From an uncultured Alphaproteobacteria bacterium (GTDB taxonomy: Bacteria; Pseudomonadota; Alphaproteobacteria; CAZZKF01), in the NCBI GenBank assembly GCA_964654995.1, contig CAZZKF010000002.1:3113-67112 (forward strand): DNA of 64,000 nt. The letters are read 5' to 3'. Position numbers and translations under genes: made by a program. The stretch's first letter is position 1; each line of letters opens with the position of its first letter. This document shows positions 1-64,000 of this stretch, in pieces. Below the pieces are notes generated by a model. It worked only from the letters and a program-made list of their open reading frames with translations, made no database searches and was not told the origin of the DNA.

Positions 1-373
1 CGGCAAGTCCGGCGCCCCAGTCGTCGGAAACCAGATTGCCGAGACGCGCCAGCAGCCACAGGGCAAACAGGGCGATCAGCGGCGCCCCGCGCACCGGCAG
101 TCGCCCGGTCCAGTTGGGCACCGCGGTGAGCAGAAAGCCGGCCATGGCAGCGCCGGCAAAGCCGAACACCATTTCGTGGCTGTGCCAGGTCGAAAACACC
201 AGCCGCGAGGGCAGATCGACCGCGCCCTCGAACATGGCGAGCCAGATCGGCACCGCCACCGCCGCCCAGACCGCGGCCCCGAGAAAGAATGGCCGAAAGC
301 CGTAACTGAAAAACACCGGTCCCGGAACCGGGCGCCGGGCGGCACCTCCCGGATGATTGTCGCTCTCGCTCAT
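1..373 (-). CDS. nnrS: NnrS family heme-copper membrane protein (partial; C-terminus lies beyond the window start)
   Basis: Own translation of minus strand from ATG ~373: MSESDNHPGGAARRPVPGPVFFSYGFRPFFLGAAVWAAVAVPIWLAMFEG...STWHSHEMVFGFAGAAMAGFLLTAVPNWTG; FRPFFL / HxHEM / NWTG motifs typical of NnrS. Not in ORF table because it runs off the edge. Confidence 0.7.
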   Translation of the reverse strand, partial: MSESDNHPGGAARRPVPGPVFFSYGFRPFFLGAAVWAAVAVPIWLAMFEGAVDLPSRLVFSTWHSHEMVFGFAGAAMAGFLLTAVPNWTGRLPVRGAPLIALFALWLLARLGNLVSDDWGAGLA

Positions 374-474
374 GTCGGATATTCCCTGCCTGTCGATACC
401 ATGAATCCAGGCCGCCACATTAGCGGGCGGCGCCTTTGCCCATCAATGCGGCAATATGCGCATCGGTACCACGA

Positions 475-2151
475 TCACATCGCGTGGGCGCTGACCTGCG
501 TGATCTTGCGGCCGATATCGAAGCGATAGAGCCGATCATGCGCATGATCGATGCGGAAATACCAGTTCTTGCCGCCGGCCAGATCGAGCCGCGAGACCAC
601 CTTGGCGTTGCGCCAGTTGACACCCAGGACGCTCAGCACCAGGCGTTTTCGCTTCTTCTTGCCGACCTGCAGATAGACCATGTAGTAGCTCCGGCTCTTG
701 GGCGAGATTGCCGGCATGGCGCCGGTCTCGATCACCGCCCGGTCGGCGATCTCGGGGTCGGAGAACAGCGTCGACCACTGAATGAGCCGCATGTCGGGGT
801 CGAAAATCATGATGTGGTGCCGGCCGCGGATGATGACATCGCGCCCCACAAGCTCGGCCGACAGTGGCAAATCCCCGTATTCGATGCCGCGCGAGCCCAT
901 GCCCAGCATGCCGCCGCCGCCCTTGGTGCCGCCCAGGCTGCTGGTCTTGGAAAAGCCGCCGCCAATGGAAAAGCCACCCGATTTTTCCTTGAAAATGCCG
1001 AACAGGCGATCCCAGCGCAGCGGCGATTCGATCCGCGCAATCCCACTGTTCAGGCTCAGGCCGACGACATGGGCGGCATCGGCAAAGATCACCAGCCCGC
1101 GTGTCCGGTCGATCACCAGATTGGTGATCCCGCCCTCGGCATCCATGTAGCGCCAGCGGACCTTGCCGCCCTCGCGGTTGATGGCGGCGACGCCAAAGGG
1201 TTTTCGCGCCTCCAGCCTGGCCCCCGTGGTAAACACGCCGCCGAGCCGGGCCAGCACCACGTCGCCCGCCACCCGCAGCTCCGAGACAAGGGGGGTGCCG
1301 CGCAGCTTGGCCTGCCACAGCGTCTTGCCGCTGACCCGGTCAAAGGCCATGACCAGGCCGGCGCCGGCGGCATAGACGGTATCGCCGTCAACCAAAGGTA
1401 CCGCCCGGGCGTGGCGCAAGGTTCCGTCGCCGGTCCTGAACGTCGTGCCCCACTTGAGGCGGCCGCTGCCAAGGTCATAGGCGTGCAGCCCGAGGTAGGG
1501 GATGTACAGGGTATCGCCATCGACGACCGCTTCGGGAAAGCGCGCCAGGCCAGGCCCCGTGCCCTTCCCGCCACGGCCGCGGGTTTTTCCGTTGCCCAGC
1601 AGCCGCGCCTTCGTACCCGTATATTTGACCTGCCACAAGGGCGCGCCGTCGGACAGGTCGTAGGCCTGCATGTAGATACCGCTGTCCTTGCGCTTTTTGG
1701 CTTTGACGTCGGCAAACAGGATCGCCATGTGATGGCTTGGCGCCGGCACGACGCCGCCGAGGCGGGCGGTGTAACCGTCGATCTGCCACGCCGTTTCACC
1801 ATTTTTCAGATCGACGGCATACAGGGTCGTCGTGCGCTTGCGGCGCTTGCCGGTGGTCACCGGGATCAGCACCAGATCTTCGCCGTCCAGGGCGTGGACC
1901 TGGGCGCGGGCGATTCCTTTCAGGTCATTCCGGGTCCAGAGAACGGCGCCGGTCTCGGCCTCATGGCGTGCCAGCCCGGCCTCGGCCATCAGCAACAGAT
2001 CGCCATTCGCCATGACCCGGTGCCAGGCCGGCGGTTTCTTGAACTCCAGCCGCCAGAGCTCGCCGGCGGTCGCCGCCTGCCCGGCCAGGACGATGCTGAC
2101 GGCGATGATGCCGAGCAGCCAGACCCCGCGCAATGCCTTGATTGCCTTCAT
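475..2151 (-). CDS. secreted PQQ-like beta-propeller repeat protein with a Gly-rich insert
   Basis: 558 aa ORF; N-terminal signal peptide MKAIKALRGVWLLGIIAVSIVLAGQA; repeated '...LYAxDxxxGxxLW' propeller blades (LYAVDLKNGETAWQ, LHAYDLGSGRLKW, VMAFDRVSGKTLWQ); Gly-rich loop GGFSIGGGFSKTSSLGGTKGGGGMLGMG. Confidence 0.65.
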   Translation of the reverse strand: MKAIKALRGVWLLGIIAVSIVLAGQAATAGELWRLEFKKPPAWHRVMANGDLLLMAEAGLARHEAETGAVLWTRNDLKGIARAQVHALDGEDLVLIPVTTGKRRKRTTTLYAVDLKNGETAWQIDGYTARLGGVVPAPSHHMAILFADVKAKKRKDSGIYMQAYDLSDGAPLWQVKYTGTKARLLGNGKTRGRGGKGTGPGLARFPEAVVDGDTLYIPYLGLHAYDLGSGRLKWGTTFRTGDGTLRHARAVPLVDGDTVYAAGAGLVMAFDRVSGKTLWQAKLRGTPLVSELRVAGDVVLARLGGVFTTGARLEARKPFGVAAINREGGKVRWRYMDAEGGITNLVIDRTRGLVIFADAAHVVGLSLNSGIARIESPLRWDRLFGIFKEKSGGFSIGGGFSKTSSLGGTKGGGGMLGMGSRGIEYGDLPLSAELVGRDVIIRGRHHIMIFDPDMRLIQWSTLFSDPEIADRAVIETGAMPAISPKSRSYYMVYLQVGKKKRKRLVLSVLGVNWRNAKVVSRLDLAGGKNWYFRIDHAHDRLYRFDIGRKITQVSAHAM

Positions 2152-2270
2152 GATTTCCCCCCCATTGAAGATCAGCCCGCGAGCCTAGCCTAGCACATTT
2201 GCGCTTGCGCCGCTGTGACCATGCGGATCCGCCCCTTCGCAAGGCCGGTCAGGGCCGCTAATCTTGCGCC

Positions 2271-2717
2271 ATGAAAGCGGTGTTGCAGCGGGTCAGCGAG
2301 GCGGCGGTGACGATCGACGGCGCCGAACACGCGAAGATCGGGCCGGGGCTGGTCATCCTGCTGTGTGTGGAACCGGATGATGATGCCGAGCGCGCCGCCT
2401 GGTTCGCCCGCAAGATCGCGCATATGCGCATCTTCGCCGATGCGGCCGGTAAATCGAACCTCTCGGTCCGCGATGTCGGCGGCGCCGCCCTGGTAATCAG
2501 CCAGTTCACCCTTGCGGCCGACTGGCGCAAGGGCAATCGCCCGGGCTATGCACGCGCCGCCGCGCCGGAGCTGGCCAAACGCCTTTATGACGACTTCTGC
2601 GCCCGGCTGTCCGGGCACGGCGTACCGGTGGTCACCGGCGTCTTTGGTGCCGACATGAAGGTTCGCCTCACCAACGACGGGCCGGTGACCATCTGGATGG
2701 ACTCACGGGATCGCTAG
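2271..2717 (+). CDS. dtd: D-aminoacyl-tRNA deacylase
   Basis: 148 aa, MKAVLQRVSEAAVTIDG...SQFTLAAD...TGVFGADMKVRLTNDGPVTIW, canonical Dtd length and motifs. Confidence 0.85.
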   Translation: MKAVLQRVSEAAVTIDGAEHAKIGPGLVILLCVEPDDDAERAAWFARKIAHMRIFADAAGKSNLSVRDVGGAALVISQFTLAADWRKGNRPGYARAAAPELAKRLYDDFCARLSGHGVPVVTGVFGADMKVRLTNDGPVTIWMDSRDR

Positions 2718-2721
2718 TCTG

Positions 2722-2744
2722 CGGCGATCAGCCGTCGCCGTTTT
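2722..2744. terminator. candidate intrinsic terminator after dtd (hairpin cggcga-N7-tcgccg followed by TTTT), overlapping the last codons of the convergent gene
   Basis: Seen in sequence: cggcgatcagccgtcgccgtttt immediately after dtd TAG. Confidence 0.3.
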
Positions 2745-3177
2745 CCTCGAACTCGTCATCGCCATTATCGTTGTCCGTCGGCTGGATGAGTTCGAACTTG
2801 CCCAGGCCGCAGGTGGTGCCGCGCCGGAGCACGGTGATGGTATCGACCGAGCACAGACGGTTGATCGAGGTCGCATAGGCGAAGCCGTCCTCGAACCGCA
2901 GCCCGTTGCATTCATAGGGCAGCTTGTTGCGATAGGTCTTGCCGGAGCGCATGTGAAACAGGATCGTCGAATCATCGACAATCTCGGTCTCGCGAATGCG
3001 GTCGACCTGCAGGCAGTAGGGTGGGCCGGCGGCCTCGATCCGGGCCTTGTCCTTCTTCGGGGCCTTGGCCGCATCGGCCTCGCCCGCCATGGCAGTCGCC
3101 GAGGCAAGAAGCGCAGCGCCAGCGATCAACGTGACCATACCGGTACATCTGTGTTTGATCATCGATCTTCTCCTCAT
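2728..3177 (-). CDS. small secreted hypothetical protein (4 Cys, acidic C-terminal tail)
   Basis: ORF with signal peptide MIKHRCTGMVTLIAGAALLASATAMA (likely true start at the internal Met ~3162); mature part has C-x33-C-x19-C-x12-C and tail DNDNGDDEFEENGDG; immediately downstream of and co-oriented with the SBP gene. Confidence 0.45.
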   Translation of the reverse strand: MRRRSMIKHRCTGMVTLIAGAALLASATAMAGEADAAKAPKKDKARIEAAGPPYCLQVDRIRETEIVDDSTILFHMRSGKTYRNKLPYECNGLRFEDGFAYATSINRLCSVDTITVLRRGTTCGLGKFELIQPTDNDNGDDEFEENGDG

Positions 3178-3201
3178 CTGTCCCGTGGCTGTCGGCCGCG
3201 T

Positions 3202-4833
3202 CTACTGGGCAATGTTCTGGCCGGGACCGGCCTTTTCGATCCACATCCAGCGGGTCGGATGCCAGTTCCCGGCATTGTCCGCATATCCCTTCACATAGGG
3301 TTTCACCAGGTGGGTGTTAACCCCGAAGTACAGCGGAATGACCGGCAAGTCCGATATCAGGACCTCCTCCGCGCGGCGCAGGATGCCGGCCCGCTTGTTC
3401 AGATCCAGTTCGCGGTTGGCGGCGTCCAGCAGGGCGTCGTACTCGGGATTGCGATAATCGGGCGTGTTCATCGGCCCGGCATCCGAGCGGAAGATTTCGA
3501 GAAAGGTGTAGGGATCGTTGTAATCACCGACCCAGGCATCGCGGGCGATCTCGTACTGTTTCAGATTGCGGCTGTTGATCAGCGCCTTCCATTCCTCGTT
3601 GCGCAAGGTAGTCTTCACGCCGAGGCGCTTCCACATGGCAGCGATTGCTACCGCCAGCTTCTTGATCGATTCACTGGTGTTGTAGAGGATTTCGACCTTG
3701 AGCGGATTATCCCGCGTATAACCCGCCTCTGCTATCAGCTTTTGCGCCAGCGCCAGGCGCTCAGCCTGGCTCATCCCTGCCCATTCCGGCTCCCACTGCT
3801 GATGGTTGGCGACGATGGGGGGCACCATGGTAAAGGCCGGGATCTGGCCCTGGCGCAAAATCTTGTCGACCAGAATACGGCGGTCGATGGCCAGCATCAG
3901 GGCCTTGCGCACCCGCGGGTCCTTGAACTTTTCGCGCCGCATGTTGATGTCGTAATACTGGATGACCAGCCCCGGCGCTGCATGCAGCTCGTCGGGAATG
4001 TTCTCCTTGATCCACTTGAGCGCGCTCAGCGCCACCGTCGAGGTATAGTCCAGCTCGCCGGCCCGGTAGCGCTTCACCTCGGTCGCCACATCCTCGGTAT
4101 TGACGAAATAGACGGTGTCGATCCGCACATTCGCGGCATCGTGGAAGTAGGGGTTTTTGACCAGCTTGATGTGCGACTGCGGCTCCCATTCGACCAGCTT
4201 GTAAGCGCCGTTGGAAACCAGATTGCCGGGCTTGATCCATTGGCTGCCCTTTTCCAGCAGCGTCCTGCGATGGACCGGAAAGGTCGTCGAATGGGTGAGC
4301 AGCCCGAGGAAATAGGGCGTCGGCTTCGACAATGTGATCTGCAACGTGCGGTCATCGAGCGCCTTGACGCCCAGGGCATCGACGTCCTTGAGGCGCCCCG
4401 ACGAGATCTCCGGGGCGTTCAGGATCGGATTGACGATGAAGGCATAGGGCGCGGCCGTGGCTGGATTGACCAGGCGTTTGAGCGCGAATTCAAAATCCTG
4501 CGCAGTCACCGGATCGCCGTTCGACCAGCGGCCGTCGGCGCGCAAGTGGAAGGTGTAGACGAGGCCGTCGTCGCTCACCTCCCAGCGCTCGGCGGCACCC
4601 GGGATCAATGTCCCGTCCGCCTTTTCGGTGATCAGCCCTTCGAACAGATCGCGCTGAATGTGCGACGACGGCGTGCCCTGGGCCAGATGCACGTCGAGCG
4701 TCTGGGGCTCGGTGCCGTTGCCGCGCCGCAGTACCATCTCCGCCATCGCCGGCCAGGAAGCGGCAAGCAAGACAAACAGGAAAACGAAGGCCATGGCCGC
4801 GGCTCCGCACCGGCGGCCCCTGAATGTGTTCAT
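3202..4833 (-). CDS. ABC transporter substrate-binding protein, family 5 (oligo/dipeptide OppA/DppA/MppA-like), paralog 1
   Basis: ORF 3202..4914; probable start at Met 4833 giving signal peptide MNTFRGRRCGAAAMAFVFLFVLLAASWPAMA; family-5 SBP hallmarks (RRGNGTEPQTLD..., WSNGDPVTAQDF, NPYFHDA, ILYNTSE). No permease/ATPase genes adjacent. Confidence 0.85.
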   Translation of the reverse strand: MNTFRGRRCGAAAMAFVFLFVLLAASWPAMAEMVLRRGNGTEPQTLDVHLAQGTPSSHIQRDLFEGLITEKADGTLIPGAAERWEVSDDGLVYTFHLRADGRWSNGDPVTAQDFEFALKRLVNPATAAPYAFIVNPILNAPEISSGRLKDVDALGVKALDDRTLQITLSKPTPYFLGLLTHSTTFPVHRRTLLEKGSQWIKPGNLVSNGAYKLVEWEPQSHIKLVKNPYFHDAANVRIDTVYFVNTEDVATEVKRYRAGELDYTSTVALSALKWIKENIPDELHAAPGLVIQYYDINMRREKFKDPRVRKALMLAIDRRILVDKILRQGQIPAFTMVPPIVANHQQWEPEWAGMSQAERLALAQKLIAEAGYTRDNPLKVEILYNTSESIKKLAVAIAAMWKRLGVKTTLRNEEWKALINSRNLKQYEIARDAWVGDYNDPYTFLEIFRSDAGPMNTPDYRNPEYDALLDAANRELDLNKRAGILRRAEEVLISDLPVIPLYFGVNTHLVKPYVKGYADNAGNWHPTRWMWIEKAGPGQNIAQ

Positions 4834-4968
4834 GATTGCAAACACCCATGTGTTGAAAGACGGTCGTTGAGGCTCAGGAAAGGCCACCGGGACGGGCTTG
4901 TCAACCGGTGGCATGCATGATCGGCCGGTCGGCGTCAGGTCGGGACGCCGGCGTCCGGGGCATTGTTT

Positions 4969-5988
4969 TCACGGGCGCTCCTGGTACGCGAACATCAGCA
5001 GCAGGGTACGTTGTGCCGGGTTGAAATTGTCGTCCGAGAGCAGATAGACAAGGATCTCGCCGTCTTCGCTCCGGCGGATATCGATCGCCTCCATGTTGTC
5101 GATGGAAAGCGGCGGCGCCAGGCGGGCGACCTCGAGCGGGTGCAGCTCGGCGCCGGCAACCACCGCCGCCGCCGGCAGCCGGACCAGGCGAAGCCCCAGG
5201 CCCTCCGACCAGGAAAAACGGCGTTCGAGGATCAGCAGATCGCCATCCGGCAGGCGCGCCGCCCCGGTCGGGCGGTAGCTGCCGAGGCGCCGGTAGCGCA
5301 GTTGCGCCCACGCTCCGTCGCGCCGGAGAAAGACCTGGCCCCGGGCTTCCCCCTTGCCTTCGGCGACTGCCAGGAGGCTGTTGTCGGTCAAGGTCACGAG
5401 CGCCTCGATACCGTTGTTTTTGGGCAGCTTGACGAAACCGGCCGGCGCCGGCACGGGTACCGCCGGGCCACGCAACGGCGCCTCGCCCGCGGCATACCGC
5501 CAGAGACGGTGTTGGCGCTCGAAAGCGACCAGAATCGATCCGTCCGCCATGCGGGCCATCGCCTCGGCGTCCTGTTCGCTCTTGCCTTTCAGTGGTCTGC
5601 CGGCGGTATCACGCAGGGGACCCGTCCAGCCATCGGAGAGGCCGGTCAGAAAACCATCGGCATCATAGGAGATGGCCGCCGCGAGCCAGGATCCTTCATC
5701 GGCCACCGCGATCAGCTCCCGCCCGTCGGCAGAGACCAGCAGGCCGGACAGCCCACCCATGCGGGTGTTCGGGAAGGTGATCTCGATGCCGCCGCGCCAG
5801 GCCAGGCGCCGGCCAACGCGCATCTGCTCCGGCGCCGCCCGGTTCAATGGTACCGGGCGCGTCATGATCTCGATTTTCCTGGCGCCGGCATCCGGCGCGG
5901 CCGCCGCCCAGGCTATGGCCGAGGCTACCAGAACCACGCCGATGACGGTCGCCGCGACGCCATGGCTGCCGGTGTTCGGCGGTCTCAT
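4969..5988 (-). CDS. secreted esterase-like-activity-of-phytase family protein
   Basis: C-terminal 340 codons of minus ORF 4969..6774; start at Met ~5988 gives signal peptide MRPPNTGSHGVAATVIGVVLVASAIAWAAAAP; body GGLSGLLVSADG...NNGIEALVTL...NMEAIDI resembles the phytase-like esterase family. The upstream 260 codons of the table ORF are antisense to the PP-loop gene and are not called. Confidence 0.5.
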   Translation of the reverse strand: MRPPNTGSHGVAATVIGVVLVASAIAWAAAAPDAGARKIEIMTRPVPLNRAAPEQMRVGRRLAWRGGIEITFPNTRMGGLSGLLVSADGRELIAVADEGSWLAAAISYDADGFLTGLSDGWTGPLRDTAGRPLKGKSEQDAEAMARMADGSILVAFERQHRLWRYAAGEAPLRGPAVPVPAPAGFVKLPKNNGIEALVTLTDNSLLAVAEGKGEARGQVFLRRDGAWAQLRYRRLGSYRPTGAARLPDGDLLILERRFSWSEGLGLRLVRLPAAAVVAGAELHPLEVARLAPPLSIDNMEAIDIRRSEDGEILVYLLSDDNFNPAQRTLLLMFAYQERP

Positions 5989-6132
5989 GATATCCTTGTC
6001 CCGCCTGTCGAAAGCCAGACCTCGCGGTTCAGAAAAGGCCACCGCACAGAGCTTGTCAACCGGCGCCGCTTGACCGCCGGGCCCGCCGCATGGAACTCTT
6101 CCGCCCCAGCCGAAGCCGGAACAAGGATTGCG

Positions 6133-6849
6133 ATGTCCGTGACGACACCCGAATCCAAGCCTGAAGATGCGCCCTGTCCGGTTGCCGTCTCGTGGAGCGG
6201 CGGCAAGGACAGCGCGCTGATGCTGCAGGCGCTGAGGCGCGATCCCCGGTATCGTCCGGCCGCCCTGCTGACCACCGTGACCGGGCCGGATGCGCGAATC
6301 AGCTATCACCGGGTGCGCGTCGACCTGCTCGATCGCCAGGCGGCGGCGCTCGATCTGCCGCTTTACAAGATGGTGCTGACGGCCGAGCACGCCCCCAACA
6401 CAGAATACATCCGCGCCTTCGGTGAAAGCGCCGCACGCCTGCGCGAGGCCGGGATCGACACCATCGCCTTCGGCGACATCTTTCTCGAAGACCTGCGCCG
6501 CTGGCGCGAGGAGCGGATGGCCGAGATCGATATGCACCCGATCTTTCCGATCTGGGGGCGCGACAGTGTCGAACTGATGGATGAATTCCTCACCACCGGC
6601 TTTCGCGCCCGCCTGGTCTGCGTGGATGCGAAAAAACTGGGCCGCGATTTCGCCGGCCGGCTGCTGGACCGCGCCCTGCTTGACGATCTGCCCGACGGCG
6701 TCGATCCGTGCGGCGAGAACGGCGAATACCATTCTTTCGTCTTCAACGGCCCCGGCTTTACCGCTCCCGTGCATCTGCGTGTTGGCCAGATCGAGGCCCG
6801 GGACGGGCGGTTTTACGCCGACCTGATGGTGGAGGATGCAGCGCCGTGA
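6133..6849 (+). CDS. PP-loop ATP pyrophosphatase, Dph6/MJ0570-related (diphthine-ammonia-ligase-like) family
   Basis: Real start is the internal ATG at 6133 of ORF 4963..6849 (upstream part is antisense noise); MSVTTPESKPEDAPCPVAVSWSGGKDSALMLQAL..., PP-loop SGGKDS, 238 aa typical for bacterial COG2102 proteins. Confidence 0.75.
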   Translation: MSVTTPESKPEDAPCPVAVSWSGGKDSALMLQALRRDPRYRPAALLTTVTGPDARISYHRVRVDLLDRQAAALDLPLYKMVLTAEHAPNTEYIRAFGESAARLREAGIDTIAFGDIFLEDLRRWREERMAEIDMHPIFPIWGRDSVELMDEFLTTGFRARLVCVDAKKLGRDFAGRLLDRALLDDLPDGVDPCGENGEYHSFVFNGPGFTAPVHLRVGQIEARDGRFYADLMVEDAAP

Positions 6850-7652
6850 CCGGCGTGCCCGAACGCATCGTCTGTTTGAGCGCCGAGACGGTGGATCTGC
6901 TCTACCGGCTGGGCGTCGGCGATCAGGTGGTCGGAGTGTCCGGCTATACAGTGTTTCCGCCGCAAGCCCGCAAAAAGCCGTTCGTGTCCGCCTTCACTTC
7001 GATCCGTTACGAGGTGATCGACGAGCTCAACCCCGACCTCATTCTGGCCTATTCCGACCTTCAGGCCGAGGCGGCCGCCGAGCTCGGCAAGAAGGGCTAT
7101 CCGGTGGTGCTCACCAACCAGCGCAATCTCGACGAATGTTTCGAGACCTTCGCGCTCATCGGCCGCATCGTCGGGTGCGCCTGCGAGGCGGACGCCCTGA
7201 TCGCCGATCTGACACAGCGTCTGGAGTCCGCACGGGCCGGCGCCGCCGAGGCCGGCGGTCGACGCCCGCGGGTGTTTTTCGAGGAGTGGGACGAGCCGCT
7301 GATTTCCGGCATCGGCTGGATCGACGACCTGATCCGGGCGGCCGGTGGCGAGCCGGTCTTTCCCGAACTCGCCAGTGCCCGTGCCGCCGGTGATCGCATC
7401 GTCTCACCCGATGCCGTGGTGACGGCCGCGCCCGATATCGTCATCGCCTCATGGTGCGGGCGCAAGGCGAACCTGGCGCGCATCCGGGCACGCCCGGGCT
7501 GGGAAACAATCCCGGCGGTGCAAACGGGCGCGATCCACGAGATCAAATCGGCTTATTGCCTGCAGCCCGGCCCGGCGCTTATCACCGAAGGCCTGCCGCG
7601 TTTCATCGATATCATCGACGACTGGCGGACCCGGGTGCAACAAAGCGCCTGA
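6846..7652 (+). CDS. BtuF/FecB-like (cobalamin/siderophore type) periplasmic-binding-protein fold protein without signal peptide
   Basis: GTG at 6846 overlaps the upstream TGA (GTGA coupling); VTGVPERIVCLSAETVDLLYRLGVGDQVVGVSG... aligns with the mature N-terminus of BtuF-type binding proteins; conserved W/PDIVIASWCG/PGPALI features; no hydrophobic leader. The 6708..6845 extension in the ORF table overlaps the upstream gene and is rejected. Confidence 0.65.
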   Translation: MTGVPERIVCLSAETVDLLYRLGVGDQVVGVSGYTVFPPQARKKPFVSAFTSIRYEVIDELNPDLILAYSDLQAEAAAELGKKGYPVVLTNQRNLDECFETFALIGRIVGCACEADALIADLTQRLESARAGAAEAGGRRPRVFFEEWDEPLISGIGWIDDLIRAAGGEPVFPELASARAAGDRIVSPDAVVTAAPDIVIASWCGRKANLARIRARPGWETIPAVQTGAIHEIKSAYCLQPGPALITEGLPRFIDIIDDWRTRVQQSA

Positions 7653-7688
7653 GCCCGGCGGCAAACCGCCGGGACTTGGCCACCGACG

Positions 7689-8168
7689 CTACTTGCTGTC
7701 TTTCGCCTCGATATGGCGATGCGCCAATTCGGTCTTGGTGCGGGCCAGGGTCGCTGTATAGCGTGCGAACAGGGCCTGGGCTTTCTCCGCCCCGCCTTCC
7801 TGTTCGGCCAAAGCGGCCCAGAAAGCCTCGGTGCGCGGGCTGGTGATCCAGTTGAATGCCGCCGGCCCTTCCGTCAGACGAAAGTAGGCGGCACTGTCCC
7901 AGGGACCGGTCTGAAAATCGATGATCGTCGCCGGATTGCCGGCCTTTTTGCCGGCCGGCACAAGATGGTCGTAAATGAGCTTGTAGCCCTCGTCGCTCTT
8001 GCCCGGTTTGAAGGCGATATAGAGCACGCTGTAATAGATGACATTTTCGCGCTTTTCCGCCTTCGGCAGATCGGCGGCCGAGGCCGGCAGGGCAGCCAGC
8101 ACAATGCCGACGGCGATGACGGTTGCGCACAGCGCACGCATGGGTGTTGCGATCGTGGATGCGATCAT
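7689..8168 (-). CDS. secreted hypothetical protein
   Basis: ORF 7689..8231; likely start MIASTIATPMRALCATVIAVGIVLAALPASAADL (signal peptide); no recognisable family. Confidence 0.4.
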   Translation of the reverse strand: MIASTIATPMRALCATVIAVGIVLAALPASAADLPKAEKRENVIYYSVLYIAFKPGKSDEGYKLIYDHLVPAGKKAGNPATIIDFQTGPWDSAAYFRLTEGPAAFNWITSPRTEAFWAALAEQEGGAEKAQALFARYTATLARTKTELAHRHIEAKDSK

Positions 8169-8300
8169 TGGTTGCTCCCCCCGTTTTTCGGATAGCGTAT
8201 CCCTCATCCGCACCGGAATGATGCAGACCAACCGAGAGTAGTCTATCCGCGCTAGTCTGTCGCGAATAATCGGTACAAGGAGAACGGCGGCAAACGGCCC

Positions 8301-8408
8301 TCAGATTCGCTCCGGCACCAGATCGTTCGTCCGGGCAATGATTTTGCGCATCATCTCGGAAGTGCCGGCGCCGACCGTGAATCCCAGCGAATCGCGGGCC
8401 AGAATCAT
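8301..8408 (-). pseudogene. 35-codon remnant resembling the C-terminal helices of an acyl-CoA dehydrogenase
   Basis: Own translation: MILARDSLGFTVGAGTSEMMRKIIARTNDLVPERI*, compare the ACAD C-terminal consensus ...ARDxRIxQIYEGTSEIQRLIIAR...; AAGGAGG 6 nt upstream of the ATG; lies between the SBP-2 stop (8451) and the hypothetical secreted gene. Confidence 0.35.
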
Positions 8409-8450
8409 CGCGGCCCTCCTTGGTGTTCAGGCCCGGGCCGGAGGCGCCGG

Positions 8451-10100
8451 TCAGCGGGCGATGTTCTGGCCCGGGCCGGTCTTGTCGATCCACATCCAGC
8501 GGGTCAGATAACGGCCCATGATATTGCCCTGAAAGCCCTTGAGGTAGGGCTTGACCATGTGCCGGTCGACATAGAAATAGATCGGGATGATGGGGAGATC
8601 CTCGAGCATCACCGCTTCCGCCTTGGCCAGCAGGTCGGCCCGGCGCTCCGGATCAAGCTCGCGATTGGCGGCATCCAGCAGCGCGTCGAATTCGGGATTG
8701 GCATAGCCCGGATTGTTCATCGGCCCGGCATCCGAGCGCAAAATCTCAAGAAATGTGTAAGGATCGTTGTAATCGCCGATCCAGCCGTCGCGCGCGACCT
8801 CGAACTGCTTCAGGTTGCGGCTGTTGATCAGCGCCTTCCATTCCTCGTTACGCATCGAAGTGACCACCCCGATGCGCTTCCACATGGAGGCAATGGCAAT
8901 GGCGATGCGCTTGTGATCCTCCATGGTGTTGTAGAGGATTTCGACTTTCAGCGGTTGCTCCCGCGAATAGCCGGCCTCTGCCATCAGCTCCCTGGCTTTC
9001 TTCGTACGCTGGGCTTGCGTCCACTTGGCCCACTCGGGTGTGACCGGGCGGTGGTGGGCGGTGGCCGGCGGCACGAAGGAATAGGCCGGAATCTGTCCCT
9101 GCCGGGTGATCTTGTTGGCGATCACCTCGCGGTCGATCGCCATATTCAGCGCCTTGCGCACCCGCGGGTCCTTGAACTTGTCGTTTTCCAGATTGATGTC
9201 GTAGTAATAGGCGCCGAGATACGGCGTGATGCTGGCCTCAGCCTTCAGATTCTTCATCACCCAGCGGTAATCGGTGAGCGAGATGACATAGGTGAAATCG
9301 AGCTCGCCAGCCCGGTACTGTTTCATCTCGGCCGCCGTGTCTTCGGTCGGGTAGTAGATCACCTTGTCGATGCGGACATTCTCGGCATCGTGGAAGTAGG
9401 GGTTCTTGACCAGCGTGATATGTGACTGCGGCGCCCATTCGGTGAGCTTGTAGGCGCCGTTCGAGATCATGTTGCCGGGCTTGATCCATTTGGTGCCCAG
9501 CGCCTCGACGCTCTTGCGGTGCACCGGATACATGCTGGAGTGCGTCAGCATGCCCAGGAAATAAGGGGTCGGGCGCTCAAGCGTGATCCTGAGCGTCAGG
9601 TCGTCAACCGCCTCGACGCCCATTTTGGACAAATCCGTCTCGGCGCCCGAGGCAATCGCCTTGGCGTTCAGAATCGGATAGGCGATGAAGGCATAGGGCG
9701 CCGCGGTCGCTGGATTGACCAGCCGGCGCATGGCATAGACGAAATCCTGTGCGGTGACCGGATCACCGTTCGACCAGCGCCCGTCCTTGCGCAGATGGAA
9801 GGTGTAGACGGTGCCATCGTCGCTGATTTCCCAGCGCTCTGCCGCGCCGGGAATGAGCGTCGCGTCCATCGCTTCGGTCACCAGGCCTTCGAACAGATCG
9901 CGCTGAATGTTCGATGCCCCCACCCCTTGCGAGGTATGCACATCCAGGGTCTCCGGCTCGGCGCCGTTGCCACGGCGCAAGACGGTCTCCGCCGCCACGC
10001 CGGGCGCAAACACGCCGGCCAGCAGGACCATGCCCGCCAGCACGGCCAGGGCCCGAAGGCCGGTTCCTGCTCGTGGTATCACGCTCACTCCCCTCCCCAT
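8451..10100 (-). CDS. ABC transporter substrate-binding protein, family 5 (oligo/dipeptide-type), paralog 2
   Basis: 549 aa, about 70% identical to the 3202..4833 product over most of the length (ETVLRRGNGAEPETLDVH..., WSNGDPVTAQDF identical); signal peptide; alternative GTG start 18 nt downstream with GGGAGGGGAG SD. No transporter membrane components adjacent. Confidence 0.85.
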   Translation of the reverse strand: MGRGVSVIPRAGTGLRALAVLAGMVLLAGVFAPGVAAETVLRRGNGAEPETLDVHTSQGVGASNIQRDLFEGLVTEAMDATLIPGAAERWEISDDGTVYTFHLRKDGRWSNGDPVTAQDFVYAMRRLVNPATAAPYAFIAYPILNAKAIASGAETDLSKMGVEAVDDLTLRITLERPTPYFLGMLTHSSMYPVHRKSVEALGTKWIKPGNMISNGAYKLTEWAPQSHITLVKNPYFHDAENVRIDKVIYYPTEDTAAEMKQYRAGELDFTYVISLTDYRWVMKNLKAEASITPYLGAYYYDINLENDKFKDPRVRKALNMAIDREVIANKITRQGQIPAYSFVPPATAHHRPVTPEWAKWTQAQRTKKARELMAEAGYSREQPLKVEILYNTMEDHKRIAIAIASMWKRIGVVTSMRNEEWKALINSRNLKQFEVARDGWIGDYNDPYTFLEILRSDAGPMNNPGYANPEFDALLDAANRELDPERRADLLAKAEAVMLEDLPIIPIYFYVDRHMVKPYLKGFQGNIMGRYLTRWMWIDKTGPGQNIAR

Positions 10101-10194
10101 GCGAACGGCTTTCCACCGTCGCCTATCAAGCTAGAAGATGATTGTGGCGAAATCCAGACCGGCCGGCGGCCTGCAATCGCGCCCATGCGCCGGC

Positions 10195-11058
10195 CTAAGC
10201 CCGTGCCGAACACGCCCAGGCGGCGCCGGGAAGCGAGGCTCGCGTGCCGTCGTGATAAGGCGCGAGGACTTTCGCCACCACCGTCTCGGCCCGCCTGATC
10301 GTTTCTTCGTCGGCCTCCGCCAGCAGCCGCGCCACCGGGCCCAACCGAAGGATCAGCCGGGTGACGTCCTCAAGCGTGCCGGTGCCGCCGATGATCATCT
10401 GCCGGTCCATCGGCTCGATCGAAATCTGGGCAAAGCCGGCGCCCTCGAGGATGGCTTCGATGCGGGCCCGCTCGGCCATCGAAAACGGGCCCGGCGCACC
10501 GGGTTCCGGTTCCGGCACTTCGATGAATTCGGCCACTGCCTGGATCGGCAAGGCCGCCCACGGGTTGTCCGAGAGCGCCCGCCAGCAGGCAAACGCAATC
10601 CGGCCGCCGGGCTTGAGCGCGCGGCGCAGATTGGCGAATGCCGCCACCGGATCGGTAAAGAACATCACGCCAAAGCGCGAAAAGATGGCATCGAAGACGG
10701 CGTCGGCGAAGGCATAGGTGGCGGCGTCGGCATTGATGATCTCGACATTGGCAAGCCCCGCCTCGGCGACGCGCTCACGGGCCCGGGCCAGCATCGGCGC
10801 CGAGATGTCCACCGCCGTCACATGGCCACTCTCGCCGACGCGTGCCGCCAGTTGCAGCGCCGTCTGGCCGCAGCCGCAGCCGACATCGAGCAGCCGCTCG
10901 CCCGGCGCCGGGGCAAGGCGATCCATGACCTCGAGGCCGAATCCCTCGATCTGCTGATCCAGCAGCTCCTGAAAGGCGACCCATTTGGCGCCGGCTTCGG
11001 CATTCCAGTATTCGATCTGATCGGCGTTGGGACCGGCGGCTTCGATTGTCTGCATCAT
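10195..11058 (-). CDS. class I SAM-dependent methyltransferase
   Basis: Start at [14 protein letters not shown] (CAGGAGAG SD upstream); [18 protein letters not shown] motif I; upstream 67 codons of the table ORF not called. Confidence 0.7.
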
Positions 11059-11186
11059 GCGCTCTCCTGGGTTTCGGCGCCCCGACCTTAGGATACCGCA
11101 TGGCCCCTGCCAAGAGGGCAACGCACGCTTGCCGCCATGCGCGTCATGAACTAAGTAGACGGCGTAACTCCCAACACGAGCGGACC

Positions 11187-11906
11187 ATGACCGAAGCCGA
11201 GCAAAACAAGGCGGTTGTGCTGCTGAGCGGCGGGCTCGACTCGGCGACCGTTCTGGCAATTGCCGCCGATCAAGGCTATGCGCTGCATGCCCTGACCTTT
11301 CGCTATGGCCAGCGTCACGCCGTCGAGATCGAGGCGGCGCGCCAGATCGCCGCCCGCACCGGTGTTGCCGCCCATACGATTGTCGACATCGACCTGCGCC
11401 GCTTCGGTGGCTCGGCGCTGACCGATGCCATTGCCGTACCCAAGCACCGCTCGGATGCCGAGATCGCTGACGGCATCCCGATCACCTATGTGCCGGCCCG
11501 CAACACGATCTTTTTGAGCTATGCGCTGGCCTGGGCCGAAGTTCTGGGATGCGGCGACATTTTCATCGGAGTCAACGCGCTGGATTACTCCGGTTATCCC
11601 GACTGCCGGCCCGAATTCATCGCCGCCTTCGAGCGCGTCGCCAACCTCGGCACCAGGGCGGGGGTGGAAGGCCGCCGGGCGATTCGCATTCACGCGCCGC
11701 TGATCGAGCTGACCAAGGCCGAGATCATCGCCCGCGGCCTCGCGCTCGGCGTCGATTACGGTTTGACCACAAGCTGCTACGACCCGGACGAGCGTGGCGC
11801 CGCCTGCGGCGCCTGCGATTCCTGCCGGTTGCGCCTCAAGGGCTTTGCCGAACTGGGGCGCCAGGACCCCCGCCCCTATCGCCCAAGGGCAGAGGTGACG
11901 CCGTGA
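11187..11906 (+). CDS. queC: 7-cyano-7-deazaguanine synthase
   Basis: [26 protein letters not shown]... PP-loop SGGLDS, C-terminal CxxC...C zinc motif ([17 protein letters not shown]). Confidence 0.9.
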
Positions 11907-12541
11907 CCTACGCGGTCAAGGAAATCTATTTCACCCTTCAGGGCGAGGGCGCGAATGTCGGGCGCGCCGCCGTCTTCTGCCGCTTTGCGGGCTGCAATCT
12001 GTGGTCGGGCCGTGAAGAGGACCGGGCAAGCGCCATCTGTTCCTTTTGCGATACCGATTTCGTCGGCACCGATGGCCCCGGCGGCGGCCGGTTCGAGACG
12101 CCGCAGGCGCTGGCCCGGGCGGTCCGCGCCGCCTGGCCCACGGATGGAGACTCTGACCGAGCCTTGCTGGTCTGCACCGGCGGCGAGCCGGCCCTGCAAC
12201 TGGACGCGGCGGCGACCCGCGCCTTTCACGACGCCGGCTTCGAGGTGGCGATCGAGACCAACGGCACCCGGCCGATCCCCGCCGGCGTCGACTGGATCTG
12301 CGTCAGCCCCAAGGCCGGAACGGACCTGGTGGTGCGCCGTGGCGACGAGCTGAAACTGGTCTACCCGCAGGCCGGGGCCGAACCGACACTTTACGAAGGG
12401 CTCGATTTCCGGCATTTCTTCCTGCAGCCGATGGACGGGCCGGATCGGGACGATAACACCCGGGCCGCCCTCGCCTACTGCCTGGCCCACCCGAAGTGGC
12501 GGCTCAGCCTGCAGACCCACAAATATCTCGGCATCGCCTGA
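11903..12541 (+). CDS. queE: 7-carboxy-7-deazaguanine synthase (radical SAM)
   Basis: GTG overlapping queC stop (GTGA); [36 protein letters not shown]... typical QueE N-terminus with CxxxCxxC-like cluster. Confidence 0.85.
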
Positions 12542-12553
12542 AAGACCGGGTCC

Positions 12554-12910
12554 ATGGAAATCTACAAGGAATTCTCGTTCGAGGCCGCCCACCGCCTGCC
12601 GAATGTGCCGGAGGGGCATAAATGCGCGCGGCTGCACGGGCATTCATTCCAGGTGGTGGTCCATGTCGCCGGTGCGATCGACGAGCATCGCGGCTGGGTC
12701 GCCGATTTCGCCGATATCCGCGATGCCTTTGCGCCCTTGCTGCGCCAGCTCGACCACACCTACCTCAACGAGGTCGAGGGGCTGGAAAACCCGACGTCGG
12801 AAAACATCGCCCGCTGGATCTGGACGCGCCTCGCCCCCGTCCTCCCCGGTCTTTCCAGGATCGTCATCCGCGAGACCTGTACCGCCGGGTGCATCTACAC
12901 CGGCGACTGA
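12554..12910 (+). CDS. queD: 6-carboxy-5,6,7,8-tetrahydropterin synthase
   Basis: 118 aa MEIYKEFSFEAAHRLPNVPEGHKCARLHGHSF... CxxxHGH motif. Confidence 0.85.
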   Translation: MEIYKEFSFEAAHRLPNVPEGHKCARLHGHSFQVVVHVAGAIDEHRGWVADFADIRDAFAPLLRQLDHTYLNEVEGLENPTSENIARWIWTRLAPVLPGLSRIVIRETCTAGCIYTGD

Positions 12911-12911
12911 C

Positions 12912-13265
12912 TTATCTTCCCCGACTCTTTGCCGCCCGCGCCCTGAACGCCGAGTCCAATGCCCGGCGCCCCCATTCGGCCATCTCGTCGGGGTCGTCGA
13001 ACACCGTGTCCGGCGCCTCGAAATACGAGCGCATTTCACGTATGCCTTCCCGCCTGTTGTAGGTGAACGGGGCAAGGCCCTGTTCCTCGAACAGCGGCCG
13101 GGTGTCATCGTCGACCCGAAGATACAGGCGCTCGGAGAAAATCAGCGCAAACATCACGTCGCCAACGAACAGCCCCCAGCCGCCGAACATGCGGCGTGGG
13201 TCGGGCGCCAGCTCAGGCCCCATGAGTTCGACCACGTAAGCGACGAACTCGGGTGGGCCGGACAA
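12912..13265 (-). CDS. TfoX/Sxy N-terminal-domain family protein
   Basis: 117 aa; ...MFGGWGLFVGDVMFALIFSERLYLRVDD... resembles the TfoX_N domain; last gene of the isc-like string. Confidence 0.5.
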   Translation of the reverse strand: MSGPPEFVAYVVELMGPELAPDPRRMFGGWGLFVGDVMFALIFSERLYLRVDDDTRPLFEEQGLAPFTYNRREGIREMRSYFEAPDTVFDDPDEMAEWGRRALDSAFRARAAKSRGR

Positions 13266-13268
13266 GGC

Positions 13269-13604
13269 CTAAAGCCCCAGCAGGTTGCGGGTTTCCGGTG
13301 GCAGGCGCACCACCAGACCGTCAAGATCGTCGGTCAGCACAAGCTGGCACGACAGCCGCGAGGTCGGGGCGATATGGGCGGTGAGGTCCAGCATGTCGCG
13401 CTCTTCCTCCGACGGCGGCGGCAGCCGGTCATAGAAACGGGGATCGACGATCACATGGCAGGTGGAGCACGCCATCGAGGCTTCGCACGCGCCTTCCATG
13501 TCGATGCCATTGGCCTGGGCGATGTCCAGCACGCTTTCGCCTGCCGGGGCGTTGACTCGGGCGAGAATGCTGCCATCCGCAGCTTGAAAGATGATTTCCG
13601 GCAT
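13269..13604 (-). CDS. fdx: [2Fe-2S] ferredoxin, adrenodoxin/ISC type
   Basis: 111 aa; GACEASMACSTCHV...C pattern of Fdx (CxxxxxCxxC...C). Confidence 0.8.
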   Translation of the reverse strand: MPEIIFQAADGSILARVNAPAGESVLDIAQANGIDMEGACEASMACSTCHVIVDPRFYDRLPPPSEEERDMLDLTAHIAPTSRLSCQLVLTDDLDGLVVRLPPETRNLLGL

Positions 13605-13626
13605 GTGTTTGGGACCAACTCCGACT

Positions 13627-14805
13627 TCAGGCCGCCTGGCTGCGCAGGCGCTCGACCTGGGCGCTTACTGTCTCGATGGCAAAATCGATTTCCTGCTCGC
13701 TGGTGAACCGGCCGAGGCCGAAGCGAACGGCCGCTGCCACCTCGTCATCCGCCAGCCCCAGCGCGGCCAGCACATGCGAGGGCTCGCGCTCGGCCGAGGC
13801 GCAGGCCGCCCCCCAGGACACCGCTAGGTCGCGAAGGCCGGCGATCAGCAGATCGGAGCGCACGCCTGCAAAGCTCAGGTTGAGGTTTCCGGGCCAGCGC
13901 CGGGTCGCATGGCCGTTGAGACGCACGCCCGACAAGCGTTCCCGCAAGCCATCGAGCAGGCGCTTCGACAAAGTTTGGATGCGGGCACGATCGGCCTCCA
14001 TCTCCTGGGCTGCCAGCGCACAGGCCGTGCCCAGCCCGACGCATTGGGCCGGGGCCAGCGTGCCGGAGCGCACCCCCATTTCCTGGCCACCGCCGGAAAA
14101 CAGCGGCTCCAGCCGGATGCGGCGGCGGCGATAGAGCGCGCCCACGCCCTTGGGACCGTAAATCTTGTGGCCCGAGATGCTCATCAGGTCAATGTTCATG
14201 GCCTTCACGTCCAGCGGGATCTTGCCGACCCCTTGCGCCGCGTCGGTGTGAAACAGAACCCCATGGGCGTGCGCCAGCGCGCCGATTTCCGCCAACGGCT
14301 GAATTACGCCGATTTCGTTGTTCACCGCCATGACCGAGATCAGAACCGTGCGCTCGGTGATCGCCGCCGCAAGCGCGTCGAGATCAATGAGCCCGTCCGC
14401 ATCGACCGGCAGATAGGTGACCGCAAAGCCCTCGCGCTCCAGGGACCGCGCCGACTCTAGAACGCATTTATGCTCGGTGGACACGGTGATGAGGTGATTG
14501 CGCCGCGCGCCATAGGCCCGCGCCACGCCCTTGAGCGCCAGATTGTTGGACTCGGTGGCGCCCGAGGTAAAGACGATGTCGCGGGGCTCGGCGCCGATCA
14601 GGGCGGCCACCTGCTCACGCGCCCGCTCGACCGCCTCGGCCGCCTCCCAGCCAAAAACGTGGGAGGTCGAATGGGGGTTGCCGAAGGTGTCGGTCAAGTA
14701 CGGCATCATCGCGTCCAGCACCCGCCGATCGAGTGGCGTGGTCGCCTGATAATCCATATAGACCGGTAACTTAAGGCCTTTTTCCTGGCTTTCGGATGAA
14801 GGCAT
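13627..14805 (-). CDS. iscS: cysteine desulfurase (IscS-type)
   Basis: LPVYMDYQATTPLD (IscS N-terminus; true start may be Met ~14757), SxHK PLP lysine (SISGHKIYGPKGVGALY), C-terminal SSGSACxS-like catalytic Cys (AACASAER). Confidence 0.85.
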   Translation of the reverse strand: MPSSESQEKGLKLPVYMDYQATTPLDRRVLDAMMPYLTDTFGNPHSTSHVFGWEAAEAVERAREQVAALIGAEPRDIVFTSGATESNNLALKGVARAYGARRNHLITVSTEHKCVLESARSLEREGFAVTYLPVDADGLIDLDALAAAITERTVLISVMAVNNEIGVIQPLAEIGALAHAHGVLFHTDAAQGVGKIPLDVKAMNIDLMSISGHKIYGPKGVGALYRRRRIRLEPLFSGGGQEMGVRSGTLAPAQCVGLGTACALAAQEMEADRARIQTLSKRLLDGLRERLSGVRLNGHATRRWPGNLNLSFAGVRSDLLIAGLRDLAVSWGAACASAEREPSHVLAALGLADDEVAAAVRFGLGRFTSEQEIDFAIETVSAQVERLRSQAA

Positions 14806-14808
14806 GAC

Positions 14809-15975
14809 CTAACGTCCCAGTGCCCGCTGCTTGCCGGAGTCCGGGTCGGCCGGCGCCGTACCCACCAGCCTTTCATAAAGCGCCAGCCAGCAGCTTGCAA
14901 AGGCTTCGACATCCTGGGCCTGCGTTGTCCAGCCGAGGCTGATGCGAATCGCCTGGCCAGCCAGCTCCGGCGCGACGCCCATCGCGACGAGCACCGACGA
15001 GGCCCGAACCTTGCCGGACGAACAGGCCGAGCCGGCGCTGACCGCGAAGCCGTCGAGATCGAAGGCGATCACCTGGGTCTCGGCCGCCACGCCGGGCATC
15101 GCCAGGCACGAGGTGTTGGCCAGCCGTGGCGCTTCGGCACCGAACACCTGCACCTCCGGGACCGCGTGGCGCAGCCGCGCCTCGAGCCGGTCGCGCAGGT
15201 CGGCCAGCGCCGCGAAACGCTCGAGATTGTCGCCTGCGAGCCGCGCCGCCACACCGAAGCCGACAATGCCCGGCAAATTCTCGGTGCCCGAGCGTCGCCC
15301 GGATTCCTGGCCGCCGCCAATGATGCGGGCAGCGACCTGCGTGCCCTCGCGCATAACCAGCGCGCCGACACCCATCGGCCCGGCGATCTTGTGGGCCGAC
15401 AGGCTCAGATAATCGACGCCCAGGGCGGCAAAATCGATGGCGATCTTGCCGGCCGCCTGCACCGCGTCGCAATGGACGCGGGCACCGCGGGCGCGGGCCA
15501 GGGCGGCAATTTCGGCGACCGGCTGAATGACGCCGGTTTCATTGTTGGCCAGCATCACCGAGACCAGATCGCCCTCACTCAGACTCTCGAATTCGGTGGC
15601 GCACCGATCGATGTCGATACGGCCATCCCGTGTGACCGGAAGGATACGAACCTCACGGCCGCTGTGCTCGGCCGCCGCCTGCACCGACGGGTGCTCGATC
15701 GCCGAGATGAACAGGCGCCGCGCCCCGGATTCCAGCACCGCCATATTGTTGGCCTCGGTGCCGCCACTGGTAAAGACGATCTGGCGCGGCTCAACCCCGA
15801 CCAGGCCGGCGACTTCTGCGCGCGCATCTTCGATCATCCGCCGCGCGCGCCGCCCCGGGCCATGCACCGACGAGGGATTGCCGACGCACTCCAGTGCCCG
15901 CGCCACCGCCTCGGCGACTTCCGGGCGCACGCACGTCGTCGCATTGTGATCCAGATAAACCGATGTGCCGGTCAT
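14809..15975 (-). CDS. second cysteine desulfurase (NifS-like)
   Basis: Start MTGTSVYLDHNATT at ~15975; SLSAHKIAGPMGVGALV, SAGSACSSG; upstream 78 codons of table ORF not called. Confidence 0.8.
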   Translation of the reverse strand: MTGTSVYLDHNATTCVRPEVAEAVARALECVGNPSSVHGPGRRARRMIEDARAEVAGLVGVEPRQIVFTSGGTEANNMAVLESGARRLFISAIEHPSVQAAAEHSGREVRILPVTRDGRIDIDRCATEFESLSEGDLVSVMLANNETGVIQPVAEIAALARARGARVHCDAVQAAGKIAIDFAALGVDYLSLSAHKIAGPMGVGALVMREGTQVAARIIGGGQESGRRSGTENLPGIVGFGVAARLAGDNLERFAALADLRDRLEARLRHAVPEVQVFGAEAPRLANTSCLAMPGVAAETQVIAFDLDGFAVSAGSACSSGKVRASSVLVAMGVAPELAGQAIRISLGWTTQAQDVEAFASCWLALYERLVGTAPADPDSGKQRALGR

Positions 15976-16000
15976 GGCACAGCCTGAATGAATTGGCGGA

Positions 16001-16513
16001 TCAACCAAGCCGGCCGGTCCGCCCGGCAGCCCCAACGGGAAGATCGTTGCCATTGCCCCGGGCCCGCGGCAGCGGCCCGTCAAACAGCGTCGAGCGCCCG
16101 AGAATCCGCTTGTCCAGCACGTCGGCCACGGTGATCGAACTGAGGAACAGATAGATCTGGTTGCCCAGCTCCTCCCACAGATCGTGGGTGATGCAGCGGC
16201 TGGCGTCACTGCGGCAGCCGCGTGGCGAACCGGGCTTGCACCGTGTCGCGCTCAACGGCTCGTCAACCGCCATGATGATGTCGGAAATGCGGCAATCCTC
16301 GGGCGCGCGGCCCAGCATGTAGCCGCCGCCCGGTCCACGCACCCCCTTCACCAGGCCGGCGCGTCGCAACCGCCCGAACAGCTGTTCCAGATAGGACAGC
16401 GAAATTTCCTGACGCTCGGCGATCTCGGCCAGGGTGACCGGTCGGCCCTTCTGATGCAGGGCCAGATCGACGATCGCCATCACCGAATAGCGTCCTCGCG
16501 TGCTCAGTTTCAC
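16001..16513 (-). CDS. iscR: Rrf2-family transcriptional regulator IscR
   Basis: MKLSTRGRYSVMAIVDLA... wHTH, three-Cys cluster ligands CKPGSPRGCRSDASRC. Confidence 0.85.
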   Translation of the reverse strand: MKLSTRGRYSVMAIVDLALHQKGRPVTLAEIAERQEISLSYLEQLFGRLRRAGLVKGVRGPGGGYMLGRAPEDCRISDIIMAVDEPLSATRCKPGSPRGCRSDASRCITHDLWEELGNQIYLFLSSITVADVLDKRILGRSTLFDGPLPRARGNGNDLPVGAAGRTGRLG

Positions 16514-16580
16514 AAGATTTCTCCCCCTTGCGCCGGTCGGAACGAAAGCCGCCCGCCGGCCTCAAGTCACATTGACAGGC

Positions 16581-17333
16581 TCATCCCGGGCTCGCACCGC
16601 CTTCGCCGGCCACATCTTCATCAGTCACATCGTCCGACGGGTGCGCCGCATAGAGGCCTTCGCCCCGATGTTCGGTGAGCTCGCCCTCGAGCTGCTCGAC
16701 CCGGGCACTCAGGCTTTGCACGGTATTGAGGAGCGCGTTCAATGAGCGGCTGACCGGGTCCGGCAACTCGCCGGCCGGGGTGCCGTAGGCACAGAATTCC
16801 TCGTCATCCTTGGGGGCGCGCCGCACCGCCTTGGCCGGCACGCCGACGACGGTGGCATGATCGGCGACATCCTTGACAACGACCGCGTTGGAGCCGATCC
16901 GCGCCCCTTCGCCAATGGTGATCGGGCCCAGCACCTTGGCACCGGCGCCGACGATGACCCCGTCCCGCAGGGTCGGATGGCGCTTGCCCTTTTCCAGCGA
17001 GGTACCGCCCAGGGTCACGCCCTGATACAAGGTCACGTCGTTGCCGATCTCGGTGGTCTCGCCGATCACCACGCCCATCCCGTGATCGATGAAAAAGCCA
17101 CGGCCGATTTCGGCCGCCGGGTGAATCTCGATCCCGGTCAGCCAGCGCCCGAGATGGGAAATCACGCGGCCCAGCAGCTTGAAGCCGCGCCGCCACAGCC
17201 CATGCGCCAGGCGGTAGAAAAGCACCGCATGAAAGCCGGGATAGGCCAGGACCACCTCGAGACGCGAGCGTGCCGCCGGATCGCGCGTCAGGGCGGCGTC
17301 AATGTCGCTTCGCAGTTCCTCGAAAAGTCTCAT
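16581..17333 (-). CDS. cysE: serine O-acetyltransferase
   Basis: Start [15 protein letters not shown] at ~17333; hexapeptide repeats; unusual acidic C-terminal tail; upstream part of table ORF not called. Confidence 0.85.
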
Positions 17334-17438
17334 CAGACCCTTGCGCTTTCGGATCGGGAATATGATATAACCTTGCGCGGCCCGGTGACAGGCCCCGCAG
17401 CCACCCTGTGCGCAACGGAATGAACGCCTGAGATCCGG

Positions 17439-17452
17439 ATATAACCGGTTAT
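17439..17452. promoter_or_regulatory. perfect 14-bp palindrome TATAACCGGTTATA in the AT-rich cysE / hydrolase divergent intergenic region (candidate operator)
   Basis: Seen in sequence; ~105 nt upstream of cysE start, ~190 nt upstream of the divergent gene; region is the most AT-rich in the window. Confidence 0.3.
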
Positions 17453-17630
17453 AGATATCCCGACTGGACAAGTCAAGTTTTGTCGAGGTGTATGCTGTAA
17501 GCGGCTTGGAGTTATTATAAAAAACCAGATCGACAGGCCAGTTTTTTCCACATATTCGATGCAGTTTAGCGCGACTGTGACAGCGGGTCGCGCGGCCTGA
17601 TACGCTCTAGAGAACGAGACGGATTACCGA

Positions 17631-18278
17631 ATGCCAGACGTGATTTTCAACGGTCCCGCCGGTCGGCTGGAAGGGCGCTACACCCCGGGCGCCGGCCCGG
17701 CCGCGCCGATTGCCATCGTGCTGCACCCGCACCCGCAGTTCGGCGGCACCATGAACAACAAGGTGGTTTACCGTATTTTCCATGCCTTTGCCCGGCGTGG
17801 ATTTGCCACCCTGCGGTTCAACTTCCGCGGCGTCGGGCGCAGCCAGGGCACCTTTGACAACGGTGTTGGCGAATTGAGCGATGCGGCCGCCGCACTCGAC
17901 TGGCTGCAGACCTTCAACCCGGATGCGCCGCATTGCTGGATCGCAGGCTTTTCTTTCGGGGCATGGATTTCGATGCAGCTTCTGATGCGCCGCCCCGAAA
18001 TCGCCAGCTTCATTTCGGTGGCGCCGCCGGCCAACATGTATGATTTTGGCTTTCTGGCGCCATGCCCGTCCTCCGGCCTGATCGTTCAGGGCACCGCCGA
18101 CGAGGTGGTCTCCGAAAGCTCGGTCGCCAAGCTTGCGGCCAAGGTCAGCAGCCAGAAGTCGATCACCGTCAAATACGCCAAGATCGAGGGCGCCAACCAT
18201 TTCTTCAGCGACAAGCTCGATGAAATGATGCAGGTGATCGACGACTATCTGACCAGCCGTCTCGGCCCCCCGGCCTAG
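17631..18278 (+). CDS. alpha/beta-fold hydrolase (dienelactone-hydrolase-like)
   Basis: 215 aa; GFSFGAW nucleophile elbow (GxSxG), catalytic His near C-terminus. Confidence 0.6.
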   Translation: MPDVIFNGPAGRLEGRYTPGAGPAAPIAIVLHPHPQFGGTMNNKVVYRIFHAFARRGFATLRFNFRGVGRSQGTFDNGVGELSDAAAALDWLQTFNPDAPHCWIAGFSFGAWISMQLLMRRPEIASFISVAPPANMYDFGFLAPCPSSGLIVQGTADEVVSESSVAKLAAKVSSQKSITVKYAKIEGANHFFSDKLDEMMQVIDDYLTSRLGPPA

Positions 18279-19438
18279 CGCACCGGTGCCCGGGTCAGGC
18301 GCCCGCCGGTGATCGGCCGGGGCACGCCGGTGGTGCCGGGAAAGCTGAGCGCCAGGCCCTCAAGACTGCGCACCGCGAGATAGGCGAAGGCTTCGGCCTC
18401 CAGCGCATCGCCGCGCCAGCCCTGGCTCTCGACCGGCTCGACCGCCACACCCAGTTCGGCCGCCAGCGCCGCCATCAGTGTGGCGTTATGGCGCCCGCCG
18501 CCGGTGACCAGCCAGCGCCGCGCCGGCTCGGGAAACAGGGCGGCCCCGGCCGCCACCGCACGCGCCACCCAGGCGGTGAGCGTCGCGGCACCGTCGGCCA
18601 GCGACAGGGACGCCGCGGCGTCAATCGAAAGGTCGTTGCGATCCAGAGACTTCGGCAGCGCCCGGGCAAAATAGGGCTGATCCATCAGCCGCCCGAGCAC
18701 CCGGTCATCGATGCGGCCGCCGGCGGCCAGCCGGCCGTCTACGTCCATCTCGCCCGCCCCATGGGCCCGCAGCCAGTCGTCGATGGGGGCGTTGCCGGGG
18801 CCGGTATCGAAGGCCATCAGCGCCTCTTGCGGGCAATCGCCAACGGCGTCGGGATCCGGAATCCAGGTGACATTGGCAACCCCGCCGATGTTCAGCACCG
18901 CCAGGGGCCACACTTCATTGGGCCGAAGCCCGGGCAAATCGGCCCGGGCCAGCGCCAGATGATAGACCGGGGCCAGGGGCGCGCCCTGGCCGCCGGCCGC
19001 CATGTCGGCACCGCGAAAATCACTGACCACATCGATCGCGGTCAGCTCGGCCAGCAGCGCCGGGTCGCCGATCTGCCATGTCCAGCCGCCCTCTGGGCAG
19101 TGCAGAACCGTATGACCGTGAAATCCGATTACATCGATATTTTCGGGTGTTAGGTCGCTTTCCTTGAGCAATTCATGAATCACGTCGGCGTGTACCCGGG
19201 TGATCATCTCCTGGGCTTCGATCAGCACATCGGGCGGCGTGTCCCGAACCTCGGGCGCCGCTGCCCGCACCGCCGCATCCAGCAGGTCGCGGTCGGCCGG
19301 CTCGTATGGTCGGGTCGTCCAAGGCCCGAACCCGTGGATCGTGGTGCCACAGGTGCGCACAATGGCGGCGTCGATGCCGTCCATCGAGGTACCGCTCATC
19401 AAGCCGATCGCGGTTCTGATGCGTGACGCCTGGTTCAT
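18275..19438 (-). CDS. anmK: anhydro-N-acetylmuramic acid kinase
   Basis: [18 protein letters not shown]-terminus and overall AnmK length; divergent from tyrS as in many Proteobacteria. Confidence 0.85.
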
Positions 19439-19560
19439 GGCTTCTCGTTCCCCTGCGCCGCCAGTCTAGGCGGCGTTGTGGGGGGCCGGCAATTGTGTTA
19501 CATGATCGACCGCCGGCGCCGGCCGGCGGCACGCCTGAAACAGACCAGATCAGACCTCCG

Positions 19561-20820
19561 ATGACACGTTTTCGCTCGGACTTCCTGCGCACCATCGAGG
19601 CGCGCGCCTATCTGCATCAGTGTACCGACCCCGAAGGGCTCGATGAGCTGGCGTGCAGCCAGGCCATCGCCGGCTACATCGGCTTCGACTGCACGGCGCC
19701 AAGCCTGCACGTCGGCAGCCTGGTGCAGATCATGTTGCTGCGCCATCTGCAGCGCAGCGGTCACCGGCCGATCGTGCTGCTCGGCGGCGGCACCACCAAG
19801 ATCGGTGACCCGTCGGGCCGGGATGAATCGCGCCGGCTGCTGAGCGAAGAGGAAATCGCCGCCAACACTGCCGCCATCCGCGCCGTCATCGGCCGGTTTC
19901 TCAGCTTTGGCGATGGCCCGCAGGACGCCATTCTGGTCGACAACGCCGAATGGCTGGACGGCCTCGCCTTGATCCCCTTCCTGCGCGACTACGGGCGCCA
20001 TTTCTCGATCAACCGGATGCTGACCATGGACAGCGTGCGCCTGCGCCTCGAGCGTGAGCAGCCGCTCTCCTTTCTCGAGTTCAATTACATGGTGCTCCAG
20101 GCCTATGATTTTCTCGAGCTCTACCGGCGCTACGACTGCCGGTTGCAGATGGGCGGCTCGGACCAGTGGGGCAACATCGTCGCCGGCATCGATCTGGCGC
20201 GCCGGGTCGAGCAGGCAACTCTCTTCGGCCTGACCGCGCCGCTGATCACCACCAGCGCCGGCATCAAGATGGGCAAGACGGCGGAAGGCGCCGTCTGGCT
20301 CAGCCCCGAGCTGCTCTCGCCCTACGACTACTGGCAGTTCTGGCGCAATACCGATGATGCCGATGTCGGGCGTTTCCTGCGCCTGTTCACCGAGCTGCCG
20401 CTCGACGAGATCGCCCGGCTGGAGCGCCTCGAAGGCGAAGAGATCAATGCCGCCAAAAAGGTGCTGGCCAACGAGGCGACCCGGCTGTGCCATGGCGAGG
20501 CGGCGGCACGCGCCGCCGAAGAGACGGCGCGGCGCACCTTCGAGGAAGGCGCGATCGGTGCCGACCTGCCGACCCTGGAGGTTGCGCCCGCCCGCCTTGA
20601 AGCTGGCATCCCCGCCTACGTACTGTTGCGCGAGGCCGGGCTGTGTGCGTCGAACGGCGAGGCCCGGCGCCTGATCCGCGGCGGTGGCGCGCGATTGAAC
20701 GGCGAGAAGATCACGGCTGAAGACACCCCGATTTCAACCCGTGATCTTGGCCCCGACGGACTGCTCAAGCTGTCGGCCGGCCGCAAGCGCCACGCCCTGG
20801 TGCGCATTCAGCCGCAATAG
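19561..20820 (+). CDS. tyrS: tyrosine--tRNA ligase
   Basis: Start MTRFRSDFL at 19561; HIGH-like [19 protein letters not shown] (KMSKS) motif, C-terminal S4 domain. Confidence 0.9.
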
Positions 20821-20833
20821 GTACGTTCGAACC

Positions 20834-23800
20834 TCAGCCGTCGTCAGGAGCCGCTGGTGCCGGCGTTTCCGGTTCGCTCGCGGGCTCCGTTTCATCCGGG
20901 GGTGGCGGCGGCGCCGGATCAGCCGGGACAACGCTGTCCGGCGCGTCTTCGGCCGGTGCGACGGCGTCCGGTTCGCTTGGTACGGCACCGTCGATCTTGT
21001 CGTCGGCGGTTTCGCCCTCGGCCGGGCGTTCGGGTTCGGGCACCGAGCCGCCGAACAGGCTGCGCAGAATCCCCGGCGCCAGGCCTGAGAGCGGATTGAC
21101 CGAAATCTCGGGCGCGTCGCGAGCACCGCTGACCTTGTAGGTAAAGGCGAACAGGCCCTCGCCCTTGGGTCCGGTCAGGATGGTACCGACGATCGGCAGG
21201 CTGCGCAGAATCGTGTTCAGCGTATAGGCCGGGATGACGGTGCCGCGCATCTCGATGGTCGAGCGGCGGTTGTCGACCCAGCCCTCGACGGTGATGCCCA
21301 AGGCCGGCCCGTGGGCCCGCGCCTTTCTGGTGCGCAGCAGGCCGTCCTTGAGGGTAAACGGTATCTTCAACTTCCTGAAGGTGATCCCCTCGCCATTGAG
21401 CAGCTCGCCGATACCGGTGAGCGAACCGAGTGTCAGGATGCGGGCGAGGACCGGCGCATTCACCACCCGGAACCCCTTGACCAGCAATTCGCCTTCCATC
21501 GGACTGCCGGCCACCGTATCGTCGATCCTGGCGGTCAGCGTCAGCTCGCCACCGATACCGTTGTCATAGATGCCCAGCGCCCGGGCGACACGCCCGGCAT
21601 CGGTCGAGCGAATCTCCAGACTGCGGGTATCGCCCTCGCTGGTCATGACAAAGCTGAGCGGTGCGCCGTCCTCGAATTCGGCCTCGGCCCGGGCCGCGCG
21701 CCAGCGGTCCTGGTGATAGCTCGCCTGGGCGGAAAAATTGCCGATTTCCACATCGCCTTCGGCGATCACGGTTTCGAAACTGACCTGGGCATCGAAATCC
21801 GGCGGGCTCGCCCGCAGGGCCGAGGGCACGAGCAGCGAGCGTATCAGCGGCCGGATATCGAATGAGGGGCCGTCGAGCGTGATCGCCAGCACCCCGTCGG
21901 CGCCGCGCTCGGCCCGGGCCGACAATTCGGTGCGGCCATGCTTCAAGTGATCGATGGCAAAGGATTCGAGTCCTTCGTCCGGGCCGAGAACGAACTGTCC
22001 GTCCGCCTCCAGATCCGGAGCGATGAGGCGGAAATGGTCGGCCCGCAATCGATCTCCGTCCGAGCGCAACGGCACCTCGAGGCGCGCCGGTGCGCCCACC
22101 GGTTTCATCCAGCCGAGCTCGTGCACCGTCACATCGGCGCCCGAAAGATCGAAGCGCATCAAGCCCTCATCGACCCGCCGGCCACGGCCGGTCACCGTGA
22201 GCACCGCGTCGATCGGGCCCCGCACATAGCCGGCACCGGGCAGACCGAGACGGTCCAGATCCCCCTCTCCCAGCGTCGCGGCCAGCCGATAGCGGCTGCT
22301 TGAGCCTTGCCGGTTGGTGAAGTCCTCGTCCCAGGACAAGGCAAAGGGCACGTCGTTGAGGCGGATCTCGCCGCTGGCGGCGAGCCTGCGGTGAGTCGCC
22401 CGCACTCTTAAGTCCCCGCCGTCGATACGGAAGGACTTGAGCAAATTGGCGATGGAGGCGTCGCTCACCCGGGCATCCGCCTCGAACCACACCTGCTCGA
22501 AGGTCAGCCTGGGCACCAGCGGGAAGCGGAACCGCGCCCGGGTCTCGGCATGGCCGCCGGCATCCGCCGGATCAATGCCCACGCGCGTCATAAATTCCAG
22601 TGGCGGATAGTCGAGCATCCGCAGCGATTCCGCCAGCGACCCCGACACGGTGAGGGAAATATCGGCGGTCGCCTTGCCGCGACGGTTGATCTTGTCGAGG
22701 AAAATCCGGCCGCCTTCAATCGTCAGGCCAGCGACGTGGCCGCGTTCGACTTCGACATCGAGAAAGCCGTTGGTCAGCCGGCCGAACCCGTGGGCATCTT
22801 CGAGCAGCGGAAAAGCCTTGACGAATCGGGCGACCAGATCGGTGCCGCGAAAGCGAACGTCGATGGTATCGGCCGGCAGCGGGCGAACCTTCAGCATGCC
22901 GGGCTTGATGTCGACCTGCACGCTGCCCTCCGGGAAGCGCCCGGAGCGGATGTTGGCGGCGACCCAACGCCGGGCATTGGGCGCCAGCGGCAGCGGCCAG
23001 TATCGGTGCACGTCGGCGACCGTCAGGTCCTGAAACTGGCCGTAAAAACGAATCCCTGTGCCGTCGGCCCCGAAAGTGACGCGCCCCTCGCCCTCCACCG
23101 CGCCGCGGCCGAAACGGACGTAAAGGGCGTCGACCGCCAGCTCGACCGCGGCCTTGTCAAAGCGGGCGCGCAGGCTGGCGCCATCGACCGGCACCGGCTC
23201 CGGGTACACCGCGGGCAGGTTGAGGCGCCCCTCGGCCACCGAAACATCGATGTCGATATTTTCCACCACGCCATCGGGTGACAGCGTCAGGCCGAGGGTG
23301 CCGGTCAGCGGTGCGTCCAGTGGCGCCAGCTGGCCAAGCAGGCCCTTGACCCCGGCAAAGGCGGCCGGAACCACATCGAAAAAGCCGATCCGGATGCGGG
23401 TGTTTTCGGTCCGCGCCTGATAGCCGATCTCGGCCTCGATCCGCCACAACTGCCCGAGAACGCCGAGGTGCCCGGAGACCGTGCCGCTGAGGCCGGCGGC
23501 ATCGCGCCGCAACTCGACGGCCGCGTCGGGCAGCCGCCACAAGGTGTCCGACTGTTGATCGTAGAGCAGGAAATCGCCGTCGGCGACGCGGATTCGCTCG
23601 AGATACGCGCCGGTCGAGCCCGGTGCCGGATGCTGCGAAAGAATCGACAACAGTGCCGCCAGCAGCCGAGTCGAGCCCGGCGGCTGGGCCGGTTCTCCGG
23701 GCACCGTGGCGCCCAGCATGACGCGGCCTTCTTCGGTCCGCAGCAGCCGCGCCGTCGGGCCGCGGACCGTCAATTCGCGCGGCGCCAGACGGCCGTCAAA

Positions 23801-24118
23801 AAGCGCCGCCGCGCTCAGTTCCACGGAAACTTCGGGAATTGCGCCGACCTGGGCACCACTGCGCTCATACAGGCGAAAGCCGACGGCGCGGATATCCAGT
23901 CCCCGGCCCCAGCCGCCCCAGGTCAGCACCAGATCATCGAAATCAGCCTGGTACCCGGCCTCGCCGAAGGTCAAGGCCTGGCGCGCGAGCGGCGCGAACG
24001 ACGCCAGAGACAGCGGCGCCGACGCCAGCCGCAACAGAATCGCAGCGCTGGCACCGATGACGATGATCGCCACCACCAGGGCGGCCTTGAGTAGAAATCT
24101 GCCGGTCGGGCGAATCAC
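20834..24118 (-). CDS. YhdP/AsmA-like (DUF3971-type) large inner-membrane protein with acidic Pro/Glu-rich C-terminal tail
   Basis: 1094 aa, N-terminal TM helix LLKAALVVAIIVIGASAAILL, long beta-rich body, C-terminal AsmA-like region; tail PEPERPAEGETADD...PAPPPPPDETEPASEPETPAPAAPDDG. Confidence 0.65.
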   Translation of the reverse strand: MIRPTGRFLLKAALVVAIIVIGASAAILLRLASAPLSLASFAPLARQALTFGEAGYQADFDDLVLTWGGWGRGLDIRAVGFRLYERSGAQVGAIPEVSVELSAAALFDGRLAPRELTVRGPTARLLRTEEGRVMLGATVPGEPAQPPGSTRLLAALLSILSQHPAPGSTGAYLERIRVADGDFLLYDQQSDTLWRLPDAAVELRRDAAGLSGTVSGHLGVLGQLWRIEAEIGYQARTENTRIRIGFFDVVPAAFAGVKGLLGQLAPLDAPLTGTLGLTLSPDGVVENIDIDVSVAEGRLNLPAVYPEPVPVDGASLRARFDKAAVELAVDALYVRFGRGAVEGEGRVTFGADGTGIRFYGQFQDLTVADVHRYWPLPLAPNARRWVAANIRSGRFPEGSVQVDIKPGMLKVRPLPADTIDVRFRGTDLVARFVKAFPLLEDAHGFGRLTNGFLDVEVERGHVAGLTIEGGRIFLDKINRRGKATADISLTVSGSLAESLRMLDYPPLEFMTRVGIDPADAGGHAETRARFRFPLVPRLTFEQVWFEADARVSDASIANLLKSFRIDGGDLRVRATHRRLAASGEIRLNDVPFALSWDEDFTNRQGSSSRYRLAATLGEGDLDRLGLPGAGYVRGPIDAVLTVTGRGRRVDEGLMRFDLSGADVTVHELGWMKPVGAPARLEVPLRSDGDRLRADHFRLIAPDLEADGQFVLGPDEGLESFAIDHLKHGRTELSARAERGADGVLAITLDGPSFDIRPLIRSLLVPSALRASPPDFDAQVSFETVIAEGDVEIGNFSAQASYHQDRWRAARAEAEFEDGAPLSFVMTSEGDTRSLEIRSTDAGRVARALGIYDNGIGGELTLTARIDDTVAGSPMEGELLVKGFRVVNAPVLARILTLGSLTGIGELLNGEGITFRKLKIPFTLKDGLLRTRKARAHGPALGITVEGWVDNRRSTIEMRGTVIPAYTLNTILRSLPIVGTILTGPKGEGLFAFTYKVSGARDAPEISVNPLSGLAPGILRSLFGGSVPEPERPAEGETADDKIDGAVPSEPDAVAPAEDAPDSVVPADPAPPPPPDETEPASEPETPAPAAPDDG

Positions 24119-24202
24119 TGAATCGTCTCGTTCGGCGATCGCAGCGTCTTGACGCGTTTTTCGCCGTTCCTCATTGTCCTCCGGTTACCACAACGGGGCC
24201 CC

Positions 24203-27148
24203 ATGCACCAGCTTTCACACTGCTACCGCCAACATCCGCCGCCGGCACCCCATGATCGTCGCCGCGTGCGCGACGCACTCGACGCGTGGCGGGCGGCCGC
24301 TTGCGACGCCGGCCTCGAGACCGACAGCGACCCCGAGACGGAGGCGACACTGGCGGCGATTTTCGGCAACAGCCCGTTTCTGACCGGCTGTATCCTGCGC
24401 GATCCGACGTTTGCCGCCGACCTGCTCGGCAGCCCTCCGGATGTCGTGCTGGAGCGGATTTTCGAGAATCTGGCGCAGACCGCGCCGCATCTGCAGGCGA
24501 CGCCCGCCTTGATGCGGGTTCTGCGCATTGCCCGCCAGCGCATCGCCCTGACCACGGCACTGGCCGATGTCATGGGCGTCTGGGACCTGGAAGCCGTCAC
24601 CGGAGCCTTGAGCCGCTTTGCCGAGGCCGCATTGGGTTATGCATGTGCCCATCTGTTGCGCCAGCGCGCCGAAGCCGGCGACATCACCCTGGGACCGGCG
24701 GCGGATGCGCCCGCACCGACGCCCGAGGCGATCATGGCGGGAAGCGGCCTCATCGTCCTTGGCATGGGCAAGCTGGGGGCGGGCGAGCTCAACTACTCCA
24801 GCGACATCGACCTGATCGTGCTCTATGACCCCGAGGTCGCACGCCACGGCACGAGGCGCGCCTCGCAGGCCGCGTTCATCCGGCTCGCCCGCGACCTGGT
24901 GCGCATTCTGCAGGAGCGCACCGGCGACGGCTATGTCTTTCGGGTGGACTTGCGCCTGCGCCCCGACCCCGGCGCAACGCCGGTGGCACTGTCGACCGAT
25001 GCCGCCGAGATCTATTACCAGAGCGTCGGCCTCAACTGGGAACGCGCGGCGATGATCAAGGCGCGGCCGGTGGCCGGCGATATCGCTGCCGGCACCGACT
25101 TTCTCGAGCGCATCGCGCCTTTCGTCTGGCGCCGCCATCTCGATTACGCGGCGCTCGAGGACATCCACGCCATCCGCCTGCAGATCGAGAGTTTCCATCA
25201 CCAGCGTGATATCGCGCTGCCCGGCCACGACCTCAAGCTCGGGCGTGGCGGCATCCGCGAGATCGAATTTTTCGCTCAGACCCAGCAACTGATCGTTGGT
25301 GGGCGCGATCCCTCGGTGCGCGAGCCCACCACCCTGGGCGCATTGGCGGCCCTGTGCGCCGCCGGCTGGATCGATACGGATGTCCGCGATGAGTTGAGCG
25401 CGGCCTATCGCTACCTGCGGCGCCTCGAGCACCGGCTGCAGATGATCAACGACGAGCAGACCCACACCATCCCCACCCGGCCTGACGATATCGCCCGACT
25501 GGCCGCCTTTGCCGGTGCGCCGTCGGCGGCGGCGCTCGAGGTCGAGCTGCTGGGGCATTTGCGCCGCGTTCACCGGCGCTACCAAGACCTGTTCGAGGAC
25601 AGCGCCGTGCGCGCCGCCGGACCGGCGCTGACGATCACCTCGGGACCGGACACGGCCGAGCAGATCCGGGCGCTTGGCGATCTCGGCTATGCGGATGCAG
25701 AGCGCGCGCTGGCTACCGTGAAGGCCTGGCAGCATGGGCGTTATCGGGCCTGTCGCAGCGACCGCGCGCGCCGGCTTCTCGGCGATTTGACACCGGCAAT
25801 TCTCAAGGCGCTGGGTGCGTCCGCGGATGCCGACGGGGCGCTTGCCCGCTTCGACGAGTTTCTCTCGCGCCTGCCTTCAGGCGTGCAGCTTTTCTCGCTG
25901 TTCCATGCCCACCCGTGGCTGCTCGAGCTGTTGTCCGAAATCCTCGGCGGGGCACCGCGTCTGGCCGACGCGTTGAGCCGCGCCCCGGGGCTGCTCGACG
26001 CGGTTCTGGGGCCGGATTTCTTCGCGCCGCCGCCGGGTCCGGAGACCCTCGAGCAATCGCTGGACGAAGCCCTGGCGCCGGCCCGCGATTATCAGGATCT
26101 GCTCGACCTGGCGCGGCGCTGGTGCAATGAGCTCAAGTTCCGCATCGGCGTTCTCGTCCTTCGCAACGTGATCGACGGCCTGGCCGCCGGGCGCGCCCAG
26201 AGTGACATCGCGGACGCCCTGATCCGTGCACTTCTGCCCCGCGTGGCAGATGAATTCGCCCGCCAGCACGGGCGCATCGAAGGTGCCGGCCTGGCGGTCG
26301 TGGCGCTGGGCAAGCTGGGTGGGCGGGAATTGACGCCGACCTCGGATCTCGATCTGGTGTTCATCTACGAGGCCAGGGACGATGACGCGGTCTCGGGCGG
26401 CGCCAGGCCGTTGCCGGTGAGCCAGTATTTCGCCCGGCTCAGCCAGCGGCTCATCGCGGCGCTCACCGCGCTGACCGCAGAAGGCCGGCTTTATCAGGTC
26501 GACATGCGGCTGCGCCCGTCCGGCCGGGCCGGGCCGATCGCCGTGTCGCTCGACCGGTTCGAAACCTACCACCGCGACCATGCCTGGACCTGGGAACATA
26601 TGGCGCTGACACGCGCCCGCCCGGTGGCCGGACCGCCGGCGCTGTGCACGCGCATCGACCGTATCACGCGCGCGGTGCTGACCCGCCCCCGTGACCCGGA
26701 TGAGCTGCGCGCCGATGTTGCCGAGATGCGCACCCGTCTGGAAGCCGAATTTCCGACCACCAACCCCTGGGACATCAAGCATGTCCGCGGCGGTCTTCTC
26801 GATCTCGAGTTCATCGCCCAGTATCTGGTGCTGCGCCACGCGGCAGACGCCCGGCGGGTGCTGTGTCCGACGACGGCGGAAGTATTTTCGCGGCTGGCCG
26901 CAGCCGGGCTGATGCCCGAGATGGAGGCCAGAGAGTTCCGCGCAGCGACCGAATTTCAGCAGAACATCCAGCAGTTCCTGAGGCTGTGTTTCGAAGGCCC
27001 GTTCACCGAAGATTCGGCCCCGGCGGGCCTCAAGCGGGCATTGGCCGCCGCCGCCGGATGTTCCGGCTTTGACGCCCTCAAACGCCGCTTGCTGGAAACC
27101 CAGGATTGGGTCCGTAGCCGCTACGCCAAGTATCTGGAGACGCCCTGA
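24203..27148 (+). CDS. glnE: bifunctional glutamine synthetase adenylyltransferase/adenylyl-removing enzyme
   Basis: Start MHQLSHCYRQ at 24203; two nucleotidyltransferase modules (GMGKLGAGELNYSSDIDL and ALGKLGGRELTPTSDLDL). Confidence 0.9.
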   Translation: MHQLSHCYRQHPPPAPHDRRRVRDALDAWRAAACDAGLETDSDPETEATLAAIFGNSPFLTGCILRDPTFAADLLGSPPDVVLERIFENLAQTAPHLQATPALMRVLRIARQRIALTTALADVMGVWDLEAVTGALSRFAEAALGYACAHLLRQRAEAGDITLGPAADAPAPTPEAIMAGSGLIVLGMGKLGAGELNYSSDIDLIVLYDPEVARHGTRRASQAAFIRLARDLVRILQERTGDGYVFRVDLRLRPDPGATPVALSTDAAEIYYQSVGLNWERAAMIKARPVAGDIAAGTDFLERIAPFVWRRHLDYAALEDIHAIRLQIESFHHQRDIALPGHDLKLGRGGIREIEFFAQTQQLIVGGRDPSVREPTTLGALAALCAAGWIDTDVRDELSAAYRYLRRLEHRLQMINDEQTHTIPTRPDDIARLAAFAGAPSAAALEVELLGHLRRVHRRYQDLFEDSAVRAAGPALTITSGPDTAEQIRALGDLGYADAERALATVKAWQHGRYRACRSDRARRLLGDLTPAILKALGASADADGALARFDEFLSRLPSGVQLFSLFHAHPWLLELLSEILGGAPRLADALSRAPGLLDAVLGPDFFAPPPGPETLEQSLDEALAPARDYQDLLDLARRWCNELKFRIGVLVLRNVIDGLAAGRAQSDIADALIRALLPRVADEFARQHGRIEGAGLAVVALGKLGGRELTPTSDLDLVFIYEARDDDAVSGGARPLPVSQYFARLSQRLIAALTALTAEGRLYQVDMRLRPSGRAGPIAVSLDRFETYHRDHAWTWEHMALTRARPVAGPPALCTRIDRITRAVLTRPRDPDELRADVAEMRTRLEAEFPTTNPWDIKHVRGGLLDLEFIAQYLVLRHAADARRVLCPTTAEVFSRLAAAGLMPEMEAREFRAATEFQQNIQQFLRLCFEGPFTEDSAPAGLKRALAAAAGCSGFDALKRRLLETQDWVRSRYAKYLETP

Positions 27149-27211
27149 TTTTCTTGATATATGACCTTAGCGTCATAAATTAACGATCTGTAATAACGGG
27201 AGGAACATGAC

Positions 27212-27688
27212 ATGCCGAAAGAGCTTTCCGAGGGCGATTCAGCGCCTGATTTCACCCTGCCGCGCGACGGCGGCGGCACCGTGTCACTGGCCGATTTCGC
27301 CGGTCGGCCGCTGGTTCTCTATTTCTATCCCAAGGACGATACGCCCGGCTGCACCCGCGAAGCGATCGCCTTTAGCGAACTGGCCGAGCGTTTTGCCAAG
27401 GCCGGAGCGGCAATCGTCGGCGTCTCCAAGGACAGCGTTGCCCGCCACGACAAATTCCGCGACAAGCACGGCCTCAAGGTCATCCTTGCTTCCGACGAGG
27501 ACGCCAAAACCATCGAGGCTTACGGCGTCTGGGTCGAAAAGAAGCTTTACGGCCGCACCTACATGGGGATCGAGCGCGCGACCTTCCTGATCGACGGCAC
27601 CGGTACCATCCGGCGCATCTGGCGCAAGGTCAGGGTCAAGGGCCATGCCGAAGAGGTCCTGGCCGCGGTCGAAGCTCTCGGCGCCTGA
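27212..27688 (+). CDS. bcp: thioredoxin-dependent peroxiredoxin Bcp/PrxQ
   Basis: 158 aa; FTPGCT peroxidatic Cys motif (DDTPGCTREA). Confidence 0.85.
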   Translation: MPKELSEGDSAPDFTLPRDGGGTVSLADFAGRPLVLYFYPKDDTPGCTREAIAFSELAERFAKAGAAIVGVSKDSVARHDKFRDKHGLKVILASDEDAKTIEAYGVWVEKKLYGRTYMGIERATFLIDGTGTIRRIWRKVRVKGHAEEVLAAVEALGA

Positions 27689-27701
27689 CCGGCCGTCGCA
27701 G

Positions 27702-28595
27702 ATGACCGCCCCGGCGCCTGAAAACACTGCTGGCGGCACCCTGATCGCCCATGGCCTTGCCGTGCTTCACGAGGCCGACCCATGGGCCAAGGCACGGCGC
27801 ACGGCGGATGTGGCCCGTTTGTGGCGCAGTCGCAAACTGTCTGTCGGCATCGAACGCGGGGAGGACCGCCCGGCGCCGCCCGAGCACCCGGCACGCCCGG
27901 CGCGGCCCCGGCTGATGGCGCCCCGGGCCATGGCGCGGCGCCGGGCCGGCTCGGGGACACGCGGGCGAATCGCTCTCATCCACGCCCTGTCCCATATTGA
28001 GCTCAATGCCATCGATCTCGCCTGGGATCTGATCGTGCGATTCGCCGAATCGTCGCTGCCGCGGGCCTTCTTCGACGACTGGGTGACGGTCGCCGCCGAC
28101 GAGGCTCGCCATTTCCTGATGTTGAGCGGCAGGCTTGGTGAGCTCGGCGCCGGCTACGGCGACCTGCCGGCCCATGACGGCCTGTGGCAGGCCGCCTCTG
28201 AGACCCGCCATGACCTGCTGGCCCGTCTCGCCGTGGTGCCACTGGTGCTGGAAGCCCGTGGACTTGACGTGACACCTGCCATGGCGGACCGGCTCGCGCG
28301 CGCCGGCGATTCCTTAACCTCCGGAATCATAAGGGAAATCATGAATGACGAAATCGCCCATGTCGGCGCCGGCCGGCACTGGTTCGAGCATCTTTGCCGA
28401 TCACGCGGACAGGACCCGATCGCCACCTATCAGGCGCTGGTGCGGCGCCATTTCCGAGGGCGCATCAAGCCGCCGTTCAATACGGCAGCACGTGATCGTG
28501 CCGGTTTCGGCGCCGAATATTATCGCTCCCTGGTGCCGACAGCGGCCAATAGCCAGACGGTAGAAGATCATGCCGGTGGTGCGCGGAATGGTTAG
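27702..28595 (+). CDS. ferritin-like DUF455 family protein
   Basis: Start MTAPAPEN at 27702, 14 nt after bcp stop; HALSHIELNAIDLAWD and DEARHF...EIAHV di-iron-like ExxH pairs. Confidence 0.55.
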   Translation: MTAPAPENTAGGTLIAHGLAVLHEADPWAKARRTADVARLWRSRKLSVGIERGEDRPAPPEHPARPARPRLMAPRAMARRRAGSGTRGRIALIHALSHIELNAIDLAWDLIVRFAESSLPRAFFDDWVTVAADEARHFLMLSGRLGELGAGYGDLPAHDGLWQAASETRHDLLARLAVVPLVLEARGLDVTPAMADRLARAGDSLTSGIIREIMNDEIAHVGAGRHWFEHLCRSRGQDPIATYQALVRRHFRGRIKPPFNTAARDRAGFGAEYYRSLVPTAANSQTVEDHAGGARNG

Positions 28596-28597
28596 CC

Positions 28598-28666
28598 TAA
28601 TGGTTTGTTAATGGCTGTCGAATAGCGTTAATCGGTTGAAAAATGTCCGTTTATGGTTTGCAATGG
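28598..28666. promoter_or_regulatory. array of TTAATGG-like direct repeats at 11/20/22/11-nt spacing upstream of the M23 peptidase/bactofilin pair
   Basis: Seen in sequence: taatgg(28598) ttaatgg(28608) ttaatcgg(28628) tttatgg(28650) caatgg(28661). Confidence 0.25.
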
Positions 28667-28716
28667 CGGCCACATTCACATATCGATCGTGTCTTTAGAC
28701 GTTGGGTCGGGGTGTT

Positions 28717-29991
28717 ATGACTGAAAGCGTCTGGGGGAAGGCTGTGCGTCTTTTGCACCAGTATTTCCCCGAGCGGCAAATCTATTTCCGCACGCGCGGA
28801 TCGGTGCGTTATTTCGTCCTGAGCACCCGGGTTCAGGCGATTGGCGCAGTCGGACTGGCTTTGTTCGCGGTCTGGGTCGGGATTGCCAGCGCCAACCTCA
28901 TCCTTGAAGATCAGATCATCGCCGCCAAGGAACGCGAGATCGCCAAGCTGTCCAGCCAATACAAGGCGCTGGACACCGAGCTCAGCAACCTTCAGAAGAA
29001 CGTCGTCGCCACCGCCAAGGAGCTGGAAGCGCGCCAGCGCTACCTCAACAGCCTGATTGCCCGGTCCGGCGCCCCGAAGATCGAACCGGCCGGGGCGCTC
29101 AAGCTCGAGCGTCTCAACGCCACGAGCCCCGGCGCCGAAGCAACGCCGGAGCCGCAGAAACCAGCTGCCAAGCCGAAATCCGACACCGTCGGCCAATTGC
29201 ATACGCCCCCGCTCTCCGAGACCCTTCTGGCGAGTGCAACGACGCGGCCGGGCACCCCCGGCGAAAGATCTGAAAACGATCCGCTGGCCGATGTCGCCCG
29301 CCGGCTGGCCTGGGTGGATGAGGCCCAGCAAACGGTCGCCGCCCTGTTTCTGGCCGACGCCCGTGCCACCTTCAACGAGCTTGAACGCAAGATCGAAGTC
29401 ACCGGTCTCACCGGCGAAAAGCTGCTGGCGGCCATGGACGAGCCCCACCGCGGCCAAGGCGGTCCGTTCGTGCTCGATACCGGCGACCCTGTCTCGTTCG
29501 GAGCGGCCAAGCCCGGGGATGTATTCTTCAAGCTGCTCAACGAAGTGCAGAAGCTGCAGGACCTGAAATCGATTCTGACCAGCTTGCCGGTATTAAAACC
29601 CGTCGATCAGTACTATATTTCCAGTGGCTTCGGGCGCCGGCGCGATCCCTTCAACGGCCGCCTGGCCATGCACGCGGCGCTCGACATGGCCGGCCCCTGG
29701 CGCTCGCCGGTTTATTCGACGGCACCCGGCGTCGTCACCAAGGCCGGCTGGAACGGACCCTACGGTCGTTTTGTCGAAATCGACCATGGACACGGGTTCA
29801 AAACCCGTTTCGGCCACCTTGATAAGATTTTAGTAACCAAAGGCGAGGAAATTGGGGCAAGACAGAAGATCGGACTCATGGGCAAGTCGGGGCGCGCCAC
29901 CAGCACACATGTTCATTACGAAGTCTGGTTCGAGGGCGTTCCGCAGGACCCCATGAAATTTTTCAAGGCAGCACAATATGTTACAGAATAG
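28717..29991 (+). CDS. bitopic M23-family metallopeptidase with cytoplasmic N-terminus, TM helix, coiled coil and C-terminal LytM domain (LmdC-like)
   Basis: Start MTESVWGKA; TM AIGAVGLALFAVWVGIASANLIL; coiled coil (KEREIAKLSSQYKALDTELSNLQKN...); M23 motifs HxxxD (MHAALDMAG) and HxH (THVHYEV). Confidence 0.75.
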   Translation: MTESVWGKAVRLLHQYFPERQIYFRTRGSVRYFVLSTRVQAIGAVGLALFAVWVGIASANLILEDQIIAAKEREIAKLSSQYKALDTELSNLQKNVVATAKELEARQRYLNSLIARSGAPKIEPAGALKLERLNATSPGAEATPEPQKPAAKPKSDTVGQLHTPPLSETLLASATTRPGTPGERSENDPLADVARRLAWVDEAQQTVAALFLADARATFNELERKIEVTGLTGEKLLAAMDEPHRGQGGPFVLDTGDPVSFGAAKPGDVFFKLLNEVQKLQDLKSILTSLPVLKPVDQYYISSGFGRRRDPFNGRLAMHAALDMAGPWRSPVYSTAPGVVTKAGWNGPYGRFVEIDHGHGFKTRFGHLDKILVTKGEEIGARQKIGLMGKSGRATSTHVHYEVWFEGVPQDPMKFFKAAQYVTE

Positions 29992-30463
29992 CGATCGCAA
30001 GAGACCAGAAAAGCCGAGCCTCGTCGCCCCGTCCATCGTCGGGTCCGACGTACGCGTCACCGGCGATATCGCCACGCCCGGCGAGTTGCAGTTCGATGGC
30101 ACCATCGAAGGCGACGTCCATTGCGGCTCCTTGACCATCGGCGAACAGGCGGCGGTGACCGGCGGCGTTGTTGCCGACACGGTTCTGGTTCACGGCTCGG
30201 TCATCGGCACCATCCGCGCCCGCTCGGTCCACCTCAGCCACACCGCCAAGGTCGTCGGCGACATCTGGCACGAAGACCTGGTGGTCGAATCCGGCGCCTT
30301 CATCGAAGGCCGCTGCGCCCATGTCGACAACCCGCTCGAAGGCACCGACACCGAGGGCCAGCCGCACCGCAAGTACATCGAGGCACGTTCGACCAGCCTT
30401 GATGAGACGGACGTCGACGAGACCGTCGAGGATGCGGCGGTCGAGCCCGAAGCCGACGCCTAG
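29978..30463 (+). CDS. bactofilin family cytoskeletal protein
   Basis: 161 aa; overlaps upstream gene by 14 nt; beta-helical repeats (VTGDIATPGELQFDGTIEGDVHCGSLTIGEQAAVTGGV...), acidic tail. Confidence 0.75.
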   Translation: MLQNSDRKRPEKPSLVAPSIVGSDVRVTGDIATPGELQFDGTIEGDVHCGSLTIGEQAAVTGGVVADTVLVHGSVIGTIRARSVHLSHTAKVVGDIWHEDLVVESGAFIEGRCAHVDNPLEGTDTEGQPHRKYIEARSTSLDETDVDETVEDAAVEPEADA

Positions 30464-30510
30464 CAGGTCTTGATCGGCCGGCGCGCCGTCGCCGGCTGCA
30501 TGCAAAGCCG

Positions 30511-31657
30511 TCAGCGCGCCGCTTCGGCGGCGTTCCCCTGTTTGTCTACGCTGTCGCTGCCGCCGACCCGGGCGGCCAGAGCGGCGGCCAGAAATGCATC
30601 CAGATCGCCGTCAAGAACCGTCTTCGGCGTCGGCGATTCGACGCCGGTGCGCAGATCCTTGACCATCTGGTAGGGCTGCAACACGTAAGAGCGGATCTGA
30701 TGGCCCCAGCCGATTTCGGTCTTGGCGGCGCTTTCGGCCTGCGCCTGTTCCTCGCGCCGGCGCAATTCCGCCTCATAGAGGCGGGCTTTCAGCATCTTCA
30801 TCGCGGTCGCCCGGTTCTTGTGCTGCGAGCGTTCGTTCTGACACTGGACGACAATGCCGGTCGGCAGATGGGTGATGCGCACGGCGCTGTCGGTGGTGTT
30901 CACATGCTGGCCGCCGGCCCCTGAGGCCCGATAGGTATCGACGCGCAGGTCCTTGTCGGCAATTTCGATCTCGATGGTGTCATCGATCGCCGGATAGACC
31001 CAGACGCTGGCAAAACTGGTGTGGCGCCGCGCGCTGGCGTCGAACGGCGAAATGCGCACCAGGCGATGAACGCCGCTTTCCGTCTTCAGCCAGCCGAAGG
31101 CGTTTTCGCCCTTGATCAGCAGGGTGGCGGACTTGATCCCTGCCTCCTCGCCGGGGCTTTCCTCGATCACCTGAACCGAATAGCCGTGCGATTCCGCCCA
31201 GCGCATGTACATGCGGGCCAGCATCTGAGCCCAGTCCTGGCTTTCGGTGCCGCCCGCCCCGGCATGAATTTCGACATAGGCATCATTGGCGTCGGCCTCG
31301 CCCGAAAGCAGCGTTTCGATGCGCCTTTTTTCGGCTTCCACCGCTAGGCGCGCGATCGCCGATTCGGCGTCGGCGATCAGGTCGGCGTCGTCGTCCGCTT
31401 CCGCCAGCTCGATCAACTCGATATTGTCGGCCAGCTCGCGCTCGAGCGCCTCGCAGGCCGCAATCGCGTCGGCCAGGCGGGTGCGCTCGCGCATCAGTCG
31501 GCGTGCCAGCGCCGGATCGTTCCACAAACTCGGGTCTTCGGCCCGCGCGTTCAGCTCGGCCAGCCGGGCCTGGGCGCGATCCCAGTCAAAGATGCCTCCT
31601 CAGCAGTTCCAGCGACTGCTTGATGTTGTCGATCTGTGCCTGAACTTCGGCGCGCAT
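30511..31657 (-). CDS. prfB: peptide chain release factor 2 (requires programmed +1 frameshift)
   Basis: Frame 0: [23 protein letters not shown]-stop; +1 frame continues [31 protein letters not shown]...[16 protein letters not shown] (GGQ motif). Table lists the two frames as separate ORFs 31586..31843 and 30511..31527. Confidence 0.9.
31586..31591 (-). other. prfB: prfB +1 ribosomal frameshift site CUU UGA C with AGGAGG SD-like element 3 nt upstream
   Basis: Minus-strand mRNA reads ...CUG AGG AGG CAU CUU UGA CUG GGA...; identical logic to the E. coli prfB autoregulatory site. Confidence 0.85.
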
Positions 31658-31757
31658 GATCCTGTCCTTCGATAACTCTGCCTCATCACCCACGCGCCGG
31701 CCCCGACAGGCGCGCCCACCGCCCCTGCCCGGCCGGAACCGGCATCGGATGGATGGT

Positions 31758-34217
31758 CTAATAGATTCCGCCGGTGCCGTCGCGCGTGTTGGCATTGACT
31801 TGCAGCACTTTGTCCGATCCGTCAAGAACCGGGCGGCTGCCACGAGGCTCGGTGCCGGGAATGAAGGCCTCGAAAATCACGTTCTTGTCACCCGGCGCCG
31901 CCGGCAGGCCGGTTCGGGCATTGACGCGGACCAGCCGGATCCCCGGCGGAATCCGGAACGGAACAGCTGGTTTGCCCTTGAGCGCGGCGGCCATGAAATC
32001 GCGGAACACGGGCACTGCCGTGGTGTTGCCGAATTCGTGCTTGCCCAGCGACATCGGCGTATCGAACCCCATGAACACGCCGACCACCAGATCCGGCGAA
32101 AAACCGATAAACCAGGTATCGACGCTGTCGTTGCTGGTCCCGGTCTTGCCGGCCAGCGGCTTGCCCACGGAACGGATGCGGATGCCGGTGCCGCGCTGCA
32201 CCACGCCTTCCAGTAGCGAGACAATCTGATACGCCGTGCGCGGATCGAGTACCTGATCGCGGGTGTCGGGAAGCTGCGGCGGTGGTGTGCCATCCCAGGC
32301 GGCCAGACGACAGTTCGGGCATTCACGGGCATCGTGGCGATAGATGGTCCGCCCGTGGCGATCCTGAATGCGGTCAATCAGGGTGGGGTGAATGCGCTTG
32401 CCGCCGTTGACGAAAATGGCGTAAGCCGCCGTGAGCCGCATCAAGGTGGTCTCGCCGGCGCCCAGGGCCATCGACAGGATCGGCGGCATGTTGTCAACGA
32501 CGCCGAAGCGCTTGGCATAGGTGATCACCTTGTCAATGCCGATGTACTGGGCAAGACGCACAGTCATCAGGTTGCGCGATTTTTCGATGCCCAGGCGCAG
32601 CGTGCTGGGGCCATAGAACTTGTTGCTGGAATTGGCCGGCTTCCACTTGCCCAGCCCGTAGCCCTGATCGATCACGAAGGGTGCATCGAGGATCAGGCTC
32701 GACGGCGTAAATCCCTGATCGAGCGCCGCGGCATAGACGATCGGCTTGAACGCCGAGCCCGGCTGGCGCAGGGCCTGGGTCGCCCGGTTGAACTGGCTGG
32801 CGCGGTAATCGAAACCGCCGACCAGCGCCAGAACCCGGCCCGTATGCGGGTCCATGGCGATCAGCGCGCCATCCAGCCTGGGCACCTGGCGCAGGGCGTA
32901 GCGCGCAACATCGAGCGCTGCCTGCTCGCTCAACGGCTCGACGGCGATCACATCGCCCGGGGCCAGCACGTCCGATGGCCGGGTGATTTTCGGGCCGCGC
33001 CGGTTGACGTCGATGAACTTGCGCGCCCAGGTCATCTGGTCAAGCGGAATATAGCCGCTGCTGCCGTCTTCCAGCCCGATGAACGCGCCCTCGTCGTCGA
33101 GATCAAGCACCACCGCCGGGCGCCAGGTCTTGGGGCCGAGGTGAATATCGAGGGCGGTCAAGCCCTCCAGCCAGTTGTCGCTGAGTGACAGGCGGGCCAG
33201 CGGGCCACGCCAGCCATGGCGGCGATCGTAGGCGATGATCCCGGCCCGCAGGGTTCGGTCGGCAATCGCCTGCAATTGCGGCGACAGCGTCGTGCGCACC
33301 GACAACCCGCCCTCGTAAAGCTGACGCTCGCCGTAAAGATCATAAAGCTGACGGCGCACCTCCTCGTTGAAATAGGCGGCGTTGACATAATGGAGATCGG
33401 CGCGCGGCCGAATCTCCAGCGGCTCGGCCTTGGCCGCTTCGGCCTCTTGCGGCGTGATGAAGCCGTCCTCGACGAGGCGCGAGAGCACCCAGTTGCGCCG
33501 CGCCACGGCCGCCTTGGGGTGGCGCAGGGGGTGATAGTTGTTGGGTGCCTTCGGCAGCGCCGCGAGGTACGCCATTTCCGCCAGCGTCAGTTCATCCAGC
33601 GCCTTGTTGAAATAGTTGAGCGCCGCCGCCGCGACCCCGTAGGAGCCCATGCCGAGATAAATCTCGTTGAGATAAAGCTCGAGAATCTGATCCTTGGAAA
33701 AGGCGTGTTCGATGCGAAAGGCGAGGATCGCTTCGCGGATCTTGCGGCGGTAGCTGACTTCGCCACTGAGCAGAAAATTCTTGGCCACCTGCTGGGTGAT
33801 CGTCGAGGCGCCGACCGGCCGGCGGTCCGTGCCGATATTGCGCAGATTGATCAGAATGGCACGAACGATGCCGAGATAATCAAGCCCCTGATGGTGATAG
33901 AAATTCTTGTCCTCGGCGGCCAGGATGGCATTGATCAGGGGCTTCGGGATCGCCGAGATCGGCACGAACAGGCGTTTCTGGCGGGCGTATTCGGTCAGCA
34001 GACTGCCGTCGGCCGCATGCACCCGGGTCATCACCGGCGGCTCGTAATCGGCCAATTGCTTGTAGTCGGGAAGATCGCGTCCGAACCGATAAAGCGCGTA
34101 TGCCCCGCCGCCCACCGCGCCGATGCCCACGACCGCCGTAATCAGCACGGCGTAAAGCGTGCCGCGTACCACCCGGCGCAGCCCGGTCGCGAGTCGTTTG
34201 ACTCTGGTTTGCGACAT
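31758..34217 (-). CDS. mrcA: penicillin-binding protein 1A (bifunctional transglycosylase/transpeptidase)
   Basis: 819 aa; N-terminal TM, GT51 motifs (EDKNFYHHQG, RKIREA), transpeptidase SxxK (SAFK), SxN, KTG (KTGTSND). Confidence 0.9.
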   Translation of the reverse strand: MSQTRVKRLATGLRRVVRGTLYAVLITAVVGIGAVGGGAYALYRFGRDLPDYKQLADYEPPVMTRVHAADGSLLTEYARQKRLFVPISAIPKPLINAILAAEDKNFYHHQGLDYLGIVRAILINLRNIGTDRRPVGASTITQQVAKNFLLSGEVSYRRKIREAILAFRIEHAFSKDQILELYLNEIYLGMGSYGVAAAALNYFNKALDELTLAEMAYLAALPKAPNNYHPLRHPKAAVARRNWVLSRLVEDGFITPQEAEAAKAEPLEIRPRADLHYVNAAYFNEEVRRQLYDLYGERQLYEGGLSVRTTLSPQLQAIADRTLRAGIIAYDRRHGWRGPLARLSLSDNWLEGLTALDIHLGPKTWRPAVVLDLDDEGAFIGLEDGSSGYIPLDQMTWARKFIDVNRRGPKITRPSDVLAPGDVIAVEPLSEQAALDVARYALRQVPRLDGALIAMDPHTGRVLALVGGFDYRASQFNRATQALRQPGSAFKPIVYAAALDQGFTPSSLILDAPFVIDQGYGLGKWKPANSSNKFYGPSTLRLGIEKSRNLMTVRLAQYIGIDKVITYAKRFGVVDNMPPILSMALGAGETTLMRLTAAYAIFVNGGKRIHPTLIDRIQDRHGRTIYRHDARECPNCRLAAWDGTPPPQLPDTRDQVLDPRTAYQIVSLLEGVVQRGTGIRIRSVGKPLAGKTGTSNDSVDTWFIGFSPDLVVGVFMGFDTPMSLGKHEFGNTTAVPVFRDFMAAALKGKPAVPFRIPPGIRLVRVNARTGLPAAPGDKNVIFEAFIPGTEPRGSRPVLDGSDKVLQVNANTRDGTGGIY

Positions 34218-34381
34218 GAGTCCTCTTTTGTTCCCTAGGGCTTTTCCATTACATCCCGGTTGTCACATTCCGGCTGAAAGGCCCGTTTGCCGCCCTTTGG
34301 CACTGATCCATTTCATAATCCAGAAATGTGTCGGAGATATGGCGAAGCTGTGTTCCGGCATGTGGCATGGCGGGCCTGCGG

Positions 34382-35569
34382 TCAGGTCCGGCGCTCCCGG
34401 AAAAACTGCTCGATAGCGCGGAAAATCGCTTCGGCAATGCCGCGGCGCCCGGACGGCGACGACATGATCCGGGCATCCTCGGGATTCGACAGATAGCCCA
34501 TCTCGACCAGCACCGACGGCACGTCCGGCGCCTTGAGCACGACGAAGCCGGCGAACCGATGGCTGTTCGAGCGCAACTTCACACGACGCCCGAGCTCCGG
34601 CACCATCAGCGTCGCCAACTGGGCCGAATAATTCATCGTCTCGCGCTGCGCCAGATCGATCAGAATATTGGTGACATCGTCAGAGGCACCGTCGAGGTCG
34701 ACCCCGGCGATGACATCGGACTTGTTTTCCTTGGCCGCCAGCGCCGCCGCCTCCTGGTCAGAGGCCTGTTCCGAAAGCGTATAGACGGTGGCACCGCGGA
34801 CCTTGCGATTGTTCAGCGAGTCCGCATGGATCGAGATCAGCAGATCGGCCCCGGCCCGGCGTGCCCGCTGAACGCGTTCGCGCAAGGGAACGAATATGTC
34901 GCGATTCCGGGTAAGCATCGGCTGATAACGCCCGCTGGCATCGAGTATCCGCTTGAGCTCCAGCGCCACCTGAAGGGTGATCCTCTTTTCCGGCAGGCCG
35001 TTGACGCCGGCCGCCCCCGGGTCAATCCCGCCATGGCCGGCATCGATGGCGATGACGCGGCGAAAATCGTTGGCCTTGCGCACTGGCGGCGCCTCGACCT
35101 GGCGTGGTCTGGCGCGGCGTCGCGGCCCGGCACTGGCACGGAAGCTGGCGGCATCGGTGGCTTTGAGATCGAGAACAAGACGGTAATGGCGGACCTTGCC
35201 GCGCGGCGGAATGAGGAAGGCGCGCTTGACCGCCACCGGGCCCTTGGCATCGAGAACGACCCGCGAATTGCCGGGCCGGAACAGGCCGTAACGATACTGG
35301 GCGATGAGGCCGGCACCCCGGCCACGCTGGCTGCCATTGATCGACCAGTTGATCTCGGGCAGGTCGATGACCACCCGATAGGGGTCGGCAAGGGTGAAAA
35401 TCTCGAACTTGACCGGCGCGCTCAGATCAATCACGAAGCGCGTCGATTGGGGATGCTGGCCAAGACGAACCGCCGTTGCCTCGGGTTGGGACAATGCCGC
35501 CTGCATCGCCCCGATGAGGCCGAAAACCGCCAGCAGCAGACCCCTGAACGTCGTTTTCAGACCGGTCAT
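34382..35569 (-). CDS. amiC: N-acetylmuramoyl-L-alanine amidase (AMIN domain + Amidase_3)
   Basis: Start MTGLKTTFRGLLLAVFGLIGAMQA (signal peptide); IDAGHGGIDPGA, LLISIHADS Amidase_3 zinc ligands. Confidence 0.8.
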   Translation of the reverse strand: MTGLKTTFRGLLLAVFGLIGAMQAALSQPEATAVRLGQHPQSTRFVIDLSAPVKFEIFTLADPYRVVIDLPEINWSINGSQRGRGAGLIAQYRYGLFRPGNSRVVLDAKGPVAVKRAFLIPPRGKVRHYRLVLDLKATDAASFRASAGPRRRARPRQVEAPPVRKANDFRRVIAIDAGHGGIDPGAAGVNGLPEKRITLQVALELKRILDASGRYQPMLTRNRDIFVPLRERVQRARRAGADLLISIHADSLNNRKVRGATVYTLSEQASDQEAAALAAKENKSDVIAGVDLDGASDDVTNILIDLAQRETMNYSAQLATLMVPELGRRVKLRSNSHRFAGFVVLKAPDVPSVLVEMGYLSNPEDARIMSSPSGRRGIAEAIFRAIEQFFRERRT

Positions 35570-35626
35570 CCTGTGCCATTCAACGCTTCGGGCCCATATA
35601 TAAAAACTCTTTTCCGGTCCTGGCAA

Positions 35627-36045
35627 CGACCAATTGATCGGTGATTCGGCTTAAAAATCAGGTTATTTGCATAAAACCGTTTGTAAGCGCGCACCGCCTC
35701 CGACTATTTTAGGGGCGCTACTGCCCGCGAGGGTCACGGCCCGCAGGCTCCGGCCAGGGACCGGGGCCCATTTTCGCGATCCCGGTCCGAGTGCCGACCG
35801 GTGACGCGTCTTATGGTCTTTGAAGCGGCCTCCCGCGGTGCAGGTCTGACAAGGATTTATCGGATCAACCGGGATGCGAAACCCAAGCGCGAAGCTTACC
35901 AGCCCAGGCCGAAGTGCGCCCATGGCGCCTCACCTTGGCGCCGGGCCCGGAGCGGCTATGGCGCAAGCGGTTTCCCCCCAACAGAGAAACCGGCGCCCCG
36001 CCTGTTCACAGGCGATGCAAGGCGCGCCGGACGGAGTACAACTGA
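35627..36045 (+). promoter_or_regulatory. ~420-nt structured leader upstream of rne (candidate autoregulatory 5'-UTR)
   Basis: No credible ORF; several GC stems (ggaccggggccc...cccggtcc; ccggtttcc-N10-ggaaaccgg written as aagcggtttcccccc aacagagaaaccggcg). Confidence 0.35.
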
Positions 36046-38655
36046 ATGTCCATGCGTATGCTTATCGATGCGGCCCATCCGGAAGAAACCCGGGTGGTGG
36101 TCGCCAAAGGGAACCAGATCGAGGAATTTGATTTTGAATCGACGGCCAAGAAACAGCTCAAAGGGAACATCTATCTCGGTCGCGTAACCCGCGTGGAGCC
36201 GTCGCTCCAGGCGGCGTTCGTCGAATTCGGCGGCAATCGTCACGGATTTCTGGCGTTCAGCGAAATCCATCCCGATTATTACCGGATCCCGGTCGCCGAC
36301 CGGCAGAAACTGATCGAGCAGGAGGCGGAAGTCGCCGCGGCCCGCGAATCCGCCGACGCTGCCGCCGATGAGGCGGATTCCGGAAACGCGGACGCCAACG
36401 GCAATGATGCCCAGGTCGAATCGCTGGGCACCAATGACGAAATCGAGGAAGAGGTTCGCGCCGCGCCGCGTATCGAGCGCCGCTACAAGATCCAGGAAGT
36501 GATCAAGCGCCGCCAGGTTCTGCTGGTCCAGGTGGTCAAGGAAGAGCGCGGCACCAAGGGGGCCGCATTGACCACGTACCTGTCGCTGGCCGGGCGCTAT
36601 TGCGTGCTGATGCCCAACAGCCCGCGTGGCGGCGGCATCAGCCGCAAGATCTCCAACGCCGCCGACCGGCGGATGCTGCGCGGGGTCCTCGAAAGCCTCG
36701 ACGTGCCCCAGGGCATGGGGGTGATCATCCGCACCGCAGGCGTCGAGCGCGCCAAGACGTCGATCAAGCGCGATTTCGAATATCTGATGCGGTTGTGGGA
36801 AAACATCTGCGAGCTGACGCTGCAATCCACCGCGCCGGCGCTGATTTACGAGGAAGGCAATCTGATCAAGCGTGCCATTCGAGATCTCTACACCAAGGAG
36901 ATCGAGGAAATCCTCGTCGAGGGTGATGAGGGTTACCGCACGGCCAAGAACTTCATGCGCCTCATCATGCCCAGCCACGCCCGCAAGGTTCAGCCCTATC
37001 GCGACCGCATCCCGCTGTTCCACCGCTTCCAGGTGGAAAGCCAGCTGGACACCATGTTCAACCCGACGGTGCGGCTGAAATCGGGCGGCTACATCGTCAT
37101 CAACCCGACCGAGGCCCTGGTCGCCATCGATGTCAACTCGGGCCGCGCCACCCGCGAGGCCAACATCGAGCAGACGGCCTTGAAGACCAACCTCGAAGCG
37201 GCCGAGGAAATTGCCCGGCAGCTGCGGCTGCGCGACCTCGCCGGCCTGATCGTCATCGATTTCATCGACATGGAGGAAAACCGCAGCAACCGGGCCGTCG
37301 AGCGTCGCCTCAAGGAATGTCTCAAGAACGACCGTGCCCGGCTCCAGGTCGGCCGGATCAGCCCGTTCGGCATGCTCGAGATGTCGCGCCAGCGCCTGCA
37401 TCCCGGTTTGCTCGAGGCCAGCACCGTCGTCTGTCCGGCCTGCGATGGCGCCGGGATCATCCGGTCGACACCGTCGACCGCCCTGCACATTCTGCGTCTG
37501 GCGGAAGATGAGGGTATTCGGCAGCGCAGCTCGAAATACGAGGTGCGGGTGCCGCCCGAGGTCGCCACCTACGTGCTCAACGAAAAACGCCGGCAACTGG
37601 CCGAGATCGAGGACCGCTACGGCTTCCACATCGTGATTACCGGCGACGAGGACCTGATCGCCGGCCAGATCGAGACCGAGCGCACCGGGCGTGGCGAGGA
37701 CGGTGGCGAGACCCAGGCGGTCACTGCCGAAGCCGCCTATCCCGAGGCGGCCGCCAATGGCGAGGACAGCACCGGCAAGCGGCGGCGGCGGCGGCGCAAG
37801 CCGCGGCGCCGCACCGACGAGGCCGAGGCGGAAGTGGTCGAGGCTGCTGCCGCTGCTTCCGAAGAAAGCGCCGCGCCTGAGGCTGAGGCCGAGGCCGGCG
37901 AAACGCGTCCCTCCGGGTCCCGGCGACGGCGTGGCCGACGCGGTGGCCGGCGGCGCGCAGCCGCCGCCGAAGCGGCACCGCCAGAAGCCGGTCCCGAAAC
38001 CGGTGCCGACGAGGCCGTCACAATTGCCGAGGAGGCTCCCGCCACGGACGACACGGCCGTCGCCGAGCTGGTGCCGGGCGAGCCCGAGGCCGCGCAGGCA
38101 GCCGAGCCTGCGGAAACGGAAGCCGCTGCGGAAACCCAAGCAGCCACGGATGACGGAGCCAAGAAGCCCAAGAAGAAGGCTGCGGCCAAGCGCAAACCGG
38201 CGCGCCGCCGCAGCAAGGCCAAACCCAAGGCCGCCGCCGCCGAGCCGACGCCTGAAGACGCACCCGAAGACAAGCCCTTGGCCGACGAGGTTGACGACAC
38301 GGAGCCGGCCAAAACCGCCGCCGCCGCGCCGCCACCCGAGGCCAAGGCCAAGCCGGCCACCCGTCCCAAGCGGCGGCGAACCAGGGCCAAGAAGACCGTG
38401 CCTGACAGTGACGGGCCCCCGTCCGAGGCAGAGCCGGATACCGCATCGGAAGGCGGCAAACCGTCCGAGGACACGTCTTCAGGCAGCGGTGACGAGGATG
38501 AGCGCGACGTGCCCGCCGTTGCCGCCGCGGCGCCAGCCGTCGATGTCTCGTCGCTGGCGTCGGCAACCCCGGATGTGGCTGCGGATGCGGTCGCTGGCGC
38601 CGAGTCGGAAGCCAAGCCACGTCGGCGCGGCTGGTGGCAACGCCGCGCCACCTGA
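36046..38655 (+). CDS. rne: ribonuclease E
   Basis: 869 aa; S1/DNase-I-like catalytic N-terminal half (MSMRMLIDAAHPEETRVVV...KGAALTTYLSLAGRYCVLMP...VAIDVNSG), alphaproteobacterial acidic insertion in S1, Zn-link CPxCxGxG (CPACDGAG), Ala/Pro/Arg/Glu-rich scaffold tail. Confidence 0.9.
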   Translation: MSMRMLIDAAHPEETRVVVAKGNQIEEFDFESTAKKQLKGNIYLGRVTRVEPSLQAAFVEFGGNRHGFLAFSEIHPDYYRIPVADRQKLIEQEAEVAAARESADAAADEADSGNADANGNDAQVESLGTNDEIEEEVRAAPRIERRYKIQEVIKRRQVLLVQVVKEERGTKGAALTTYLSLAGRYCVLMPNSPRGGGISRKISNAADRRMLRGVLESLDVPQGMGVIIRTAGVERAKTSIKRDFEYLMRLWENICELTLQSTAPALIYEEGNLIKRAIRDLYTKEIEEILVEGDEGYRTAKNFMRLIMPSHARKVQPYRDRIPLFHRFQVESQLDTMFNPTVRLKSGGYIVINPTEALVAIDVNSGRATREANIEQTALKTNLEAAEEIARQLRLRDLAGLIVIDFIDMEENRSNRAVERRLKECLKNDRARLQVGRISPFGMLEMSRQRLHPGLLEASTVVCPACDGAGIIRSTPSTALHILRLAEDEGIRQRSSKYEVRVPPEVATYVLNEKRRQLAEIEDRYGFHIVITGDEDLIAGQIETERTGRGEDGGETQAVTAEAAYPEAAANGEDSTGKRRRRRRKPRRRTDEAEAEVVEAAAAASEESAAPEAEAEAGETRPSGSRRRRGRRGGRRRAAAAEAAPPEAGPETGADEAVTIAEEAPATDDTAVAELVPGEPEAAQAAEPAETEAAAETQAATDDGAKKPKKKAAAKRKPARRRSKAKPKAAAAEPTPEDAPEDKPLADEVDDTEPAKTAAAAPPPEAKAKPATRPKRRRTRAKKTVPDSDGPPSEAEPDTASEGGKPSEDTSSGSGDEDERDVPAVAAAAPAVDVSSLASATPDVAADAVAGAESEAKPRRRGWWQRRAT

Positions 38656-38713
38656 CGATCGCCGCGGATTGCGGCGGGAGGCTCGTGAAGCCCTCACGGA
38701 CTCTTGAATTTGT

Positions 38714-38764
38714 GCGCGAACAAAACCTTATACAGATTTGTTATAGTTTGCGTTCGCAGATTTG
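38714..38764 (+). terminator. candidate rne terminator (imperfect stem gcgcgaacaaaac / gtttgcgttcgc + U-tract)
   Basis: Seen in sequence in AT-rich stretch after rne stop; long loop, so low confidence. Confidence 0.25.
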
Positions 38765-38883
38765 GGAATTGGCCTGCTGGTGGGCCCTGGAAAGCCCCCG
38801 GGGGCGGAGCACGAGGCGCGGCCATTGACCGGACGTGGCTGGCGCTCCTACTGTTGAAGGTTGGCGAACCGGAGTCCCCTGTC

Positions 38884-40302
38884 GTGCGCAAGATACTTGC
38901 CGTCGTGATCTCTTTCGCCCTGGTGGCCGTCTGGCCCGATACCGGGTGGAGCCAGCGGCGCGGCCTGTCGATCCTTCGCGACGCCGAGATCGAACGGGAT
39001 TTGCGGGCCTTCACCGATCCGCTGTTTGAGGCTGCCGGCATCGACAAACAGGCGGTTCGCCTGTTTCTGGTCAACGACAAGTCGATCAATGCCTTTGTCG
39101 CCGGCGGCCAGAACCTGTTCGTACATACCGGCCTGTTGATGGCGGCCAAGAAGCCGTCCGAGGTGATCGGCGTGCTTGCCCATGAAACCGGCCATATCGC
39201 CGGCGGCGACGTCAGCCGTTCCGGCCGTGCCATCCGCAGCGCCGGCACCGTTTCGATCATCTCCATGCTGGCCGGTATCGCGGCGGCGGTGGCCGGGGCG
39301 GCCAATGCCGGCGCCAGCCTGATCGCCAGCAGCGGCCAGTTCGCCCAGCGCTCCTTTCTGGCCTACAGCCGCACCCAGGAATCCCAGGCCGACCAGGCGG
39401 CTCTGAACTTCCTGCGCCGCACCAAGCAGTCGGCCAACGGATTGATTTCCTTTTTTGAGCTGCTGGCCAGCGAAGAAGCCAAGGTGACGACCAATCGCGA
39501 TCCCTATATCCGCAGCCATCCGCTCAACCGCGAACGGATTTCCAGGCTGCTGGATGCGGCCCGTCAGTCCCCTTACTGGGACGCACCGGAAAACCCGGTC
39601 TATGTCGACATGCTCAAGCGCATGCAGGCGAAGCTGCGTGGCTATCTGCTGAGCCCGCGCCAGACACTCAGCATCTATCCGCCTTCTGACAAGAGCGTCT
39701 ATGCGCGCTATGCCCGGGCCTTCGCCTACCACAAGGCGGCCCTGACCGACAAGGCGATCGCCGAGATCGATGCCATGCTCGATGATGTGCCGAACGATCC
39801 CTATTTCCTCGAGCTCAAGGGGCAGATCCTGTTCGAAAGCGGCAAGGTGAAGCGCGCCATCGAACCGTTCCGCGAGGCAGTTCGCTATGCGCCTGGCGAG
39901 ACCTTGCTGCGGGTGGGCCTGGCGCAAGCAATCATCGCCTCCGAAGATCCCGCCTATCTCGACGAGGCAATCACCCAGTTGACGGTCGCCAATCAGCGCG
40001 ATCCCTATAATTCCTTCGGCTGGTATCAGCTTGCCATCGCGTATAGCCGCAAGGGCAACAAGCCGATGGCCGATCTGGCGACGGCCGAGCGCTATCTGCT
40101 GACCGGGCGCTTTCGCGAGGCGGTGAGACTGGCCAAGCGGGCATCGACCGAAATCCCCGAAAACACCCCCGGCTGGTGGCGGGCCCAGGACATCGTTTAT
40201 CTGGCCAAGAGCGAAGCCGAAGCGAACGGCAAGCATGGCCCGGACGAGGGCGACGACAGCGACGCGCCCACTGGCGACAATGACGGAGGCCACGACGACT
40301 GA
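38884..40302 (+). CDS. M48-family zinc metalloprotease with C-terminal TPR domain (BepA/YfgC-like)
   Basis: Probable GTG start giving signal peptide (M)RKILAVVISFALVAVWPDTGWSQ; HETGH zinc motif; TPR-like C-terminal half; acidic tail. Table ORF starts earlier at 38704. Confidence 0.7.
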   Translation: MRKILAVVISFALVAVWPDTGWSQRRGLSILRDAEIERDLRAFTDPLFEAAGIDKQAVRLFLVNDKSINAFVAGGQNLFVHTGLLMAAKKPSEVIGVLAHETGHIAGGDVSRSGRAIRSAGTVSIISMLAGIAAAVAGAANAGASLIASSGQFAQRSFLAYSRTQESQADQAALNFLRRTKQSANGLISFFELLASEEAKVTTNRDPYIRSHPLNRERISRLLDAARQSPYWDAPENPVYVDMLKRMQAKLRGYLLSPRQTLSIYPPSDKSVYARYARAFAYHKAALTDKAIAEIDAMLDDVPNDPYFLELKGQILFESGKVKRAIEPFREAVRYAPGETLLRVGLAQAIIASEDPAYLDEAITQLTVANQRDPYNSFGWYQLAIAYSRKGNKPMADLATAERYLLTGRFREAVRLAKRASTEIPENTPGWWRAQDIVYLAKSEAEANGKHGPDEGDDSDAPTGDNDGGHDD

Positions 40303-41132
40303 TGACACGACACCGCAACAGACTTGCCTTTCTGGCCTTCGTTCTCGCCCTTCTGGCAAGCGTCGGAGTGGTCACCCTGGCGCTCCGGCCCGCTTCGTCG
40401 GATGGACCGGCAAAATCCGACATCGAGCGCATCGTGCACAGCTACATCGTCGAGCATCCGGAAGTCCTGCAGGAAGCCGTGGCGGTCTTGCGCGAGCGCC
40501 AGGGCCAGGAAGCTGCCCAACGGGACCGCAAACTGCTGGCGGCGCACCGCAAGGCGCTTTACGGGGATCTCGGTGCGGTGGTTACCGGCAACCCGAACGG
40601 CGACGTCACCATCATCGAATTCTTCGATTACAACTGCCCCTACTGCAAGGAAGTGTTCCCGACGCTTGAGCGCTTGCAAGCCAGCGATCCCGACATCCGC
40701 CTTGTGCTCCGCGAATTTCCGGTGTTGGCGCCAAGCTCGCTGACCGCCGCGCGGGCGGCGCTGGCGGCCGAACGGCAGGGGCTTTACGTCGAGCTGCACA
40801 ATGCCCTGATGTCGACGCCGGGGCGCCTCACCGACGAGGCGATCATGGACATCGCCCGACGCATCGGCCTGGACATGGATCGCCTGCGCGCCGACATGAA
40901 GGATCCCGCGATCGACCGGGCGATTTCCGCCAATCTGAACATCGCCCAGCAGCTCGGGCTGTCGGGTACGCCGTCATTCGTGATCGGGGACTCGATCCTG
41001 CGCGGGCTGGCCGGGATCGAAAAGTTCGAAGCCCTGGTCAAAGAGGCGCGCGCCGGCTGCGAGACCTGCGTGGTGGCCGAGCAGCAGCCCAATGGCGTCT
41101 CACCCGATGGCGCCTCAGATGAGGCCGGCTAG
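40302..41132 (+). CDS. DsbA-family thiol:disulfide oxidoreductase (CPYC)
   Basis: 276 aa; ATG overlaps upstream stop (ATGA); N-terminal anchor/signal, thioredoxin fold with [10 protein letters not shown]. Confidence 0.75.
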
Positions 41133-42119
41133 CGGCGAGGATGGATCGGCGTATTTCTTTTTCGCCATGCGCCCGGCGAGATAGGCCAGGCGGCCGGCCT
41201 CAACCGCGTGCTTCATGGCCCGCGCCATCATCACCGGATCGCGCGCTTCGGCAATCGCGGTGTTCATCAGCACGCCGTCACAGCCCAGTTCCATCGCCAC
41301 CGCGGCATCGGACGCGGTACCGACCCCGGCATCGACGATCACCGGCACCGAGGCGGCCTCGACGATCAGGCGGATGTTCACCGGGTTCTGTATGCCCAGC
41401 CCCGAGCCGATCGGGGCCGCCAAGGGCATGATCGCGCAGCACCCCAGATCCTCGAGCCGCTTGGCAAGGATCGGATCGTCGCTGCAATAGACCATCACCT
41501 CGAAGCCGTCGCCCACCAGCATTTCGGCCGCCCGCAGGGTCTCGGTCATGTCCGGATAAAGGGTCTTCTGGTCGCCCAGGACCTCCAGCTTGACCAGCGT
41601 CCAGCCACCGCCCTCGCGGGCCAGACGCAAGGTGCGCACGGCATCTTCCGCCGTATAGCAGCCGGCGGTATTCGGCAGATAGGTGTAGCGCTCGGGATCG
41701 AGATAATCGACCAGCATCGGCTGGCCGGGCTCGGCGATATTGACCCGGCGCACGGCGACGGTGACGATGTCGGCGCCCGAGGCCTCGACGGCGCGCCGCG
41801 TTTCCTCGAAATCGCGGTATTTGCCGGTGCCGACAATGAGGCGCGAGGCGAAGCGCCGGCCGGCGACCACCAGTCTATCGTCCGCCTCGTCGCGGCGCGG
41901 GGCCGGCTCGCCATTGCCGCCGCCGATGAAATGGACGATTTCGAGCTCATCGCCGTCCTCGACCGGTGTATCGGGATACTGCGAGCGTGGCACGATCTCG
42001 CGATTGCGCTCCAGTGCAATCTTGCGTGCATCCAGCTCCAGTTTCTCGAGCAGCGCCGCAACCGTCAGCGCGTCTGGAAATTCCCGTGTCTCGCCGTTGA
42101 TCCTGACCGTAATCACCAT
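41115..42119 (-). CDS. thiG: ThiS-ThiG fusion: sulfur-carrier ThiS domain fused to thiazole synthase
   Basis: Start [14 protein letters not shown]...[10 protein letters not shown] (ThiS with C-terminal GG) followed directly by ThiG TIM-barrel (RLIVGTGKY...KLEVLGD...); upstream 54 codons of table ORF not called. Confidence 0.85.
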
Positions 42120-42329
42120 GATGACCCTGTTGATGACCCTGCAAAGTCTCGTCTTCGCCCTCACCGTCCGATGGACCCCCAAGCGTAAGCGAAGTATGCT
42201 GCGCCGGGCGTTGGCTTGCAACCGCCTCATCGGACCGGCCGGAGCCCGGTTGTCGATGCCCTCGGATCGCTTCCCTAGCAAGGTGCGCCTGGTATATAAA
42301 CTGCTTTTCGATTCATAGCTGGCAGATTC

Positions 42330-42782
42330 ATGGCAAACACCCGAAAGCCGTCGATCCTGGTCCTCAACGGACCCAATCTCAACATGTTGGGACGGCGCGA
42401 ACCCGATGTCTATGGCACGATTGGCCTAGACGAGATCGAAGAGATGACCCGGACACAGGCCGTCAGCCGGGGCCTCGATGTCACCTTCAGGCAGTCCAAT
42501 CACGAAGGCGAGCTGATCGACTGGATCCAGGCCGCACCTGGCGATCACGACGTCATCGTCATCAATGCGGCCGGGCTGACGCATACGTCGATTGCGCTGT
42601 TCGATGCCCTCAAGCTCGCCGGCCTGCCGGTGATCGAGGTGCACCTGAGCAACATCTATCGCCGCGAGGCGTTCCGCCAGAATTCCTACATCAGCCGCAT
42701 CGCCCACGGTGTTATCTGCGGGTTTGGTGCGACCGGCTATCGCCTGGCGATCGAGGCGGCCGCCGACATTCTGGCGCCGTAA
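42330..42782 (+). CDS. aroQ: type II 3-dehydroquinate dehydratase
   Basis: 150 aa; [17 protein letters not shown]...HLSNIYRRE. Confidence 0.9.
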
Positions 42783-42798
42783 CGGGGAGAACCGGATC

Positions 42799-43260
42799 AT
42801 GGCCAAGCTGGAACTGGACAAGGAGCTGATCCGAGAGCTTGCCGCCCTGCTCGAGGAAACCGGGCTGTCCGAGATCGAGATCACCGATGAAGGCCGAAGC
42901 CTGCGGGTCTCCAGGGCCGGCACCGTCAATGCCGTCGCCGCCGCAACGCCGGCGAGCACACCTGCTGCGCCGCCCGCAACCGGCGAGGCGGCCCCGGTGG
43001 CACCCGACGCGGATCTGAGCCAGCATCCCGGCGCGGTGCTTTCGCCGATGGTCGGCACCGCCTATGTGGCGCCGGAGCCCGGCGCGCCGCCGTTCGTCAC
43101 CGTCGGCGATACGGTCAGCGAAGGCCAGCCGCTGCTCATCGTCGAGGCGATGAAGACCATGAACCAGATCCCGGCGCCGCGGTCCGGCAAGATCACCCGC
43201 ATTCTGGTCACCGACGCCCAGCCGGTGGAATATGGCGATCCGCTGATGATCATCGAGTAG
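42799..43260 (+). CDS. accB: acetyl-CoA carboxylase biotin carboxyl carrier protein
   Basis: Start MAKLELDKEL; Ala/Pro linker; biotinyl-lysine motif EAMKTMNQI. Confidence 0.9.
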   Translation: MAKLELDKELIRELAALLEETGLSEIEITDEGRSLRVSRAGTVNAVAAATPASTPAAPPATGEAAPVAPDADLSQHPGAVLSPMVGTAYVAPEPGAPPFVTVGDTVSEGQPLLIVEAMKTMNQIPAPRSGKITRILVTDAQPVEYGDPLMIIE

Positions 43261-43284
43261 GCGGGCGGTCGGGAGCCGACAGAC

Positions 43285-44631
43285 ATGTTCGAGAAGCTGC
43301 TGATCGCCAATCGCGGCGAAATTGCGCTGAGGATCCACCGGGCGTGTCGCGAGATGGGCATTCACACGGTGGCCGTCCATTCGACGGCGGACACGGATGC
43401 CATGCACGTGCGCCTCGCAGACGAAAGCGTGTGCATCGGCCCGGCAGACCCGCGCCAGAGCTATCTCAACATCCCGGCGATCATCTCCGCCGCCGAGATC
43501 ACCGACGCGGATGCCATTCATCCCGGTTACGGCTTTCTGTCGGAAAACGCCAATTTCGCCGAGATCGTCGGCGATCACGGGTTCACTTTCGTCGGTCCGC
43601 GGCCTGAGCATATCCGCCTGATGGGCGACAAGATCGCTGCCAAGACGACCATGCGCGAGCTCGGCGTGCCGGTGGTGCCGGGCTCGGACGGTCCGGTCAA
43701 GGAAGACAAGGCGGCCCGCAAAATTGCTGCCGACATCGGCTATCCGGTGCTGGTCAAGGCGGCGGCCGGCGGCGGCGGGCGCGGCATGAAGGTGGCCCGC
43801 GACGAGGGCGAGTTGGCGAATGCCCTGGCCACGGCGCGCAACGAATCCAAGGCTGCCTTTGGCGATGACACCCTCTATCTGGAAAAATATCTCGGCCGGC
43901 CCCGCCATATCGAGGTTCAGGTCGTCGCCGACGGCCAGGGCCACGCCGTCCACCTTGGCGAGCGCGACTGTTCGCTGCAACGCCGCCACCAGAAGGTGCT
44001 GGAAGAGGCGCCGTCGCCGGCGCTCAATGATGCCGACCGGCAGCGCATCGGGGATCTGGTCTCGCGCGCGATCGCCGGCATGGGTTATCTTGGTGTCGGC
44101 ACTGTCGAGTTCCTTTACGAAGACGGCGAGTTTTATTTCATCGAGATGAATACGCGCCTCCAGGTCGAACATCCGGTGACCGAAATGATCACCGGCATCG
44201 ATATCGTGCGGGAGCAGATCCGCATCGCATCGGGTGCGACGCTCACGCTCCGGCAGTCGGATATCGATTTCTCGGGCCATGCCATCGAATGCCGGATCAA
44301 TGCCGAAAACCCCGAGACCTTTGCGCCTTCGCCCGGACGGGTGCGTGACTACCATCCCCCTGGCGGGCTGGACGTACGGGTCGACTCAGCCCTTTATGCC
44401 GGTTGGACGGTGCCCCCCTATTACGACAGCCTGATCGCCAAACTGGTGGTGCGCGGGCGCAATCGCAATGAATGCCTGATGCGGCTCTCCCGGGCACTCG
44501 AGGAATTCGTCATCGGCGGTATCGAGACGACGATTCCGCTGCACCAGAGGCTGATTTCCGAGCCCGATTTCATCAACGGCGATTATGATATTCACTGGTT
44601 GGAGCGTTACCTCGAACCGGACAGCGGATGA
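43285..44631 (+). CDS. accC: acetyl-CoA carboxylase biotin carboxylase subunit
   Basis: 448 aa; [17 protein letters not shown]..., ATP-grasp. Confidence 0.95.
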
Positions 44632-45284
44632 CGCCGGCGCTGACTCCTGAGATGCTGCTCAAGGCCTATGCCGCGGGCGTGTTCCCGATGGCCGAGGCCC
44701 GCGATGACCCCGAGCTGTTCTGGCTGGCCCCCAAGGCGCGCTGCCTGTTGCCGCTCGATGCCTTCCACGTTCCCCGGCGCCTGGCGCGGACCATCCGCCA
44801 GGACCGCTTCCACATCACCGTGGATGAGGATTTCGGGGCCGTCATCCGGGCCTGCGCCGAAGCCGGCGGGCGCAGCAGCAGCACCTGGATCAGCCATGTC
44901 ATCGTCGAACTTTACGAGGGGCTTTACAACCTCGGCCACGCCCACTCGGTCGAGTGCCGCAATGCCGACGGGGCGCTGGTCGGCGGGCTGTACGGTGTCT
45001 CCTTAGGCGCCGCCTTTTTTGGCGAAAGCATGTTCTCAGGTACCCGCGATGCCAGCAAGGTGGCGCTGGTGCATCTGGTGGCGCGGCTCCGGCACGGTGG
45101 CTACCGGCTGCTGGATGCCCAGTTCATGACCGAGCACCTGCGTCAGTTCGGGGCGATCGAGATCGACCGCGATGCCTACCACGCACGCCTCGCCGAAGCG
45201 GTTGCGGCCACGGCCGACTTTTATTCCCTGCCCGATTCGGTCTCGGGCAGAGGGATTTTGCAGTTGGTCACCCAGACGTCGTAG
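44628..45284 (+). CDS. aat: leucyl/phenylalanyl-tRNA--protein transferase
   Basis: 218 aa; GVFPM...[20 protein letters not shown]...GGLYGVSLG. Confidence 0.85.
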
Positions 45285-45721
45285 ACCGGGTGCTCGAGGG
45301 CCGAGACCGCCGGGCTCGAAGCGAACATCCAGCCGCTGAATCGCGGCGCGGCATCTTCGCCGTCACGCACATCGCGGATTTCGAGGAAGGCTGAAACCTC
45401 GGGCGTCTCTTCCGGCGGGCGCTTGTAGCATGAACGCGCAATGATGCTCAGCGTGCCGAAGCGCACCGCCTTGTTGATCGGCGCCTCGAGAGTCGAGACC
45501 CGGGCGGTGACCTTGTCGAGCGCGCCCAGAACCGCAATCTTGTAGGGTATCTCGGTGACTTCCGCGAACTGCGGCGGATCCAGGCGGGTCTTTGCCCTGC
45601 CCTCCCCAATCGGTGCTGCCAGGCCCGTGCTGCTGGCCGCAAAACCCCAGGCAACAATCAAGATGATCGCCCTTGCCAGTCGGGCGCCCGTGAAATCTCG
45701 AATGCCGGCCCGCCCGGTCAC
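45221..45721 (-). CDS. DUF2155-like secreted protein
   Basis: 166 aa with signal peptide; conserved neighbour of MlaD/NDUFA12 in Alphaproteobacteria; 64-nt convergent overlap with aat 3' end (one of the two ends may be mis-called). Confidence 0.5.
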   Translation of the reverse strand: MTGRAGIRDFTGARLARAIILIVAWGFAASSTGLAAPIGEGRAKTRLDPPQFAEVTEIPYKIAVLGALDKVTARVSTLEAPINKAVRFGTLSIIARSCYKRPPEETPEVSAFLEIRDVRDGEDAAPRFSGWMFASSPAVSALEHPVYDVWVTNCKIPLPETESGRE

Positions 45722-46182
45722 TTCTGCTCCTCGCTGGCCGTGGCCCCGGTACTGAACAGCGCCCGGCTGACCAGCCCCATCAGATCGATCGAGCCCTGGG
45801 TGTATTGAACTTCGCTGCCGGGCTCGAGCAGGTCTTCGCTGCCGCCCGGCTCGATCGAGATATAGTTGCCGCCCAGCAGGCCTTCCGAGGCAACCTTGGC
45901 GGCCGTGTCGTCGGGCAACCGGATGTCCGAGTCGATGCTCAGCGTGACCACCGCCTCGAAGGTTTCGGGGTCGAGGCGCTGGTCGGTCACGGTGCCGATC
46001 TTGATGCCGCTCATCCGCACGTCGCTGCCCACCGACAGGCCGTCGATGCGGTCAAACCGGGCATACAGCGTGTAGCCATGGACGGTACCGATATCGGTGT
46101 TGGTATAGGCGAATGCCAGGAACCCGACCGCGACCAGAAGGACGACGGCGCCGATCACCGATTCGACCGGATTGCCACCCAT
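45718..46182 (-). CDS. MlaD/Mce-domain protein
   Basis: 154 aa; N-terminal TM, Mce domain (RFDRIDGLSVGSDVRMSGIKIGTVTD). Confidence 0.65.
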   Translation of the reverse strand: MGGNPVESVIGAVVLLVAVGFLAFAYTNTDIGTVHGYTLYARFDRIDGLSVGSDVRMSGIKIGTVTDQRLDPETFEAVVTLSIDSDIRLPDDTAAKVASEGLLGGNYISIEPGGSEDLLEPGSEVQYTQGSIDLMGLVSRALFSTGATASEEQK

Positions 46183-46252
46183 CAGACCGTGCTCCCCGAA
46201 CGTACAACTCTACCCGCTCGTGGCCGGTTACCGGCAGCCCTCTGGATCGTGT

Positions 46253-46645
46253 TTATGGCCGCCACGGTTCGTAATCGCCGACGGCGCGTGCCCGATGGCC
46301 CGATTCGTTCAGGCTGCCCGGCGGAAAATAAGCCGCCGACGTGCCGGTCAGATTCGGCACATGCGCCTTTTCCCAGGGCTTGACCTCGGGTGGCGCCACG
46401 GTTGGCGGATCGTCGACGGTGTAATGAAGCCAGGCGTGCCATTCCGGTGGAATCCGCGAGGCCTCGATCTCGCCATTGTAGATGACCCAGCGACGCCATC
46501 CCTTGCGTTCCCGATAATAGCGGTTGCCGAATTCGTCGGCCCCCACATATTCGCCTTTCAACCAGGTGTACAGGGCGGTCCCCAGGGTCCGATCATGCCA
46601 CCAGGTGAACATGTGCAAAAACCAGTTTTTCATCGCGCCCATCAC
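46253..46645 (-). CDS. NDUFA12 (B17.2)-like NADH:ubiquinone oxidoreductase accessory subunit family protein
   Basis: 130 aa; [12 protein letters not shown]...WHAWLHY motifs of NDUFA12 family. Confidence 0.8.
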
Positions 46646-46972
46646 TTGCTAGCCGGCAACAGGCGCGACTATGGCACCGGGAATGCGCCTCGTCCAGCCC
46701 GAGATGTGCCGCAACCGTCAGGTTGCGCCAGAAAGCCGCGGCCCCATGGCCACCAGATCGCCTGCTGAAGACTCGCCGGCGTTCATGCACCACCATGTCT
46801 GCCGGCGCTGTGGCGACCAGCCGGGTACAACGGCTTCAACCAATTTCTCAACACTTCTCACCTAACAACAAGATTTGGGAGACCGCCCCAAGAAATCCAC
46901 AAAATGTTGTTATTTTGCTATTGCCAAAATGGCGTTGTCGGTTCTAGACTTCGTGTCCTGTCGGGGGCATAA

Positions 46973-46988
46973 GCACAATATATTGTGC
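46973..46988. promoter_or_regulatory. NrdR box: perfect palindrome GCACAATATATTGTGC in nrdJ leader
   Basis: Matches NrdR-box consensus acaCwAtATaTwGtgt at all conserved positions; ~130 nt upstream of nrdJ ATG. Confidence 0.55.
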
Positions 46989-46996
46989 CCAGCCAC

Positions 46997-47018
46997 CACA
47001 ATCGAAAATCGCATTGTG
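46997..47018. promoter_or_regulatory. second, imperfect NrdR-like inverted repeat CACAAT-N10-ATTGTG
   Basis: Half-sites identical to box 1 but spacer expanded; centre ~27 nt from box 1. Confidence 0.25.
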
Positions 47019-47115
47019 CGAGAAAAGGTGGGGTGACCCAAGTCACCGCACGAGGGGAAGGAGTCTCTGAAACCGGTCGCAGGCAGGTGCGGCCCAGACC
47101 AGGCGGGGGTGTTTA

Positions 47116-50100
47116 ATGCGTATCCAGCGAAAATTCACGAAGTCGGGGACTTCCCCATACGACGGCATTGAGTTCAAGACGATTTCCAGCGAGATCCGCA
47201 ACCCGGACGGCTCGGTGGTGTTCCAGCTCGATGGCATCGAGGTGCCGGCCGAATGGAGCCAGGTGGCCTGTGACATTCTGGCCCAGAAGTATTTCCGCAA
47301 GGCCGGCGTGCCGCGGCACCTCAAGCGGGTCGAAGAAGACGGCGTTCCCGACTGGTTGTGGCGCTGCATGCCCGACGACGATGCCCTGGCCGATGTGCCG
47401 GAAGATGAGCGCACCGGCAGCGAGATGAGTGCCCGCCAGGTCTTCGACCGGCTGGCCGGAACCTGGACCTATTGGGGCTGGAAAGGCGGCTATTTCGACC
47501 GTGAGACGGATGCTCGCGCCTTTTTCGATGAATTGCGGCACATGCTGGCGCGCCAGATGTGCGCCCCCAACTCGCCACAGTGGTTCAATACCGGCCTTTA
47601 TTGGGCCTATGGCATCGACGGACCGGCGCAAGGCCATTACTACGTCGATCACGCGACCGGCAAACTGGTGAAGTCGAAAAGTGCCTACGAGCACCCCCAG
47701 CCCCACGCCTGCTTCATCCAAAGTGTTAATGATGACTTGGTAAATGCCGGTGGCATAATGGATTTATGGGTGCGCGAGGCGCGCCTGTTCAAATATGGCT
47801 CGGGTACGGGCAGCAATTTCTCCAGCCTGCGCGGCGATGGCGAACCGCTCTCGGGCGGTGGCCGGTCGTCGGGGCTGATGAGCTTTCTCAAGATCGGCGA
47901 CCGTGCCGCCGGCGCCATCAAGTCGGGCGGCACCACGCGGCGCGCCGCCAAGATGGTGGTGGTGGATATCGATCACCCGGATATCGAGGACTACATCAAC
48001 TGGAAGGTCCGCGAGGAGCAGAAGGTGGCCTCGATGGTCGCCGGCTCGAAGATGTGCGAAAAGCAGCTCAACGCGGTGCTGCGCGCCTGCCATGCCGATG
48101 CGGACGGCCTTGACGACGACGCCCGTTTCGATCCCAGACAGAACGCCGCCCTCAAGCAGGCGATCCTGGCGGCCCGCAACTGCATGATCCCGGAGAACTA
48201 TATCCAGCGGGTGTTGCAGTTCGCCCGCCAGGGCTTTACCAGCATCACTTTCCGGACCTATGACACCGACTGGGATTCAGAGGCCTATCTCACCGTCTCC
48301 GGCCAGAATTCCAACAATTCGGTGCGGGTTACCGACGACTTCATGCGGGCGGTCGAAGAGGACGGTACCTGGGATCTCATCCGCCGCACCGACGGCCAGG
48401 TGGCGAAGACGCTGCCGGCCCGCGAGTTGTGGGATCAGATCTGCCATGCCGCCTGGTCGTCGGCCGATCCGGGCCTGCAGTATCACACCACGATCAACGA
48501 TTGGCACACCTGCCCGGCCTCGGGCCCGATCCGGGCCTCGAACCCGTGCTCGGAATACATGTTCCTGGATGATACGGCGTGCAATCTGGCGTCGCTCAAT
48601 CTGATGGCGTTTCGCGACGCCGCGGGCAACTTCGACGTGGATGCGTTCGAGCATGCGGTACGGCTGTGGACGATCGTGCTGGAAATCTCGGTGCTGATGG
48701 CCCAGTTCCCGTCGCGCCGCATTGCCGAGCTGTCCTATGAATACCGCACTTTGGGCCTGGGCTTCGCCAATATCGGCGGCCTGCTGATGGCCTCCGGCCT
48801 GCCTTATGACAGCGACGCCGGGCGCGCCATTGCCGGGGCGATTGCCGCGGTGATGACCGGCGTGGCCTATGAAACTTCGGCCGAAATGGCCGGCGAGTTG
48901 GGCCCCTTCCCCGGTTTCAAGAAAAACCGCGAGCATATGCTGCGGGTCATCCGGAACCATCGCCGCGCCGCCCATGGCGAGCGTGATGGTTATGAGCAGT
49001 TGCACACCACCCCTTGCGCGCTGGACATTGCGGCCTGTCCTGATCCCAGGCTTGCGAAAGCGGCCGGCGCCGCTTGGGACCGGGCCCTGGAAAAGGGCGA
49101 AAAGCACGGCTATCGCAATGCCCAGGCGACGGTGATCGCGCCCACCGGGACCATCGGCCTGGTGATGGATTGCGACACCACCGGCATCGAGCCCGACTTC
49201 GCCATGGTCAAGTTCAAGAAGCTGGCCGGCGGCGGCTATTTCAAGATCATCAACCGCACGGTGCCCGAGGCGCTGGCCAAGCTCGGCTATGACGAAGCCC
49301 AGATCGGCGACATCATCCGCTATGCGGTGGGCCGCGGCACCCTCAAGGACGCACCCGGCGTCAATCATCAGCGTCTGCGTGCCAAGGGCTTTGCCAAGGC
49401 CCAGCTCGACGCCCTTGAAGAGGCCCTGGCGGCTGCCTTCGACATCCGCTTTGCCTTCAACAAATGGACCTTGGGCGAAGATTTCTGCACCCAGGTTCTG
49501 GGGTTTGAGGCCGCCCGGCTCGATGATGTCTCATTCGACATGCTCTCGTCGCTGGGCTTCACGACGGAAGACATCGAAGCCGCCAACATATACTGCTGCG
49601 GGGCAATGACACTGGAAGGCGCGCCGCACATCCGCGATGAACACCTGCCGATCTTCGACTGCGCCAACCCTTGCGGACGGATCGGCAAGCGCAGCCTGTC
49701 GGTGGAAAGCCACATCCGCATGATGGCGGCCGTTCAGCCGTTCATTTCGGGGGCGATTTCCAAGACCATCAACATGCCGGCCAGCGCCACGGTCGCCGAT
49801 TGCGACCGCGCTTACCGGCTGTCCTGGCGCCTGGCCCTCAAGGCCAATGCGCTTTACCGCGATGGCTCGAAGCTGAGCCAGCCGCTGAATGCGGTGGCCC
49901 TGGTGGATGACGAGGCGGAAGAGGAGACGCAGGTCCGCGAGCCGCGCCTGGTGGCCGAGCGCGTGGTCGAGCGCATCATCGAGCACCGCCGCGCCAGCCG
50001 CGACCGCCTGCCGCAGCGGCGCAAGGGCTATACCCAGAAGGCCATCGTCGGCGGCCACAAGGTTTACCTGCGCACCGGCGAGTACGATGACGGCAGCCTG

Positions 50101-50778
50101 GGCGAGATTTTCATCGACATGCACAAGGAAGGGGCGGCGTTCCGCAGCCTGATGAACAATTTTGCCATCGCCATTTCGATCGGCCTGCAATACGGCGTGC
50201 CGCTCGACGAGTTCGTCGACGCCTTCACCTTCACCCGCTTCGAGCCGTCGGGCATGGTCGAGGGCAACGATGCCATCAAGATGGCGACCTCGATCCTCGA
50301 CTATGTGTTCCGCGAACTGGCCATCTCGTACCTGGGGCGCGACGACCTTGCCCATGCCGAGCCCGCGGACATGCGCTTCGACGCCCTGGGAAGCGGGCGG
50401 ACCGGCGGCGACCGGGCACCGGCGGCCAATGGCGAGGACTCGGTCATCAAGGCGGCCATGGAGCTGACCAGCACCGGCTATGTGCGGCGCAGCTTCTATG
50501 TCCTGCACAATACCGCCGGGGGCCAGGCTGGCGGGCATGGCTCTGAGGCCGTCGCCACTGCGGCCATGGTGCTGCACGAATCCGAGGCCGCCAACCTGCA
50601 GGGCAACATCAGCGCCGCCGCGGCGACGCCCAACAGCACGCCCGAAGCGCAGGTGCGTGCCGCCCGCATGAAAGGCTATGAGGGGGATCCCTGCGGCGAA
50701 TGTGGCAATTTCACGCTGTTGCGCAACGGCACCTGCCTCAAGTGTGATACCTGCGGCGGTACCAGCGGCTGTTCCTGA
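47116..50778 (+). CDS. nrdJ: class II (adenosylcobalamin-dependent) ribonucleotide reductase, long alphaproteobacterial form
   Basis: 1220 aa; [20 protein letters not shown]..., active-site region ACFIQSV...SGTGSNFS, C-terminal Cys cluster [22 protein letters not shown]. Confidence 0.9.
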
Positions 50779-50806
50779 AGCCCATCCGGCGGGTAGTCTG
50801 CACGGT

Positions 50807-50845
50807 GGCCCCGGCTCGATTTTCGGGTCGGGGCCGTGGTGTTTC
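50807..50845 (+). terminator. candidate nrdJ terminator hairpin ggccccgg-N15-cggggcc followed by weak U-tract
   Basis: Seen in sequence ~30 nt after nrdJ stop. Confidence 0.25.
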
Positions 50846-50948
50846 CAGCCAGACCATGCGCGGTACCAAGAGCCGGCAATTTACTAAAAATTTACAGACC
50901 TAAACCTAAGGTTTCCCGTGGGCCGGCGATGGGGACGCCTGTTCGTTC

Positions 50949-52754
50949 TTGAAACAACGCCACCGGGTGCAGAAGCGGGTTCAGAGTGTGCAACCAGAAA
51001 AACTAGTTGGCAACCGGCCGCCGTCAGCGGTGTCGGCTCCGCCTGCACTCGCCGCGTCCGATGCCGAAACCATCGTTGCTCATCTGCCGATCGGCCTTCT
51101 GCTGATCGACGTGTTCGCCGACGACCGGTTTCAGATCGCCCGGGCCAATGCCTCGGTACAGGCGATTCTCGATGCCGCCGGTCTGACCGACGGAACCGTC
51201 TGGTTCGATGGATGGACAGCGCCGCCGGCGCTCTTGCCCTTGATCGACAACCTGCGCCGCTGCGTCGCCGAGGCTCGCTCCGTCACCTTCCAGTGGCATC
51301 AGAGCGCCACCGCCTCAACCCCGACCTATCTCGAATGCCACATGGTTCCGGTTCAAGCCGCCAGCGGCCGCGTGGTCCGCGTCGTCGCGACCATCAGCGA
51401 TCGCACACCGCAGCATCGCATCGAGCGCCAGATGCTGCACGAAGCCCTGCACGACAGCCTCACCAGCCTGCCCAACCGCACCCTGTTCATGGATTTGATG
51501 GAGCAGTTGAGCCAGGCGGCGCGGGAGGATCCGGATCACCGCTTCGGCCTCATTTTGCTCAATGTCGATCGCCTCAATGTCGTCAATGAGAGCCTCGGCC
51601 ACCTCGCCGGCGATGAATTGCTGGTTGCGGTCGCCCGCCGGCTGTCCAAATGCGTCCGCGAAAACGATGTGCTGGCGCGCCTCGGCGGTGACGAATTCGC
51701 GCTATTGATGCATCGCATCGCCGATGAAGGCGAAGCCCGGGCCATCGCCGACCAGTTGCACGCCAGCATGCGCATCCCCTTCAACCTGGGCGGCACCGAG
51801 GTCTATGTGTCGATCAGTATCGGCATCGCCACCGGGCGCGGCGGCGACAGCGACATCGAAACGCTCGTCAGTCACGCCAATATGGCCATGACCCAGGCCA
51901 AGGCCCTGGGCAAGGGCCGCACCGAGATCTACAGCTCGAGCTTTCAGCAGCGCCCACCGGCGCTGTTGCAGTTGGAAACCGATTTCCGGCGCGGCCTCGC
52001 CCGCGGTGAATTCAAGCTGCATTACCAGCCCATCGTCCGGCTTGAGGACGGCACCATCGCCGGTTTCGAGGCCCTGGCCCGCTGGAACCATCCGGATCAC
52101 GGGGCGGTGTCTCCGGGGCGCTTCATCCCGATTGCCGAAAACACCGGCCTGATCGTCGATTTCGGCAAATGGGCGATTGACGAGGCCTGCCGTCAGTATG
52201 CCGCCTGGGCCCGGCAGGCGGCGAACGGCACGCCGCCGACGCTGAGCGTGAATATCTCCAGCCTGCAGTTCCGCGAGAAGGATCTGGTCGCCGACATCCG
52301 CGATATCCTCGCCCGCCATGACGTCGCCGGCAGCGGCCTGAAGCTGGAGATCACCGAAAGCACGATCATGGAGAACGCCGACCTCGCCGCCGCCGTCCTG
52401 CATCACCTCAAGAGCCTGGATCTGTCGGTGGCAATCGACGATTTCGGCACCGGATATTCGTCGCTCGCCTATCTCAACCGCTTCCCCATCGACGTGCTGA
52501 AGATTGACCGCTCGTTCATTGCCGGAATCGACGACAGCGAGGACAGCCGCAAGATTGTCGAAATCATTACCATGCTGGCCAAGGCGCTGGATTTATCCAT
52601 CGTCGCCGAAGGCGTCGAGACCCGTAGTCAGCTTCGGCTGTTGCGCCACCTCGGATGCGACCTCGCACAGGGTTACCTGTTTGCCCGTCCGCTGCCTGCA
52701 CCCGAGGCCACGCGGCTGCTGGCTGAATCCCGGCCTTTCCAGATCGACGCCTGA
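50949..52754 (+). CDS. PAS-GGDEF-EAL protein (diguanylate cyclase/phosphodiesterase)
   Basis: 601 aa; GGDEF motif (RLGGDEFALL), EAL motif (FEALARW), downstream EGVE/ QGYLFARP signatures. Confidence 0.85.
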   Translation: MKQRHRVQKRVQSVQPEKLVGNRPPSAVSAPPALAASDAETIVAHLPIGLLLIDVFADDRFQIARANASVQAILDAAGLTDGTVWFDGWTAPPALLPLIDNLRRCVAEARSVTFQWHQSATASTPTYLECHMVPVQAASGRVVRVVATISDRTPQHRIERQMLHEALHDSLTSLPNRTLFMDLMEQLSQAAREDPDHRFGLILLNVDRLNVVNESLGHLAGDELLVAVARRLSKCVRENDVLARLGGDEFALLMHRIADEGEARAIADQLHASMRIPFNLGGTEVYVSISIGIATGRGGDSDIETLVSHANMAMTQAKALGKGRTEIYSSSFQQRPPALLQLETDFRRGLARGEFKLHYQPIVRLEDGTIAGFEALARWNHPDHGAVSPGRFIPIAENTGLIVDFGKWAIDEACRQYAAWARQAANGTPPTLSVNISSLQFREKDLVADIRDILARHDVAGSGLKLEITESTIMENADLAAAVLHHLKSLDLSVAIDDFGTGYSSLAYLNRFPIDVLKIDRSFIAGIDDSEDSRKIVEIITMLAKALDLSIVAEGVETRSQLRLLRHLGCDLAQGYLFARPLPAPEATRLLAESRPFQIDA

Positions 52755-52842
52755 CTCGCCCGTTGCAACAACCACAGGAAAACCGGCTATATCATTGCCG
52801 GCGTTAACGAATCCTTGGGGCGATGCTGGGTAACATCGGGTC

Positions 52843-53271
52843 ATGACGGATGTGCAGACGACAACGAGTGAGACCCTGGCGAGCTCGCGAATCGCGCGCT
52901 TTGGGCTGGCTGCCTTCGGTCTGATCAATGTCTGCCTGGGCGTGATCGGGGCGGTGGTTCCGGTGATGCCGTCGACGATCTTTTTTCTGATCGCGCTGTG
53001 GGCCTTCTCCAAAAGCTCGAAACGCCTGCATGACTGGCTGTTCTATCATCGGCTGTTCGGAAGACTCTTGCGCGACTGGCACCAGCATCGGGTGATTCCG
53101 CTCAAGATCAAGATCTTCGCCGTCACCGTGATGGCCCTCGTGCTGGCCTATATCACGGTTGCGATTGCCGATGGCCCGGCCCTGCCGGTGGCCTTGGCCA
53201 TCGTCCTGAGTGGCGTGACCGGCTACATCCTGTCACGCCCCAGTGCCGTCGAGCGGTCGGACACCGCCTGA
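52843..53271 (+). CDS. DUF454/YbaN-family small inner-membrane protein
   Basis: 142 aa, four predicted TM segments, conserved W/R pattern (LWAFSKSSKRLHDWL). Confidence 0.55.
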   Translation: MTDVQTTTSETLASSRIARFGLAAFGLINVCLGVIGAVVPVMPSTIFFLIALWAFSKSSKRLHDWLFYHRLFGRLLRDWHQHRVIPLKIKIFAVTVMALVLAYITVAIADGPALPVALAIVLSGVTGYILSRPSAVERSDTA

Positions 53272-53395
53272 CCCTCCCGGTGCTTCCTTCTGGCCGTTTC
53301 CCGCTTGGCCCGACAGATATGGCTTGATTAAGGCGAGCGCGGCCTTACATAGAAGGCAGCCAATCCGGCCGCGTCAGAGCGACGGGAGAAACGCC

Positions 53396-53758
53396 ATGAG
53401 CACCCAGACAGAGACCAACGAAACAGGCACCACGCAGACGCGCGGCACGGCCGAGCGCTCCAGCCCGTGGTTGCGCCTGTTGCCACTCATTTTCTTCGGC
53501 ATCATCGCCGATGTCGTGCTGCTGCTGTATTACGTCATGACCGCGGTCCAGTTCGTGGTCGTGATCGTCACCGGCGCGCCCAACGACCAGATGCGCGCGT
53601 TCGGCGAGCGTCTGTCGGCCTATTTGCGCGAGATTCTCGACTATCTGATCTATCGCACCGATCAGATGCCGTTTCCCTTCGCCGCCTTTCCCGGAACCGA
53701 ATCCGGGACGAGCGCCAAGCCCGATACCGGCAAGGAGAAACCGGCCGCCGACGCATAA
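53396..53758 (+). CDS. small membrane protein (DUF4389-like)
   Basis: Start MSTQTETNE at ~53396 inside ORF 53243..53758; single hydrophobic hairpin LRLLPLIFFGIIADVVLLLYYVMTAVQFVVVIVTG; family assignment tentative. Confidence 0.4.
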   Translation: MSTQTETNETGTTQTRGTAERSSPWLRLLPLIFFGIIADVVLLLYYVMTAVQFVVVIVTGAPNDQMRAFGERLSAYLREILDYLIYRTDQMPFPFAAFPGTESGTSAKPDTGKEKPAADA

Positions 53759-53898
53759 GGCGGGCCAAATATTCGATTCTGCCTGCTGCCGGCGCCGCAT
53801 CGCGGCGCCGGACTTGATTCCGCCCCGCGCTTGCCGACACAATACCGTCGTCGGCGCTGCGGCATCGGGGGTCGCGGGCAAATCGGGGGAGGACCGCC

Positions 53899-56034
53899 AT
53901 GAAGGTACGGGGATGGCTGCTGGCAGCCCTTGCTTTGATCGCTGTCGGCATCGCTTCGGTGACCTGGACGACACGCGAGAAACCCCTTAATAAAAATATT
54001 AATAAATCCGTACAAGCCGTTGATACAAAACGCATAGCATCGCCTGATGCGGAGCCGGAAAACTGGCTTGCCTACGGCCGCGGCTACAATGAACAACGGC
54101 ACAGCCCGCTGGTTCAGATCAACGAGGAAACGGTCGGCCGGCTCGGGCTCGCCTGGTCCTATGCCCTTCCCACCCGGCGCGGGCTCGAGGCGACGCCGCT
54201 GATCGTCGATGGCGTGCTTTACACCACCGGATCGTGGAGCATGGTCTACGCGCTCGACGCCGCGACCGGCAAACTGCTGTGGTCCTGGGATCCCGAGGTG
54301 CCGCGCAAATGGGGCCGTTTTGCCTGCTGCGACGTGGTCAACCGCGGCCCCGCCGTGTGGAAGGGCAAGGTCTATGTCGGCACGCTGGATGGCCGCCTGG
54401 TGGCCCTCGATGCGGCCACCGGCAAGCCGGTGTGGAGCGTTCAGACGACACCAAAGAATATGCCCTACACAATTACCGGCGCGCCCCGCGTGTTCGATGG
54501 CAAGGTGGTGATCGGCAACGGCGGCGCCGAATATGGCGTGCGCGGGTTTGTCACCGCCTATGACACCGAGACCGGCAAGCAGCTCTGGCGTTTCTATACG
54601 GTGCCTGGCGATCCCTCGAAACCATTTGAATCACCGGCCATGGAGCTGGCAGCGAAAACCTGGTCCGGAACCGATTGGTGGCAGTACGGCGGCGGCGGCA
54701 CGGCCTGGGATTCGATGGTCTACGACCCGGAATTTCACATTCTCTACGTCGGGGTCGGCAACGGCAGCCCCTGGGATCGCGATCTGCGCAGCCCCGAAGG
54801 CGGTGACAATCTGTTCCTCGCCTCGATCGTCGCGCTGGATGCCGAAACCGGGCACATGATCTGGTACTACCAGACGACCCCGGGCGAGAGCTGGGATTAC
54901 ACGGCGACGCAGCCGATGATGCTGGCCGAGCTGAAGATCGACGGCAAGGCCCGCAAGGTCCTGATGCAGGCGCCCAAGAACGGATTTTTCTATGTACTCG
55001 ATCGGCTGACCGGCGAATTGCTGTCGGCCAAGCCTTATGTAACCATCACCTGGGCGAGCCACGTCGACATGGCGACCGGCCGGCCGGTCGAGGTGGCGGC
55101 GGCCCGCTACAAGGACAAGCCGGCCCTGGTGCTGCCCGGCCCGGCCGGCGGCCACAACTGGCAGCCGATGGCGTTCAATCCCAAGACCGGCCTGGTTTAC
55201 ATTCCGGCGATGGACATGCCCTATGTCTATGGCAAAGAACAGGATTTTCGCTTTCGCCCACAGGCCATCAACCTTGGCATCGACGCGATGCTGAACGTCC
55301 CGCCGGAAACCGACGCGGCGGACGACTCCGGCCCGCCGCTTGCCGGCCGGCTGCTCGCCTGGGACCCGATCGCCGGGCGGGCCGTCTGGTCGGTGGAACT
55401 GCCCGGGTTCTGGAACGGCGGCGTGCTGAGCACCGCGGGCAATCTGGTGTTTCAGGGCACCGCGAACGGCGAACTGGTCGCCTATCGCGCCACCACCGGC
55501 GAGATATTGTGGCGGGGCGAAACCGGCACCGGGGTCATCGCGCCGCCGGTGACTTATGCCGTGGACGGTGTCCAGTACATTGCCCTGATGGCCGGCTGGG
55601 GCGGCGCCGCGCCGCTCGAGGGCGGCCCCTTTGCCTGGGGCTCGGGCCGCAAGGCCGTCAACGTCAGCCGCATCCTCGCCTTCAAGCTGGATGGTGCCGC
55701 CAAACTGCCGCCGCCGCCACCGGCGCCGCCCTTGCCGGAGCCGCCGGCCCTGAACGCGCCGAAGGCGGTGATCGCCAGGGGCCGCCGGCTCTATCACGAG
55801 GTCTGCGGGGTCTGCCATGGCGGCGGCGTCATGGCGGGCGGAGTGATATCCGACCTGCGCTACATGGACGAGGCGACGCATGAAGCGTTCAACGACATCG
55901 TTCTCGGCGGGCTTTATGAAGAGAAAGGCATGGCGTCCTTCGCCGACCTGCTCAGTGAAGAGGATGCGGCCGCCATCCATGCCTATATCATCAAGCGCGC
56001 CAACGACGCCAGGGTCCTGGAGGACCGACCATAG
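53899..56034 (+). CDS. PQQ-dependent alcohol dehydrogenase, type II quinohemoprotein (C-terminal cytochrome c domain)
   Basis: 711 aa; signal peptide; vicinal-disulfide CC (GRFACCDVVNRG), propeller W-motifs, C-terminal heme site CGVCHG. Confidence 0.85.
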   Translation: MKVRGWLLAALALIAVGIASVTWTTREKPLNKNINKSVQAVDTKRIASPDAEPENWLAYGRGYNEQRHSPLVQINEETVGRLGLAWSYALPTRRGLEATPLIVDGVLYTTGSWSMVYALDAATGKLLWSWDPEVPRKWGRFACCDVVNRGPAVWKGKVYVGTLDGRLVALDAATGKPVWSVQTTPKNMPYTITGAPRVFDGKVVIGNGGAEYGVRGFVTAYDTETGKQLWRFYTVPGDPSKPFESPAMELAAKTWSGTDWWQYGGGGTAWDSMVYDPEFHILYVGVGNGSPWDRDLRSPEGGDNLFLASIVALDAETGHMIWYYQTTPGESWDYTATQPMMLAELKIDGKARKVLMQAPKNGFFYVLDRLTGELLSAKPYVTITWASHVDMATGRPVEVAAARYKDKPALVLPGPAGGHNWQPMAFNPKTGLVYIPAMDMPYVYGKEQDFRFRPQAINLGIDAMLNVPPETDAADDSGPPLAGRLLAWDPIAGRAVWSVELPGFWNGGVLSTAGNLVFQGTANGELVAYRATTGEILWRGETGTGVIAPPVTYAVDGVQYIALMAGWGGAAPLEGGPFAWGSGRKAVNVSRILAFKLDGAAKLPPPPPAPPLPEPPALNAPKAVIARGRRLYHEVCGVCHGGGVMAGGVISDLRYMDEATHEAFNDIVLGGLYEEKGMASFADLLSEEDAAAIHAYIIKRANDARVLEDRP

Positions 56035-56044
56035 GGTTTGACGA

Positions 56045-57196
56045 TCACGTCACGCCGAGTTCGCGATAAAGTGCCTCCACACGGGCGGCATTGCCGTCCC
56101 AGGTGAAATCGCGCTCGACAATCGTGGCCCCGGCCCGGTGCCCCAGATGGCGGCGCAGATCGGCATCGGCGCAGACCCGCTCAAGCGCCCGTTCCAGGGC
56201 CCCTTCGGCATCCGCATCGAACAGCACGGCATTGTCGCCATCAACCAGGATCTCGCGGATATTCGGCCGGTCCGGGGCAACGATCGCCTTTTCCATCGCC
56301 ATATACTCGAACATCTTGAGGGGCGAGGCGTAGGCAACCACATCCGGCTGCAAGGCGACATCGAAGGCGGCGACATGATCGGCCACATGCTCGCGCGCCA
56401 CCACGCCGGTCACGGTGACCGCTTCAGGAATGCCCAGCTCATGGGCCAGTGCTTCCAGGGGTGCGCGTGCCGGGCCATCGCCGACCATCAGCAGGTGCAG
56501 CTCCGGGCGCCCGGCCCGGGCGATAAAGCGCACCACCCGATCGAGCCCGTGCCAGGGCCGCATGAAGCCGGTAAAGCCCAGCACCAGCTTGCCGGACAGG
56601 CCAAGCCGCGCCTTGGCGGCCTCAACGTCGATCGTACCGGCAAAGCGGCTGCTATCGATGCCGTTGTGGATCACCCGGATGCGCGCGTCCGGCACCCCGG
56701 CGGCGCGCACATGTTCGGCCAGAACTTCGGTCACCGGCAGAGCATAATCGGCGCCGCGCCAGGCATAGCGCTCGCTCCAGCGCGCCAGGCGTTTGAGCGC
56801 CAGGCCGGAAAAGCGGGCCCGTTCATCGGCCAGCGGCGCGTTGATCTCGACCAGCATTGGCAGGCCAAAGCGTTTCTTGAGCCAGACGCCGGAGGGCAGA
56901 AACAGATTGTAGCGCTCATAGAGACAGTCGGGGGCATGGCGGCGCACGGCGCGCCGCAGGCGCCAGTAGGCGGGCACCGCATAGGCCAGCTCGGCCAATT
57001 CGTAGAGAAATCGCGGCAAAATCTTCCTGAGGCGCGCGACAAAGCCGGCCTCGGCGCCGAAAGCATCTGACTCCACCGCTTTGGGCCCGACGATCACCAC
57101 CTCGTGCCCGCGCCGGGCGAGCGCGTTCGTCAACTCTTCGATATGCACGAACTGCCCGTCCTTGGAACCGATGCGATGGTGATAGAGAATTTTCAC
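56045..57196 (-). CDS. GT4-family glycosyltransferase
   Basis: GTG start (VKILYHHRIG...) 4-nt overlap with upstream stop; EX7E-like C-terminal motif (KMFEYMAMEKAIVA). Confidence 0.7.
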   Translation of the reverse strand: MKILYHHRIGSKDGQFVHIEELTNALARRGHEVVIVGPKAVESDAFGAEAGFVARLRKILPRFLYELAELAYAVPAYWRLRRAVRRHAPDCLYERYNLFLPSGVWLKKRFGLPMLVEINAPLADERARFSGLALKRLARWSERYAWRGADYALPVTEVLAEHVRAAGVPDARIRVIHNGIDSSRFAGTIDVEAAKARLGLSGKLVLGFTGFMRPWHGLDRVVRFIARAGRPELHLLMVGDGPARAPLEALAHELGIPEAVTVTGVVAREHVADHVAAFDVALQPDVVAYASPLKMFEYMAMEKAIVAPDRPNIREILVDGDNAVLFDADAEGALERALERVCADADLRRHLGHRAGATIVERDFTWDGNAARVEALYRELGVT

Positions 57197-58386
57197 GATG
57201 CCCCCCGCTCCGCCACCACCTTCGAGAACAGATCGATCTGGCCGCGGGTGGTGGCCTCCCAGCTGAACCCTTCGGCGTAAGCCCGGGTGGCCGCGCGCTC
57301 GGGCGGCGCCGCCAGCAGCCGGCGCACGGCATCGGCCAGGGCTTCGGGCGTGCGTTCCTCCATCAACAGCCCGGCCTCGGGTGCCGCCACCACCTCCGGC
57401 GTGCCCCAGACGTTGGACGCCACCACCGGCGTGCCGCAGGCCATCGCTTCCAGGAGCACGTTGGCCCAGCCCTCGCGGCTCGAGGCCAGAACCAGAACGT
57501 CCGCCGCCCCGTAAACCTCGCACAACTGCTCATGGCCGATACGGCCGAGGAATCGGACCCGGTCCCCGACCCCCAATGTCTGTGCCAGACGGCGCAGATT
57601 GGCGTCTTCGGGGCCGTCGCCGGCGATCAGCAGGTCACAGCCAGGGAGCATCGGCAGGGCCTTGATCACCAGATCGTGGGCCTTGCGTTCGATCAGGTGA
57701 CCGACCGAAAGCAGCGTCGGGCGATCGAGGCCGAGGCGCGCGCGTGCAGCCGCACGGTCGCCGGGACGGAACATCTCCAGATCCACCCCGTTGCGCAGCA
57801 CCGTCACCCGCTCTTCCTCGACACCAAGCTCGACCAATGTGTTCTTCAAGGCCTGGCACACCGTGATCAGCCCGGCGGCTTCACGCGCTGCCCACTGGAT
57901 CAGGCGGCGCGGCACGGCATAGCGCGGGATCAGGTTGAGGTCGGTGCCGCGCGCGGTGATCACCACCGGCTTGTCGAACGCGCGGCCCAGCATCACGGCC
58001 GCCACCCCGTCGGGGTAGAAATAATGGGCATCGATAACATCGAAGTCCTCTTCTGCCGCCATCCGGGCGACGACGGGCCGCATCGCCCGATACATGAACA
58101 CCGGCGCCGTCGTCATGCCGATTTTCGGCAGGCGCAGGAAGCGCGGGTGCAGCACCGGGATGCCGTGGCGGGTGTCGGTCAGCGGCACGCCAGTCCATTG
58201 GGCGTATTCCGCGAAAGCCGCCCCGATCAAGGGACACCAGGGCACCGGCGCCACCACCCGGGTGCGCGCCGCGCCGCCGGCGACCAGATGGCGCAGGCGA
58301 TTCTCGACGAACACGCCGTGATGCGGCATGACCGGATTGGGGTAGAGCGTCGTGAATGTGAGCAGTCGCAGCATCGGTTGCATCAC
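57193..58386 (-). CDS. GT4-family glycosyltransferase
   Basis: 397 aa; GT-B fold, LLEAMACGTPVVAS motif. Confidence 0.75.
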   Translation of the reverse strand: MMQPMLRLLTFTTLYPNPVMPHHGVFVENRLRHLVAGGAARTRVVAPVPWCPLIGAAFAEYAQWTGVPLTDTRHGIPVLHPRFLRLPKIGMTTAPVFMYRAMRPVVARMAAEEDFDVIDAHYFYPDGVAAVMLGRAFDKPVVITARGTDLNLIPRYAVPRRLIQWAAREAAGLITVCQALKNTLVELGVEEERVTVLRNGVDLEMFRPGDRAAARARLGLDRPTLLSVGHLIERKAHDLVIKALPMLPGCDLLIAGDGPEDANLRRLAQTLGVGDRVRFLGRIGHEQLCEVYGAADVLVLASSREGWANVLLEAMACGTPVVASNVWGTPEVVAAPEAGLLMEERTPEALADAVRRLLAAPPERAATRAYAEGFSWEATTRGQIDLFSKVVAERGAS

Positions 58387-59549
58387 TGTTGTCGGGCCAC
58401 GCCGCCAGCTGATTCGAGGCCGAGAATTTCGCCGTAGCGGGCGAACATCTGCGCCTCGCTGAAGGACTCGCGGGCGCGAGCGCGATTGGCCTCGCCGAGG
58501 CGCCGGCGCAGGCTCTCATCGCCGGCCAGCGCCGAGAGCGCGGCAGCGAGCGCTCCTTCGTCGCCGCGCGGCACGATCAGCTTGCGGTTCTCCGGCGCCA
58601 CCATCGCTGCCACGTCACCAACATCGACGCCCGCCACCGGCAGCCCGGCGGCCATCGCCTGCAACACGGTGTTGGGCATCTGCTCGGTCAGGGAAGAGAG
58701 CGCGTAGATATCAAACAGGCCGATCACCTCTTCGGGTGCCTCCACCTGGCCGGCCCAGATCAGCCGATCGCCCAGCCCGGCCTCCCGCGCCACCGCGTCC
58801 AGCCGGTCCCGCTCCGGCCCGTCGCCGACAATCATCAGCCGCGCAGGCTCAATTCCGGAGGCGGCGAAGGCGCGAATCAGACCTTGCAGATTCTTCTCCG
58901 GCCGCAAGGGAGCGATGGTGCCGACGATCACCTCGCCTTGGCGTCGGACAAAACCGGGAACGCGCCCGGGTACCGGCGGCCGGGCGAAGCGATCGCAATC
59001 GACACCATTGGCGATGTGAATGATCCGCTCCTGCGGCACTCGCCAGCGTGTGCAGGCGATCTCGACCAAAGTGTGCGAGGGCACGATGAGCCCGGAAATC
59101 CTGGCCAAAGCCAGGCGGCGAAACAGATCGCGGCGTCGCACGGGGCGCTCCGCCTCGTCGCGCCCGAAGCCGCTTTCGAGATGAAAATGGGTGCAGACGG
59201 GCGCCAGCCGATGGGCGAGCGCCCATTCGATCGCCCCCCAGTTATAGGTCATCAGCACATCCGGACGCGCGTCGCGCAAGATGCGGCGTATCATTGCCAG
59301 CCGCAATGGCAAAGGCGCTTCGAGCGCCGGCGGGTCGCAGAGCTGCACCTGTGTCGCTGGCTCCAGGCGGCTGGCGGCATCGCGCCGTCCGTCCAGGGAG
59401 ACGATCGTGTGATGCGCCCCGCGGCCAGCGAAGTGATTGAGAACCGCGACCATGCGCAGTTCCACGCCGCCAAAGCCGAACGACGGGAAGACGTGGAGAA
59501 ACCGCCGGCCTGAGGCCGGCGCCCTGGGCCGACCGTCTGCCGCCATCAT
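58383..59549 (-). CDS. GT4-family glycosyltransferase
   Basis: Start MMAADGRPRAP... at ~59549; VLQAMAAGLPVAG motif; 4-nt overlap with downstream gene; upstream 46 codons of table ORF not called. Confidence 0.7.
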   Translation of the reverse strand: MMAADGRPRAPASGRRFLHVFPSFGFGGVELRMVAVLNHFAGRGAHHTIVSLDGRRDAASRLEPATQVQLCDPPALEAPLPLRLAMIRRILRDARPDVLMTYNWGAIEWALAHRLAPVCTHFHLESGFGRDEAERPVRRRDLFRRLALARISGLIVPSHTLVEIACTRWRVPQERIIHIANGVDCDRFARPPVPGRVPGFVRRQGEVIVGTIAPLRPEKNLQGLIRAFAASGIEPARLMIVGDGPERDRLDAVAREAGLGDRLIWAGQVEAPEEVIGLFDIYALSSLTEQMPNTVLQAMAAGLPVAGVDVGDVAAMVAPENRKLIVPRGDEGALAAALSALAGDESLRRRLGEANRARARESFSEAQMFARYGEILGLESAGGVARQQ

Positions 59550-59887
59550 GGTCGCGATCTGCGCCTCGCCCGTCACCACATCCACCTGTCTACCGTTGCC
59601 CCCGGCCGACCCGGTCACCGACCCGATGGCTCCGCAACACCGCATGGAAGCCACTGTGGCCCAACCGGGGCCGATGATGCCAGCCAAGACTTACTAAAAT
59701 CCCAAGGAGCAGCAAAATCCGCCGCGCCTTTTGCCGACAGCGGCCAGCAATTGCATCCGGAAATCGGCACCGAAGTGCAAAATCGTGCCAGATTGTTCAC
59801 GACGAGGTAAGGGTTTGGCGTTAAATAGGATATAAGCTGGGGAAATGGGGCGACGGGTGTTCCTGCTGATCGCAAGGGGGTGTGTAG

Positions 59888-61726
59888 GTGTTAAGGCATA
59901 TCTGGTTCCTGTTGGCGACCGTCTTTTCGGCGGTGATCGCCGTGGTTGCCTATCCATGGCTGCCGACGGCGATCGATGCCGTGACGCCGGGCGTTCTGAG
60001 CCAGGATTTCGTGCTGCTGTTCCGCCAGGATCCTTTCACCCTGATCGCCGGGTACGTCTCGATTGCGGCGCTTGCGCTGTTCGTCCTGGTTTTCGTGGGA
60101 TTGGCCGGTCTCGACGGAATCCGCATACAAATCGCCCGGCGCAAGCTGACACAATTACGCGATGACGCGGCCAGGACCGAGGACGTGCCGGTTCGCGAGC
60201 GCTTTCTCGCTGCCTTTTCCGACAGCCCGCAGTTCACGCGACTGGCCGAGCGCTATGCCGCCAGCATCGACGGTCACGATGCCGGTTCGTCCGAGGGCAG
60301 GCGCGCCGGTTCCCGCGAACTGTGGTCGACAATGCCGGCAACCGCCGTTTTCAACGCCTGGTCGCTGGGTGAGCGTCATCTTTATCTGTGGTTTTTTGCC
60401 GTGTTGCCGCTGGCGCTTGCCGGCCTCGGGGTTCTCAGTCTTGTCGTCAGCCTGCTGTTTGGCCCCACCATAACTGCCGGTGCGGCAACCGCCATCGGCG
60501 AGACCGGCGCAGCAATCCCGGTCAGCGCCCTTCCCGGCCTGATCTGCCTGGCCCTGACCTGGACGGCCGCGCTGATCATCGCCGTCGTCATGCGGGCGGT
60601 GCTGGCCTTGCGCCGGGATCAGGCCCGCGACCTCGCCGATATCGTCGATTCCCTGTTCCACGGCGGAGCCGAAATCCGCTATCTGGCCGATGTCGCCCAG
60701 GCCACCCGCGGCACGGCACGCGACATCACCGCCTCGATCAGCAAGCTCGGCAACAAGCTGCACCAGGATATGGTGACCTATGGCCAGCGCATGCTCGAGG
60801 CGTCTCAGGCCCATGCCGACGTGATGCTCGAGAAGTTGTCCGAGGCGATCGAGGCGGCCCTGTCCAAACCACTGGCCAAGCTCACCACCGCAACCCAGCA
60901 GCAGACCCGCAATCAGAATACGCGGGTCAAGAAACTGCTGGATTCCGTGCTTGTCGACTTCACCAAGGAGCTGGAAAAGCATTTCGGCGGTCAGGTCAAG
61001 GAGGTCGAGGCGCTGCTCAAGGCCTCGGCGAAGACCGCCGGCAACGTGGAGAAGAGCTTTCGCGATGCCGTTCAGGCCCTGGCCAAGCAATCGCAAGCCC
61101 ACGGTCAGGCACTGGCCGACCAGATCGCCTCAAGTCTGAAGCAGGTCAAGACCGACGAATCCGAACGCTACGCGGCCTTGGCTCAGGACCTGCGCGACTT
61201 CACCCAGGCCCTGCGCGACCAGGTGGAGACCCACTCGCAGCGCTTCGAGGAATTGCTGGAAAACCAGTTGAGCAAGACCGAAGAGCTGGCCAGTTCGGTG
61301 CTCAACAAGGGTGCCGCAGACATCGCCCGGACGGCCGCCAGTTTCGAGGCCCTGCAGGGCAGCCTTGAGAGCATGATCACCCTGATCACGCCGATCATGC
61401 GCCAGGTGATTGAAAATCAGGAAAGTCTGCTGTCGGCGGTAGAGGCCGAATCGAGCGCCAGCAAAGTGATCGGCCGGGCCTCATCGGAGCTGAGTGCAGC
61501 GGCCCAGGCCAGTCGCGAAACCGTCGAGCGGTTTATTGCTCTGGCCGAACGACTGCGCGAGATCGGCGCAACCATGAATGTCCGCAGCGGCACGGCCGGT
61601 GCGCGCAGTGAACGATCGTCACGACTCACCGTGCCGGCCCGCACCGAAAAGCTCACACAGGCCGTACGCGAACTGAAAAACGTCGCCCGGGAAACGTCCG
61701 AGGCCTTGCCCAAGCTCGACGAATAG
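59888..61726 (+). CDS. polytopic membrane protein (4 predicted TM helices) with ~370-aa C-terminal coiled-coil/helical-repeat domain; function unknown
   Basis: 612 aa; TM1 IWFLLATVFSAVIAVVAY, TM2 LIAGYVSIAALALFVLVFVGLAG, TM3/4 LYLWFFAVLPLALAGLGVLSLVVSLLF / LPGLICLALTWTAALIIAVVMRAV; remainder Ala/Gln/Glu/Lys-rich heptad-like repeats (QALRDQVETHSQRFEELLENQLSK...). GTG start. Confidence 0.55.
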   Translation: MLRHIWFLLATVFSAVIAVVAYPWLPTAIDAVTPGVLSQDFVLLFRQDPFTLIAGYVSIAALALFVLVFVGLAGLDGIRIQIARRKLTQLRDDAARTEDVPVRERFLAAFSDSPQFTRLAERYAASIDGHDAGSSEGRRAGSRELWSTMPATAVFNAWSLGERHLYLWFFAVLPLALAGLGVLSLVVSLLFGPTITAGAATAIGETGAAIPVSALPGLICLALTWTAALIIAVVMRAVLALRRDQARDLADIVDSLFHGGAEIRYLADVAQATRGTARDITASISKLGNKLHQDMVTYGQRMLEASQAHADVMLEKLSEAIEAALSKPLAKLTTATQQQTRNQNTRVKKLLDSVLVDFTKELEKHFGGQVKEVEALLKASAKTAGNVEKSFRDAVQALAKQSQAHGQALADQIASSLKQVKTDESERYAALAQDLRDFTQALRDQVETHSQRFEELLENQLSKTEELASSVLNKGAADIARTAASFEALQGSLESMITLITPIMRQVIENQESLLSAVEAESSASKVIGRASSELSAAAQASRETVERFIALAERLREIGATMNVRSGTAGARSERSSRLTVPARTEKLTQAVRELKNVARETSEALPKLDE

Positions 61727-61763
61727 GCGACAGCACACCCGGCTGATGGCAGCGGTGCGACAG

Positions 61764-64000
61764 CTACTTCTTCGTTTCCAACTGTTTGAGCAGCGCCCGG
61801 GCATCCTTGGCGCTTTCGAAATCCTTGCCCATGTTGAGGATGTCCTGAAGCTCACGCCGGGCATCCTGGATGCGCCCGTTCTGGTTCAGCGCGACCGCGA
61901 AATGATAGCGGATTTCAGGTGAGGTCGGGGCCATTGCCGCCGCCCGGCGCAAAAGGTCGAGCCCGCGGGTCTTGTCCCCCGAGGCCAGCACCGCCCACCC
62001 CAGCGTATCGGTGACTTCGGACGAATTGGGCGCCAGCGCATAGGCCTTTTCGGCGGTCGGCACCGCCTTGTCGCTGCCCACCCGCTGGTAAAGCCAGGCA
62101 AGGTTGTTGAGCACCACCACCCGATTGGCCGGATCATCCTGCTCGAGACGTTCGTATTGGGCGATGGCGTCGGCGAAACGCTCGGTATCCAGATAGGCGC
62201 CAGCCAGAACATGGCGAATGGCGATGTCCTTTGGATTGCTGTCCACCCAGGCCTTGAGCCCCGCCAGCGCCTGATCGACATCGCCCAACGCCCTTCGTGC
62301 CCGGTACAGCCGCACCGCCAAAGCCGAACTTGCCCCCTTCTTCTGGGCCTCGCCATAGGCGGCAAGCGCCTCCGCCGGCTGGTCCTGGCGCATATGAATG
62401 TCGCCCACCAGCATATCGATGGCCGCATCCTCGGGATATTTCGTGCGCATGTCCTGAGCCAGCGACATCGCCGTGTCCAGATTGCCCTCCTGAGTCTCGA
62501 GCGCGATCAGGGATTCCAGAGCCGGGCGAAAATCGGCATTCTCTGCCAGCGCCCGGCGAAACGCCCGGCGGGCGCCCTCGGCATCGGAGGACGCCGCCAG
62601 TGCCCGTCCCAGCAGATTATGGGCCTGCGGTGACCGCGGCAGCCGATCAGCCAGCTTGCGGAAGGTGGCCACCGCACTGTCGATATCCTTGGCCGCCAGC
62701 TGAGCCCGGCCCAGGGCCTCAAGAACGCGCGGCGCATCAGGATGCTTGAGCGCCAATTCGCTGGCCGCGGCGAGGGCCCGGTCGGCATTCTTGCTGACCA
62801 GATATAGGGCAATCAGCCGCAATCCCGGCTCGATGTTCTCAGGATCGGCGTTGATCGCTTTTTCCAGCCACTGCACCGCTTCCTCAGAATTGTTGGCACC
62901 GCGTTCCAGTTCGGCCAGGGCCATCATGGCGCCGACATTCTTGGGATCAGTCTTGAGAATCTTCCGGTATTGGCGGCGAGCGGCGTCCGGGTTCCCCTGG
63001 CGCAGGTCGATCTGGGCCAGGTTCATCATGGCCGGGTAATAATCTGACCGCAGCTTGAGAGCCCGTTCGAACGCGCGGCGGGCTTTTTCAAGGGCCCCCA
63101 TGCCGAGATAGGCGGCGCCGACGAGATTGGCCGCCAGGGGATTTTCCGGAGACCTGCGTTCCAGATCCTCGGCGGCCTTGAGCGCTTTCGGGAAATCGCG
63201 TTTGCGGAGCTCGACGAGGGCCAGAAGCACTGCCGCCTGTCCGACCTCGGGATCCAGTTCAACGGCGGTTTCGAGATTCGAGATCGCGCCTTCCGGATCA
63301 CCGCCGGCCAATTTGCTCAGCGCAAGCTGGGTGCGAATCGACGCTGCTTCGGGATTGGCCGAAGCGGCGCGCTCGAAATACTCGGTGGCCTTGGCATAAT
63401 CGCCAGATCCCATATAGGCGGCGCCGAGAAGCGCCAGCCCCTTGGCATCGGCACCTGCGCCTTCGGCCAGGGGCCGCAGGATTTTTACCGCTTCGTCAAA
63501 TTCGCTCTGGCGGATCAGCGCCGCACCCAGAAGGCGGCGCGCCGTCACATGTTGCGGAACTGCCTGGACAAACCGGCCAAGATTGGCGCGGGCCTGTTCG
63601 AAATGTCCCAAGGCATAATGAATAACGCCGCGCAGATAGACGTTCGGCAGATAGTTCTCAAGGACCTTGCCGGCCTTCTGCAAGGTTTCGTTGGCCTCCT
63701 CGAACTGGCGCTTCTTGGCCAGCCGCAGAGCCTCGAAATGAATGGCCAGCGGGTGCGACGGAGCGATCTCCCGGATTGAATCGATATCCTTTTGCGCCTC
63801 TTCGTCGCGATCGAGATCGATCAGCGACGCCGCCCGCCCCAGAAGCGCCGCCAGATTGCGCGGCTGGACCTCCAGCGCCGAGGTAAACAGGCTGACCGCC
63901 CGCTCACCGTCGCCGCGAAGCCGCGCCAGCTCGCCCTTGAGCACCAGCCCATTGGCAAACTGCGGCGAGATCTCAAGCGCCTTGTCGAGCTCGGCTTCGG
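61764..64000 (-). CDS. large TPR-repeat protein (N-terminus beyond window end)
   Basis: At least 745 aa of consecutive TPR units; frame stays open past the table's start at 63944 to the window edge; C-terminus at 61764. Confidence 0.7.
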   Translation of the reverse strand, partial: EAELDKALEISPQFANGLVLKGELARLRGDGERAVSLFTSALEVQPRNLAALLGRAASLIDLDRDEEAQKDIDSIREIAPSHPLAIHFEALRLAKKRQFEEANETLQKAGKVLENYLPNVYLRGVIHYALGHFEQARANLGRFVQAVPQHVTARRLLGAALIRQSEFDEAVKILRPLAEGAGADAKGLALLGAAYMGSGDYAKATEYFERAASANPEAASIRTQLALSKLAGGDPEGAISNLETAVELDPEVGQAAVLLALVELRKRDFPKALKAAEDLERRSPENPLAANLVGAAYLGMGALEKARRAFERALKLRSDYYPAMMNLAQIDLRQGNPDAARRQYRKILKTDPKNVGAMMALAELERGANNSEEAVQWLEKAINADPENIEPGLRLIALYLVSKNADRALAAASELALKHPDAPRVLEALGRAQLAAKDIDSAVATFRKLADRLPRSPQAHNLLGRALAASSDAEGARRAFRRALAENADFRPALESLIALETQEGNLDTAMSLAQDMRTKYPEDAAIDMLVGDIHMRQDQPAEALAAYGEAQKKGASSALAVRLYRARRALGDVDQALAGLKAWVDSNPKDIAIRHVLAGAYLDTERFADAIAQYERLEQDDPANRVVVLNNLAWLYQRVGSDKAVPTAEKAYALAPNSSEVTDTLGWAVLASGDKTRGLDLLRRAAAMAPTSPEIRYHFAVALNQNGRIQDARRELQDILNMGKDFESAKDARALLKQLETKK

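What the first reader, a model, noticed from the sequence alone, without database searches (positions are those of the whole stretch)
59888..61726. Unassigned polytopic membrane protein with very long coiled-coil tail (ZorA-like layout) beside a glycosyltransferase/TPR locus
It has four N-terminal TM helices with a ~90-aa cytoplasmic loop, then ~370 aa of Ala/Gln/Glu/Lys-rich heptad-like repeats. The overall layout recalls MotA-fold stator proteins with extended tails (e.g. Zorya ZorA), but no MotB/OmpA-like partner follows. Instead it is bounded by three coupled GT4 genes and a >745-aa TPR protein (PrsT-like). It could be a membrane-anchored scaffold/chain-length or export-coupling factor for a polysaccharide system, or a stand-alone filament-forming membrane protein.
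Basis: inference. Interest (0 to 1): 0.55.

Follow-up and report, generated by a model that had tools for sequence, protein, structure and literature searches.

The report
Partnerless ZorA-like protein in exopolysaccharide locus
This gene encodes a true relative of ZorA, the membrane "motor with a long tail" of the Zorya anti-phage system, but it has no motor partner, has lost the motor's key residues, and sits as a conserved part of a sugar-coat (exopolysaccharide) gene cluster, so a defence-type machine appears to have a housekeeping cousin.

Summary

The subfamily differs from canonical ZorA in these ways:
- An extra N-terminal TM helix.
- The invariant ion-filter Thr/Ser that contact ZorB Asp26 are replaced by Leu/Phe and Leu.
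- The Ca-site glutamates are absent.
- TM2/TM3 are no longer the most conserved region.
- The most conserved regions are instead the tail tip and a terminal LP.L motif.

No zorB, zorC, zorD or MotB-type gene occurs in the window or in 24 related loci. The gene is always the edge gene of an exosortase-A/PEP-CTERM-type polysaccharide cluster (GT4s, TIGR03097 ligase, WecB). In 11 lineages it is convergent with prsT-prsR-prsK-epsB.

Most likely it is a non-rotary, ZorA-derived membrane mast whose tail tip docks a cytoplasmic partner of that pathway. The function is inferred, not shown. I rate it a new variant of a known kind.

The parts
59888..61726 (+). Whole gene: ZorB-less ZorA-subfamily protein, 612 aa
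   Evidence: ORF. phmmer vs PDB ZorA 8QYY/8QYD E~1e-9. Family profile vs 8QYD E=1.6e-53. hhalign vs canonical ZorA prob 100%, E=7e-52. PADLOC ZorA1 E=9e-36. NCBIfam ZorA models are significant but below their cut-offs.
59891..59983 (+). TM0 (aa 2-32): extra N-terminal helix, specific to the subfamily. R3 and W6 are conserved and there is no acidic residue.
   Evidence: Canonical ZorA aligns only from query residue ~52. Column counts: R/K 21/25, W 19/25. pLDDT 91-97.
60032..60115 (+). TM1 (aa 49-76), ending in conserved D76 at the membrane/cytoplasm boundary
   Evidence: Hydropathy. Model helix 49-97. D76 is acidic in 24/25 sequences.
60116..60382 (+). Membrane-proximal cytoplasmic domain (aa 77-165) with short helices and a beta-hairpin (127-130/144-147), the Zorya-type hallmark. 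The Ca-site glutamates of EcZorA are not conserved.
   Evidence: Model secondary structure. The beta-sheet is described as Zorya-specific in PMC12505986. Columns equivalent to E86/E89 are R/D/A-mixed and Ala-dominated.
60383..60460 (+). TM2 (aa 166-191). P174, G179 and G181 are retained. The canonical ion-filter Thr (EcZorA T147) is replaced by L185.
   Evidence: Alignment. Column L185 = L12/F9/G2/V1/A1. The Thr is invariant in 24 canonical ZorA sequences.
60461..60523 (+). Short loop predicted to be periplasmic (aa 192-212), poorly conserved, no K/R
   Evidence: Pairwise identity 0.17. K+R = 0. pLDDT is low here.
60524..60610 (+). TM3 (aa 213-241). G217 and A228 are retained. The canonical Ser (EcZorA S184) is replaced by L221.
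   Evidence: Column L221 = L17/C3/V2/A2/F1. The Ser is invariant in canonical ZorA.
60611..61312 (+). TM3-tail junction (R242, Q245, D254 = EcZorA D217, 'VD.LF..G.E..YL') and tail shaft (aa 242-475) with 3.66-residue hendecad periodicity
   Evidence: Conserved columns. hhalign. Periodicity. Helices 212-256, 261-325 and 348-471.
61313..61567 (+). Tail tip (aa 476-560), the most conserved region of the family, with consensus 'TP.LNQV.E.QE.LL ... SK.I..AA..L.AAAQASRETVERFI.LAERL'. Period 3.5. Presumed partner-docking site.
   Evidence: Pairwise identity 0.37-0.40 against 0.24-0.33 for the TM helices. Invariant and near-invariant columns P502, Q511, R543, L552. Periodicity 3.48-3.50.
61568..61726 (+). 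Variable linker (aa 561-590) and conserved C-terminal helix ending in LP.L (P608 invariant), then the stop codon
   Evidence: Alignment A1: P608 is the only invariant column across 25 sequences. The LP.L ending is seen in most complete family members from the loci. Linker identity 0.14, C-end 0.39.
58383..59687 (-). GT4 glycosyltransferase, divergent neighbour (closest model stp2, the PEP-CTERM/XrtA GT, below cut-off)
   Evidence: Pfam Glycos_transf_1 and Glyco_transf_4 above cut-off. TIGR03088 192 bits against 409. Syntenic in L002, L004, L008 and L010.
57193..58386 (-). GT4 glycosyltransferase, translationally coupled to the previous one (4-nt overlap)
   Evidence: Syntenic orthologues at 50-86% identity.
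56045..57196 (-). Third GT4 glycosyltransferase. The listed ORF runs to 57523, but the true start is probably near 57196 by comparison with L002.
   Evidence: L002 gene call of 383 aa.
61764..64000 (-). prsT (XrtA/PEP-CTERM system TPR lipoprotein), convergent with a 37-nt gap, cut by the window end
   Evidence: TIGR02917 668 bits, cut-off 312. Full-length 938-953 aa in L001, followed by prsR in L001 and, in other loci, prsK and epsB as well.

Best explanation
SHOWN: The gene encodes a member of a distinct, rare, chromosomal subfamily of the ZorA branch of the MotA/ExbB/TolQ superfamily. It keeps the ZorA membrane fold, the Zorya-type cytoplasmic beta-hairpin domain, the TM3-tail junction and a long hendecad (right-handed-type) helical tail. 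It has no ZorB/MotB-type partner gene and no zorC/zorD. The Thr/Ser pair that contacts the ZorB aspartate is replaced by Leu/Phe and Leu. The Ca-site glutamates are missing. An extra N-terminal TM helix has been gained. Across at least 20 lineages it is the edge gene of an exosortase-A/PEP-CTERM-type exopolysaccharide cluster, usually convergent with prsT-prsR-prsK.

INFERRED: Like ZorA, it forms a pentamer in the inner membrane and projects a coiled-coil tail into the cytoplasm. The tail would be roughly 45-50 nm long, scaling from 70 nm for the ~500-aa EcZorA tail. It does not work as an ion-driven 5:2 rotary motor. Instead it acts as a static or conformationally signalling 'mast'. Its most conserved part, the tail tip plus the terminal LP.L motif, docks a cytoplasmic component of the polysaccharide pathway. 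Candidates are a GT4 enzyme, the conserved soluble C4 protein, or the PrsK/PrsR regulators. This would tether, space or regulate that component relative to the membrane assembly/export site.
For: Homology to ZorA:
- phmmer to solved ZorA, E~1e-9.
- Family profile to 8QYD, E=1.6e-53.
- hhalign subfamily vs canonical ZorA: prob 100%, E=7e-52, 512 columns from TM1 to the tail tip.
- Foldseek top hits are all ZorA, prob 1.0.
- Tail periodicity is 3.66, close to canonical ZorA at 3.62-3.64.

A separate clade:
- Of 151 HMMER hits, 85 carry G..GT with no subfamily mark, 50 carry subfamily marks with no G..GT, 1 carries both, and 15 carry neither.

Loss of the motor signature:
- The T147 and S184 columns become L/F and L.
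- No acidic residue lies inside any TM.
- In canonical ZorA, TM2 and TM3 are 2.3x and 1.6x more conserved than the protein average. In the subfamily they are 1.16x and 0.91x, and the tip becomes the most conserved region.

No partner gene:
- Genuine ZorB1, ZorC and ZorD from a Klebsiella Zorya I operon find nothing at E<=10 in the window or in 24 loci, while ZorA1 finds 15.
- The MotB-TM motif gives 0 hits, with a positive control.
- No same-strand downstream gene is conserved.

Context:
- prsT, prsR, prsK and TIGR03013 pass their curated cut-offs.
- The TIGR03097 exosortase-A-associated ligase passes its cut-off.
- Synteny table.
- The window is core chromosome.
- No family member is found on viral contigs or plasmids.
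Against: - No experiment exists for any member.
- Pentamer formation, tail length and partner docking are extrapolated from E. coli ZorA (PMC11946911).
- Only +/-10 kb around each gene could be inspected, so an unlinked B-subunit cannot be excluded.
- P174, G179, G181, G217 and A228 in TM2/TM3 remain conserved. This could reflect packing against some central helix.
- No sigma-54 promoter was found upstream, so co-regulation with the PrsR regulon is not shown.
- The candidate partner C4 is absent from this window's lineage.
- The exosortase gene itself was not seen within the fetched flanks.
Confidence: 0.5

Rival explanations
1. It is still the A-subunit of an ion-driven 5:2 motor. Its B-subunit is encoded elsewhere, or is a shared TolR/ExbD/MotB paralogue. 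The motor energises export or assembly of the polysaccharide or PEP-CTERM proteins across the envelope, as Ton, Tol and GldLM do for other outer-membrane processes.
For: The fold and the TM3-tail junction are fully retained. Small residues in TM2/TM3 (G179, G181, G217, A228) stay conserved. Envelope-spanning EPS export is the kind of process such motors power (general knowledge of the Ton/Tol/GldLM systems; review PMC9389320 listed). Only +/-10 kb per locus was inspected.
Against: [quoted passage not shown] Here that is never the case in 24 loci. The Thr/Ser that engage the B-subunit Asp are hydrophobic. TM2/TM3 have lost their excess conservation. The periplasmic loops are short and the least conserved region. 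Selection is concentrated on the cytoplasmic tip, not on the channel.
Confidence: 0.2
2. It is an anti-phage element: either a decayed orphan zorA, or a new Zorya-like type in which the neighbouring GT4 enzymes are the effectors that remodel the surface on attack.
For: It hits the PADLOC ZorA1 model at E=9e-36. One neighbouring GT has a sub-threshold Pfam 'GT4-conflict' match, 21.6 bits against a cut-off of 26. Zorya types differ in their effectors (PMC11946911 abstract).
Against: There is no zorB, zorC or zorD. Scores are below every curated ZorA cut-off. The synteny with a complete biosynthetic cluster (priming transferase, flippase, ligase, WecB, prsTRK) holds from 78% down to ~25% identity. 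That is not how defence islands behave. The flanks are housekeeping genes with native composition. The family is absent from viral contigs and plasmids. The ORF is intact and under selection, with a conserved tip. The GT4-conflict hit lies under much stronger generic GT4 hits.
Confidence: 0.07
3. It is a polysaccharide co-polymerase or chain-length regulator (Wzz/PCP-like), or a membrane-anchored coiled-coil filament or phasin/apolipoprotein-like coat protein.
For: It lies in an EPS locus. The helical tail gives weak profile matches to apolipoprotein A-IV (E~2e-7) and related helical bundles. P0003 has a weak precomputed Pfam Apolipoprotein hit.
Against: There is no Wzz, GNVR or MCP-signal Pfam hit. 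PCPs have two TM helices flanking a periplasmic coiled coil (general knowledge of the family). Here the coiled coil follows TM3 on the K/R-rich cytoplasmic side and is homologous to the cytoplasmic ZorA tail. The apolipoprotein hits are 45 orders of magnitude weaker than ZorA and cover only amphipathic-helix repeats.
Confidence: 0.04

Closest known systems
ZorA of type I Zorya anti-phage systems (E. coli ZorA, PDB 8QYD; Shewanella ZorA, 8VVN)
   Same: Homologous over TM1-TM3, the beta-hairpin cytoplasmic domain, the TM3-tail junction (D254 = EcZorA D217) and most of the tail. Both have a long helical tail with ~3.6-3.7-residue periodicity. In both, the distal tail is functionally important: it is conserved here, and it is essential for defence in EcZorA (PMC11946911).
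   Different: No zorB, zorC or zorD. The ion-filter T147/S184 become Leu/Phe and Leu, and the Ca-site E86/E89 are not conserved. There is an extra N-terminal TM helix. The tail is ~370 aa against ~500 aa. TM2/TM3 are not preferentially conserved. Scores are below the NCBIfam cut-offs. The gene sits in a chromosomal EPS-locus context rather than a defence island.
ExbB / TolQ (Ton and Tol-Pal motors)
   Different: ExbB and TolQ have no long tail. They always work with ExbD or TolR. The conserved TM Thr is absent here.
MotA / PomA flagellar stator A-subunit
   Same: Same four-TM count and N-in topology, with a large TM2-TM3 cytoplasmic loop.
PrsK/PrsR/PrsT regulatory module of the XrtA/PEP-CTERM system (Haft et al. 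2006, PMC1569441)
   Same: Physically linked: the gene is convergent with prsT in 11 lineages and lies in clusters carrying exosortase-A-associated markers.
   Different: It was not described as part of that system (no MotA-like or coiled-coil component is mentioned in PMC1569441). All 8 taxonomically labelled loci are Alphaproteobacteria or unclassified Pseudomonadota. It is not always next to prsT (L004, L011, L018). No PEP-CTERM-box or sigma-54 site lies upstream.

Membership tests
Zorya ZorA (anti-phage ZorAB A-subunit) | MotA/ExbB-type TM fold with a Zorya-specific membrane-proximal cytoplasmic domain that includes a beta-hairpin | tested here: met
Zorya ZorA (anti-phage ZorAB A-subunit) | Long cytoplasmic helical tail homologous to the ZorA tail | tested here: met
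   hhalign aligns query 52-569 to canonical columns 10-547. Periodicity is 3.66 against 3.62-3.64 in canonical ZorA. The tail is about 130 aa shorter.
Zorya ZorA (anti-phage ZorAB A-subunit) | Adjacent zorB (single TM with the essential Asp, plus a peptidoglycan-binding domain) | tested here: not met
   ZorB1 from L025 gives no hit at E<=10 in the 64-kb window or in 24 loci. The ZorA1 control gives 15 hits. The MotB-TM motif gives 0 hits with a positive control. The downstream gene is on the opposite strand in most loci.
Zorya ZorA (anti-phage ZorAB A-subunit) | Ion-selectivity / Asp-engaging residues (EcZorA T147 in 'GIIGTF', S184) | tested here: not met
   Both are invariant in 24 canonical sequences. 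The subfamily columns are L12/F9/G2/V1/A1 and L17/C3/V2/A2/F1. The G..GT motif is absent from 50 of the 51 hits carrying subfamily marks.
Zorya ZorA (anti-phage ZorAB A-subunit) | Ca2+ site glutamates (EcZorA E86, E89) linking the motor to the tail | tested here: not met
   The equivalent columns (query R122, A125) are mixed R/D/A and Ala-dominated. The residues are defined in PMC11946911.
Zorya ZorA (anti-phage ZorAB A-subunit) | Soluble Zorya effectors encoded alongside (zorC/zorD; other soluble subunits in other Zorya types) | tested here: not met
   ZorC and ZorD give no hits. The neighbours are GT4s and PrsT. Effectors of the other Zorya types were not searched with their own sequences.
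Zorya ZorA (anti-phage ZorAB A-subunit) | Score above curated family cut-offs | tested here: not met
   NF033916: 86.8 bits against 250. NF041794: 49.6 against 750. NF033915: 21.5 against 100.
Zorya ZorA (anti-phage ZorAB A-subunit) | Confers phage resistance | not testable with these tools
   Needs plating assays.
5:2 ion-driven rotary motors (MotAB/ExbBD/TolQR/GldLM/ZorAB) | A5B2 stoichiometry with a B-subunit TM Asp in the pentamer core | tested here: inconclusive
   No B gene lies within +/-10 kb in any locus, but an unlinked gene cannot be excluded. Oligomeric state is not testable here because only monomer models are available.
XrtA/PEP-CTERM exopolysaccharide system accessory gene | Conserved co-location with system markers (PrsT TIGR02917, PrsR TIGR02915, PrsK TIGR02916, EpsB_2 TIGR03013, PEP_O_lig_1 TIGR03097) | tested here: met
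   All five markers pass their curated cut-offs in the window or in related loci. PrsT lies within 5 kb in 11 lineages. GT4, C4 or ligase genes lie upstream in every locus that has upstream sequence.
XrtA/PEP-CTERM exopolysaccharide system accessory gene | Phylogenetic co-occurrence with the exosortase XrtA itself | not tested
XrtA/PEP-CTERM exopolysaccharide system accessory gene | Sigma-54 / PEP-CTERM-box promoter (PrsR regulon; PMC1569441) | tested here: not met
   No -24/-12 match with at least 9 of 12 positions within 350 nt upstream of the gene in any locus. Only two weak matches were found, upstream of C4.
Wzz / polysaccharide co-polymerase | Two TM helices flanking a periplasmic coiled-coil domain; Wzz/GNVR domains | tested here: not met
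   No such Pfam hit. There are four TM helices, and the coiled coil is on the K/R-rich cytoplasmic side.
Methyl-accepting chemotaxis protein | MCP signalling domain (HAMP domain) | tested here: not met
   No Pfam hit. The only PDB MCP match has E=0.44.

The most novel reading that the evidence does not exclude
The ZorA scaffold has been turned into a partnerless, non-rotary transmembrane 'mast' that is an integral signalling or spacing element of the exosortase-A/PEP-CTERM exopolysaccharide machinery. For example, it could relay the state of the envelope assembly site through its ~45-50-nm tail to the PrsK/PrsR regulators or to the glycosyltransferases. That would supply the unknown input of the Prs system (Haft 2006 states that the PrsK stimulus is obscure). 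It would also give a housekeeping counterpart, and a possible evolutionary source, for the Zorya sensor.
Probability: 0.15. Interest if true: 0.8.

Novelty: new variant of a known kind. Interest (0 to 1): 0.6.

Why it matters
ZorA is the only known MotA-type protein with a very long cytoplasmic tail. How that tail transmits a signal is a central open point for Zorya defence. A natural relative that keeps the tail but has shed ZorB, the ion-filter residues and the nuclease effectors would bear on this in three ways:
- It would show that the tail module can work outside defence, and probably without rotation.
- It offers a simpler system for asking what the tail tip binds.
- It adds an unrecognised, lineage-specific component to exosortase-A/PEP-CTERM exopolysaccharide loci, which underlie floc and biofilm formation in environmental bacteria and whose regulation is poorly understood.

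It is also a caution for defence-system annotation. Profile hits to ZorA at E=1e-24 to 1e-36 here do not indicate a Zorya system.

Tried and rejected
1. Two word-indexed homologue searches added nothing. The full alignment returned only the three close relatives and the tip alone returned only fragments. The exhaustive HMMER scan and the two contig scans were what worked.
2. The first related-loci run, with the 25-sequence alignment, failed for lack of a conserved stretch. It was redone with the 8 closest sequences.
3. Sigma-54 promoter upstream (PrsR regulon): not found. The sigma-70 and terminator scan was uninformative.
4. C4 as a ZorB surrogate: rejected. It is soluble, has no TM and is absent from the window. 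Its identity remains unresolved.
5. TM0 as a fused ZorB-like proton-carrying helix: rejected, because it has no acidic residue.
6. My OmpA peptidoglycan-binding regex did not match the ZorB1 control, so I do not use it as evidence.
7. The AFDB fold library was unavailable.
8. Defence island or mobile element: rejected.
9. Wzz, MCP and apolipoprotein/phasin readings: rejected.
10. Literature: no paper contains 'ZorA-like'. The Zorya and MotAB-evolution papers do not mention orphan or EPS-linked ZorA relatives.
Full report
OBSERVATION. A purine-rich ribosome-binding run lies 7 nt upstream (sequence). GC3 is 0.78, typical of the window's genes. Hydropathy gives four hydrophobic segments: 1-30, 48-83, 164-201 and 205-243. 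A confident AlphaFold model of residues 1-272 (mean pLDDT 85.8, pTM 0.80) places helices at 2-32, 49-97, 167-196 and 212-256, with a beta-hairpin at 127-130/144-147. The 89-aa TM1-TM2 loop carries 14 Lys+Arg, while the two short loops carry 1 and 0. So the N-terminus, the large loop and the tail are predicted to be cytoplasmic.

The remaining ~370 residues are nearly all helix. Their hydrophobic periodicity is highly significant (power 15.3 against a shuffle 99th percentile of 9.9). The period is 3.66 residues (11/3), with almost no power at 3.50. Only the distal part (476-565) has a 3.5 period. The neighbours are as described. Three GT4 genes lie on the minus strand, divergent from the target. 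A convergent TPR gene lies 37 nt downstream and passes the curated PrsT model (668 bits against a cut-off of 312). It is truncated by the window end.

A SEPARATE SUBFAMILY. Only three close relatives exist among 5.8 billion clustered proteins. An exhaustive HMMER scan of 1.84 billion representatives gives 338 hits. Among the best 151, three features split them almost perfectly:
- 85 have the canonical 'G..GT' motif and none of this protein's marks.
- 50 have the conserved tail-tip motif and/or the C-terminal LP.L ending and no G..GT.
- 1 has both, and 15 (mostly fragments) have neither.

Members of the subfamily align from residue 1, so they share an extra N-terminal helix (TM0) with conserved Arg3 and Trp6. 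Canonical ZorA lacks it and aligns only from about residue 52.

MOTOR SIGNATURE LOST. In E. coli ZorA, Thr147 (TM2) and Ser184 (TM3) contact ZorB Asp26 and form the ion filter, and the double mutant is dead. Glu86 and Glu89 bind the Ca2+ that couples motor and tail (PMC11946911). Both Thr and Ser are invariant in my 24 canonical sequences. In the subfamily the same columns are Leu/Phe (L12, F9, G2, V1, A1) and Leu (L17, C3, V2, A2, F1). The Glu columns are not acidic-conserved. No TM helix carries a conserved acidic residue within the bilayer; D76 sits at the TM1/cytoplasm boundary.

Constraint has moved as well. In canonical ZorA, TM2 and TM3 are the most conserved parts (pairwise identity 0.72 and 0.51, which is 2.3x and 1.6x the protein mean). 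In the subfamily they are at the mean (0.30 and 0.24). The most conserved regions are instead the tail tip 476-560 (0.37-0.40) and the C-terminal end (0.39). The periplasmic loops are the least conserved (0.15-0.17). The TM3-tail junction is retained, with D254 equivalent to EcZorA D217.

NO PARTNER. I fetched a genuine zorA1-zorB1-zorC-zorD operon from a Klebsiella plasmid. I searched its proteins against all six-frame ORFs of the 64-kb window and of 24 related loci. ZorA1 recovers 15 ZorA-like genes, while ZorB1, ZorC and ZorD recover nothing even at E<=10. A MotB-type TM motif that matches the ZorB1 control has no match anywhere. [quoted passage not shown] Here the downstream gene is usually on the opposite strand, and the only recurring same-strand downstream gene, seen in two loci, is GalE-like in L007.

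CONTEXT. Contigs carrying relatives at 78% and 45% identity repeat the arrangement GT4s / ZorA-like / PrsT. Scans of the genome and metagenome collections added 21 loci. By gene clustering and tblastn, the gene is convergent with or close to prsT in 11 lineages: the window/L001, L002, L003, L005, L006, L007, L008+L009, L010, L012, L016 and L019. In those loci prsT is followed by prsR, prsK and the TIGR03013 priming transferase, each above its curated cut-off in L007. Where prsT is not nearby (L004, L011/L022, L013/L018), the gene is the last gene of a polysaccharide cluster. That cluster holds the exosortase-A-associated ligase TIGR03097 (392 bits against 188), WecB, an asparagine-synthase-like gene, a Wzx-type flippase and GT4s, and housekeeping genes follow it. 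Every locus with upstream sequence has GT4, C4 or ligase genes upstream.

The labelled loci are Alphaproteobacteria (Sneathiellales, Sphingomonadales, Pedomonas) or unclassified Pseudomonadota. A low-GC ~1-Mb contig has the same layout. The window itself is core chromosome: AnmK, TyrRS, YhdP, GlnE, PBP1a, RNase E, ThiG, AccBC and class II RNR. Composition is uniform. No member was found on viral contigs or plasmids. No public source gives the protein a name. No paper in the library uses 'ZorA-like'. The founding PEP-CTERM paper lists no such component and says the stimulus of PrsK is unknown (PMC1569441).

MECHANISM. Shown: homology, topology prediction, loss of the motor residues, absence of nearby partner genes, conserved EPS-locus synteny, and selection focused on the tail tip. 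Inferred: by homology the protein probably forms a pentamer with a coiled-coil tail of roughly 45-50 nm, scaling from ~70 nm for the ~500-aa EcZorA tail. The B-contact residues are hydrophobic, the B-gripping helices are no longer specially conserved and no B gene is linked. So I think it most likely does not rotate. It would act as a membrane-anchored mast whose conserved tip and LP.L end bind a cytoplasmic partner of the polysaccharide pathway. Candidate partners, by proximity only, are a GT4, the C4 protein, or PrsK/PrsR. Natural tail-length variants from 430 to 753 aa, including a 3 x 33-residue insertion, fit a spacer or ruler-like element.

I put about 0.9 on the identity and context claims and about 0.35-0.4 on the specific mechanism, giving 0.5 overall. 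The main rival (0.2) is a motor with an unlinked B-subunit that energises export. A defence role (0.07) and a Wzz-like or filament role (0.04) are poorly supported.

NOVELTY AND SCORE. The fold and family are known, and the domain-level relationship is already captured by a Pfam model. What I could not find described anywhere is this combination: a partnerless ZorA subfamily that has lost the motor residues, is conserved at the tip, and is embedded in exosortase-A/PEP-CTERM exopolysaccharide loci. I rate it a new variant of a known kind, interest 0.6. A specialist in Zorya or 5:2 motors would find it notable and experimentally tractable, but everything about its function is still inference.

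Noticed in passing
L005:8837-9850, L006:2-1108, L007:8705-9808, L008:5237-6235, L013:7131-8183, L017:1623-2657 (also L004 ~8955-9962 by tblastn, L015:3-479): A conserved soluble protein of 330-370 aa ('C4') lies directly upstream of the ZorA-like gene on the same strand in 8 loci. Its motifs are VVVDTEEEFDW, GAHLHPW and YKAGRYG. It has no Pfam or NCBIfam hit, and its only PDB hit is a non-significant polysaccharide deacetylase (3RXZ, E=0.088). It is absent from this window. It is a possible tail-tip partner or an unrecognised sugar-modifying enzyme.
   Followed up: partly
window 61764-64000 (-): prsT is cut by the end of the window. In the near-identical contig L001 it is 938-953 aa and is followed by prsR. 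The rest of the exosortase/PEP-CTERM locus therefore lies beyond coordinate 64000.
   Followed up: partly
window 56045-57523 (-): The longest ORF of the third GT4 gene overlaps the second GT4 gene by ~330 nt. By comparison with the gene call in L002 (383 aa), the real start is probably near 57196. That would give 4-nt coupled overlaps along the three-gene operon.
   Followed up: partly
window 57193-58386 (-): This GT4 has a sub-threshold match to Pfam 'GT4-conflict' (PF20706, 21.6 bits against a cut-off of 26). The same weak hit is precomputed for its orthologue in L002. It lies under much stronger generic GT4 hits and is probably not meaningful.
   Followed up: no
window 50949-52754 (+) and 53899-56034 (+): A PAS-GGDEF-EAL (c-di-GMP turnover) protein and a quinohaemoprotein PQQ alcohol dehydrogenase lie just upstream of the polysaccharide genes. 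The PQQ dehydrogenase is also adjacent in L002. A regulatory link between c-di-GMP and the EPS locus is possible but was not examined.
   Followed up: no
L010:9059-10351, L011:8933-10417, L019:9194-10741, L013:8317-10359, L017:2776-5037; protein P0014: Tail length varies widely within the subfamily (proteins of 430, 494, 515, ~580-612 and 680-753 aa), while the TM domain and the tip stay conserved. P0014 carries an insert of about 100 aa made of three 33-residue repeats (3 x 3 hendecads).
   Followed up: partly
protein P0031: This is the only hit that has both a G..GT-like motif and the subfamily's LP.L ending. It may be an intermediate form or a chance regex match.
   Followed up: no
L005:11856-13370 (-), L005:13517-15250 (+), L019:11841-13985 (-): Large genes of 504-714 aa lie between the ZorA-like gene and prsT in some loci. 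The two L005 genes have no Pfam match at E<=0.01, and the 504-aa one also has none in NCBIfam; the L019 gene was not scanned. All are uncharacterised members of these clusters.
   Followed up: no
window 52843-53271 (+) and 53243-53758 (+): Two small membrane-protein genes (DUF454 and DUF4389) overlap by ~30 nt between the GGDEF-EAL gene and the PQQ dehydrogenase.
   Followed up: no
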